DNA from: Dehalococcoidales bacterium
Lineage (GTDB): Bacteria; Chloroflexota; Dehalococcoidia; Dehalococcoidales; UBA5627
Direction: 5' to 3'
NCBI GenBank assembly: GCA_028706995.1
Contig: JAQTVR010000001.1
Location: 1 to 36,909 of the forward strand
DNA: 36,909 bases
A model generated the notes under the pieces. That model saw nothing but the letters and a program-made list of their open reading frames with translations. It was not told where the DNA came from and searched no databases. This document shows, one piece after another, positions 1 through 36,909 of this stretch. How positions within the stretch are numbered: the first letter of the stretch is position 1; every line of letters begins with the position of its first letter. The position numbers and the translations under genes were made by a program.

Positions 1-164
1 AACGTATGGAAATATGGCAAAAGGATTACTGCGCTATTATACAGGAAACAAGCGACAGGGCATTAAAAAATAAAAACGACATCTCCTGGATAAAGAAAAT
101 CGGCACTACTATTGCCTCTATCTGCTCAGCTGTAATTATCTGGCTTATAACAGGTGTGGAATGA
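1..164 (+). CDS. 3' part (cut by window edge) of a coiled-coil/C-terminal-TM lysis-cassette protein; second copy of 36195..36443
   Basis: nt 1-160 align to 36280-36439 with 4 mismatches (hand alignment). The frame ends ...AVIIWLITGVE then TGA 162-164, overlapping the next start as ATGA. Confidence 0.6.
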   Translation, partial: RMEIWQKDYCAIIQETSDRALKNKNDISWIKKIGTTIASICSAVIIWLITGVE

Positions 165-424
165 TTAGATTATACTTTCAAAACCTATCCGAAGTCTTTG
201 ACCCTGAAACTGGTAAATCCTGTGGCGGTGGTTACGGCGACCCTGAAACTATGTCAATCTATATCGATGAACGCCTTTCTCCTGAAATGAAACTTGAAAC
301 TATGATACACGAAGCTGTTGAACTCTATTGCAAAGGTCGTATCAAACATACTAAAATCAATGACCTTACTAGAGATATTGTTAGACTCTTATTGGATGCA
401 GGATATATCTCAATCAAATCATAA
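161..424 (+). CDS. 87-aa protein of unknown function, last gene of the lysis cassette; diverged copy of 36440..36712
   Basis: ATGA-coupled start. Both copies share GYGDPETMSIYIDERL...IHEAVELYCKGRIKH. This resembles a zincin HEXXH context, but the second His is Glu. Confidence 0.6.
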   Translation: MIRLYFQNLSEVFDPETGKSCGGGYGDPETMSIYIDERLSPEMKLETMIHEAVELYCKGRIKHTKINDLTRDIVRLLLDAGYISIKS

Positions 425-498
425 GCCCTACAATGCGATTCTAGCCATTTTGTTTTAATTTAGTGATAAGTGATGGTATCCAACTTAATAAAGTATTC

Positions 499-558
499 AG
501 CCCTCGTTGTGGTTTGCCTGATAAGCATTCCATAAAACGAGGGCTGGTTTTGTCGTTT
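499..558 (+). terminator. Long hairpin plus T-rich tail between convergent genes (probably a bidirectional terminator)
   Basis: AGCCCTCGTT 499-508 pairs with AACGAGGGCT 536-545, followed by GGTTTTGTCGTTT. The same hairpin recurs at 36806..36850 with compensatory changes. Confidence 0.55.
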
Positions 559-1039
559 AATAGATATTGTTCAGATTGGCATATTCACCATATATCAATT
601 TAGCTGCCTTGTTATAAGCCGAGGCAGCATCTTTTTCTTTTTTATAACTTCCAAGCCTGCGCCGCTTCCCGTTCACAGAGATACTGGCTCTCCACCTTTG
701 TTTATCCTTATCCCAACTAACCCCTTTATATTGAGATGTCCCGATTATATGCTTCCTTCTGTTCATTTGGTTATTTCTATGTTTACATATTCTAAGATTA
801 CCCCTTTGATTATTAAGCCCATTACCATCTATATGGTCTACTTCCCACCCTTTAAATGGTTTCAGTATAATCCGATGCATTAGTTCTTGTTTTCTACTCC
901 CATCTGGCAAAACTATATACGTAGCAGCATAATTGCAATTTCCCACTGTGAGTTTATGCCACTTATTCGATACTAATAAAACATAATCACAATCATCGAT
1001 AAGTATCACCGAGGTATCTTTCATAACAATTTCTTTCAT
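557..1039 (-). CDS. HNH homing endonuclease with C-terminal AP2 DNA-binding domain
   Basis: HNH_3-type motif HRIILKP..VDHIDGNGLNNQRGNLRICKHRNN, then AP2-type YKGVSWDKDKQRWRASISVNGKRRRLGSY..AASAYNKAA. I moved the start to the Met at 1039, behind AAAGGAG; the track start at 1054 is also possible. Confidence 0.85.
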   Translation of the reverse strand: MKEIVMKDTSVILIDDCDYVLLVSNKWHKLTVGNCNYAATYIVLPDGSRKQELMHRIILKPFKGWEVDHIDGNGLNNQRGNLRICKHRNNQMNRRKHIIGTSQYKGVSWDKDKQRWRASISVNGKRRRLGSYKKEKDAASAYNKAAKLIYGEYANLNNIY

Positions 1040-1394
1040 CTTATCTCCTTTCATATTTGGCTTTGAGGGGCTGGAACAGAGAGTTCAGATAAACCTCGCC
1101 CTCAATTTTATGTTTTAGTCCCAACCCCTCTCTGGCATTTCGCCTACTGGACTCTGGCTCTCTATCGGCTATGCCGAATAAGGACTATCTCGGGACATTT
1201 GCCGAGTCAATTCTGTCTGCCAGAAGCCGTCCACGCTGGTTTTTTCCCATCCAGTGAGCTCTACAATTAGCTGGCTTCAACGCTTTCTTATATTCCGCCG
1301 TCTCATTTATCTAGTAGTGTACATCGCACTAGACCCAGCTAAACTGTATTCTGTTTTAAATGTACTATATATAAAATACCACACTAGAAACCCA

Positions 1395-1424
1395 TTGTCA
1401 ATACCTTTTTAAGCTTTTTATAAA
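1395..1424 (+). promoter_or_regulatory. Candidate sigma70-type early promoter (distal)
   Basis: TTGTCA 1395-1400, 18-nt spacer, TATAAA 1419-1424, in an AT-rich ORF-free region upstream of the first + strand gene. Confidence 0.4.
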
Positions 1425-1451
1425 ATATTTTTAATTTTGTTGTTTTGGGTA

Positions 1452-1480
1452 TTGACAGATGGCACTTTTTATGGTAGTCT
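1452..1480 (+). promoter_or_regulatory. Candidate sigma70-type early promoter (proximal), placed for a leaderless transcript
   Basis: TTGACA 1452-1457, 17-nt spacer, TAGTCT 1475-1480. The predicted +1 falls about 7 nt downstream, on the ATG at 1487. No SD precedes that ATG. Confidence 0.4.
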
Positions 1481-1486
1481 ATATCT

Positions 1487-1699
1487 ATGATGAATATTGA
1501 CAGAACAAAAGACATAGTGAAAATGAGAAAAGCGGGCTGTACTTTCCAATTAATCGGTACAAAGTATGGTATCTCTAGGCAAAGGGTGCAGAAAATCTAC
1601 AGTGATTATCTTAAAAAACAGAAACCTTCTTTACTAGACCGTATTATTAGTTGGTACTGGAAGAAAAGAATAATAGAACCTGATGGCAGAGAGGACTAA
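1487..1699 (+). CDS. Small helix-turn-helix DNA-binding protein (early regulator candidate)
   Basis: 70 aa. KMRKAGCTFQLIGTKYGISRQRVQKIY resembles a resolvase/sigma-region-4-type HTH. It is the first gene after the promoters. Confidence 0.6.
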   Translation: MMNIDRTKDIVKMRKAGCTFQLIGTKYGISRQRVQKIYSDYLKKQKPSLLDRIISWYWKKRIIEPDGRED

Positions 1700-1717
1700 T
1701 CAAAAAGGAGAACGACA

Positions 1718-1948
1718 ATGACTACTAACACCTATGAACCAAAGTGCGGATTACACAAAGGGGATGATATCCAGTTTGCAAAAGTAGAGACCTGCGAAGT
1801 ATGTGGTCACAGGGGAAGCGATGTACACGAATACCCGACCTATAGCAACGTGCTGGGGAGAGATACGACAGAATACCAATGCGATGATATTGATGCCTGT
1901 TTGAATAGAAAGTATGCCGGCACTTATATGGAGCGTGCCAATGCCTGA
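1718..1948 (+). CDS. Hypothetical protein (76 aa, Cys-containing)
   Basis: AAAAGGAG lies 6 nt upstream of the ATG. A CxxC element is present (ETCEVCGH). Confidence 0.55.
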   Translation: MTTNTYEPKCGLHKGDDIQFAKVETCEVCGHRGSDVHEYPTYSNVLGRDTTEYQCDDIDACLNRKYAGTYMERANA

Positions 1949-2153
1949 TATTGAACTCTTAAACCCGTCAGATAAAAAAGGCCGAATGTTTATCAGCGAT
2001 GTATCAATGGGGGTTGTTATGGTAGCGGCGAGGCGGGAGTGTGGGGAGGCAATCCAGAGTGTTCTGTGTGCCGACATGGAAGAGGAAACGAAGCTCGAAT
2101 TGATTTCTAAATATGCGGATGCTTTCACGAAGGGGAAAACACAATATGACTAA
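1941..2153 (+). CDS. Hypothetical protein (70 aa)
   Basis: The internal ATG at 1941 overlaps the upstream stop (ATGCCTGA) and has GGAG 7 nt upstream. The track ORF starts at 1914. Confidence 0.5.
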   Translation: MPDIELLNPSDKKGRMFISDVSMGVVMVAARRECGEAIQSVLCADMEEETKLELISKYADAFTKGKTQYD

Positions 2154-2210
2154 GAGTGAGTGCGGGAGATTAGGAGGCTTGGCTAGCTTGAGAGGCACGG
2201 GGTTGATGGG

Positions 2211-2519
2211 ATGCGTGAGCGGGGGCTGAAGGGTGGCAGACCAAGAGCATTAACATTAAGCGAAATACGGCATCAGCAAGCCCTGGATGCCGATAAAAAA
2301 TTAAAGGAGGAATTAAGGGGTAAGAGATACAGGGCAAATAAAAAAGTGGGAGCCGCCGAGCTAAACAGCGGCTCCGGAGGTGAAAAGGATGATAAAAGGA
2401 GTATATCAGATAAAAGGCAAAATAAACAAGGTTTTATCGCAGTTATTAAAAGCCGATGTTACTATCGGGGAACTCGAAAAGCAAAGGGAAGTTTATCCGC
2501 TTACATTCAAAGGCACTAA
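2211..2519 (+). CDS. Basic protein, N-terminus GLKGGRPRALTLSEI; possibly the downstream half of a frameshifted gene starting at 2146
   Basis: ORF track. The distal half overlaps a better-looking 49-aa ORF, so the true extent is uncertain. Confidence 0.35.
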   Translation: MRERGLKGGRPRALTLSEIRHQQALDADKKLKEELRGKRYRANKKVGAAELNSGSGGEKDDKRSISDKRQNKQGFIAVIKSRCYYRGTRKAKGSLSAYIQRH

Positions 2520-2538
2520 CTATGTGGTGGTGAAATGA
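2389..2538 (+). CDS. Small hypothetical protein (49 aa, below the track cutoff)
   Basis: GGAGG lies 8 nt upstream of ATG 2389. Hand translation gives MIKGVYQIKGKINKVLSQLLKADVTIGELEKQREVYPLTFKGTNYVVVK, which has a balanced composition. Confidence 0.4.
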   Translation: MIKGVYQIKGKINKVLSQLLKADVTIGELEKQREVYPLTFKGTNYVVVK

Positions 2539-2551
2539 GATGTTTGGAGGG

Positions 2552-2695
2552 ATGACAAGAAAAATCAAATGCTTATTAGGATTCCACAGTTTAACTCATT
2601 ACTGGTATATGAGCCATCCTGACGGGCAAAGGTATAAAAGATGCCGGTATTGTAATTACAGGAAAAAGGAGAAAACAAATGGAAGAAACAATTAA
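2552..2695 (+). CDS. Small Cys/His-rich hypothetical protein (47 aa, below the track cutoff)
   Basis: GGAGGG lies directly upstream of the start. Hand translation gives MTRKIKCLLGFHSLTHYWYMSHPDGQRYKRCRYCNYRKKEKTNGRNN. Its end overlaps the start of the next gene. Confidence 0.35.
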   Translation: MTRKIKCLLGFHSLTHYWYMSHPDGQRYKRCRYCNYRKKEKTNGRNN

Positions 2696-3404
2696 AAACG
2701 AAGACACTTTAACCATACCATGGGACACCACAGAAGATGACACCCCGGTACCCCGCGAACCCCCCATTGACCAAAGGGCATTGATTAAGGTACACCCTAT
2801 GCAGGATGACCTTATCGCCGCTCAGGTTGATAATGCTAACTCCGCGCTGGTTTACGCTCAGAAAAGGGTTATCAAGTCCCTCGAAGATGTGAAGGTCGCA
2901 ACCGATGACCTCTCTATGATTGCCAAGCTCAAAAAGACCGCTAAGGCTTACCTCGATGAATACACCAAGCCGATTAAAACACACCTTGAAAATATCAAAG
3001 CCGATTTTGACTCCATAATGAAACCACTCGAAGAAGCTGATTCAGTCACCCGTTCAAAGATTCTTACTTTCAATAAAGAACAGGCTGAATTGAGACGGTT
3101 ACAAGAAATAGCGGAGTGTGCGGCCAGAGCAGCTGCCGAGGCTGAAATGATAGCCACCGGTGAATTGTCGAAAGAAATACTGACCATTGAGAACAAAGCG
3201 CAGCCGATTATGGAAGCACATGCCAATGTTGGTGATATGAACACTGCAAAGGTATGGAAGTTTGAGGTCGAGGACTTTGCTGCCCTTCCGGATGATTACA
3301 AGGTTGCCGACATGGTTAAAATCCGCAAGGTTGTTATTGCCGGAGTAAAGATTCCGGGAGTGAAAGCGTGGCAGGAAGACCAATTAAGGATTACACCGAG
3401 GTAA
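2679..3404 (+). CDS. Early coiled-coil protein (Gp157/DUF1351-like by position; name uncertain)
   Basis: 241 aa with AAGGAG upstream and a long helical region. It sits directly upstream of the Cys-rich early protein, as in siphovirus recombination modules. Confidence 0.55.
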   Translation: MEETIKNEDTLTIPWDTTEDDTPVPREPPIDQRALIKVHPMQDDLIAAQVDNANSALVYAQKRVIKSLEDVKVATDDLSMIAKLKKTAKAYLDEYTKPIKTHLENIKADFDSIMKPLEEADSVTRSKILTFNKEQAELRRLQEIAECAARAAAEAEMIATGELSKEILTIENKAQPIMEAHANVGDMNTAKVWKFEVEDFAALPDDYKVADMVKIRKVVIAGVKIPGVKAWQEDQLRITPR

Positions 3405-3416
3405 AGGAGAGAATAG

Positions 3417-4448
3417 ATGCCAATTAAAGGATTATCAGAACAGAGACAAATGCCCAGATTGGGTAAAATCAGAACAGGGGTTAAGGTTGCAAACAAAAGT
3501 GGCAATGGTGAACACCCGGAATCAGTGGACTACTTCGTATTACCTGATGAACTAAAAGAGGTATTTGGAGATAAGCCAAAGTCATTGCCGATAATGTTCC
3601 CGGTAGAAGATGAGACAAAGTTTGCCAACCAGTTTTATAAATGCTATTCGAGCTTCCGGGGTTTGGTATGTAAGGGAGACGGGGAAACTTGCTACAGACT
3701 CATAGATGCCAAGACCGGAGACTTTGCACACAGAGACACAGTGGAAACCATCAGAAGGGAAATGCCGTGTTCCGGACGTGATTGCACAATGTACCAGCAA
3801 AAGAAATGCAAGGAAGTTATGAACCTCCAGTTTCTATTGCCGTCAGTACCCGGGCTGGGGGTGTGGCAGCTTGACACCAGCTCATATCATTCAATCGTTG
3901 CCGTCAATAGTGCGATAGAGCTGATAAGGAATATATGCGGAAGAATTAGTATGATTCCTTTGAGGCTGACAATCGAACCGAAAGAAGTATCACCGGACGG
4001 CAAAAAGAAGACAGTTAATATTCTGCAAATACGAACCGATATAACACTGGCCGAAATCCAAAAGCTGGGGGCATTATCACCGAGTAAGGTTATGCTTCCG
4101 CCACCGGATGAAGATAAGCCGGATTTGTTATACCCCGACACAGAAGACGAGGTAATAACAGCCTCTAAGGAACAAGCCGGAAAAGACATTGAAGATATAT
4201 GGCCGGATGATAGCACTGACGCCGACAAGGACTTTGATAATTTAGAGTCCGCATCTGTAAAAGAGACGATAAAAGAATCACGGGACCCGTCAACAATTAA
4301 AACACTTACCCAACTTATGAAAGCCTGTAACGAGGACTTTGACATGCAGCCTGCGCAGGTATGTAAAGCACTTGGTTACAAATCACAGAACGAGATTACC
4401 GACCTGCCGAGTGAATGCTATCTGAAAATCAAAGCGGTACAGGAATAA
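3417..4448 (+). CDS. Conserved phage early protein, Cys-rich core with acidic C-terminal tail (recombination/ssDNA-associated candidate)
   Basis: 343 aa. Motifs are N-terminal PRLGKIRTGVK...PESVDYFV, a cluster of Cys residues, and a D/E-rich tail (DEDKPDLLYPDTEDE...). I cannot name the family. Confidence 0.6.
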   Translation: MPIKGLSEQRQMPRLGKIRTGVKVANKSGNGEHPESVDYFVLPDELKEVFGDKPKSLPIMFPVEDETKFANQFYKCYSSFRGLVCKGDGETCYRLIDAKTGDFAHRDTVETIRREMPCSGRDCTMYQQKKCKEVMNLQFLLPSVPGLGVWQLDTSSYHSIVAVNSAIELIRNICGRISMIPLRLTIEPKEVSPDGKKKTVNILQIRTDITLAEIQKLGALSPSKVMLPPPDEDKPDLLYPDTEDEVITASKEQAGKDIEDIWPDDSTDADKDFDNLESASVKETIKESRDPSTIKTLTQLMKACNEDFDMQPAQVCKALGYKSQNEITDLPSECYLKIKAVQE

Positions 4449-4454
4449 GCCGAA

Positions 4455-4472
4455 ACGCTCCGAAAGGGGCGT
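4455..4472 (+). terminator. Weak terminator-like GAAA-tetraloop hairpin
   Basis: ACGCTCC-gaaa-GGGGCGT (one G-U pair), immediately after the stop at 4448. The U tract is poor. Confidence 0.25.
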
Positions 4473-4546
4473 CTATTAGTAATGCTAATACTGACGAGGC
4501 TAAATTGAAAACACAGTTATTAAATATCCTAAGGGGAAGGTAATAA

Positions 4547-5173
4547 ATGACAGTATTGACTAAAGAGCAATATTCCAAGATGGGCAAAAAGGGCGGGACT
4601 GCGTTCAGGCACACATGGACAGAAGAGGAAAAGGGAATCGTCCGGATGATGTATAAAGGCACAAATAAAAGTGCCATCGATATTGCGAATCGATTAACGG
4701 TTTTAACTAGCGAAAAGATTACTTTATATGCTGTTAAGGGACAGGTCCAGCAAATGGGGCTTGCTATCGACAAGAGCCGTAGGTGGACAGAAAGGGAAAA
4801 GGAAAAGCTGGCTGAGTTAATGGGTAAAAACCGTCCGGAAGCAGTTGCAAGGTTATTAAGACGAAGTGTCAATTCAGTGCAGGTTATGGCGAAAAGGCTG
4901 GGTTGCGGCAAGAGGGTAAGAGACGGCTGGTACACCAAAAAGGAAGTCTCCGAGATATGCGGGGTTGACCACCATAAGACACAACAATGGATTGATAAGG
5001 GAATATTAAAAGCCTCTTTCGAACACGGGGTAAGGCCGCAGAAAGACGGCTCCAGGTGCTGGCATATAAACGAAGCTGATTTAAGGGAGTTTTTTATCCA
5101 GCACTCTTATGAATTGACCGGGCGCAATGTGGACTTATTCCAGATGGTAAATATTCTCGTAGGAGATAGATAA
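4547..5173 (+). CDS. DNA-binding protein: two SANT/Myb-like repeats plus a C-terminal MerR/excisionase-type HTH
   Basis: HTWTEEEKGIV.. and RRWTEREKEKLAEL.. repeats, with C-terminal WYTKKEVSEICGVDHHKTQQWIDKGILKA. Confidence 0.55.
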   Translation: MTVLTKEQYSKMGKKGGTAFRHTWTEEEKGIVRMMYKGTNKSAIDIANRLTVLTSEKITLYAVKGQVQQMGLAIDKSRRWTEREKEKLAELMGKNRPEAVARLLRRSVNSVQVMAKRLGCGKRVRDGWYTKKEVSEICGVDHHKTQQWIDKGILKASFEHGVRPQKDGSRCWHINEADLREFFIQHSYELTGRNVDLFQMVNILVGDR

Positions 5174-5965
5174 ATGGCAAGGCCAAATAAAATGACTATA
5201 GATTATTTCCCGCATGATACCGATGCCAGCGATGGGAAAACATTGACTATTATTCAAAATAAATTCGGCAATGACGGTTATGCCTTTTGGTTTAAGTTAT
5301 TACAGCTTCTTGGTAAATCGGCAGGACACTATTATGACTTCAATAATGCCTCGGATTGGGAGTTTTTGTTAGCAAAAACCCACATAAATGATACAGAAAC
5401 CGCCGTTAATGTACTCAATATGTTAGCAGTATTAGGCGCAATCGATGAAGAATTATACAAAAACAAAATTATCTGGAGCCAAAACTTCGTTGACGGGATT
5501 GCGGATGCTTATAAAAGAACATCTCAAGGAGTGCCACAAAAACCCATTTTACAAGACATAAAAACAGTTATTGCAGACAATAACGGGGTTAATGTAAACA
5601 AAAACCCCAAAAAAACGACATTAATGCCACAAACTAAACTAAATAAAACTAAATTAAATAAAGAAATATATAAAGAAAAATACGGAGAGTTTAAAAACGT
5701 CTTACTTTCAAAAGAAGAATATAAAAAACTTACCGACAAATTCGGCGAAGCCAGGGCGGGCCAACTTATTGAAACCCTTTCCGCTGGCATTCGAAGTAAG
5801 GGCTATAAATATAAAGACCATTATGCCGCGATTTTAAATTGGGCGCGGCGAGATGAAAAGGAGGGTAACAATGGAAAAACTAACAGCAACGGTAATGGAA
5901 AAATCCTTAAACCGGATGAGTTCACCGACCCAGCCGACTATTTCCGAGAACGAACCAAGCATTGA
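5174..5965 (+). CDS. Replication initiator / replisome organizer (DUF4373 Lin1244-type N-domain, DnaD-like C-terminus)
   Basis: N-terminal IDYFPHDTDASDGKTLTIIQNKFGNDGYAFWFKLLQLLG and C-terminal YKDHYAAILNWARRD. It lies upstream of the DnaC-like loader. Confidence 0.75.
   Translation: MARPNKMTIDYFPHDTDASDGKTLTIIQNKFGNDGYAFWFKLLQLLGKSAGHYYDFNNASDWEFLLAKTHINDTETAVNVLNMLAVLGAIDEELYKNKIIWSQNFVDGIADAYKRTSQGVPQKPILQDIKTVIADNNGVNVNKNPKKTTLMPQTKLNKTKLNKEIYKEKYGEFKNVLLSKEEYKKLTDKFGEARAGQLIETLSAGIRSKGYKYKDHYAAILNWARRDEKEGNNGKTNSNGNGKILKPDEFTDPADYFRERTKH
5633..5662 (+). repeat. 15-nt AT-rich tandem repeat inside the initiator gene (origin candidate)
   Basis: ACTAAACTAAATAAA (5633-5647) followed by ACTAAATTAAATAAA (5648-5662), one mismatch. 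It encodes TKLNK TKLNK in the inter-domain linker. Confidence 0.6.
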
Positions 5966-6530
5966 AGAGCAGAGAGAGCAGTTAAAAAAGCGACTGAATA
6001 TTACATCTTTGAACAACACATTTGCGAATTTCAAGCAGGCATCAGGGACCGCTGAAACGCTTAAGGCTTTTAAAGAACTTTCTACTCTCCCCGACTGGTA
6101 CATGCTGTTATGTATGGGGACTACAGGCAGCGGGAAAACCCATCTGTGCGAGGGGTTGTCGATAGAGCTTTACAAAAAAGGCATCATCGCACCGGTGATT
6201 AAATTCGGAGAAATGCTTAACCTCTTTAAAAAAGCAATGAAGAGTGAATACATCGATGCTTATGACAACCGGATAAACAATTATAAAAAAATGAAATGTC
6301 TTATTATGGATGACTTCGGGTTGGGTGGCAAGGGATCTGATTATGAATGTGCCATTCTCGAGGACTTTATAGATTACCGCTACCGGACCCGACTACTTAC
6401 TGTTTTGACTGCAAATCTTGATATTAAAGAGTTGCCGGCGCGGGTTGTATCAAGGTTTGGGGATGGTGAAACAAGCCGGATTGTTATTAACAGGGGAAGT
6501 GATTACAGGCCGTTGAAGGGGGCGAAATGA
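5871..6530 (+). CDS. DnaC/IstB-like AAA+ helicase loader
   Basis: Walker A GTTGSGKTH and Walker B LIMDDFG. The start is set at ATG 5871, behind AAGGAGGG; the track start is 5853. Confidence 0.8.
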   Translation: MEKLTATVMEKSLNRMSSPTQPTISENEPSIEEQREQLKKRLNITSLNNTFANFKQASGTAETLKAFKELSTLPDWYMLLCMGTTGSGKTHLCEGLSIELYKKGIIAPVIKFGEMLNLFKKAMKSEYIDAYDNRINNYKKMKCLIMDDFGLGGKGSDYECAILEDFIDYRYRTRLLTVLTANLDIKELPARVVSRFGDGETSRIVINRGSDYRPLKGAK

Positions 6531-6739
6531 ACGAAGGATTATTAAGGACCCGCCCGATGGTGTCTTATAACTGCGAAGGGGAACATTGTCAGAACCCTAT
6601 TAACGCTTTGAGCGGCTCAGCTTATCTGCGAAACGGGAAATTCTACTGCGGGCAGTGCTTCAAGAAATTACCGGACTGGATGAAGTACCCCGATTTTATT
6701 CCCGCGCCACAGCAAAAGGAATTAGTTAATACGCAATAA
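6527..6739 (+). CDS. Small zinc-ribbon-like protein (70 aa)
   Basis: ATGA-coupled start. Cys pairs are present at CEGEHC and CGQC. Confidence 0.5.
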   Translation: MNEGLLRTRPMVSYNCEGEHCQNPINALSGSAYLRNGKFYCGQCFKKLPDWMKYPDFIPAPQQKELVNTQ

Positions 6740-6769
6740 AAACGCAGTCTTATAAGGATAAATAAAAGG
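6738..6769 (+). repeat. Left copy of a perfect 32-bp direct repeat
   Basis: AAAAACGCAGTCTTATAAGGATAAATAAAAGG is identical at 8170..8201. It ends in the SD of the downstream gene. Confidence 0.9.
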
Positions 6770-6785
6770 AGGCTCAAAGGATAAT

Positions 6786-7358
6786 ATGGGAATTAAGACA
6801 AAAAAAGTATTAGTAGCCTGCGAGTTCAGCCAGGTAGTAACAAGGGCTTTTAGGGAACGAGGACACGAGGCTTATTCCTGCGATATATTACCAACCGAGG
6901 GTAATCCAGAATGGCATATCCGGGATGATGTACTTAAACATTTAAACGATGGCTGGGATTTAATGATTGCACATCCGCCGTGTACTTATCTGGCGGTTAG
7001 TGGGGCAAGGTGGTTTAAGGAACGGATAAAAGAACAACAGGAAGCGTTGGATTTCATTAACTCTTTAATGTATGCGCCGATTGAAAGAATAGCGATAGAA
7101 AACCCGATTAGTGTTATCTCGACAAGGATTAGAAAACCCGAACAGATTATACAACCTTGGATGTTTGGACACGGGGAAACAAAAGCAACATGCTTATGGC
7201 TGAAAAATCTCCCACTATTAAAACCGACAAATATAGTTGAGGGTAGGTTAGGCAGGGTGCATAAAGAGCCGCCGTCAAAGGACAGGTGGAAAAATCGAAG
7301 CCGCACATTTCAGGGTATAGCGGAAGCGATGGCTGCGCAGTGGTCTAACTTACCTTGA
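6786..7358 (+). CDS. Minimal DNA (cytosine-5) methyltransferase-like protein lacking a target-recognition domain
   Basis: 190 aa. Motif IV-like AHPPCTYLAVSG, motif VI-like IAIENP, motif X-like RTFQGIAEAMAAQW. The motif I position reads VLVACEFSQ, with no FxGxG loop. Confidence 0.6.
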   Translation: MGIKTKKVLVACEFSQVVTRAFRERGHEAYSCDILPTEGNPEWHIRDDVLKHLNDGWDLMIAHPPCTYLAVSGARWFKERIKEQQEALDFINSLMYAPIERIAIENPISVISTRIRKPEQIIQPWMFGHGETKATCLWLKNLPLLKPTNIVEGRLGRVHKEPPSKDRWKNRSRTFQGIAEAMAAQWSNLP

Positions 7359-7383
7359 TGTATCATAGACATTGTGGTATAAT
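7355..7383 (+). promoter_or_regulatory. Near-consensus sigma70 promoter with extended -10
   Basis: TTGATG 7355-7360, 17-nt spacer ending in TGG, TATAAT 7378-7383. The ATG at 7390 is 7 nt downstream with no SD. Confidence 0.6.
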
Positions 7384-7389
7384 GGATAT

Positions 7390-7941
7390 ATGAATAAAAG
7401 AGTATTTGTGCAATCTGGCGACAAATTTGGTAGATTAACTGCAATAAAATATATGTACACTGGTAAACATTGGCGTAGATATATTTTATTTCGTTGTGAT
7501 TGTGGCAAAGAAAAAATACTGCAAGCGGCGAATGTATCATCTGGCAACACTAAAAGTTGTGGCTGTTTAGGAAAAGATACGAGAGCTGCAACTGCCCTCC
7601 CAGGTAGTCTAGGGGCTATGAGGCAAGTTATTTTACAGAACTATAAAAGGCAAGGCGAGCACAGTTGGAGCTTATCAGAACAAGAGTATTATAATATCTC
7701 ACAAGAGAATTGTTATTACTGCGGTTCACCACCTACCCAGACCAGAAAAGGGCAAGGAAATGGATTAGATTTTACATACAATGGCTTAGATAGATTAGAT
7801 AGTAGTAAGGGGTATTTAATCGATAATGTTGTACCGTGTTGTAGAAAATGCAATATCGCAAAGAATGATATGTCTATTAAAGAGTTTTATGATTGGGTAA
7901 AAAGCATAAGTGCTATGGCAGAACAATGGGGAGGTATTTAA
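7390..7941 (+). CDS. Free-standing HNH homing endonuclease
   Basis: Motifs CDCGKEK..SCGC, YYCGSPP and GLDRLDSSKGYLIDNVVPCCRKCNIAKNDMS. The gene looks visibly more AT-rich than its neighbours. The track start is 7372. Confidence 0.8.
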   Translation: MNKRVFVQSGDKFGRLTAIKYMYTGKHWRRYILFRCDCGKEKILQAANVSSGNTKSCGCLGKDTRAATALPGSLGAMRQVILQNYKRQGEHSWSLSEQEYYNISQENCYYCGSPPTQTRKGQGNGLDFTYNGLDRLDSSKGYLIDNVVPCCRKCNIAKNDMSIKEFYDWVKSISAMAEQWGGI

Positions 7942-8147
7942 TGGAAATCCCGCACGATTACGAAGCAGAAGAAGCAGTCAACGGGTCGTTATTATTAGGG
8001 GCTGAGTTGCCTGATTTACTGCCGGATGACTTTTATTCAGACCAGAACGGCACGATTTATAAAGCGTGTTTAGACCTTAACAAAAAGGGCGTGTCAATCA
8101 ATCAGATTACAGTATCGCCAAACAACGACAAGGTGAAGCTAATTTAA
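7941..8147 (+). pseudogene. dnaB: Remnant encoding only the N-terminal domain of a DnaB-type replicative helicase (68 aa)
   Basis: MEIPHDYEAEEAVNGSLLLGAELPDLLPDDFYSDQNGTIYKACLDLNKKGVSINQITV parallels the E. coli DnaB N-terminus (PPHSIEAEQSVLGGLMLD...DDFY...IF...G.PID.IT). There is no ATPase domain downstream. The start is a TAATG overlap behind GGGAGG. Confidence 0.65.
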
Positions 8148-8169
8148 TAGTCAACGTGCTGTTTGATAA

Positions 8170-8201
8170 AAAAACGCAGTCTTATAAGGATAAATAAAAG
8201 G
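8170..8201 (+). repeat. Right copy of the perfect 32-bp direct repeat
   Basis: Identical to 6738..6769; the spacing between copies is 1432 bp. Confidence 0.9.
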
Positions 8202-8210
8202 GGGGATTAA

Positions 8211-8450
8211 ATGTATATAAAATCAGAGCCAATAAATATGAGAGGAGTTAAGAATATGAAATTCAAAGGGCAAGTAGCCAGTGATGTCGAGTGTTATGGT
8301 GAACCACTCTTTAAGAAGGGGGAATGGGTTGAAGGATATTTAGCAGCACCCAATGTGATTGTTGGCGAATTAGTCGAGATAGATGAGGAATGTATAGCCT
8401 TTGAATGGTGGGTTGTTGTTGATACTAAAACAGTAGAGGAGGTTAAGTAA
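8211..8450 (+). CDS. Hypothetical protein (79 aa; alternative start at 8256)
   Basis: Both candidate starts have SD-like sequences (AGGGGGG and GAGGAG). Confidence 0.5.
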   Translation: MYIKSEPINMRGVKNMKFKGQVASDVECYGEPLFKKGEWVEGYLAAPNVIVGELVEIDEECIAFEWWVVVDTKTVEEVK

Positions 8451-8632
8451 TGGATAAACAGGAAGAACAAATAATGAAAAAGTACTTAACTGCATTAGAG
8501 ACTATGGAAGCTTGCATCAAGGAAATTGTAGACTACTTTGTATACCATGATATACCACTACGGATAAAAAAGGACATGGTAGATAAATTACGGGATGTTC
8601 ATAAAGCAATGAGCGAGGTAAAAGATGGATAA
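8450..8632 (+). CDS. Hypothetical helical protein (60 aa)
   Basis: TAATG overlap with the upstream gene; GGAGG upstream. Confidence 0.5.
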   Translation: MDKQEEQIMKKYLTALETMEACIKEIVDYFVYHDIPLRIKKDMVDKLRDVHKAMSEVKDG

Positions 8633-8864
8633 CTTAAAAGAACAATCTAATCTCTCAAAGCTGATGTTACCAAAGTCTGAATTAGATGACATATTACAGA
8701 CTGGAGGTACAAATAGAGATTACTTTGAAGAAATACAAATAGCCTTACTCAACCATCTAGCCAAGCCAGAGTTTAATCTCTACAGGTATCAAGGGGCAGA
8801 TATTTACATTCCACTTGGCAGATATTTATACCCACCCTCAGACTGCTTTAAGGAAGGAGAATAA
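8625..8864 (+). CDS. Hypothetical protein (79 aa)
   Basis: The start overlaps the upstream gene. Its first 20 nt are identical to the start of 9173..9655. Confidence 0.5.
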   Translation: MDNLKEQSNLSKLMLPKSELDDILQTGGTNRDYFEEIQIALLNHLAKPEFNLYRYQGADIYIPLGRYLYPPSDCFKEGE

Positions 8865-8865
8865 G

Positions 8866-9180
8866 ATGAAATATCCAACAGAGGAACAGCTTAAATACAT
8901 AAAAGAATTTGATATAACAAAGCATCGTGTTTTTGAACTGTTAGATTTTATAGAGCAAATCTGGGAATTTGGGGATTGGGGCTTCCATAGGACTAAACAT
9001 ACATTAGAACTAGATACTGGTGGCTGGTCAGGGAATGAAGATATTATTGATGCTTTACAACTGAACTATCTCTTTTGGAGTTTGTACTGGGAAGAGCATA
9101 GGCGAGGTGGGCATTATAAATTCAACGATGAAATGGTATCGGATGAATTGAAAGGTTTCGAAGGAGAACAAAATGGATAA
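8866..9180 (+). CDS. Hypothetical protein (104 aa), GGWSGNEDII...RGGHYKF motif
   Basis: ATG 8866 lies behind AAGGAAGGAG; the track ORF starts at 8815. Confidence 0.5.
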   Translation: MKYPTEEQLKYIKEFDITKHRVFELLDFIEQIWEFGDWGFHRTKHTLELDTGGWSGNEDIIDALQLNYLFWSLYWEEHRRGGHYKFNDEMVSDELKGFEGEQNG

Positions 9181-9655
9181 CTTAAAAGAACAGATAGCAA
9201 GGGAAATTGCAATTATTAGGGGGCTAAGTAATTGGGATACTCTAAGTGATAGGATGGTTACTAAAGAGTTCGGGCGTACCAGAATAAGTGGCTATGCTTC
9301 CAAAGAAGGCTGTTATGAGTATGCTGAACAAATACTCTCTATCATTAAACAAGCAGGTTTTGTCCAGTTACAGGCTAAGGAAGATGGGCTGGTACCAGAA
9401 GAAGAGATTATTAAATATGCAAGCCAAGATAGCACTTATTGTCAATTATCAGTAGATGTAGGAATATGGGCAACCAAAGCACAAAAAGCCCTTGATGATA
9501 AAGAGAAAGAGGAAGCGGTTAAGAAAGTACTTGACTTTGTAGATTCTTATCAAGTATCTGTTGTTACTAGAGAATATGGCTATACAGAAAGTGTATATAT
9601 AGGTGCTTCTAAATGGAACGAATTTAAAAAGCAAACACTGGAGGAATTGAAATGA
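9173..9655 (+). CDS. Hypothetical protein (160 aa)
   Basis: ORF track; the start overlaps the upstream gene and begins MDNLKEQ. Confidence 0.55.
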   Translation: MDNLKEQIAREIAIIRGLSNWDTLSDRMVTKEFGRTRISGYASKEGCYEYAEQILSIIKQAGFVQLQAKEDGLVPEEEIIKYASQDSTYCQLSVDVGIWATKAQKALDDKEKEEAVKKVLDFVDSYQVSVVTREYGYTESVYIGASKWNEFKKQTLEELK

Positions 9656-10185
9656 ACGAAATAACTTGTAGAGGATGTGGTAGATATGAGAGTGAATGTA
9701 CCTGTAATGTGCTTACAAAGGATAAACTAAGAGAAATACCAGATAAAGACCGTGGGTTATCCTTTTCTGACAAGGTTAAATACTGGAAAGAATTATTTAA
9801 TATACAAAAAGAGGTTTCGGATACGTTTAAAAAGAGAATGACTGACTTGGAAACAATCAACGAATCCCATAGAAAGTTAAACGGTGAATTACAGGCACGT
9901 ATAGCAGAACTGGAAGCACTTATACTGACAGAGGAAGATATAGAATTATCCACTATCAATAAAATGATGGATATAATGCTCACCAAAATATGGGAGATAA
10001 AAGACGATTACAATTATTGCCATTATATTACCATCGCTCCACCTAATCCACTATGCAACACATACCAAGATGGTTTTATCAGAGGGACAAACGAGGGTAT
10101 GTCAAAACTAATATGTGCCGTGGCTGCAGAATATAACATTAAACTTGAAGCCAAACTACAAGCGATAATAGAGGGGGATAGATGA
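9652..10185 (+). CDS. Hypothetical protein (177 aa), N-terminal Cys cluster plus coiled coil
   Basis: ATGA coupling with GGAGG upstream. Motifs are CRGCGRYESECTC and a heptad-like central region. Confidence 0.55.
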   Translation: MNEITCRGCGRYESECTCNVLTKDKLREIPDKDRGLSFSDKVKYWKELFNIQKEVSDTFKKRMTDLETINESHRKLNGELQARIAELEALILTEEDIELSTINKMMDIMLTKIWEIKDDYNYCHYITIAPPNPLCNTYQDGFIRGTNEGMSKLICAVAAEYNIKLEAKLQAIIEGDR

Positions 10186-10610
10186 TTAAAAAGAAAAAGA
10201 GAAACGAGGGTGTTAGGGACGGTACCCTGGATGATTTGGTTAGAAAGTATATCCGGTTAATTTCGGATGGGTATTGTCGGAGATGTGGAGAGCATGTCGG
10301 GGTAGAATGGATTGAAGTAGCTCATATGTACAGACGCTCCAGGAAGACAGTAAGGTGGGATTTAAGGAATGTTTACCCATTGTGTAAGGATAATCCCAGT
10401 ACCGGCAGAAAGGGCTGTCATGGAATAGTAGATAACGACCAGTTAGAATTAACGTCTTTTATGTACGAGGTGATGACCCCGAAGGAGATTTCGGAACTCC
10501 AGGAGGTCGCCACAATGACACTAAAAGAGTACCCGATAGACAGGGAGAAAATCAAAGCCGAACTTAAAGAGAAAACAAAGGAGCTGGAATGCGTAGAGGA
10601 CATCCGGTAA
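10182..10610 (+). CDS. NinG/Rap-like recombination endonuclease (tentative)
   Basis: CRRCGEH...EVAHMYRRSRKTVRWDLRNVYPLCKDN...GCH pattern. Its position is at the end of the early region, as in lambdoid nin regions. Confidence 0.45.
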   Translation: MIKKKKRNEGVRDGTLDDLVRKYIRLISDGYCRRCGEHVGVEWIEVAHMYRRSRKTVRWDLRNVYPLCKDNPSTGRKGCHGIVDNDQLELTSFMYEVMTPKEISELQEVATMTLKEYPIDREKIKAELKEKTKELECVEDIR

Positions 10611-10789
10611 ACGAAGGCGACAAACCCGAACTCAAAGAAGGGGAAACTTATTACAGGCACGGACTTGGGTGTATTATCGATGGGGTTTATCATAACTGCC
10701 TAAAAGAAGGGGATTGCCCCTTTGAAGATGGCTGCCACGCTCAAGAAAAGCAAATGTGCACCAAGAACACGGTGGTTAAATGGAATTAA
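10589..10789 (+). CDS. Small Cys/His-rich hypothetical protein (66 aa)
   Basis: AAGGAG lies 5 nt upstream of the ATG. Confidence 0.45.
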   Translation: MRRGHPVNEGDKPELKEGETYYRHGLGCIIDGVYHNCLKEGDCPFEDGCHAQEKQMCTKNTVVKWN

Positions 10790-10825
10790 ACGAATTTGTT
10801 TATCAAGAAATAACTGGAGGCAGGA

Positions 10826-11071
10826 ATGGAAATAGGTTATTGCAAGGACTGTAATGAGTTGAATTATGCTCTAACAAATAACAACGGCGTATTTGAGCGT
10901 GCCAATATGTCAAATAACCACATCGGGCATAACCAGATAATATTCGGCGCTCCGAATAAGTATTGCCCGCCAATTAAAGCGGTATTAACCAAACTACAAG
11001 CTGGCGCACCTATATCCCATAACGAAATAGTGTTGTTTAAACTCGCTCTGCAATTAGAGGATTTGATATGA
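10826..11071 (+). CDS. Hypothetical protein (81 aa)
   Basis: GGAGG upstream; ORF track. Confidence 0.5.
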   Translation: MEIGYCKDCNELNYALTNNNGVFERANMSNNHIGHNQIIFGAPNKYCPPIKAVLTKLQAGAPISHNEIVLFKLALQLEDLI

Positions 11072-11084
11072 GTAGGAGAAAGTG

Positions 11085-11312
11085 ATGCTGATATACGAAA
11101 TCCTATTGAATGAGAAAGAAGAACACGATGGCGAAACTATCACGTTAAATAAGCTAGCTCATTTTCAAAGGGTTAATTATCCTAATGAGCCATTAAGCGT
11201 ACCGAAAGTAAAACCGATTAAGCACACAATCCCGAAAGATTTAGATATAGACGCAATTAACAGGGAAATCAGTAAAGCAGACGACATCAAGACAAGGGGG
11301 AAAGGATGGTAG
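11085..11312 (+). CDS. Hypothetical protein (75 aa)
   Basis: AGGAGAAAG upstream. The ATG is at 11085; the track uses GTG 11082. Confidence 0.45.
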   Translation: MLIYEILLNEKEEHDGETITLNKLAHFQRVNYPNEPLSVPKVKPIKHTIPKDLDIDAINREISKADDIKTRGKGW

Positions 11313-11734
11313 AGTTTTACAGACCGTATCAAGTCAAATATCTACGAGATGATATTATCTGGGTAATCGCCAACGTATTACCGTTGGAGGCTGGGGAGTG
11401 GCCGTCTGAACCTGCTGAAAATTGCGGAGGGCATAAGGTTAATCATTCAGCGCCATTTGAAACTCCGGGTATGATAAGAGCCGAAATAGAATACCGGTTA
11501 AAACTGACAAAGGAAGATGGAGAAACTTTGGTATGGGAAATCCAAGTCGGTCATACGGAAGATTACCGATTCCTCTGCCCGGTTGCTAAGAAAGCACTTA
11601 ATTATATCTGTTCAGGGGTTAAGAGACGCAATCAAACCTATTCCGAATGGTTAAGAGACAGGAAAACAAAGCAAGTAACGAATAAACTTGGCAATTTAGT
11701 GGACATAACGACAAGTAAATGTGTAATTACTTGA
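11306..11734 (+). CDS. 142-aa protein of unknown family; by position a candidate late-gene regulator/antiterminator
   Basis: It is the last gene before a promoter-terminator-leader arrangement. Its stop codon lies inside the TTGACA -35 element. Confidence 0.6.
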   Translation: MVEFYRPYQVKYLRDDIIWVIANVLPLEAGEWPSEPAENCGGHKVNHSAPFETPGMIRAEIEYRLKLTKEDGETLVWEIQVGHTEDYRFLCPVAKKALNYICSGVKRRNQTYSEWLRDRKTKQVTNKLGNLVDITTSKCVIT

Positions 11735-11759
11735 CATTTTAGTCATAAAGTGCTATCTT
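11731..11759 (+). promoter_or_regulatory. Candidate sigma70 promoter (late promoter candidate)
   Basis: TTGACA 11731-11736, 17-nt spacer, TATCTT 11754-11759. An 8-bp inverted repeat follows: TACTTATA 11759-66 / TATAAGTA 11775-82. Confidence 0.45.
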
Positions 11760-11783
11760 ACTTATAGTAAAGTGTATAAGTAT

Positions 11784-11814
11784 GCCTCGACCCCAAAGTC
11801 GAGGCCTTTTTATT
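11784..11814 (+). terminator. Canonical intrinsic terminator about 50 nt downstream of the candidate promoter
   Basis: GCCTCGAC-cccaaa-GTCGAGGC followed by CTTTTTATT. Confidence 0.8.
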
Positions 11815-11815
11815 A

Positions 11816-12440
11816 CGAGCTTAACTACCAAGTGTAGTTGTAGTAACGGCTTACTGAGTGAGTTTTGAGATTGCTGTCCTGCGCTTAATTGACGTATGGA
11901 AGAACTTAATGGTGAGACATTAGCAGCCCACCAGCTCAGTAAGACAGCATATCACCCCCTGAGCCTCTACCTGAAAGGGTTAGTCCTTATGGCAAGCGCA
12001 ACCCACTACAGAATTAACGGTAGCCTCTATAGACGTATAGAGTGGGGGGTTCTTTAGTGGGTAGGACAAATCAGATAAGTCGCAGGTCTCATAAACCTGA
12101 GGAGTCGGGGCGGAACCGACACCCGCAACCAAACTCCAAATTTACGGAGAGAACGAGCAGCGGAGAAGCTCAGGAACCGATGGCGAGAGACGTGATATTG
12201 CGGGTAGTACATCCCTTATCACCTAGTAGTCGGGTGGAAAGACACCTTCCGTAAATTATAAAACCCACTAATTTACTTTCCCCGCTAAAAGTGTAGTAAG
12301 AGTACACTATTTCGTACGATAAAGTGTACGCAACCGGGTGGGTATTTCCTTTTTGGAAACAACCACCGAGAAAAGCTCGGCAGTTCAACTTTTCTAAAAT
12401 ATCGAATAGTTCAAAGTTTGTATCGATTCCCCCGCTCAAT
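11816..12440 (+). ncRNA. Candidate large structured RNA / leader (class unknown; strand assumed from context)
   Basis: About 625 nt with no credible ORF. The core is G+C-enriched and has many nested complementary segments, listed in the findings. Confidence 0.4.
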
Positions 12441-12481
12441 GTTTACAAACTGGTGAAAATCGACCAGTTTAGAGAGGTGTA

Positions 12482-13459
12482 ATGAGTAGATTACCGGAAA
12501 AAGACACGGCAGAATCAGACAATCTAATTAAAACATATTTAACCTGCAACTCTCCTACTGTGGATAAACTGGCTGAGCAATACGGCTACGCAGACAGAAG
12601 AAACTTTACCGATGCGATGAGAAGGCGTTATGGAGCTAGGAGGGAGCGGAATCCTATCAGACAAGAAGCCCCGGAATTAAAAAACAGCTTCATAAAAGGT
12701 ACTGGCAAGGCGTTAGCATTAGACGTTGGCAAGGAATGTAAGGAAATCCTGATTATAAACGATTTGCACATTCCATATCACGACCCGATAACAGTTTCGC
12801 TTGTAATTAAAGTTATTAAAGATTTACAACCTGATTATATTTGTCTGAACGGCGATATAATAGATTTTTACAATATATCAAGGTTCAGCACAGACCCATC
12901 CAGGAGGTTATCGCTCCAAGATGACCTTGATTTAACACGCTGTATATTAAGGGAGATTAAAGAAGCCTCGAATGCCAAAATCTTTATGTGTGCCGGTAAC
13001 CACGAGGACAGACTACGTGCTTATCTCTGGAATAAAGCCCCTGAATTATCCGAGTTAAGGGCATTGGATATTAGACGGCAATTAGGATTAGACATATTCG
13101 GTATTGATTATGCGCCTTATGATTCGATAGTTAAAGTCAATGACATTTTCAAAATCGAACATGGGGATTCGGTTTCTAAGCATTCCGGCTGGACTGCCAA
13201 AGCGATGTACGAAAAGAGGGGCGGTTGTGGGATAGTGGGACATTCCCACCGGTTCGGCTCTCATCTAAAAACAATAGACGATGATACGCAGGGCTGGTAT
13301 GAAAATGCTTGTTTGTGCGACTTAAACCCTGAATACGTGAAAAATCCCAACTGGCAGCAGGGCTTTGCGGTGGTAACTTTTATCAATAAGAGATTTTTCG
13401 TTCAACAAGTACCGATAATCAAACATAAGTTTGTATTCAGGGGTAAATTGTATGAGTGA
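12482..13459 (+). CDS. Calcineurin-like metallophosphoesterase with ~85-aa N-terminal extension
   Basis: Motifs are DLHIPYHD, NGDIIDF, GNHE and VGHSHRFG. GAGAGG SD upstream. Confidence 0.8.
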   Translation: MSRLPEKDTAESDNLIKTYLTCNSPTVDKLAEQYGYADRRNFTDAMRRRYGARRERNPIRQEAPELKNSFIKGTGKALALDVGKECKEILIINDLHIPYHDPITVSLVIKVIKDLQPDYICLNGDIIDFYNISRFSTDPSRRLSLQDDLDLTRCILREIKEASNAKIFMCAGNHEDRLRAYLWNKAPELSELRALDIRRQLGLDIFGIDYAPYDSIVKVNDIFKIEHGDSVSKHSGWTAKAMYEKRGGCGIVGHSHRFGSHLKTIDDDTQGWYENACLCDLNPEYVKNPNWQQGFAVVTFINKRFFVQQVPIIKHKFVFRGKLYE

Positions 13460-13643
13460 TACTTTTAAGGACAATAAACATTCCCTGAAAAATAAATGGG
13501 GCAGGGCTTGGTGGTGTGGTGGAGTACCCTCTTGGTTTAAAAGGATGAATCGCAGAATAGAAAGAACACGACAAGAAAGGGCATTGCGAGAGGGTAAGGA
13601 AATCCCTGTTATAAAGAATAGGGATGCTTACGACTGGTGGTAA
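13452..13643 (+). CDS. Small basic hypothetical protein (63 aa)
   Basis: ATG 13452 overlaps the upstream stop; the track ORF starts at 13431. Confidence 0.45.
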   Translation: MSDTFKDNKHSLKNKWGRAWWCGGVPSWFKRMNRRIERTRQERALREGKEIPVIKNRDAYDWW

Positions 13644-13648
13644 ATTGT

Positions 13649-13840
13649 ATGAGTAACGCAATAGATAATTGGAATGACCCCGAATTCGTAAAGATAATCA
13701 CTTCGGTACAAACTCCCGATGAAATAGAATGTCCGAAATGCGGGATTGTGAAGTTAAAAGATTGCCGAGTAATAAGTACGTCAATGACATATTCAATAAC
13801 CTGCAAATGCGGGGAGCAGTTAGGATTTGAATGTTGGTAA
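13649..13840 (+). CDS. Small zinc-ribbon protein (63 aa)
   Basis: CPKCG ... CKCG motifs. ATG at 13649; the track start is 13637. Confidence 0.45.
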   Translation: MSNAIDNWNDPEFVKIITSVQTPDEIECPKCGIVKLKDCRVISTSMTYSITCKCGEQLGFECW

Positions 13841-14441
13841 CACCTTATTATCAAGACGAATATGTAACGATATACAACGGCGATTGCAGGGAGATATTAC
13901 CTCAATTAGACGTTAAGGTTGATTTAGTATTAACTGACCCACCGTATGGGATAGGAATTGCATCTAATCCTTTTAGACAAAAATTCAGCAAAAGCGATCG
14001 GGATAATAAACCTGTTGATGAGGAGTTATTACAATGGCTTTTGAGTTATGGGGATAATCAAATTATATGGGGTGGTAACTATTTTAATTTACCGCAGAGT
14101 AAATGTTTTTTGTATGGGATAAATTGCAATCGAGAGATTTTAGTTCTGCTATGTGCGAAATGGCTTGGGTTAGTAAGGATATGCCAGCCAAGATTTATAG
14201 AAAATGGGTAGTTAGTTATGACAAATACCATCCCACACAGAAACCAGATGATTTAATGGTATGGTGTTTATCATTCTTCCCTGAAGCTGATTTAATCCTC
14301 GACCCCTTTCTCGGTAGCGGTACAACAGCATTAGCAGCGAAGATATTAAACCGCAAATGTATCGGTATAGAGATAGAGGAAAAGTATTGCGAAATAGCTG
14401 CAAAGAGATGTTGTCAATCTGTAATGAGGCTTGAAGTATAG
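13831..14441 (+). CDS. N6-adenine/N4-cytosine DNA methyltransferase (PF01555-type), split into two frames at a T6 tract
   Basis: Frame 1 carries TDPPYGIG (motif IV) and GGNYFNLP. Frame 0, from 14103, carries VWDK..., HPTQKP and DPFLGSGTT (motif I). The junction is TTTTTTG at 14106-14112. Confidence 0.8.
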
Positions 14442-14442
14442 A

Positions 14443-14622
14443 ATGGGATATATAACAGGCTTAATAGGAATGTGGCTCTTATCCGATGGCATTTATAGCT
14501 GGGTGTTGTATGCCAACGCAAAGGGATGGAATGGTGTTAATCAAACCTTTCTCAAAGACCACTGGATTCGATTATTGAGGATATTATGCGGAATAGCATT
14601 GATAATAATTGGAGCGATATGA
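14443..14622 (+). CDS. Small membrane protein (2 predicted TM segments)
   Basis: Hydrophobic stretches ITGLIGMWLL and ILCGIALIIIGAI. The track start is TTG 14431. Confidence 0.45.
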   Translation: MGYITGLIGMWLLSDGIYSWVLYANAKGWNGVNQTFLKDHWIRLLRILCGIALIIIGAI

Positions 14623-14867
14623 CCCCGAAATACATTAAAAAAGAATTAGTTTTATCGGATAACGACTATGCCAAACTTGTCGGGCAGGCGGGGCTACAAT
14701 TAAACGCTATTCTGAAAGTATTTGACTGCTATGGAATGAGTGCCTATATACCCGGCGCAAAAGAGCTGATATTAGGCTTGATGGAGAACTTCGGGCAGGC
14801 AGTAAGGGGCGATAAGCACAAACCCATTCACGTTATCGATAAACCTTTGAGGAGGCCGACTGAATGA
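14619..14867 (+). CDS. Hypothetical protein (82 aa)
   Basis: ATGA overlap with the upstream stop; the track ORF starts at 14586. Confidence 0.5.
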   Translation: MTPKYIKKELVLSDNDYAKLVGQAGLQLNAILKVFDCYGMSAYIPGAKELILGLMENFGQAVRGDKHKPIHVIDKPLRRPTE

Positions 14868-14962
14868 AGAGAGATACTGTCAAATGCGCAGATTGTGGCG
14901 AACTTGTTTATATAGGTAAAAATGGCGGGGCCGCTAAAGACAACGGGAATTGGAAGTTTTAA
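14864..14962 (+). CDS. Small CxxC hypothetical peptide (32 aa, below the track cutoff)
   Basis: ATGA coupling with GAGGAGG upstream. Hand translation gives MKRDTVKCADCGELVYIGKNGGAAKDNGNWKF. Confidence 0.35.
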   Translation: MKRDTVKCADCGELVYIGKNGGAAKDNGNWKF

Positions 14963-15291
14963 TGTTTAAAGATTATAGAATCAGTAAACATAATTCTACA
15001 GCCTGCGGCTATCCCGGGCGATTTTTTGATTGGAATTTGTTTTGCTGGGATGGTAGCGAAGTAGAACCATACAAAGGAATAAAAGCTCCGTTACCACTTG
15101 TTGACGATTATTTAATCACAGAAAATTGTCAATATCTGCACATCCCCTATGATTGGAAAAATCAAGGAACTATATACAGGGTAAGACCAAATGAGAGCAT
15201 GTATGCAGGTAAAATATACCGAGGCAGATTAATAACATCCGTAAAAGCAATCAAAAAGGAAGACGGATGGTATTGGAGATTAAAATCATAA
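14962..15291 (+). CDS. Hypothetical protein (109 aa)
   Basis: TAATG coupling; the track ORF starts at TTG 14950. Confidence 0.5.
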   Translation: MFKDYRISKHNSTACGYPGRFFDWNLFCWDGSEVEPYKGIKAPLPLVDDYLITENCQYLHIPYDWKNQGTIYRVRPNESMYAGKIYRGRLITSVKAIKKEDGWYWRLKS

Positions 15292-15481
15292 GGGGAAACG
15301 AGTAAATATTGAGTTAGATAGGATTTATGGTGATAAAACCCGAAATTCAAATACTGTAGTGTAGCCACGCCAATCAAACCAACTATGCAGGGTATTATCT
15401 CTGTGTCAATTCCAATAAAGGTCGAGTGGGTAACATAGCCGAGAGAGCAAAGAGGGTGGGTTGCTGGCTAATAAGGAAGAA

Positions 15482-15700
15482 ATGAAAACAACCTTTGAAG
15501 ACGGATTCGAGGACTATAAAGACAAGATGAATAAACTGGCTAATGCACACGAAGCAGAGGCTTTTTATCTTGACAAGGTATCAACGGAATGCCGTTCTGT
15601 GGCGTTAGAATGCGAATCTGTGGCAGAATTAATATCAAAGACTACAGAAGTACTAAACGATGTAAAAGATAGCCTGATTCCTAATGAGGGATTAAATTGA
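15482..15700 (+). CDS. Acidic hypothetical protein (72 aa)
   Basis: AAGGAAG upstream of ATG 15482; the track uses TTG 15461. Confidence 0.4.
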   Translation: MKTTFEDGFEDYKDKMNKLANAHEAEAFYLDKVSTECRSVALECESVAELISKTTEVLNDVKDSLIPNEGLN

Positions 15701-15732
15701 TAACCTATTCAACGAGAAATGAAATCGTGTTT

Positions 15733-15870
15733 ATGGCGATATATAAGTTAAACCTGAAATTCACACACGAATTATTAAAGGACGTCAACAAGGATAATTA
15801 CTTTAGCTTTCTAACGAGGTATTATGATTTGCTGGCTGACAAGTGGAGAGAATACGAGGGAAAGAATTAG
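15733..15870 (+). CDS. Small hypothetical protein (45 aa, below the track cutoff)
   Basis: Hand translation gives MAIYKLNLKFTHELLKDVNKDNYFSFLTRYYDLLADKWREYEGKN. There is no clear SD. Confidence 0.3.
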   Translation: MAIYKLNLKFTHELLKDVNKDNYFSFLTRYYDLLADKWREYEGKN

Positions 15871-15991
15871 GGCTACGATATTTCACGTAGCCCGTAATCC
15901 GAAGTTTAAATTACTTTAATCTTCGGATAACCATAATATGGTTAGCTTCAATTTCCGCTACGTCCCTGACGTTCCAAAACAGCCTCGGGCT
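15871..15991 (+). promoter_or_regulatory. Cluster of five palindromes/hairpins upstream of terS (packaging-site candidate)
   Basis: GGCTACG..CGTAGCC 15871-92; ATCCGAAG..CTTCGGAT 15897-928; AACCATA-a-TATGGTT 15929-43; ACGTC-cct-GACGT 15960-72; AGCC-tcg-GGCT 15981-91. Confidence 0.4.
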
Positions 15992-16008
15992 TTCCAACGG
16001 ATTAAACA

Positions 16009-16569
16009 ATGAAAGATAAACTAACACAAAAACAAGAAAATTTCTGCCTCAACGTCTTTCAAGGTATGTCCCAACGAGAGGCTTATATACAGTCCTATAA
16101 ACCTAATTATGCTATAACAACTATTGATGCGAATGCTTCGAGGTTAGCAAGCAATGAAAAGGTTTTAAAGAGATTATCAGAACTCCGTGAGAAGGCACAG
16201 AATACAAAAATAGCCTCTGTAACCGAACGTAAGGAGATATTATCAGAGATAGCAAGGGCTAAGCTAACCGATTATCAAGAATCAGGTATGGATGGTGGCT
16301 GGATTAACATAGGCAAAGAGTCTCCTAATACGGCCTCAATATCAGAGATTGTCTCAACAACCAAATACGATGATAACGGCGCAAACCCTACATTGATAAC
16401 AAGGGTAAGACTACACAATCCCATAGAGGCTATAAAAGAGCTAAACAAGATGGATGGAGTTTACTCGGATAACACCACAGTTGTAAATAACGACAATCGG
16501 CAAATAGTTGTAAATGTGGTTAGTGAAAATGCCAGGCAATTAACGGAACGAATTATCAAGGGGGAATAA
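16009..16569 (+). CDS. terS: Terminase small subunit (Terminase_2/P27-like)
   Basis: LTQKQENFCLNVFQGMSQREAYIQSY...ASRLASNEKVLKRLSELRE, upstream of terL. Confidence 0.85.
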   Translation: MKDKLTQKQENFCLNVFQGMSQREAYIQSYKPNYAITTIDANASRLASNEKVLKRLSELREKAQNTKIASVTERKEILSEIARAKLTDYQESGMDGGWINIGKESPNTASISEIVSTTKYDDNGANPTLITRVRLHNPIEAIKELNKMDGVYSDNTTVVNNDNRQIVVNVVSENARQLTERIIKGE

Positions 16570-17198
16570 TGCCAGAAGTAGGCACTATTAAACACGGTAA
16601 AGAGATAGGCCATAAATGGGACGGTAAATTTATTTGGACTGCCTGCATTGGTTGCGGCAAGGAGCGCTGGGTAGCTTTATTAAAAAATGGAGATACCAAA
16701 ACAAAACGATGTCATTCATGCGCAGCCAAATACTATAAATTGGGCGTTAATACCCGCGGTGTCAATAATGTTAATTGGAAGGGCGGTAGGAGGGTAGACG
16801 CTAAGGGATATATAGCTGTTAAAGTTTATCCTGATGATTTCTTTTACCCAATGGCTACCAGCTGGGGTTATATCCAAGAGCATAGATTAGTTATGGCCAA
16901 ACATTTAGGTCGTTGCTTAAACCGTTTTGAGGTGGTACACCATAAAAACGGCATTAAGTATGACAATAGGATTGAAAATTTGGAATTAAGCACGAACGCG
17001 GCACACATTACAGACCACCATAAGGGTTATAAAGACGGCTACCAGAAGGGGTTGAATGACGGCAGGATTTCTAGAATTAAAAAATTAGAAGAGGAAGTCA
17101 TTGAGTTATCGGGACAAGTAAGATTACTACAATGGCGATTAAATAATGAAATGGGTAACGACATCAATTTACGAGAAGAACGCACAGGCCTATCTTAA
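16569..17198 (+). CDS. HNH endonuclease between terS and terL
   Basis: Motifs CIGCGKERW..CHSC and GYIQEHRLVMAKHLGRCLNRFEVVHHKNGIKYDNRIENLEL, with a C-terminal coiled coil. Confidence 0.85.
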   Translation: MPEVGTIKHGKEIGHKWDGKFIWTACIGCGKERWVALLKNGDTKTKRCHSCAAKYYKLGVNTRGVNNVNWKGGRRVDAKGYIAVKVYPDDFFYPMATSWGYIQEHRLVMAKHLGRCLNRFEVVHHKNGIKYDNRIENLELSTNAAHITDHHKGYKDGYQKGLNDGRISRIKKLEEEVIELSGQVRLLQWRLNNEMGNDINLREERTGLS

Positions 17199-18309
17199 AG
17201 GGCGGCGCCATATATTCAATGAAGGCGGTACCTATTCATCAAAAACCTACTCAATACTCCAATTACTTATATTGATTGCCACGTATGCTCCGCAACCCTT
17301 ACTAATATCGATAATAGCCGAATCGGTGCCGCATATAAAAAGGGGCTGCTTAAGAGATTTTATCAATCTAATGGGAGCAGATTTCGACCCTTCAAAATTC
17401 AATAAAACGGATTCCGTTTATGATTTTGGGAATGGCAAGATAGAATTTTTCTCCGCTGACGAGCCGAGTAAATTGAGGGGCGCTCGCAGGGATATATTAT
17501 TTATCAATGAGGTTAATAATATACCGTATGATGCCTATAGAGAACTGGATACCCGCACTAAAAAATGCACTATAGCTGATTGGAATCCTGTATCGGAATT
17601 TTTTATCCACGAACATGGTTTAATTAACGACCCTGATACGGAGTATATACATTCGACATATAAGGATGCCGTGAATGTAACCCCGCCGGAGGTCATTAAA
17701 AACATCGAGGCGATGGGGGCGAGAGACCCTAACTGGGCGAACGTTTATCTTTACGGCAAACTGGGTAAAATCGAGGGCTTAGTCTATCCGCACTTTGAAC
17801 AGGTTAATGAACTCCCTCAAGGCGATTACTTCTACGGGTTGGACTTCGGTTATTCTAATGACCCCTCTGTTTTAACAAAGAACGTCATTATCGAAGACAG
17901 ACTGTATTCCCAGGAGCTAATTTATCAGACCGGATTAACCAATGATATGATTTCAAATAGGATGAATGAGCTGGGAGTCCGCCAACACTACGATGAGATA
18001 TTCGCCGACGCGGCAGAACCGAAATCTATCGAGGAAATACATCGCAGGGGATTCAACATCAAGCCTTGCCCGAAAGGGGCTGACTCTGTGGAGTTCGGCC
18101 ATCAGAAGGTACGTCAATATAAACAGTACTGGACCAAAGACTCCACTAACTGCATAAAAGAACAAAGAAACTTCAGGTACATTCCCGATAAAGACGGCAA
18201 GCTGACCGATAAGACAACACACAACTTTTCACACGGGATGGATTCGAGAAGATACGCAGTTATCGGAAAGCTATTAACTATAAATCACAATCCCCTACAT
18301 ATCGGATAG
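17146..18309 (+). CDS. terL: Terminase large subunit (PBSX/Terminase_3-like)
   Basis: The Walker-A region reads FNEGGTYSSKT. Other motifs are ILFINE and nuclease-domain GLDFGYSNDPSVL. The start lies 53 nt inside the HNH ORF. Confidence 0.85.
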   Translation: MKWVTTSIYEKNAQAYLKGRRHIFNEGGTYSSKTYSILQLLILIATYAPQPLLISIIAESVPHIKRGCLRDFINLMGADFDPSKFNKTDSVYDFGNGKIEFFSADEPSKLRGARRDILFINEVNNIPYDAYRELDTRTKKCTIADWNPVSEFFIHEHGLINDPDTEYIHSTYKDAVNVTPPEVIKNIEAMGARDPNWANVYLYGKLGKIEGLVYPHFEQVNELPQGDYFYGLDFGYSNDPSVLTKNVIIEDRLYSQELIYQTGLTNDMISNRMNELGVRQHYDEIFADAAEPKSIEEIHRRGFNIKPCPKGADSVEFGHQKVRQYKQYWTKDSTNCIKEQRNFRYIPDKDGKLTDKTTHNFSHGMDSRRYAVIGKLLTINHNPLHIG

Positions 18310-18317
18310 GAGCTACT

Positions 18318-20321
18318 ATGTTAGAGAAACTACGGGAGCGGATATTCTACTCATTACTGCCTGCGAAAAGGCAGATAAACCAGTTTGACTTGACTTCGTT
18401 TTATACATCCAATACCCCTATTTATCCGCAGATGACGGTCCAGCGGGCTGTTAAAGATGGTTATAGGTTATCGGTATTCGTATATCGGTCTATAAGGACT
18501 ATCGTGCAAGCGGCATCGGGCATTCCCTGGATTGTTACCAAAGACGGGGAAGAAATCTACAATCACCCGTTCACAAAGACGTGGGCAAGTCCTAATAGAG
18601 AGTTTTCAGGGCAGGATAACATGGAGTTTATCATTGCTCATTTGAAACTGTGCGGGAACTCGATAATACAACCTTTAATGGTAAACGGGCAACCCAAAGA
18701 GTTCTGGGTATGTATGCCCGATATGATTAAACCAATCCCGTCAGACGTTAAGGGAGAATGGTTAAAAGGATGGGAGATACAACCTACAAACGGAAAGGTT
18801 ATTCAGGCCCCGCCGGAACAGTTTATACATTTTATGCAGTTCGACCCCGGCAATCCTTACTGGGGAATCGGAGATTTACAGGCTGCGGCCAGAACGATTG
18901 ACGCAGATAACGAAGCACAGGACACACAGAAAGTCCAATTACAAAATAGAAACGTACCGCCCGGGGTATTTCAATTCGAGCAATCCCTTGACGATGGACA
19001 ATTCGCAGAAGCCACAAAGAGGGTAAGGGAGAAATTCCTGCAAAAGTCGAAACGGGGTGAGCCGTGGGTGTTGGGTGGCGGGTACAAGTGGCAACAGATG
19101 TCTTTAACCCCGGTAGAGATGGATTATATTCAATCACGTTTACAGAATAAAAGAGACATCGCCGCCGCCTTTGGTATTGACCCCTGGCTACTGGGAGACA
19201 GGGAGCATTCGACTTACAACAATGTTAGTGAAGCACGAAGGGCATTATACGAGGATTCAGTCATTCCTTTATTGGATGACATCCGCTCAACTTTAAATCT
19301 GAAAGTAGCGCCTCTTTATGATGATGACATTTATATCTCCTATGACCTGTCTAACGTCTCCGCTATGAGAGAGGACTTCGGGAAGAAAGTCGAGCAGGCG
19401 GGTAAATTATGGTCAATGGGTATTCCCTTTGAACAAATCAACAACAAGCTGGAATTAGGCTTTGATGAGTTCGAAGGCTGGGAGACGGGTTATCTGCCTT
19501 TCAGCGTGGCGCCGGTAGGCACTCCCAAAGTAGAAGCCGAAAAGGATGAGGACTGGGAGAATTGGACTCTTGTCGAGGTTATCCCTTGGAAGTCGAAGTC
19601 CGAAGAAGAAAAGGCAATGCACTGGAAACGGATAGACAGACGAAAGGTAGCATGGGAGAACGTTTTAGCCAAGAGATTCAAGCCCTTATATGAGAAAGAG
19701 GGATTACTAGTAGAAAAAGCCTGTAAATCGAAATCAGACATACAGGTGGCTATCGAGTCTATGAAGGATGACTGGACTAAAAACTTAAAAGCGGCTTTGT
19801 TTGTCATTATAGAGGACTTCGGGAAAGAACTCGGGGAAAATATCAAGTCAGTTAAACCGAGTGAAAAGAAATACACCTTTGACCCGTATTCAGAGGCTGT
19901 TTTAACGTGGCTTACCGCTCATGCTGCTGAAAGTATCAGGTCAATCCAAGAGACCGATTTAATGGAAGTCAGGTCGATATTAGAAAGAGGGGTAGCGGAG
20001 GGTTTAACCAATACTCAAATCGCCAAGGAATTGAGAAAGTTTTATAACGAGAACGCAATTTATAAAGCGATGAGGGTAGCCAGAACCGAGACTGCCGCCG
20101 CCGCTTCCTACGGTCAATTATCATCCGCAGAACAGACAGGGGTGCTAAAGACGAAAATCTGGCTTAGTTCAAGGGACGCAAGGGTCAGGGATTCACACGC
20201 TGCCCTTGACGGGGAATCGAGACAGTTAAACGGAGTATTTTCAAATGGGTGTACCGCCCCGGGAATAGGCGGGGATGCTTCGGAGGTAATTAACTGTAGA
20301 TGTGTAATGCAGTTTGAATAA
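18318..20321 (+). CDS. Portal protein (HK97-type) fused to a Mu F / SPP1 gp7-like minor head protein domain
   Basis: 667 aa. The N-terminal ~400 aa look portal-like. The C-terminus reads MRVARTETAAAASYGQ...WLSSRDARVRDSHAALDGE...INCRCV. Confidence 0.85.
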   Translation: MLEKLRERIFYSLLPAKRQINQFDLTSFYTSNTPIYPQMTVQRAVKDGYRLSVFVYRSIRTIVQAASGIPWIVTKDGEEIYNHPFTKTWASPNREFSGQDNMEFIIAHLKLCGNSIIQPLMVNGQPKEFWVCMPDMIKPIPSDVKGEWLKGWEIQPTNGKVIQAPPEQFIHFMQFDPGNPYWGIGDLQAAARTIDADNEAQDTQKVQLQNRNVPPGVFQFEQSLDDGQFAEATKRVREKFLQKSKRGEPWVLGGGYKWQQMSLTPVEMDYIQSRLQNKRDIAAAFGIDPWLLGDREHSTYNNVSEARRALYEDSVIPLLDDIRSTLNLKVAPLYDDDIYISYDLSNVSAMREDFGKKVEQAGKLWSMGIPFEQINNKLELGFDEFEGWETGYLPFSVAPVGTPKVEAEKDEDWENWTLVEVIPWKSKSEEEKAMHWKRIDRRKVAWENVLAKRFKPLYEKEGLLVEKACKSKSDIQVAIESMKDDWTKNLKAALFVIIEDFGKELGENIKSVKPSEKKYTFDPYSEAVLTWLTAHAAESIRSIQETDLMEVRSILERGVAEGLTNTQIAKELRKFYNENAIYKAMRVARTETAAAASYGQLSSAEQTGVLKTKIWLSSRDARVRDSHAALDGESRQLNGVFSNGCTAPGIGGDASEVINCRCVMQFE

Positions 20322-20337
20322 ATCATAGTCAATCACC

Positions 20338-20365
20338 AAGCCCCGATTAAGGGGCTTTTTTATTA
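20338..20365 (+). terminator. Strong intrinsic terminator between portal and protease genes
   Basis: AAGCCCC-gattaa-GGGGCTT followed by TTTTATT. Confidence 0.75.
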
Positions 20366-20386
20366 CCCAATTTTAGGAGGGTTTAG

Positions 20387-21076
20387 ATGGAACGCAAGTT
20401 TATGAAGTTTGAGCTTAAAGAGGCAAACGAAGAAGAGGGGACATTTGAGGGTTATGCTTCAACGTTTACCGACATCCCGGACTCTTATGGGGATGTGGTC
20501 GATAAAGGGGCATTCAAAAAGACCATCAAAGAGAACAGGGGAAGGATAAAAATACTCTGGAATCACGATGTATTCGAGCCTATCGGAAAGCCTATTGAAT
20601 TATCCGAGGACGAAACAGGGTTATTCGTAAAGGGTAAATTGACACTCGGAGTTCAGAGGGCAAAAGAAGTCCTGGCTCTTATGAAAGACGGGGTTATCAA
20701 TGAGATGTCTATCGGTTATCAGACTATCACTGAGAAGTTTGTAGATAATATCAGACACTTAAAAGAGGTCAAGTTATTTGATGTCTCACCTGTTACCTTT
20801 GCAGCCAATCCCACCGCTCAGGTATTAGACGTTAAAGCCGTAGAAAGGTCATTAAGGAATAAAGATACAGAACCAATAGAGGAAGCTGTTAAATCGCTTC
20901 AGGCACTTCTTGAAAAGGTATCGGTTAAAGAGCCGGAAGAAACCACTCTTGAAACCGAGGCTAATCCGGAAGCCGCAGAAATTGAGGATGTATTGAACGG
21001 AATCCAATCAGAAATAGAGGGCTTCGATATCGAAGAGGCTAACTCAAGAATCGATGCCGCAATAGCAAAATTATAG
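20387..21076 (+). CDS. HK97-family prohead protease (S78/U35)
   Basis: FEGYASTFTDIPDSYGDVVDKGAFKKTI...ILWNHD...PIGK. Confidence 0.85.
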   Translation: MERKFMKFELKEANEEEGTFEGYASTFTDIPDSYGDVVDKGAFKKTIKENRGRIKILWNHDVFEPIGKPIELSEDETGLFVKGKLTLGVQRAKEVLALMKDGVINEMSIGYQTITEKFVDNIRHLKEVKLFDVSPVTFAANPTAQVLDVKAVERSLRNKDTEPIEEAVKSLQALLEKVSVKEPEETTLETEANPEAAEIEDVLNGIQSEIEGFDIEEANSRIDAAIAKL

Positions 21077-21086
21077 GAGGAAAACA

Positions 21087-22304
21087 ATGCCGGAAATCAA
21101 AGATTTAACTACTAAAATACAGGACACTTGGGAACAAATGAAAGCCAAGAACGACTCTATTATCGAGGAGTCGAAAGGGACAGTCAAAAAAGTTGAAGAG
21201 TGGAGAGCTGAGGACAGGGCTGAAATTACCAAAATGAACGATGCCCTTGACGGATTAAAGGAAAAGCTCGACAAAATCTCAATGGATAACGAAAGAGCAA
21301 AGCTGGTACTTCCGGGTGAGGAAAGACAGTTATCCGATGAGCAGAAATTCCGCAAGTCCGCTTTTATGAAATATATGAGAGAGGGCAGGGCTGCAATGTC
21401 ACCCGATGAGAAAAAGGCTCTTGTTCAGGACACTTCGGGTCTTTATCTTGTACCGGAAGATATGGAAGCCGAAATTATGCGGGCTGTTGCTCAGATTAAC
21501 ACTATCAGAAATTATTGCCGTGTTAGGAATACCTCTCGTAATGCCGTTAAGGTCAACTCAATCTCCGAAGTTTCTGTCGGATGGGGTAAACTCGAAACAG
21601 GAACAGATATTACCGAATCCACAATGACCCCGACTCAGGACACTATCTATGTTGAAGACCTTTACGGATTAACCAAAGTCGGTGAAGACGAACTGTCCGA
21701 CACTGACGCAAACATTCAGGCTATAATCGCTGATTCCTTTGCAGTAGCCATCGCCAATGCGGAAGCTAAGGCGTTTGCGGTAGGTACTGGACACACCACC
21801 TATTCACAGCCGGATGGTGTCGCTGTTGACGCTACTATTATCGCATCTTATAAAACCAACTGGACAACTGCGGATACGGCTATCCCTGATGATATGCTGA
21901 AAGCGGAGTACTATCTCCCTTCACAGTATAAGAACGGGGCTGCGTGGTTAATGCACTCCAAGACCGAACTTGAACTTAGGCTCTATAAAGAGGCTGTGGC
22001 TAGTGGTTACTATGGTAATTATATGTGGGCACCCGGATTAGCGGGAGCGCCGAATACTTTTGACACCTATCCTGTTATCAGGCAGGACGACATGAATTAT
22101 GCCGATGATGCAACTAAAGGCATAAATGTCATCTTCGGCAACTTCAAACTGGGTTATATGATTGTTGACAGAGCAGGTATCGGTATTCAGAGATTAGACG
22201 AACTCTATGCCGAGGCTGGACTGGTAGGCTTCAAGGTTCACAAGAGAGTCGGCGGCGGTGTTTATCGACCGGCTGCCTTCTGGGGCTTATATAACAATAC
22301 CTAG
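21087..22304 (+). CDS. Major capsid protein, HK97 family, with N-terminal coiled-coil delta domain
   Basis: 405 aa directly after the protease, with a helical ~100-aa N-terminus. AFAVGTGHTTYSQPDGV is an HK97-type motif. Confidence 0.9.
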   Translation: MPEIKDLTTKIQDTWEQMKAKNDSIIEESKGTVKKVEEWRAEDRAEITKMNDALDGLKEKLDKISMDNERAKLVLPGEERQLSDEQKFRKSAFMKYMREGRAAMSPDEKKALVQDTSGLYLVPEDMEAEIMRAVAQINTIRNYCRVRNTSRNAVKVNSISEVSVGWGKLETGTDITESTMTPTQDTIYVEDLYGLTKVGEDELSDTDANIQAIIADSFAVAIANAEAKAFAVGTGHTTYSQPDGVAVDATIIASYKTNWTTADTAIPDDMLKAEYYLPSQYKNGAAWLMHSKTELELRLYKEAVASGYYGNYMWAPGLAGAPNTFDTYPVIRQDDMNYADDATKGINVIFGNFKLGYMIVDRAGIGIQRLDELYAEAGLVGFKVHKRVGGGVYRPAAFWGLYNNT

Positions 22305-22318
22305 AAATTAAGGCTTTA

Positions 22319-22342
22319 AGGGGTGAGCCTTTAATCACCCCT
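22319..22342 (+). other. Stem-loop after the capsid gene (no U tract)
   Basis: AGGGGTGA-gcctttaa-TCACCCCT. Confidence 0.5.
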
Positions 22343-22362
22343 AAGAAAATTGGAGGGAAATT

Positions 22363-22752
22363 ATGGGACAAACATTAAACGAGCAGGTACTCGATGTCTC
22401 TTTTACTATAACCGATAACGCGACCGAGACAATAGACCTGGCTATACAGTTTAAGGACATAGCCGGTAATGATATAGACCACCCCGTAGCTGCGATGGTT
22501 TATATCACTACTGATGCACACGGCCAGACACTCGCCGCTAACAGCACGGATATATCAGAGATAGCAATTAAGACAGACGGCACGATATTATTCGAGCCTT
22601 CGACTAACGTGATGGCTTACTGCGTATCTGAATCAGACGGAGATTTGGGATTAACAATAACAATGCTCACGGGTAAAACAGTTTATGTCAATGTGGTTAT
22701 GCCTAACGGTGAGGTTGAGACCTGCGCCACTGCTTTGACATATACCGCATAG
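22363..22752 (+). CDS. 129-aa head-module protein, paralog A (decoration-protein candidate)
   Basis: Aligns gap-free along its whole length with 22761..23150. Identity is roughly two-thirds by eye. Confidence 0.65.
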   Translation: MGQTLNEQVLDVSFTITDNATETIDLAIQFKDIAGNDIDHPVAAMVYITTDAHGQTLAANSTDISEIAIKTDGTILFEPSTNVMAYCVSESDGDLGLTITMLTGKTVYVNVVMPNGEVETCATALTYTA

Positions 22753-22760
22753 GAGGAATT

Positions 22761-23150
22761 ATGGGTTCAACAATATCAGAACAAGTATTAGACGTTGCAT
22801 TTACTGTATCGGATAACGATACCACAACGCCGAACATAGCAATGCAATTCAAGGATGTAGGGGGAAACGACATCGACCATCCTGTTGCGGTTGTGTGCTA
22901 TTTATCTACAGACGCTTATGGTCAGACTTTGGCCGTAGATAGCACTGATACATCTCAAATAGCAATCGGAACGGACGGGACCATACTATACGAACCAGTA
23001 ACGGATATAGCCGCTTACTGTGTATCAGAAACTGACGGAGACCTTGACCTTGAAATCACAGTAGTGGATGGCAAATCCGTGTACTTCAACGTAGTTATGC
23101 CGAACGGTGAAGTCTCAACCTGTGCAACGGCATTATATTACTCAAGTTAG
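22761..23150 (+). CDS. 129-aa head-module protein, paralog B
   Basis: Tandem paralog of 22363..22752 with the same length. Shared blocks include FKD..GNDIDHPVA and NVVMPNGEV.TCATAL. Confidence 0.65.
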   Translation: MGSTISEQVLDVAFTVSDNDTTTPNIAMQFKDVGGNDIDHPVAVVCYLSTDAYGQTLAVDSTDTSQIAIGTDGTILYEPVTDIAAYCVSETDGDLDLEITVVDGKSVYFNVVMPNGEVSTCATALYYSS

Positions 23151-23160
23151 GAGGTAAAAT

Positions 23161-24108
23161 ATGGGTTCAAACTATAGGTCAATAGATGAATCCGGTAATG
23201 ATATTTTCAACATCGGCGGGGAGTTAAAATTCCTTGCCGGTGGGTCTTTATCGGGTGCCGGGTTCTCATTCAAAGGAACTTGCTACTACGTTGATGGAAC
23301 TGACGGCGATGATGATAATGACGGCTTAACATGGAGTGGAGCAAAGAAAACCATCGCTACCGCCGCTGCTCTCTTAGTAGCAGGAGACACCCTGTTTATC
23401 AAAGGGTCATTTAACGAGGCTGTTGAGGTTGATGTTGCCGGAGTTTCTATTATAGGGGTCGGGACAACGACAAATCAGGCTTTATGGACTGCGCCTGATA
23501 CTACCGCGCCCTGCTTGACTATAAGTGCGGCTGCGGATGTCTTGGTAAGGAATATAAGATTTCGACCGGCCGTAGCTAATGCGGGAATCGAACTTGAAGG
23601 GGCTTCACATCAGGCAACTATCGTAGATTGCCGCTTCCAGGGTAAGGCAAGCTCGAAATGGGGAATTAAGACAGACGGCGCACAGGCTAACGTCAAGATT
23701 CTAAATTGCGAGTTTTACTACCTCAACACCGCAACTCACGGCTGTGCTATTTACGGCCATACCTACACATCTTCAGAGCCTTCAGGGTGGATTATCGACA
23801 ACTGCAAATTCCACTCCAATACCAGACATATCTCGTGCAGAATGAGGCAGTCAATAATCACTAATTCCTACTTCTCAGGTAAGGGCTTGATTGCCGCTGG
23901 GACTATGGCCGCTCCTGATGGCGCTATTGATATTTCAGGCGCTACGGGTGGCTGTAATATCGTCACTAAGAACTTCTTAGGTGGCGATTACTCAACTGCA
24001 TTGTATGTATCGGGAACTGACGATGACTGGGTTGGAAACTTCTCATCTGACGTTGACGAAACTGAGGTTGCTGACAACGGTATAACTATCGCTGTTCCGG
24101 CTGCATAA
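23161..24108 (+). CDS. Right-handed parallel beta-helix (pectate-lyase-fold-like) protein in the head module
   Basis: YYVDGTDGDDDNDGLTWSGAKKTIATAAALLVAGDTLFIKG is a typical beta-helix N-cap. Repeated short beta-rung-like segments follow. Confidence 0.6.
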   Translation: MGSNYRSIDESGNDIFNIGGELKFLAGGSLSGAGFSFKGTCYYVDGTDGDDDNDGLTWSGAKKTIATAAALLVAGDTLFIKGSFNEAVEVDVAGVSIIGVGTTTNQALWTAPDTTAPCLTISAAADVLVRNIRFRPAVANAGIELEGASHQATIVDCRFQGKASSKWGIKTDGAQANVKILNCEFYYLNTATHGCAIYGHTYTSSEPSGWIIDNCKFHSNTRHISCRMRQSIITNSYFSGKGLIAAGTMAAPDGAIDISGATGGCNIVTKNFLGGDYSTALYVSGTDDDWVGNFSSDVDETEVADNGITIAVPAA

Positions 24109-24123
24109 ATTAACCCGTAAGGG

Positions 24124-24169
24124 CGTACCCCCTGTCAGAGTTAATCTCCTTTGCTCAGCAGGGGGTACG
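24124..24169 (+). other. 11-bp stem / 24-nt loop hairpin
   Basis: CGTACCCCCTG 24124-34 pairs with CAGGGGGTACG 24159-69. No U tract follows. Confidence 0.5.
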
Positions 24170-24186
24170 TTAATAAGGAGGAATAA

Positions 24187-24348
24187 ATGAGAGTCAGAAT
24201 ATTAAAACCATTTTATCACGCAAGAAAGAAAATAGCCTACAAGCCAAACGAAATCGTGGATGCCAAAAAGGACGAAGCGGAATTATGGATGCATCACGGG
24301 ATGGCTATGCAGGACAAATCGGTAGAAGTCCCTGAACGGAAGGGGTAG
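24187..24348 (+). CDS. Small head-tail module protein (53 aa, below the track cutoff)
   Basis: AAGGAGG upstream. Hand translation gives MRVRILKPFYHARKKIAYKPNEIVDAKKDEAELWMHHGMAMQDKSVEVPERKG. Confidence 0.5.
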   Translation: MRVRILKPFYHARKKIAYKPNEIVDAKKDEAELWMHHGMAMQDKSVEVPERKG

Positions 24349-24351
24349 ATT

Positions 24352-25332
24352 ATGAGTTTATCAGCAACAGCATTAGTAACATTAAATCAGGCTAGGAATT
24401 TTATACAGTCAAACCCCGCCTCAACTCAAATAGTATCGGCTGAATATGTCGGTATGGGAGACGGCGGGACGAAGACATTTACACTTGACCATACCCCTGT
24501 CAGTGGTTCATTGCAATTATATGTCAATGGCACGCTGAAGGTTGAAGATACAGATTTCACTTTGTCAACAGCAACTATTACATTCGGAACAGCTCCGGCA
24601 TTAAATCAACCAGTTACGGCTTCTTATGTTTACACCGCCACAGCAGATTCATTCGAGGATATGGAAGATGACTTAATTGAATTCTTAATCAATGCGGCTA
24701 CAAAGAAAGCAGAGGATTACACTGGGAGGGCTTTTGTCCAGAGGTCGAATACTGATTATATCAACGGAGACGGCACAGATACTTTAAGGCTTCAAAGGTT
24801 ACCCATAACCACTATAACATCGGTTTCCTATCGCAGGGTGGTTGGAAAGACGGGAGACGGCTCTACAACGGCATTCAGCCTCGGTTATACACCCAAAACA
24901 AACTCATTAAAAGTATATCTTGATGGTACTTTGCAGAGTTCTGGTTATACCTTATCAAGCCAGACCGTTACGTTTACGTCTGCTCCTTCGGACGGGCAGA
25001 AAATTATATTCAGGTTTGAGGTTAGCCTTGACCTATCCGATGACTACGAAGAGAAGCTACACATCGGAAGATTAGTCGGTTCGTGGTTGGAAGATTACGA
25101 ATACATAGTAACTTACACGGCAGGGTATGAATCGACTGTAGCCGCAACTCAGGCATTAGTACCCGATGCGGTAATGGCTGTTCTGTCTGCGGTCAAATAT
25201 TGGTATGAGAACCGAATGGGTCTCAAATCAGAATCAATCACAGGGTTAAGCTCTACCGATTACGGGGTTATCGGGGAACTTCCCGAAGTGTCGAAGAAGT
25301 TTCTGTCATCTTTAAACAGGAATCTGATATGA
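24352..25332 (+). CDS. Head-tail connector (gp6-like) carrying two copies of a ~60-aa insert module
   Basis: Core motifs are LINAATKKAEDYTGRAFVQRS...LPITTITSVSY and ...YTAGYE...VKYWYENR. The repeated modules read GDGGTKTFTLDHTPVSGSLQLYVNG... and GDGSTTAFSLGYTPKTNSLKVYLDG... Confidence 0.7.
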   Translation: MSLSATALVTLNQARNFIQSNPASTQIVSAEYVGMGDGGTKTFTLDHTPVSGSLQLYVNGTLKVEDTDFTLSTATITFGTAPALNQPVTASYVYTATADSFEDMEDDLIEFLINAATKKAEDYTGRAFVQRSNTDYINGDGTDTLRLQRLPITTITSVSYRRVVGKTGDGSTTAFSLGYTPKTNSLKVYLDGTLQSSGYTLSSQTVTFTSAPSDGQKIIFRFEVSLDLSDDYEEKLHIGRLVGSWLEDYEYIVTYTAGYESTVAATQALVPDAVMAVLSAVKYWYENRMGLKSESITGLSSTDYGVIGELPEVSKKFLSSLNRNLI

Positions 25333-25622
25333 ACTTAAACGATATAGTACAGCTTGAAACAAGAACAACCGTACAGACCGCCACGGGGCAGACCGAGGTA
25401 TGGAAGCCTGTACAACGTCTTTACGCCCGTGTAGTCCCGTTAAGCGTCCAGACAAGGGCATCGTATCAACAGCTCAACTCCAAAGTTTCTTATCAGGTGG
25501 TTATCAAAGGGACTATAACACTGGATTCCGATTACAGATTTAAGTGGAAGGATAAGACCTTAACTCCTGCCGAGCCTCCGAAGTATATCAAGGAAACGAC
25601 CGTGATTATGGTGAATGAATGA
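25329..25622 (+). CDS. Head closure / head-tail adaptor (SPP1 gp16-like)
   Basis: 97 aa, TEVWKPVQRLYARVVPLS pattern, and the expected position. Confidence 0.65.
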   Translation: MNLNDIVQLETRTTVQTATGQTEVWKPVQRLYARVVPLSVQTRASYQQLNSKVSYQVVIKGTITLDSDYRFKWKDKTLTPAEPPKYIKETTVIMVNE

Positions 25623-26029
25623 GTATAAAAATAGTCAGCAAAATACCAGAAGCGAAATCCAAGATAAAATCAGAAGCATTTGCTCGTATGGTTAAGGCTG
25701 TAAACGCTGTCAGGAATGAGACGCTTGAAACCTTATCTGGCAGCAGGTCGGGAAGAACCTACTTTGTACCGGGAACTATGACAACTTATACCGCATCATC
25801 TCCCGGGGAACCGCCCGCAGTGGCTACAGGGGAGTTAAAGGGGTCAGTTAAAACCTCTATTGAACAAGCAGGATTAAATATTATTGGTTACGTTGGGAGC
25901 GGGATTGATTACGCACCCTGTCTTGAATTCGGAACCAAAAAGATGTCTCCGCGCCCCTGGTTAAAACCTTCCTTCGAAAAGTCAGAGCCGAAACTAAGAG
26001 ATATATTAGGTGGGAAATGGCAGATTTAG
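25619..26029 (+). CDS. HK97 gp10-family tail component
   Basis: DYAPCLEFGTKKMSPRPWLKPSF. Confidence 0.75.
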   Translation: MSIKIVSKIPEAKSKIKSEAFARMVKAVNAVRNETLETLSGSRSGRTYFVPGTMTTYTASSPGEPPAVATGELKGSVKTSIEQAGLNIIGYVGSGIDYAPCLEFGTKKMSPRPWLKPSFEKSEPKLRDILGGKWQI

Positions 26030-26457
26030 ATATTCAAAACAGTTTAATAACGGCTATTTATAACAGATTGACTACAGATACCACGTTAAAATCTTTAATG
26101 GGCGGTACAGTCAGGTTGTATCATACGTGGGCTGAAACCGATGCTGTATTCCCTTATCTTGTACACAGAATAGATATGGCTAATGTTGCCGACTGGTGTC
26201 CTGTTAGAAGGTGTACTTATTATCTCGACATCTGGTCGGACTCTCCCAATGCAAGCGAATGTTTATCCATCAGGAAGCAGATTATGGCTTTACTGGATGA
26301 TTACCATTCTTCAACAGATGAAACCACTGAATACTTTATATGGATTCAGACAGATGGATTCATTCCGGAGCAGGAGGAGGGTATATGGCATTACGCTTTA
26401 CAGTTTAATCTTAAATTCGTTAGAGATAGTCAAATAGGCACTTTATTATATAGATAA
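26017..26457 (+). CDS. Tail completion protein (DUF3168-like)
   Basis: LITAIYNRLTTDTTLKSLMGGTVRLYH...FPYLV, and the expected position. Confidence 0.65.
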   Translation: MADLDIQNSLITAIYNRLTTDTTLKSLMGGTVRLYHTWAETDAVFPYLVHRIDMANVADWCPVRRCTYYLDIWSDSPNASECLSIRKQIMALLDDYHSSTDETTEYFIWIQTDGFIPEQEEGIWHYALQFNLKFVRDSQIGTLLYR

Positions 26458-26474
26458 TTTATAGGAGGAATACT

Positions 26475-26906
26475 ATGGCAGCTAGTGCGGCAATTTCAGG
26501 GTTTGGAACTCTACTCAACTGGGACACGGCGGACATCGCAGAATTGACTTCTATTTCGGGGCCGTCAGAGACAGCGAACACAATCGATGTTACCTCACAC
26601 GACTCGGATGATACCTATGCCGAATTCGTGGCGGGTATAAGGGACGGCGGGGAAATATCATTTGACGGGAACGTGATTACAACCGACACAAATGGTCAAA
26701 TCGCAATGCACACCGATTTCCAGGCAGGCTCAAAGAAAGCGTTTATAATCAAACTCCCCGGATGGGTTTCGTCTTCACACGAATACCCGCAGATTACGGG
26801 TTATGGAATAGTAACCGCTTTCGGTATGAACTTCCCCTTTGATGACAAGGTGAGTTTTTCAGCCACAATTAAAGTAACCGGTAAACCGACTTTAACAGTA
26901 TCGTAG
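26475..26906 (+). CDS. Major tail (tube) protein, paralog 1
   Basis: FGTLLNW...ELTSISGPSETANTIDVTSHDSDDTYAEFVAGIRDGGEISFDGN (Phage_tail_2-like). Confidence 0.8.
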   Translation: MAASAAISGFGTLLNWDTADIAELTSISGPSETANTIDVTSHDSDDTYAEFVAGIRDGGEISFDGNVITTDTNGQIAMHTDFQAGSKKAFIIKLPGWVSSSHEYPQITGYGIVTAFGMNFPFDDKVSFSATIKVTGKPTLTVS

Positions 26907-26915
26907 GAGGATATT

Positions 26916-27644
26916 ATGACAGCATCAGCAGGAACTTCGGCATTTGGTACATTCCTTTTTTGGAATGGTGCTAAGGTGCTTGAATTATCAAACATATCGG
27001 GGCCATCGGAAACCCGCAACACTATTGACGTAACCTCCCACGATTCCGATGACACGTACTCCGAGTTTATTGCCGGAGTAGGGGATGGCGGGGAGATTTC
27101 ACTCGAAGGGAACTTAATCACCACAGACTCAGCGGGGCAAGTCGCTTTTCATACCGACCTGCAAGCCGGAACTAAACGGACAGGCTTTATTGTCTTACCG
27201 ATGGCGCTGGGAAAGGCTTTTACTTTTACAGGTATGGGTTCGGGCTTTTCAGGCTCTTATCCTTATGATGACAAGGCATCCGTTTCGGGGACTGTTAAGG
27301 TCTCAGGAAAACCGACTTATCTAACCACACAATCAACAGGAATCTCAGCCTTAGCTGGTATAGAGGAAACCGATACATCTGCTTTGTCTCTGAATGAAGT
27401 GGTGGCGGCGGGTACTTATGCTTATACCTGCACGGTAGATACGGCTTCGTCTTGGGTCAAATTAACAGTAACGGCGGCTTCTCATACTATATACGTCAAC
27501 GGGACGGCTCAAACCACCACTGTACAGGGCGGGGAAATCGCTCTCGGTGCAGCGGGTACTACAACTGAAATTACTATCTTAGTTTATGAATCTAATAAAG
27601 CGCCGAGAATCTACACCTTATCAGTAACCAGACCGGCGGCTTAG
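26916..27644 (+). CDS. Major tail protein paralog 2 with C-terminal Ig/cadherin-like beta-sandwich extension
   Basis: The N-terminal ~140 aa are paralogous to 26475..26906. The C-terminal ~100 aa end ...TYAYTCTVDTASSWVKLTVTAASHTIYVNG...IYTLSVTR. Confidence 0.75.
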   Translation: MTASAGTSAFGTFLFWNGAKVLELSNISGPSETRNTIDVTSHDSDDTYSEFIAGVGDGGEISLEGNLITTDSAGQVAFHTDLQAGTKRTGFIVLPMALGKAFTFTGMGSGFSGSYPYDDKASVSGTVKVSGKPTYLTTQSTGISALAGIEETDTSALSLNEVVAAGTYAYTCTVDTASSWVKLTVTAASHTIYVNGTAQTTTVQGGEIALGAAGTTTEITILVYESNKAPRIYTLSVTRPAA

Positions 27645-27665
27645 TTTAATTAAAAAGGAGAAGAT

Positions 27666-27932
27666 ATGATTAGTAATAGTTCTGTTTTAGCAGAAAAAAT
27701 ATGCAAGGCTTTGAATATCCCGTTCTCAGCGATTAGGCGTGTACATATTGAAGCGGACTATGATAGTGTTGCTATTTTGGAGATAGAAAAGATTATTACG
27801 GTAGATGAGGGTGAAGCTATTGTTAAGGTTCTTGAAGAATACGAATTACGACCTATTGAGAAATCTCTTGAAGTTGAAGAGGCTAAACCAGAAGATGGTT
27901 ATAAAACCTATAAAATAAAGGAGAAGATATGA
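27666..27932 (+). CDS. Acidic hypothetical protein (88 aa)
   Basis: AAAGGAG SD; ATGA coupling to the next gene. Confidence 0.5.
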   Translation: MISNSSVLAEKICKALNIPFSAIRRVHIEADYDSVAILEIEKIITVDEGEAIVKVLEEYELRPIEKSLEVEEAKPEDGYKTYKIKEKI

Positions 27933-28261
27933 ACAAAGTAAAACCGGAAGTAAAAATCACACTTGATAAAGAAAGAACACTCAAACTCGACCTGAATGCG
28001 ATGGTAGCCTTCGAAGATGCTACGGGTAAATCGCTATTCGGTTTTAAGGCTAATAATATCTCGTCAAAAGACATCAGGGCTTTGTTGTGGTCGTGTCTAA
28101 TAAGAGACGATAAAGCCTTGACATTGGAGCAGGTCGGGGAACTGGTAACCTTTGACAATATGGGGCTTATCTCCGAAAAAATACAGGAGATATTCGATGC
28201 TTCAATGCCGGAGGGCAAAGAGGATGATACCCCTTTACCGGAGAGCCTCCCGACTGGATAG
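27929..28261 (+). CDS. Tail assembly chaperone (gpG analogue)
   Basis: It sits immediately upstream of the tape measure gene. LKLDLNAMVAFEDATGKSLF...LTLEQVGELV. Confidence 0.75.
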   Translation: MNKVKPEVKITLDKERTLKLDLNAMVAFEDATGKSLFGFKANNISSKDIRALLWSCLIRDDKALTLEQVGELVTFDNMGLISEKIQEIFDASMPEGKEDDTPLPESLPTG

Positions 28262-28560
28262 ATATATGGTCATTCGGGAGGTATAACCTCGAACTTTCAG
28301 AGTACGAATTCTGGAGATTGACGTTAAAAGAATTCAACGCATTATCGGAACGATATAAGGACGCAGAAAGCCGTCTTGATTACAGGGCGGCTTTAATTTG
28401 CACAGTTTTAGCTGAAATCAATCGGGACAGAAAGAAACGGCCTAAACCATTCAAACCTGATGATTTTATGCCACAGAAACCAAAGAAGAAGTTAAAATCT
28501 GAACAGATGGATAAATCACTCGAAGTAATAACCCAGATGATGGGTGGAGAGATAACGTAA
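27929..28560 (+). CDS. Tail assembly chaperone GT-type fusion via -1 programmed frameshift
   Basis: The -1 frame is open from 28228 to 28560. It encodes DWIDIWSFGRYNLELSEYEFWRLTLKEFNAL..., which is gpT-like. The slippery site lies in the overlap. Confidence 0.65.
28231..28237 (+). promoter_or_regulatory. Candidate -1 slippery heptamer C CCT TTA
   Basis: It has X XXY YYZ geometry in the G frame (codons cct tta) and lies inside the 34-nt overlap window. Confidence 0.5.
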
Positions 28561-30581
28561 TGGAAGTATGGAGTCTCGTAGGTAAAATAACGCTTGACGG
28601 TATGGCGAAGGTAGAAACCCAACTCAGTTCTCTTGAAGGGAAGCTCAAGAAGAACGAAAAGGGCTTTGAAAATCTCCGTAAGGCGGGGATGGCTTTTGCA
28701 GGCGTAGCTACGGCTATCGCCGGCGGGTCGTTGAAAGCTGCCATTGATTTTGAGACCGCTTTCGCAGGGGTGAGAAAGACTGTTGAGGCTACAGAGGAAC
28801 AGTTTGCCGGTTTAGAAGACGGCATCCGCAGTATGTCGAAAGAGTTACCCGTCTCTGCTAACGAAATCGCAGGAGTGGCTGAAGCGGCAGGACAACTCGG
28901 TATCGCTACTGATGACATCCTTTCATTTACCGAGATAATGACTAAACTCGGAATGGCCACTAATCTATCAGCAGACCAAGCGGCTACTTCTCTTGCAAGG
29001 TTTGCTAATATCACAGGGCTTGCAGCAGACCAATATTCCAATCTCGGCGCAGCGGTTGTCGGGCTGGGTAATAATATGGCAGCCACAGAATCTGAAATAG
29101 TTGATATGGCTATGAGGGTGGCTGGCGCCGGAACGAATGCAGGACTTACTCAACAGGAAATCCTCGGTCTTGCAGGTGCTTTAACTTCAATGGGTTTGCG
29201 GGCTGAAGCGGGTGGTACTGCAATAAGCCAAACCTTACTTACAATGAACTCGGCTGTCTTGGGTGGCGGTGAAGAATTAGAAAAATTTGCCTCTGTTGCC
29301 GGAATGTCTGCTGAAAACTTTGCTGCAGCATTTAGAGAGAACGCTTCATCAGCCCTTGTTACATTTATTCAGGGTTTAGGGGAGATGAACGATACCGGTG
29401 CCGATACTACCGGAATACTTGGAGAATTGGGACTGGGTGGAATAAGAATAACCGATACCCTGTTAAGAGCCTCCAATGCACAAGACATATTAACTGACGC
29501 ATTAGATATTGCTAATACGACATGGGAAGAAAATACCGCATTGAACGAAGAGGTTGCCAAGAGAAATGAAACGGCAGCCGCTAAGATGACAATGCTTAAA
29601 AACTCCATAACGGATATGGCTGTTAATCTCGGTGATGCCCTCATACCAGCTATAACGAGTTTAATTGAGAAAATAGCCCCTGTAATTGAAAAGGTGAGTA
29701 ATTGGATTAAAGAGAACGAAGGGCTTACCAAAACGCTACTGGCGATTGTAGGCGGTGGTGGTGTCTTGATGCTATTCGTTGGCCTCATCCCGAAAATCGT
29801 GGGTATGTTTACAGGGTTTATCAATGCTATAAAGATATTTTCAAATGTAACCAAAATTGCAACCGCTATTCAATGGTTATGGAACGCAGCGATGACTGCT
29901 AATCCTATCGGTTTAATTATCGTGGCTATAGCTGCCTTAATTGCCGCAATAGTTTTAATCGCCAAGAACTGGGACAAGATAAGAGAAAAGACTGTTGAAA
30001 TATGGAATAACATTGTCGGATTTTTAAAGGGTGTCTGGGAGGGTATTGTTGGTTTCTTCAAAGATATATGGGATAACATTTCAGGAATATTCTCTAATGC
30101 GTGGGATTTTATTAAATCTGTTTGGAATAACGTTGCTGACTTCTTCGGCTCTATACCGGAGAAAATCGGGCAGGCATTCTCAACTATTAAAGACATTATC
30201 CTGGCTCCGTTCCGCGCTGTGTGGAAAGGCATTGAAAGCGGTATCAACTGGGTTATCGATATGCTTAATAAGATTTCATTTGATATACCCGACTGGGTGC
30301 CGCTACTTGGAGGGAAACATTTTGGAATAAACATCTCTCATGTATCTCTTCCATCATTTCAGGGTTGGGAAGGAAGAATCCCGGGCGCAGAAGGACAGCC
30401 TTATCTCGCAGAGGTACACGGCGGGGAATATATCTATCAAACACCCAAACAATCCGGACCCGTCAATCTCAATATTGAAGTCGCTCAAATGGTAGTCAGG
30501 GAAGAAGCCGACATCAAAAGAGTAGCAAAAGAGCTTTATTCTTTGGTTAGCATAGAGCAAAGGGGGCTGGGAATTGGCTAG
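28560..30581 (+). CDS. Tail tape measure protein
   Basis: 673 aa. TP901-type core AFAGVRKTVEATEEQFAGL...ANEIAGVAEAAGQLGI, a hydrophobic central segment and W/F-rich repeats. Confidence 0.9.
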   Translation: MEVWSLVGKITLDGMAKVETQLSSLEGKLKKNEKGFENLRKAGMAFAGVATAIAGGSLKAAIDFETAFAGVRKTVEATEEQFAGLEDGIRSMSKELPVSANEIAGVAEAAGQLGIATDDILSFTEIMTKLGMATNLSADQAATSLARFANITGLAADQYSNLGAAVVGLGNNMAATESEIVDMAMRVAGAGTNAGLTQQEILGLAGALTSMGLRAEAGGTAISQTLLTMNSAVLGGGEELEKFASVAGMSAENFAAAFRENASSALVTFIQGLGEMNDTGADTTGILGELGLGGIRITDTLLRASNAQDILTDALDIANTTWEENTALNEEVAKRNETAAAKMTMLKNSITDMAVNLGDALIPAITSLIEKIAPVIEKVSNWIKENEGLTKTLLAIVGGGGVLMLFVGLIPKIVGMFTGFINAIKIFSNVTKIATAIQWLWNAAMTANPIGLIIVAIAALIAAIVLIAKNWDKIREKTVEIWNNIVGFLKGVWEGIVGFFKDIWDNISGIFSNAWDFIKSVWNNVADFFGSIPEKIGQAFSTIKDIILAPFRAVWKGIESGINWVIDMLNKISFDIPDWVPLLGGKHFGINISHVSLPSFQGWEGRIPGAEGQPYLAEVHGGEYIYQTPKQSGPVNLNIEVAQMVVREEADIKRVAKELYSLVSIEQRGLGIG

Positions 30582-31314
30582 TTTTACTTTTAATTCTGTT
30601 GACTTATCCGATTATGATTTATCGGTCATATCTTCAAACTTCTTTGAGTTCAGCCAATCGTTACCTTATACCCAGTTACAGGACTATGCCTTAATCGGTG
30701 GCTACAAGAGGAACGCTCTCGGTTTAAAAATGAACGTTGTTATCCAGGGAACGAATGCCGCAGACGTTATATCTAATCTCGATAATGTAAAGAAAACCCT
30801 AGTCGGTGAAGACGAAGAGCAGTTAATTTTAGACTCAGTAAACACAAGATACTGGAATGCCCGACTGGAATCCCTTGATGGTGAGTTTGTGTCTAATACA
30901 ATATGGCAAGGCACTCTAACATTCTTATGTCCCGACCCGCTTGCTTATTCTACCACCGAGACATCATCCGACTTCAACATCGATGCCGACCCCGACACTA
31001 TTTCAGAGACGATGGATGGTACAGCAATAACCAAACCAGTCTGGACTTTAACGGCAGGGGAAACTTTAACCGATGTAACGATTAAACTTGAGAACGTAAT
31101 CACAGGTGAAGAATTACAATGGACAGGCTCATTAGTAGATGAAGACGAACTGGAAATCGACTCCGCTAACTGGACCGTTAAACTAAACGGCACGTCTGCT
31201 ATGACAATAACAGGTGAGTTTCCGAGACTTCAACCTGGCTCGAATACAATTAAGGTGACTGCGTTTTCAACAACAGGGACTTTAAACATTACATACAGAG
31301 ACGCTTATCTATAG
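30574..31314 (+). CDS. Distal tail protein (Dit, Sipho_tail-like)
   Basis: TTG start overlapping the TMP stop. FTFNSVDLSDYDL... N-terminus, and the expected position after the TMP. Confidence 0.75.
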   Translation: MASFTFNSVDLSDYDLSVISSNFFEFSQSLPYTQLQDYALIGGYKRNALGLKMNVVIQGTNAADVISNLDNVKKTLVGEDEEQLILDSVNTRYWNARLESLDGEFVSNTIWQGTLTFLCPDPLAYSTTETSSDFNIDADPDTISETMDGTAITKPVWTLTAGETLTDVTIKLENVITGEELQWTGSLVDEDELEIDSANWTVKLNGTSAMTITGEFPRLQPGSNTIKVTAFSTTGTLNITYRDAYL

Positions 31315-31323
31315 GGGATCAAT

Positions 31324-31352
31324 GCCCTCTTTTATGAGGGCTTATTTATTTT
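31324..31352 (+). terminator. Intrinsic terminator between Dit and downstream tail genes
   Basis: GCCCTC-ttttat-GAGGGC followed by TTATTTATTTT. Confidence 0.7.
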
Positions 31353-31372
31353 AAATTATTGGAGGCTTAATT

Positions 31373-31801
31373 ATGGCTGCAGGCGCATGGGTAATGACTA
31401 ACACAACGAGAACAAAACTATTAAACGGTACATTTGACATCGATTCCGACACTTACAAAATGGCACTCTTTTTGAGTACGTCTGATTTAGGGGCGGCTTC
31501 AACCGACTTTGCCAGCGTAACCAATGAAGTCGGAACGACAAACACAGGTTATTCAGCAGGCGGGAAAGCAATCACTTTGACACTTTCAGGAACGACTACT
31601 GTCAAGGTTGATATTGACACCGACCCCGTATGGACAGCAGGCTCGGCAGGATTGACTGCTCGCTTTGCCTGTATCTATGAAGTAGGTGGTGATGTAGTTT
31701 GTTACTGCTTGCTTGACTCAAGTCCCGCCGATGTTAGCGTTACGGAGGGGAACACATTAACCGTAGCAGCTCATACCGATGGCGTGTTTACCCTCGCTTA
31801 A
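31373..31801 (+). CDS. Hypothetical tail-module protein (142 aa)
   Basis: GGAGG SD; predicted beta-rich, T/G/S-rich sequence. Confidence 0.55.
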   Translation: MAAGAWVMTNTTRTKLLNGTFDIDSDTYKMALFLSTSDLGAASTDFASVTNEVGTTNTGYSAGGKAITLTLSGTTTVKVDIDTDPVWTAGSAGLTARFACIYEVGGDVVCYCLLDSSPADVSVTEGNTLTVAAHTDGVFTLA

Positions 31802-31838
31802 GGCTACTAAAGCAGACACCTAGTAAGAAGGATTAATT

Positions 31839-34800
31839 ATGGCAACAATAAATCCGAGTCAAGATTATGATATTATCCACACGCTGACGCTTAACACTGA
31901 CACAGGAAACTGTGCTATCCGTGTGCATAGAGGGTCATCCCTAGCTATCTCAGGTACGGTATATTACCGTGCTGGCACAAGCGGGGAATGGACAGAGCTA
32001 TCCGTTGCTTCAACTACCACCACGTTTCCGATTAGCTCTACTACTATGCAGGTAGGGCACGACTGGAATAAGAGCGGTGATGCCTATATGACTGCCGCTT
32101 TCCAAGGCGAAACTAAGGTAACCGGTATAGGTATATCTCAAAAAGCGGTATTAAGCGGGGTGATAGGTAACTACTTTATTTGCGACTATGCCCGAGATTG
32201 TCCGAATCTGACATCATTGGATGTACCTGATATATCTAATACAACCAGTGTCGGCGATTACTTTATGAGAGGCTACGCTTATGACTGTTCCAGCCTGACA
32301 ATATTGGATATACCTGATACGAATAATTTAACCAGTGTCGGCGATTACTTTATGAGAGGCTACGCTTATGACTGTTCCAGTATAGTCTCGTTAATGCTTC
32401 CGCTTGCGGGGTGGTTTGCCAGTAATAATGTAGATTGGAGCGTCCCCTCTGGTAGGTTGGGTTATCTTAAAGGGTATGTGTTTGATAGTGGCAATCTTGA
32501 CGACTGGCAATCTCTGGTCGTGTCTGGTGAAACATTATACACAAATTATATCCAAGACAGTGATGACGTATTAGTATCTACAACGGATAAAGTAACTACC
32601 CCGACAACGTTATCTTTAACTATAACCACGTATGCTCCTACTTTAAAGGTGGCGATAACACCAGCCACAGCAGAGTTAATAATAACAGGGTATGCGCCTA
32701 CAGCCACAAATGAAAGGATTGTAACCCCTCCCACCCTCTCCCTCTCTATAACAACGTATGCTCCTACTGTCTCTTACACAACAAGCTCAATTCTAGCCCT
32801 TACGATAGCCACAATATCAAGCACACAGACCGACTTCCCTATTGATGTAGATTCTGTCAATTATCCTATTCTAAATAGATTATTTGCTGTATTAGGTGAC
32901 GACTGGCAATACCTTCAGATTAGGGATTCCAACGGGAATATCTGTTATACAGAAGTCGTTGAATGGGATTCTGCTAACGAAAGAATGGAGCTATGTTTCA
33001 AAGCCCCCAGTATGTCATCAGGGAATATATTCTATTTCGGCAGAAGCGATGACGTCAATTCCTATATCGGTCTAACTGGCTCTACCCCTGCAAAGGCAGT
33101 TTGGGACTCTAACTATGTCTTCGTTTCTCATATGAACGACAATGGAGATAGTACAGGGATATTAGACTCCACAAGTAATGCTAATAACGGTACTAAAGGG
33201 GCAGGAGATGCAGCACCAACAGAAACGGATGGATTGGTGGGGAAGGCGCAGAGCTTTTCAAGAGCCAACGCCCAATACATATTAGCTGGTAATAGCATAG
33301 TTGATGAATCATTTACAGCAACAGTTATATTTAAATCAGACAATAACTCATTAACTCAGGGTTTAATATCAGAGGACAATGGAACGTTACGAGATTGGTT
33401 TTTAAGAACGCTCGAACCAAACCAAATTCAAACAGGAATATGGCAAAGTAGTGGTAGCCTTAAAACAGATTTAAGTGGTGTTAATACAAGTCCTAACGAT
33501 GTTTGGAATATAGCTACTATAAAATATGATAAAGCGTCTTCATTGTTATATTCTATAGCTAATTCTTCGTCATTAACAACTGGAACTGATGGAACATTTA
33601 GAGACATGGGTTCTGGATTATACATTGGTAGGCATGCTTCTGCCAGTGAATCATTTAACGGACTTATCTCCGAAATCCGTATCTCCAACACAGCAAGGTC
33701 GGAGGATTGGATAAGTTTAACCAATTCAAACCTTAAAGACCACGACTTATTTACCATTGATGTGGTTAATCCCGATATAGAATTAACCCCGACAACGTTA
33801 AGTCTATCTATTACAACCTATATTCCGTCTTTAGTTTATGGCTATGTTTACACCCCTACCACGTTAGCCCTAGCAATAACAGGCTATGCTCCTACTATCA
33901 CAATTCAAGAGCCTCCGCCCCCTGCTTTAAAGTACACGCTAGAAATCAGAGACAGCAGCGGTAATTTACTGGCAATCCTAGAGAATGCCTACGATAGGGT
34001 TTATACTCAAAGGGTAAACGAGCCTCAATCATTAACCTTTTCAATACCTGCCGAAGATGACAAGGTTTCAGGACTGGCTAAGCCCAACCAGATATGGTTA
34101 AGGGATTATTCAACAGGCACGTTAATCAAGAAGTTTGTTATCACCCGATTAGTCAAAAAGGACTCAGGGAACTGTACTTATCAGGTAGAATGTAAAGGCT
34201 ATTTATCTAAACTCTTAAAAGCGGTTGTTCAGTCCTATTCACCTTCGGGCAAAACACCCACCGAGATTCTGACGGCTCTGTTAGCTTACCAGACGTTAGA
34301 CACCATCACTCTTGGCACAGTAGATATTACAGGCACTTATTCATTCTCTTGGAGTAACACGACAGTTTTAGCGTGTCTCAACGACTGCCTGAACGTGTGG
34401 GGCGGTTACTTCGATGTAGACAATGATAACGAATTAACTTGGCTTGATGATATAGGAAGCGATGTAGGGCAACAAATCAGGTATAAAAAGAACCTCATAG
34501 ACGTTGAGGAAGAAACCGACTACGAAGGGCAAAACGGGAGATTATATCCGTCAGGCTCGGGTGGTATTGTATTATCTGACAAGTCGGTTGTAATGGAAGT
34601 CGCCGACCAGTCCGAAGATGCTACCTATGGCTATCTGACCGTGCCGACTGATTACATTTGTTTTAAGGAAAGTACTTTAGAGATTTTAAGAAAAGGCACT
34701 AAAGAGGATTTAGCGGCTTTCGATGTGATTGACAATGTTTCACCTGGGAGCGACTGGACTGTCGGCAGTGGAGTGGCTTACTGGGATAGTATCCACGATG

Positions 34801-35624
34801 GTAATGATAGCTCCTCTAAATTGGGGCATAGGTGGAACGTAGCGAAATGGGTTAGCGGTTTAGATATCCGTGTCGCAGTAATTTATAACTATGGCACAAG
34901 CGATACGATAATAAACAGAATCGTTGTTGAATATACAACAGACGCATTTACAACTACCACGACAATTTATGACAGTGGGGTTACGTTAAGTCTTGGAGAT
35001 GGCACTCACGACCTCGAATTAGGCTTTGAGCAGAGAGTAAATGCAAACGGGCTAGCAGTTAAAATATATACATACACCCCTCTCGGCGGGAATGTAGCTA
35101 ATAACATCCGAACATACGATGCCAATACACTAGGCACAATAGAGTTCTTTGACGAATCCGAATCTTGGACTAATATCAATGACCAGCAGTTAAAAATAGC
35201 TATAGCCTCTTATGAGTCAGGAGATACTTATTATCTATCCTATGATTTAGCTGATTATCTGAAAGACTTGACGGCAATCTCGACCTATGGTGATGAGGGA
35301 ATACAGATGTCGTTTAGTTATGCCGCTGACGTTGACACCCTGTTAGCCTATGCCATAGCTCAATTAGAACTCATAAACGACCCGCCGAAGTCGTACTCGG
35401 GGAATGTTCTTTACCTGGATGAGATAGATTCTAATTTCTCATTTGACGAGCTGGACTTGGGGAATATCGTTGACCTTATACACGAACCTTTAGGAATCGA
35501 TTCGAGCGTCAGGGTAGTAGGCATGTCGAAGAACCTTGATAATCCGTTGACAGGCTCGATTGAAATTGTAAGAAAAGCGAAATCATTAACCGAAGCATTC
35601 AAGGCAATTTACGGGAGGCTGTAA
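31839..35624 (+). CDS. 1261-aa chimeric tail protein: BspA-type LRR, TTYAPT repeats, LamG/ConA-like lectin domain, then a Tal (prophage tail endopeptidase-type) module
   Basis: LRR: SVGDYFMRGYAYDCSSL twice. LamG: DSNYVFVSHMNDNGD...GLISEIRISNTARSEDWI. Tal N-domain: YTLEIRDSSGNLLAILENAY...IWLRDYSTG. Confidence 0.8.
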   Translation: MATINPSQDYDIIHTLTLNTDTGNCAIRVHRGSSLAISGTVYYRAGTSGEWTELSVASTTTTFPISSTTMQVGHDWNKSGDAYMTAAFQGETKVTGIGISQKAVLSGVIGNYFICDYARDCPNLTSLDVPDISNTTSVGDYFMRGYAYDCSSLTILDIPDTNNLTSVGDYFMRGYAYDCSSIVSLMLPLAGWFASNNVDWSVPSGRLGYLKGYVFDSGNLDDWQSLVVSGETLYTNYIQDSDDVLVSTTDKVTTPTTLSLTITTYAPTLKVAITPATAELIITGYAPTATNERIVTPPTLSLSITTYAPTVSYTTSSILALTIATISSTQTDFPIDVDSVNYPILNRLFAVLGDDWQYLQIRDSNGNICYTEVVEWDSANERMELCFKAPSMSSGNIFYFGRSDDVNSYIGLTGSTPAKAVWDSNYVFVSHMNDNGDSTGILDSTSNANNGTKGAGDAAPTETDGLVGKAQSFSRANAQYILAGNSIVDESFTATVIFKSDNNSLTQGLISEDNGTLRDWFLRTLEPNQIQTGIWQSSGSLKTDLSGVNTSPNDVWNIATIKYDKASSLLYSIANSSSLTTGTDGTFRDMGSGLYIGRHASASESFNGLISEIRISNTARSEDWISLTNSNLKDHDLFTIDVVNPDIELTPTTLSLSITTYIPSLVYGYVYTPTTLALAITGYAPTITIQEPPPPALKYTLEIRDSSGNLLAILENAYDRVYTQRVNEPQSLTFSIPAEDDKVSGLAKPNQIWLRDYSTGTLIKKFVITRLVKKDSGNCTYQVECKGYLSKLLKAVVQSYSPSGKTPTEILTALLAYQTLDTITLGTVDITGTYSFSWSNTTVLACLNDCLNVWGGYFDVDNDNELTWLDDIGSDVGQQIRYKKNLIDVEEETDYEGQNGRLYPSGSGGIVLSDKSVVMEVADQSEDATYGYLTVPTDYICFKESTLEILRKGTKEDLAAFDVIDNVSPGSDWTVGSGVAYWDSIHDGNDSSSKLGHRWNVAKWVSGLDIRVAVIYNYGTSDTIINRIVVEYTTDAFTTTTTIYDSGVTLSLGDGTHDLELGFEQRVNANGLAVKIYTYTPLGGNVANNIRTYDANTLGTIEFFDESESWTNINDQQLKIAIASYESGDTYYLSYDLADYLKDLTAISTYGDEGIQMSFSYAADVDTLLAYAIAQLELINDPPKSYSGNVLYLDEIDSNFSFDELDLGNIVDLIHEPLGIDSSVRVVGMSKNLDNPLTGSIEIVRKAKSLTEAFKAIYGRL
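32243..32380 (+). repeat. Exact 51-nt direct duplication (period 87 nt) within the LRR region
   Basis: AACCAGTGTCGGCGATTACTTTATGAGAGGCTACGCTTATGACTGTTCCAG occurs at 32243-32293 and 32330-32380. Confidence 0.9.
32598..32768 (+). repeat. Three copies of a 15-aa motif TP(T/P)TLSL.ITTYAPT
   Basis: Copies at 32598-32642, 32658-32702 and 32724-32768. Confidence 0.8.
33786..33896 (+). repeat. Two more copies of the TPTTL.L.IT.Y.P. motif
   Basis: Copies at 33786-33830 and 33852-33896, on the far side of the LamG-like segment. Confidence 0.8.
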
Positions 35625-35845
35625 TGAACGAAAAAACTAAAGCCGGAATAGAGGCTGCGATAGAATTATTTAAAGGTTGGATAAGACCCATTGTTGTTCT
35701 GGGCATGACGGCGGTTATTTGTGTAATGACAGTCGAGGGCAGGCTAAGTGAAATAGACTGGCAATTCTGGGTTGTCTATGCAGGCTTCGCTTCGGTGTGG
35801 CTGGGAGAGGGTACAATCAATAAACTTATGCAGGTTAAAAAGTAA
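35624..35845 (+). CDS. Holin-like membrane protein (2 TM)
   Basis: 73 aa with hydrophobic IRPIVVLGMTAVICVMTV and FWVVYAGFASVWL. ATGA-type coupling after the tail gene. Confidence 0.6.
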   Translation: MNEKTKAGIEAAIELFKGWIRPIVVLGMTAVICVMTVEGRLSEIDWQFWVVYAGFASVWLGEGTINKLMQVKK

Positions 35846-36108
35846 TGTGCTGGAATGAGTTTAAACAGAATCCGTATAAGTGGTTATGGTCCCGCATCGG
35901 CGGGAGACCCTGGACTTATATATTGAGAGACATCTGGCATAAATACGAACTGGTATGGATTGCTGTTATCTTTACCGGCGGGGTGTTGCTCGGTCATTAC
36001 TGCGGATTCAAGACAGTACTGACAATTGGTTTATCCTTTTTAATCGGTTATCTTTTCGGGCATCTGTTCTGGGGAAGTGAATATATCGAAAATCAGCAAG
36101 GGGATTAA
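35845..36108 (+). CDS. Membrane protein (2 TM), lysis cassette
   Basis: 87 aa; ELVWIAVIFTGGVLLGHY and VLTIGLSFLIGYLFGHLF. Confidence 0.55.
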   Translation: MCWNEFKQNPYKWLWSRIGGRPWTYILRDIWHKYELVWIAVIFTGGVLLGHYCGFKTVLTIGLSFLIGYLFGHLFWGSEYIENQQGD

Positions 36109-36198
36109 ATGGAAGTATTGCACGATATTATACATATGATTTGCTGTTGTGTGTTCTGCGCCGCAGTCTGCGAATTTTTGCATAGGAGATTCAAATGA
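36109..36198 (+). CDS. 29-aa hydrophobic Cys-rich peptide (below the track cutoff)
   Basis: TAAATG start and ATGA-coupled stop. Hand translation gives MEVLHDIIHMICCCVFCAAVCEFLHRRFK. Confidence 0.35.
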   Translation: MEVLHDIIHMICCCVFCAAVCEFLHRRFK

Positions 36199-36443
36199 CT
36201 AATGAAGAAAAACTAGACTCCCTAGACGAGAAAATAGACCAGATAGGCTTGTTTGTTGCCGTGTCAGAGGAACGGCTTGAACGTATGGAAATATGGCAAA
36301 AGGATTACTGCGCTATTATACAGGAAACAAGCGACAGGGCATTAAAAAATAAAAACGACATCTCCTGGATAAAGAAAATCGGCACTACTATTGCCTCTAT
36401 CTGCTCGGCTGTAATTATCTGGCTCATAACAGGAGTGAAATGA
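36195..36443 (+). CDS. XhlA-like protein: N-terminal coiled coil plus C-terminal TM anchor
   Basis: 82 aa; LDSLDEKIDQI...ERLERMEIWQ then IGTTIASICSAVIIWLITG. Confidence 0.6.
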   Translation: MTNEEKLDSLDEKIDQIGLFVAVSEERLERMEIWQKDYCAIIQETSDRALKNKNDISWIKKIGTTIASICSAVIIWLITGVK

Positions 36444-36712
36444 TTAGATTATACTTTCAGAACTTATCAGATATGATTGACCCCGAAACCGGTATGGGTT
36501 GCGGAGGTTGCGGTGGTGGTTACGGCGACCCTGAAACTATGTCTATTTACATCGATGAAAGATTATCTCACTCAATGAAACTAGAAACTATAATCCATGA
36601 AGCGGTTGAACTCTATTGTAAAGGCCGGATTAAACATACAAAAATCAATGACCTTACTAGAGATATTGTTAGACTCTTATTGGATGCAGGATATATCTCA
36701 ATCAAATCATAA
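36440..36712 (+). CDS. 90-aa protein of unknown function; diverged copy of 161..424
   Basis: ATGA-coupled start. It is identical to the 87-aa copy at both ends, with a diverged middle and a 3-aa Gly/Cys insertion. Confidence 0.6.
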   Translation: MIRLYFQNLSDMIDPETGMGCGGCGGGYGDPETMSIYIDERLSHSMKLETIIHEAVELYCKGRIKHTKINDLTRDIVRLLLDAGYISIKS

Positions 36713-36805
36713 AGATTTTAATCGTATGACCCGCTACAATGCGATTCTAGCCATTTAAATTTAAGGTTAATAGTAACACTCATATCAAGTAATATAAAAC
36801 GTTAA

Positions 36806-36850
36806 GCCCCCGATGTGGTTTGCCTGATAAGCACTCCATATATCGGGGGC
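36806..36850 (+). terminator. Second copy of the conserved long hairpin
   Basis: GCCCCCGAT 36806-14 pairs with ATCGGGGGC 36842-50. The loop is nearly identical to the loop of 499..545. AAGTTTTCCGTTT follows. Confidence 0.55.
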
Positions 36851-36909
36851 AAGTTTTCCGTTTATAGGGGTTATTCCCCTATTATCTTTTGGAGTTTGGC
36901 TATAACGGA

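Follow-up and report, generated by a model that had tools for sequence, protein, structure and literature searches.

Discussion of phage tRNAs usually centres on codon supply, or on the replacement of elongator tRNAs that host nucleases have cut. In lambdoid phages, tRNA genes reside just downstream of the late promoter (ileZ-argN-argO of 933W), with ileZ lying downstream of Q in the lambdoid Stx phages. The lambda-type Q antitermination unit itself comprises the Q gene, the promoter pR′, a short 6S transcript and the terminator tR′. Elongator tRNAs carry Y11:R24 rather than A11:U24, a mismatch at 1:72 disfavours the use of a tRNA by EF-Tu in E. coli, and the N-domain of IF3 touches the elbow of the initiator. 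The determinant for formylase consists of the 1:72 mismatch together with G2:C71 and C3:G70, and mutagenesis in E. coli has established that the middle anticodon-stem pair, G30:C40, is alone sufficient and is also essential (PMC5389676). Initiator tRNA is cleaved by host VapC toxins, and a role for phage tRNAs in countering tRNA-targeting defences has been proposed (PMC10264068). The YrlA RNAs, which mimic tRNAs, are encoded beside rsr in bacteria and phages; they possess canonical T and D loops, a GNCGAAN0-1G motif for Rsr binding, and an Rsr-binding stem that replaces the anticodon arm (PMC4201824).

Here we describe a stretch of phage DNA, positions 11816-12480 of a 36,909-nt contig segment (the window), that a sequence-only reading had placed at the boundary between early and late genes and put forward as a candidate large structured RNA or leader of about 625 nt. 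The placement is correct, as the stretch lies between early genes and late or packaging genes. Judged from its sequence and from those of its relatives, the stretch is an untranslated mosaic leader of a phage late operon, in which small exchangeable structured modules are combined with lineage-specific filler (Table 1). On balance, we think it probable that the core of this leader, 12056-12131, is a divergent initiator-type tRNA(CAU) that would be processed, charged and used in initiation.

Table 1. Features assigned to the leader and its borders, in window coordinates.
Feature	Position	Strand	Description
Promoter-like site	11731..11768	+	TTGACA, 17 nt, TG-extended TATCTT; from a consensus scan, presumptive in function
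Intrinsic terminator	11784..11814	+	8-bp G+C-rich hairpin, then CTTTTTATTA
Leader module A	11816..11860	+	hairpin CTAC-CAAGT-GTAG, then TGTAGTAACGG; conserved
Filler B, lineage-specific	11868..11953	+	holds 5′ arm of GCTCAG/CTGAGC
Structured module C, ~97 nt, conserved	11954..12050	+	just upstream of the tRNA element
Putative divergent initiator-type tRNA(CAU) gene	12056..12131	+	76-nt cloverleaf
Filler E, G+C-rich, lineage-specific	12132..12277	+	holds 3′ arm of CCCGCAA/TTGCGGG
Leader motif TTTCCCCGCTAAAAGTGTA and two small hairpins (GTGTA..TACAC, CGTAC..GTACG)	12277..12336	+	direct repeat D3
Near-palindromic 33-nt hairpin	12337..12370	.	GGTGG..CCACC around TTTCC-TTTTT-GGAAA
Conserved 3′ leader	12386..12470	+	second TTCCCCCGCT motif 12427-12445; hairpin AAACTGG..CCAGTTT 12447-12470
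SD GAGAGG and ATG of metallophosphoesterase gene	12472..12484	+	gene 12482-13459; PF00149, phrog_221

A non-canonical cloverleaf within the leader

In the copy carried by the window, an acceptor stem with an A1xA72 mismatch (AGUGGGU/ACCCGCA) is followed by A73 and an encoded CCA. The D arm reads GAC-AAAUCAGAUAA-GUC, the anticodon arm CAGGU-CUCAUAA-ACCUG, the variable loop AGGA, and the T arm GUCGG-GGCGGAA-CCGAC. At default settings, ARAGORN reports neither a tRNA nor a tmRNA in the region; at an 80% threshold it makes a single call, a tRNA-Met(CAT) at 12056-12131. Rfam RF00005, run with lax filters, scores 31.5 bits at 12056-12128, which is over its 29-bit gathering score, and reaches 35.4 bits for a related element in locus L154, although in larger scans the speed filters discard this match. 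An entire class of viral tRNA genes would go unseen by tRNA finders at default settings and by filtered Rfam scans. The sequence-only reading had found no match between this stretch and RNase P, tmRNA, 6S, SRP, group II domain V or a hammerhead; a tmRNA is indeed absent, but a tRNA had not been considered, and two of the stems that were listed, at 12083-99 and 12104-20, are the anticodon arm and the T arm of the cloverleaf. No second copy of the element was found within the window, where the next best match scores 6 bits.

The canonical tertiary core is not present in this RNA, which carries A8, a D loop with a single G (AAAUYAGRUAA) and a T loop of sequence GGCRGAA. Among core nucleotides, A14, C56, R57, the pair G53:C61 and possibly G19 are kept. 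The canonical elbow nucleotides U8, G18, T54, Psi55 and A58 are missing, which makes an L-shaped fold less certain, and likewise acceptance by RNase P, MetRS, formylase and the ribosome, and the minimum free energy structure computed in the precursor context contains no cloverleaf. The occurrence of ACCCGCA-ACCA, followed 70 nt on by TGCGGGT, had prompted consideration of a tmRNA or permuted tmRNA. This candidate was rejected because the element has a full anticodon arm, because the tags are forced and not conserved (at a 60% threshold, ARAGORN makes only forced tmRNA calls with implausible tags), and because the downstream arm is missing in relatives.

Covariation and distribution

Elements of this type are present on nine distinct contigs of phage or metagenome origin (the window, L146, L024, L154, L150, L168, L025, L157 and L159), and their alignment reveals a cloverleaf with covariation. 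Of its cells 95.6% are paired, and at 12 of the 20 pairs both partners have changed. Covariation scores 0.628, compared with 0.204 in shuffles (none of 500 reaching the observed value), and control alignments that had been slid show pairing of only 28-48%. The helices are maintained through 38 compensatory cells among phages that range from 41 to 58% G+C, and the U:G wobbles assign the RNA to the + strand. Because the DNA patterns by which most members were found specified parts of the D, anticodon or T loop, the invariance of these loops is partly a matter of construction. One pattern that lacked the D-loop requirement and another that lacked the anticodon requirement both returned the same type of element, and the CUCAUAA loop is present in all nine members, including those recovered by the anticodon-free pattern.

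The element is restricted to viral or metagenomic contigs, as a pattern scan of 185,579 species-representative genomes yielded two chance matches and no member of the family. Zero matches were obtained when the region was compared by blastn with 50,697 phage records, protein-guided scans of IMG/VR using both flanking genes gave no relatives, and a literature search for a non-canonical phage initiator tRNA found nothing. Like ordinary phage tRNA genes, the element occupies a leader past a late promoter and terminator, and in relatives it is clustered with canonical tRNAs: the L153 leader also contains a tRNA-Thr, L150 has a tRNA-Asn close by, and in L168, a 133-kb phage, a tRNA-Gly and an ORF for the IF3 C-domain (Pfam, 1.9e-23) are located immediately 5′ of the element. 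Ordinary phage tRNAs are nonetheless canonical and are found by ARAGORN at its default, whereas the element is missed by this program and barely passes Rfam.

Features shared with initiator tRNAs

Position 1:72 is unpaired in seven of the nine members (A.A, A.C, C.U, U.U, C.A) and forms a weak U-A pair in two. The pairs A11:U24 and G30:C40, as well as A73, occur in every member, and G2:C71 occurs in eight. At 3:70, C:G is present in five members, U:G in three and U:A in one. The run of three G:C pairs of bacterial initiators, at 29:41, 30:40 and 31:39, was not found in the family, in which 29:41 is A:U, U:A or G:C and 31:39 is U:A or C:G, and the pair at 30:40 alone is G:C throughout.

We compared a model of the family (R1) with annotated E. 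coli genes that were fetched directly. The initiator genes metZ, metW and metV were matched at 51 bits (E = 6e-10), and the same search, at E <= 10, gave no match to metT, metU, ileX, or the Gln or Leu tRNAs. The L159 acceptor, CGCGGGC/..CCGCA-ACCA, equals that of metZ, CGCGGGG/CCCCGCA-ACCA, at positions 1-6 and 67-73, and G9, G26 and a variable-loop AGG are common to the element and metZ and are not shared by metT or ileX. E. coli metZ carries A11:T24, and metT and ileX carry C11:G24. The resemblance to the E. coli initiator tRNA-fMet (metZ/metW/metV, metY) extends to a CAU within a CUCAUAA loop and an NGYGGG/CCCRCN acceptor ending in A73-CCA, along with the mismatched 1:72, G2:C71, G9, A11:U24, G26, G30:C40 and AGG already described, and in the window copy the 5′ strand of the T stem, GUCGG, is identical. 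In contrast to tRNA-fMet, the element has lost G18 from its D loop, has GGCRGAA rather than UUCAAAU as its T loop (with loss of T54, Psi55 and A58), bears A rather than U at position 8, has a 3-bp D stem and a 4-nt variable loop, and retains, of the three G:C pairs in the anticodon stem, just the middle one.

A covarying cloverleaf, a score over the RF00005 gathering value, CAU, the combination of 1:72 with 2:71, A11:U24, and a profile nearer to initiators were all found. The signature presented here is, at the level of sequence, of the initiator type, as read by identity rules that are those of E. coli; the label 'Dehalococcoidales MAG' attached to this DNA is perhaps a binning artefact.

Proposed role and alternative readings

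If the element functions as an initiator tRNA, it would be transcribed together with the leader, its 5′ end would be cut by RNase P, and a 3′ nuclease would act at the encoded CCA. Charging with methionine and subsequent formylation would be expected, because the determinants for MetRS and formylase are retained (CAU, A73, G2:C71, Y3:R70, the mismatched 1:72 and A11:U24), and the RNA would next serve in the P site of the ribosome, as it keeps the essential initiator anticodon-stem pair G30:C40. Transcription, processing, charging and use in initiation are steps that we infer. Since the D loop, the T loop and position 8 have been replaced by other conserved nucleotides, the elbow is expected to be unlike that of host tRNAs, and the benefit would most likely be an initiator that is seen differently by those host factors or nucleases whose recognition depends on the usual initiator body or on the A38-C39 site. 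A more speculative extension, to which we assign a low probability, is that a private initiator with a rebuilt elbow may still be methionylated and formylated and start at AUG while escaping the usual recognition by both initiator-directed VapC-type nucleases and the IF3 N-domain, forming a natural and partly orthogonal initiation system that in L168 would operate with a C-domain-only IF3.

A phage-restricted initiator tRNA with a rebuilt elbow, if this is what the element represents, would extend the picture of phage tRNAs to translation initiation. It would also be a natural experiment on what MetRS, formylase, IF2/IF3 and the P site require of the initiator body, with the single G30:C40 pair being what selection keeps, and orthogonal initiation systems might be built on it as a scaffold.

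The systematic replacement of elbow nucleotides, with the anticodon loop and acceptor end kept, is also what might be expected of a recognition-surface mimic. Such a mimic of tRNA-fMet would act outside translation, either as a decoy or sponge for a VapC-type anticodon nuclease, IF3 or formylase, or as a signal for the processing or stability of the late transcript. The cleavage of initiator tRNA by VapC and the anti-defence role proposed for phage tRNAs (PMC10264068) are in keeping with this idea, as are the finding that position 39, just 3′ of the published VapC cut site, is never C in the family and the location of one member adjacent to Rsr/Ro60 and RlaP RNA-repair genes. However, the family retains features that are relevant only to charging, formylation and the P site (A73, CCA, 1:72, A11:U24 and G30:C40), it clusters with ordinary tRNA genes, and no nuclease or defence gene is consistently found beside it, so we regard a role outside translation as possible but rather unlikely.

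These same identity features bear on whether the element could be an elongator with a CAU anticodon, namely a tRNA-Met or a lysidine-modified tRNA-Ile2 that reads AUA. This assignment appears improbable, given that R1 matches the E. coli initiators at 51 bits and does not match metT, metU or ileX, that a mismatched 1:72 is unfavourable to use by EF-Tu in E. coli, and that A11:U24 occupies the place of Y11:R24, even though CAU and the CUCAUAA loop are common to all three classes, the position after the late promoter resembles the lambdoid tRNA slot, and blastn detects weak similarity to phage genes annotated as tRNA-Met (E = 0.2-0.7).

In L150, the element is encoded about 255 nt downstream of a TROVE + vWA_Ro60 gene on the same strand, an arrangement that recalls the YrlA class of Y-RNA-like Ro60/Rsr partners, which are likewise phage-borne, non-canonical, tRNA-derived mimics found beside rsr (PMC4201824). 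An rsr gene occurs at only one of the nine loci, however, and is absent from the window. On reading the sequences, the element exhibits no Rsr motif and no canonical T or D loops, and both its anticodon arm, of normal form, and its free ACCA end are intact, whereas YrlA RNAs have a permuted topology, no anticodon loop and no free CCA end, traits that the element does not share. Rfam scans at an E-value threshold, covering 11600-12600 of the window and 5900-6900 of L150, returned weak matches far below gathering, none of them to a Y-RNA. On the basis of the YrlA features described (PMC4201824), the idea was rejected, and we consider it very improbable. A similarly slight probability attaches to a functionless, decaying tRNA pseudogene or captured host fragment, as low scores in standard tRNA tools and a surrounding leader that resembles a dumping ground for insertions are outweighed by the retention of all four helices in nine very different phages, with 38 compensatory cells and identical non-canonical loops, a pattern indicating purifying selection rather than decay.

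Mosaic organization of the leader

Several properties of 11816-12480 had been described correctly from the sequence. The G+C content of 12061-12180 is 53.3% on recounting (given previously as about 53%), compared with 45.7% across the region as a whole and 42.3% across the window, and the complementary pairs that were listed are all perfect reverse complements at the exact coordinates (9 of 9). Perfect inverted pairs of 6-mers within 120 nt number 49, versus 17.7 +/- 5.1 in 300 dinucleotide shuffles, none of which reaches 49; this roughly threefold excess bears out the dense self-complementarity that had been noted, and the count is the top one among all 665-nt tiles of the window. As had also been proposed, there is no credible ORF: none is conserved, the biggest (53-89 aa) overlap one another on both strands and lack an SD, and the 53-aa ORF has no start in the closest relatives. 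When folding energy was checked against shuffles, as had been suggested, the region as a whole came out modestly below them (z = -2.4 for the + strand and -4.5 for the - strand; 20 shuffles each), but individual modules were ordinary, folding no better than shuffles (sub-module z -0.3 to -1.5).

Comparison with relatives divides the stretch into parts. The closest, L146 and L153, are 94% identical to the window across 11954-12131, yet 11816-11953 and 12132-12277 are absent from them and 12338-12370 is inverted. In other relatives of the upstream gene the leader spans only 170-290 nt, and homologs have in common only 11954-12131 and scattered leader motifs. Modules are separable, with module C occurring without the tRNA element in L018 and L023, and the tRNA element occurring without module C in L025, L154, L150 and L168. 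Rfam scans of the whole window at gathering score, and of 1 kb at E <= 10, revealed nothing relevant, the only match being asX2 on the terminator, and models of large RNAs as in Rfam 15 (GOLLD, ROOL, HEARO, OLE, raiA and others) gave no match at either threshold. Although inverted-repeat enrichment, the whole-region folding energy and the G+C-rich core would suit a single large structured non-coding RNA that spans all of 11816-12480, we find this reading hardly tenable, as the patchy conservation, the segments lost or inverted in the nearest relatives, the short leaders of other relatives, the modules that occur apart, their ordinary folding and the lack of a large-RNA match appear already to contradict it and largely to refute it. 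What survives of the sequence-only reading is a non-coding leader with above-chance structure that holds an unrecognised structured RNA. A phage leader segment that seems structured throughout can be a mosaic of small exchangeable RNA modules.

At the 5′ end of the leader, positions 11818-11849 of module A exhibit 84% identity to L001-L010 and have a match in L023 too, and the stem varies among relatives (CTAC/GTAG versus CCAC/GTGG). Filler B is unmatched in every fetched locus and is missing in L146 and L153, in which the terminators run directly into the equivalent of 11955. Module C is closed by helix P1, formed by ACCCCC (11954-59) and GGGGGT (12045-50), and contains a single-stranded GCGCAACC at 11996-12003 followed by hairpin 1 (12006-12023, loop AATTAA) and hairpin 2 (12025-12042, loop GACG). 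The module is present in L146 and L153 (both at 94% identity), in L018 and L023, and partially in L024. P1 covaries, being CCCCC/GGGGG in the window and CCCGC/GCGGG in L018, hairpin 2 displays compensatory changes in four of its seven pairs with 96% of cells paired, and the same minimum free energy architecture is obtained for the window, L146 and L018. Hairpin 2 (CTCTATA/TATAGAG) is one of three previously listed pairs that are backed by covariation, the others being CAGGT/ACCTG, the anticodon stem of the cloverleaf, and GTCGG/CCGAC, its T stem. By comparison, CCCACTA/TAGTGGG is a rival pairing to the tRNA acceptor stem and is broken in L146, and GCTCAG/CTGAGC and CCCGCAA/TTGCGGG each have one arm inside a segment that is missing from the nearest relatives. 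Two patterns were used to scan for the upstream module: GCGCAACC..ATAGACGTAT identified eight loci, all chance or unrelated matches that include the start of an IS110-type transposase, and GAATTAAC..TAGACGTA identified at least 120 loci, of which 80 (L026-L105) were checked for the tRNA-like element only.

Filler E is missing in L146, L153 and L024, is unmatched in any locus, and folds with z = -1.07. Its segment at about 12220-12246 may be a decayed partial copy of the 3′ half of the tRNA element, a similarity that is marginal in being equalled by 27 of 500 shuffles. An arrangement of three tandem units of ~130 nt (11868-12003, 11997-12131 and 12124-12270) was tried and rejected, as TRF returned nothing and the multiple alignment was poor; the pairwise scores are marginal, with that of units 2 and 3 equalled by the same 27 of 500 shuffles and that of units 1 and 3, which arises from one short repeat, by 2 of 500. 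Farther 3′, positions 12278-12328 are 90% identical to L146, L024 and L018 carry a motif resembling TTTCCCCGCTAAAAGTGTA, and copies of the AAGTGTA motif cluster in the leader. The hairpin at 12337-12370 recurs with 100% identity in L146, L153 and L021, where it is turned the other way round. The 3′ leader (12386-12470) shares 93-96% identity with L146, L153 and L021, and its AAACTGG..CCAGTTT hairpin, which adjoins the SD on its 5′ side, is the site of an inserted ORF in L146. An exact look-up of the metallophosphoesterase encoded downstream returned no record.

A Q-like arrangement upstream of the leader

The leader is preceded by a gene for a 142-aa protein that matches no family and for which no similarity to a Q family could be detected; an AlphaFold model that was made to look for a Q-like fold was unusable (pLDDT 47). 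The layout nevertheless resembles the lambda Q unit, in that a small gene ends the early region and is followed at once by a strong promoter, a -10-like element, an intrinsic terminator and the late genes. From this layout only, and by analogy, we infer that the 142-aa gene, the sigma-70-type promoter and the terminator may form a unit that is read through by antitermination. The order of gene, promoter and terminator is conserved in all relatives, with a TTGACA promoter in the same place after every homolog of the 142-aa gene (L001, L011, L016, L017 and L018) and an equivalent hairpin and T-run at the same position. The upstream terminator proposed from the sequence is confirmed at 11784-11805, followed by a T-run, and sits about 25-55 nt past the promoter. 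The promoter-like site overlaps the 3′ end of ORF 11306-11734, and a second -10-like sequence, TATAGT, lies within the initially transcribed region.

A conserved cloverleaf in the leader of a phage contig

The 36.9-kb window, a complete contig deposited as a 'Dehalococcoidales MAG', is a siphovirus-like phage: it carries genes for replication, a NinG-like nuclease, both terminase subunits (small and large), a portal, a prohead protease and tail proteins. The gene-free interval between the ORF at 11306-11734 and the metallophosphoesterase gene at 12482 had been put forward, in a sequence-only reading, as one large structured RNA or leader. Two of the stems listed there belong to a cloverleaf, in which CAGGU-CUCAUAA-ACCUG is the anticodon arm and GUCGG-GGCGGAA-CCGAC the T arm; the acceptor stem is AGUGGGU/ACCCGCA, followed by ACCA. 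ARAGORN reported no tRNA at default settings; at an 80% threshold its sole call was tRNA-Met(CAT), with the boundaries of the cloverleaf. The Rfam tRNA model matched at 31.5 bits (E = 1.8e-5; gathering score 29) only when a short stretch was searched, the match being lost to filters in larger scans.

Homologs recovered by blastn (L024) and with DNA patterns bring the family to nine distinct members of 41 to 58% G+C, whose sources range from small siphophage-like contigs and three G+C-rich phage contigs to a 133-kb viral contig (L168) and a 170-kb metagenome contig (L150). Of the cells in the nine-sequence alignment, 95.6% are paired, compared with only 28-48% in slid controls. Both sides have changed in 12 of the 20 pairs (38 cells), and covariation scores 0.628, with shuffled controls at 0.204 (0/500 reach the observed value). 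U:G wobbles identify the plus strand as the RNA. Scanning 185,579 species-representative genomes with the same DNA pattern gave two matches, both due to chance, and members have so far been seen only in viral or metagenomic sequence.

An initiator-type signature on a non-canonical core

Comparison with the annotated E. coli metZ, metT/metU and ileX genes revealed that the family shares with the initiator, metZ, features that the elongators metT/metU and ileX lack. These include G9, A11:U24, G26 and the variable-loop AGG, and the 5′ strand of the metZ T stem is identical to that of the window copy. The acceptor stem agrees as well: that of metZ (CGCGGGG/CCCCGCA-ACCA) and that of family member L159 (CGCGGGC/..CCGCA-ACCA) both carry a C1xA72 mismatch. 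Across the family, position 1:72 is unpaired in seven members and U-A in two, G2:C71 occurs in eight of nine, and A11:U24, A73 and G30:C40 are invariant. Published mutagenesis places the formylase determinant in the 1:72 mismatch combined with 2:71 and 3:70 (PMC5389676). Instead of the three G:C pairs of the initiator anticodon-stem rule, the family has G:C at 30:40 alone; mutagenesis in E. coli found this middle pair to be essential and sufficient by itself (PMC5389676). In a search with a covariance model of the family, metZ, metW and metV scored 51 bits (E = 6e-10), and no match at E <= 10 was reported for metT/metU, for ileX or for the Gln and Leu tRNAs beside them.

The family differs from every canonical tRNA in the tertiary core, where A8 stands in place of U8, a D stem of 3 bp carries the loop AAAUYAGRUAA, and the T loop reads GGCRGAA rather than TPsiCRANN. 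These replacements are identical in all nine members, a uniformity open to ascertainment bias because parts of the loops were specified in several of the search patterns; even so, a pattern without the D loop and another without the anticodon each returned solely this type. The valuable content of the leader is a previously unrecognised, phage-restricted initiator tRNA variant, nothing like which was found in a literature search, and an associated structured module.

Genomic context of the cloverleaf

In the window and in L146, L153 and L024, the element occupies the late leader, and in L025, L157 and L159 it lies in the early or replication region. In L168 it is directly 3′ of an ORF for the C-terminal domain of IF3 (Pfam 1.9e-23), which separates it from a canonical tRNA-Gly about 290 nt away; on the same contig, an intein containing a LAGLIDADG domain interrupts a DruA-like protein. 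In L150 the element follows a Ro60/Rsr gene by about 255 nt, with genes for RlaP, a SpoU methylase and tRNA-Asn nearby. The proximity of ordinary tRNA genes and of a translation-initiation factor fits a functional tRNA gene. Its one association with Rsr prompted a comparison with Y RNAs, an identity that fails on topology, motif and loops; the non-coding stretch of L150 yielded no Y RNA.

Coordinates of features in the window and in compared contigs
Sequence	Feature	Position	Strand
Window	Endonuclease gene, HNH and AP2 domains, near left end	557-1054	-
Window	AAGTGTA, leader cluster	11770-11776, 11830-11836, 12289-12295, 12322-12328	+
Window	Module A	11816-11860
Window	Module C	11954-12050
Window	Cloverleaf (CAU element)	12056-12131	+
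Window	TTYCCCCGCT, preceding two AAGTGTA copies	12277, 12427
Window	Near-palindromic hairpin, 33 nt	12338-12370
Window	Hairpin just 5′ of the SD	12447-12470
Window	N6/N4 DNA methyltransferase, two overlapping ORFs	13831-14211, 14103-14441
Window	HNH endonuclease gene, between small and large terminase genes	16569-17198
L168	IF3, C-terminal domain only	4089-4412	-
L168	tRNA-Gly	4393-4465	-
L168	DruA-like gene	818-2863	-
L150	670-nt non-coding stretch with CAU element, and adjoining Ro60/Rsr gene region	6085-6756 and 6756-12578	-
L146 (reverse complement)	ORF of about 160 aa inside equivalent of the 5′-of-SD hairpin	540-1060
L153 (reverse complement)	Opposite-strand ORF and tRNA-Thr in leader	480-940
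L017	Leader module shared with L018	3170-3240
L018	Leader module shared with L017	735-805

The leader is a mosaic

The observations of the sequence-only reading are confirmed. All of its complement pairs sit at the positions it gave, the core over 12061-12180 is G+C-rich (53.3%, against 42.3% for the window), and candidate ORFs before the gene at 12482 are 53-89 aa long, overlap on both strands and are unconserved. Within 120 nt there are 49 perfect inverted 6-mers, against 17.7 +/- 5.1 in shuffled sequence, more than in any other tile of the window. Folding energy is only modestly unusual for the region as a whole (z = -2.4 on the plus and -4.5 on the minus strand; 20 shuffles each), and no sub-module folds better than shuffled sequence (z -0.3 to -1.5).

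Comparison of the leader by blastn with all fetched loci shows that the finding, though real, was misread as a single large RNA. The closest relatives, L146 and L153 (94.5% identity over 11954-12131), join the terminator straight to the equivalent of 11955 and lack 12132-12277; the 33-nt hairpin is 100% identical but inverted in these two and in L021. For three of the listed complement pairs, GCTCAG/CTGAGC, CCCGCAA/TTGCGGG and CCCACTA/TAGTGGG, one arm falls in sequence that is missing or altered in the nearest relatives. Module A recurs in L001-L010 and L023, and module C in L018 and L023, there without its 3′ neighbour. Because relatives share, lose or invert separate segments, the leader is a patchwork of filler and modules that can be exchanged. 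The hairpin immediately before the SD is a hot spot for insertions; inserted ORFs upstream of the metallophosphoesterase gene differ between L146 and L153, the latter leader also holding a canonical tRNA-Thr, and the metagenome contigs L020, L022 and L024 end just upstream of that gene. Segments 11868-11953 and 12132-12277, which have no homolog in any searchable sequence, may be decayed duplications.

Module C is closed by helix P1 and holds two hairpins that covary, together with an invariant single-stranded GCGCAACC. The leader cluster accounts for four of the six AAGTGTA copies in the window; this motif and TTYCCCCGCT reappear in the leaders of L024, L018, L146 and L001 and may be late-promoter, regulator or other regulatory sites. 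L017 and L018 share a further leader module, GGGGAAGTGCAGGCTACGATGCGACAATG.TGTGTTCTGGGTAGCGGATAGGCACACCAGCTTCCCC, absent from the window, whose closing helix shows a compensatory change (GGGGAAG/CTTCCCC versus GGGCAAG/CTTGCC).

A promoter-terminator unit and a possible role for the tRNA

The ORF preceding the leader encodes a 142-aa protein; without exception, its homologs (59-67% identity) are the product of the final gene ahead of the packaging genes. Behind this gene, all relatives have a TTGACA promoter, a transcript some tens of nucleotides long, a hairpin and T-run terminator, and then the leader, which measures 665 nt in the window, about 765 nt in L018 and 170-290 nt in most relatives. 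The order is that of lambda Q/pR′/tR′, a likeness from which we infer an antitermination-like mechanism. Conserved throughout the relatives as the final early gene, with the promoter-terminator unit always behind it, the 142-aa protein is a candidate late-gene regulator; it matched no family, and its AlphaFold model was unusable.

Beyond the conserved initiator-type cloverleaf, each step proposed here is inferred. Late in infection, transcription would run past the terminator and through the leader, and the tRNA would be excised, with no need for CCA addition. Because MetRS and formylase determinants are present, the tRNA would then be charged by MetRS, formylated, and act as an initiator with a body unlike that of the host. 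The likely benefit is that host components which recognise the normal initiator would miss this one or handle it differently; VapC toxins that cleave initiator tRNA are a documented example of such defence logic (PMC10264068), and no family member has C at position 39, just 3′ of the published VapC cleavage site. The main rival to a translating initiator is a decoy, in which the same cloverleaf would take no part in translation.

Elsewhere in the window, the division of the N6/N4 DNA methyltransferase between two overlapping ORFs suggests a frameshift, a pseudogene or an assembly error.
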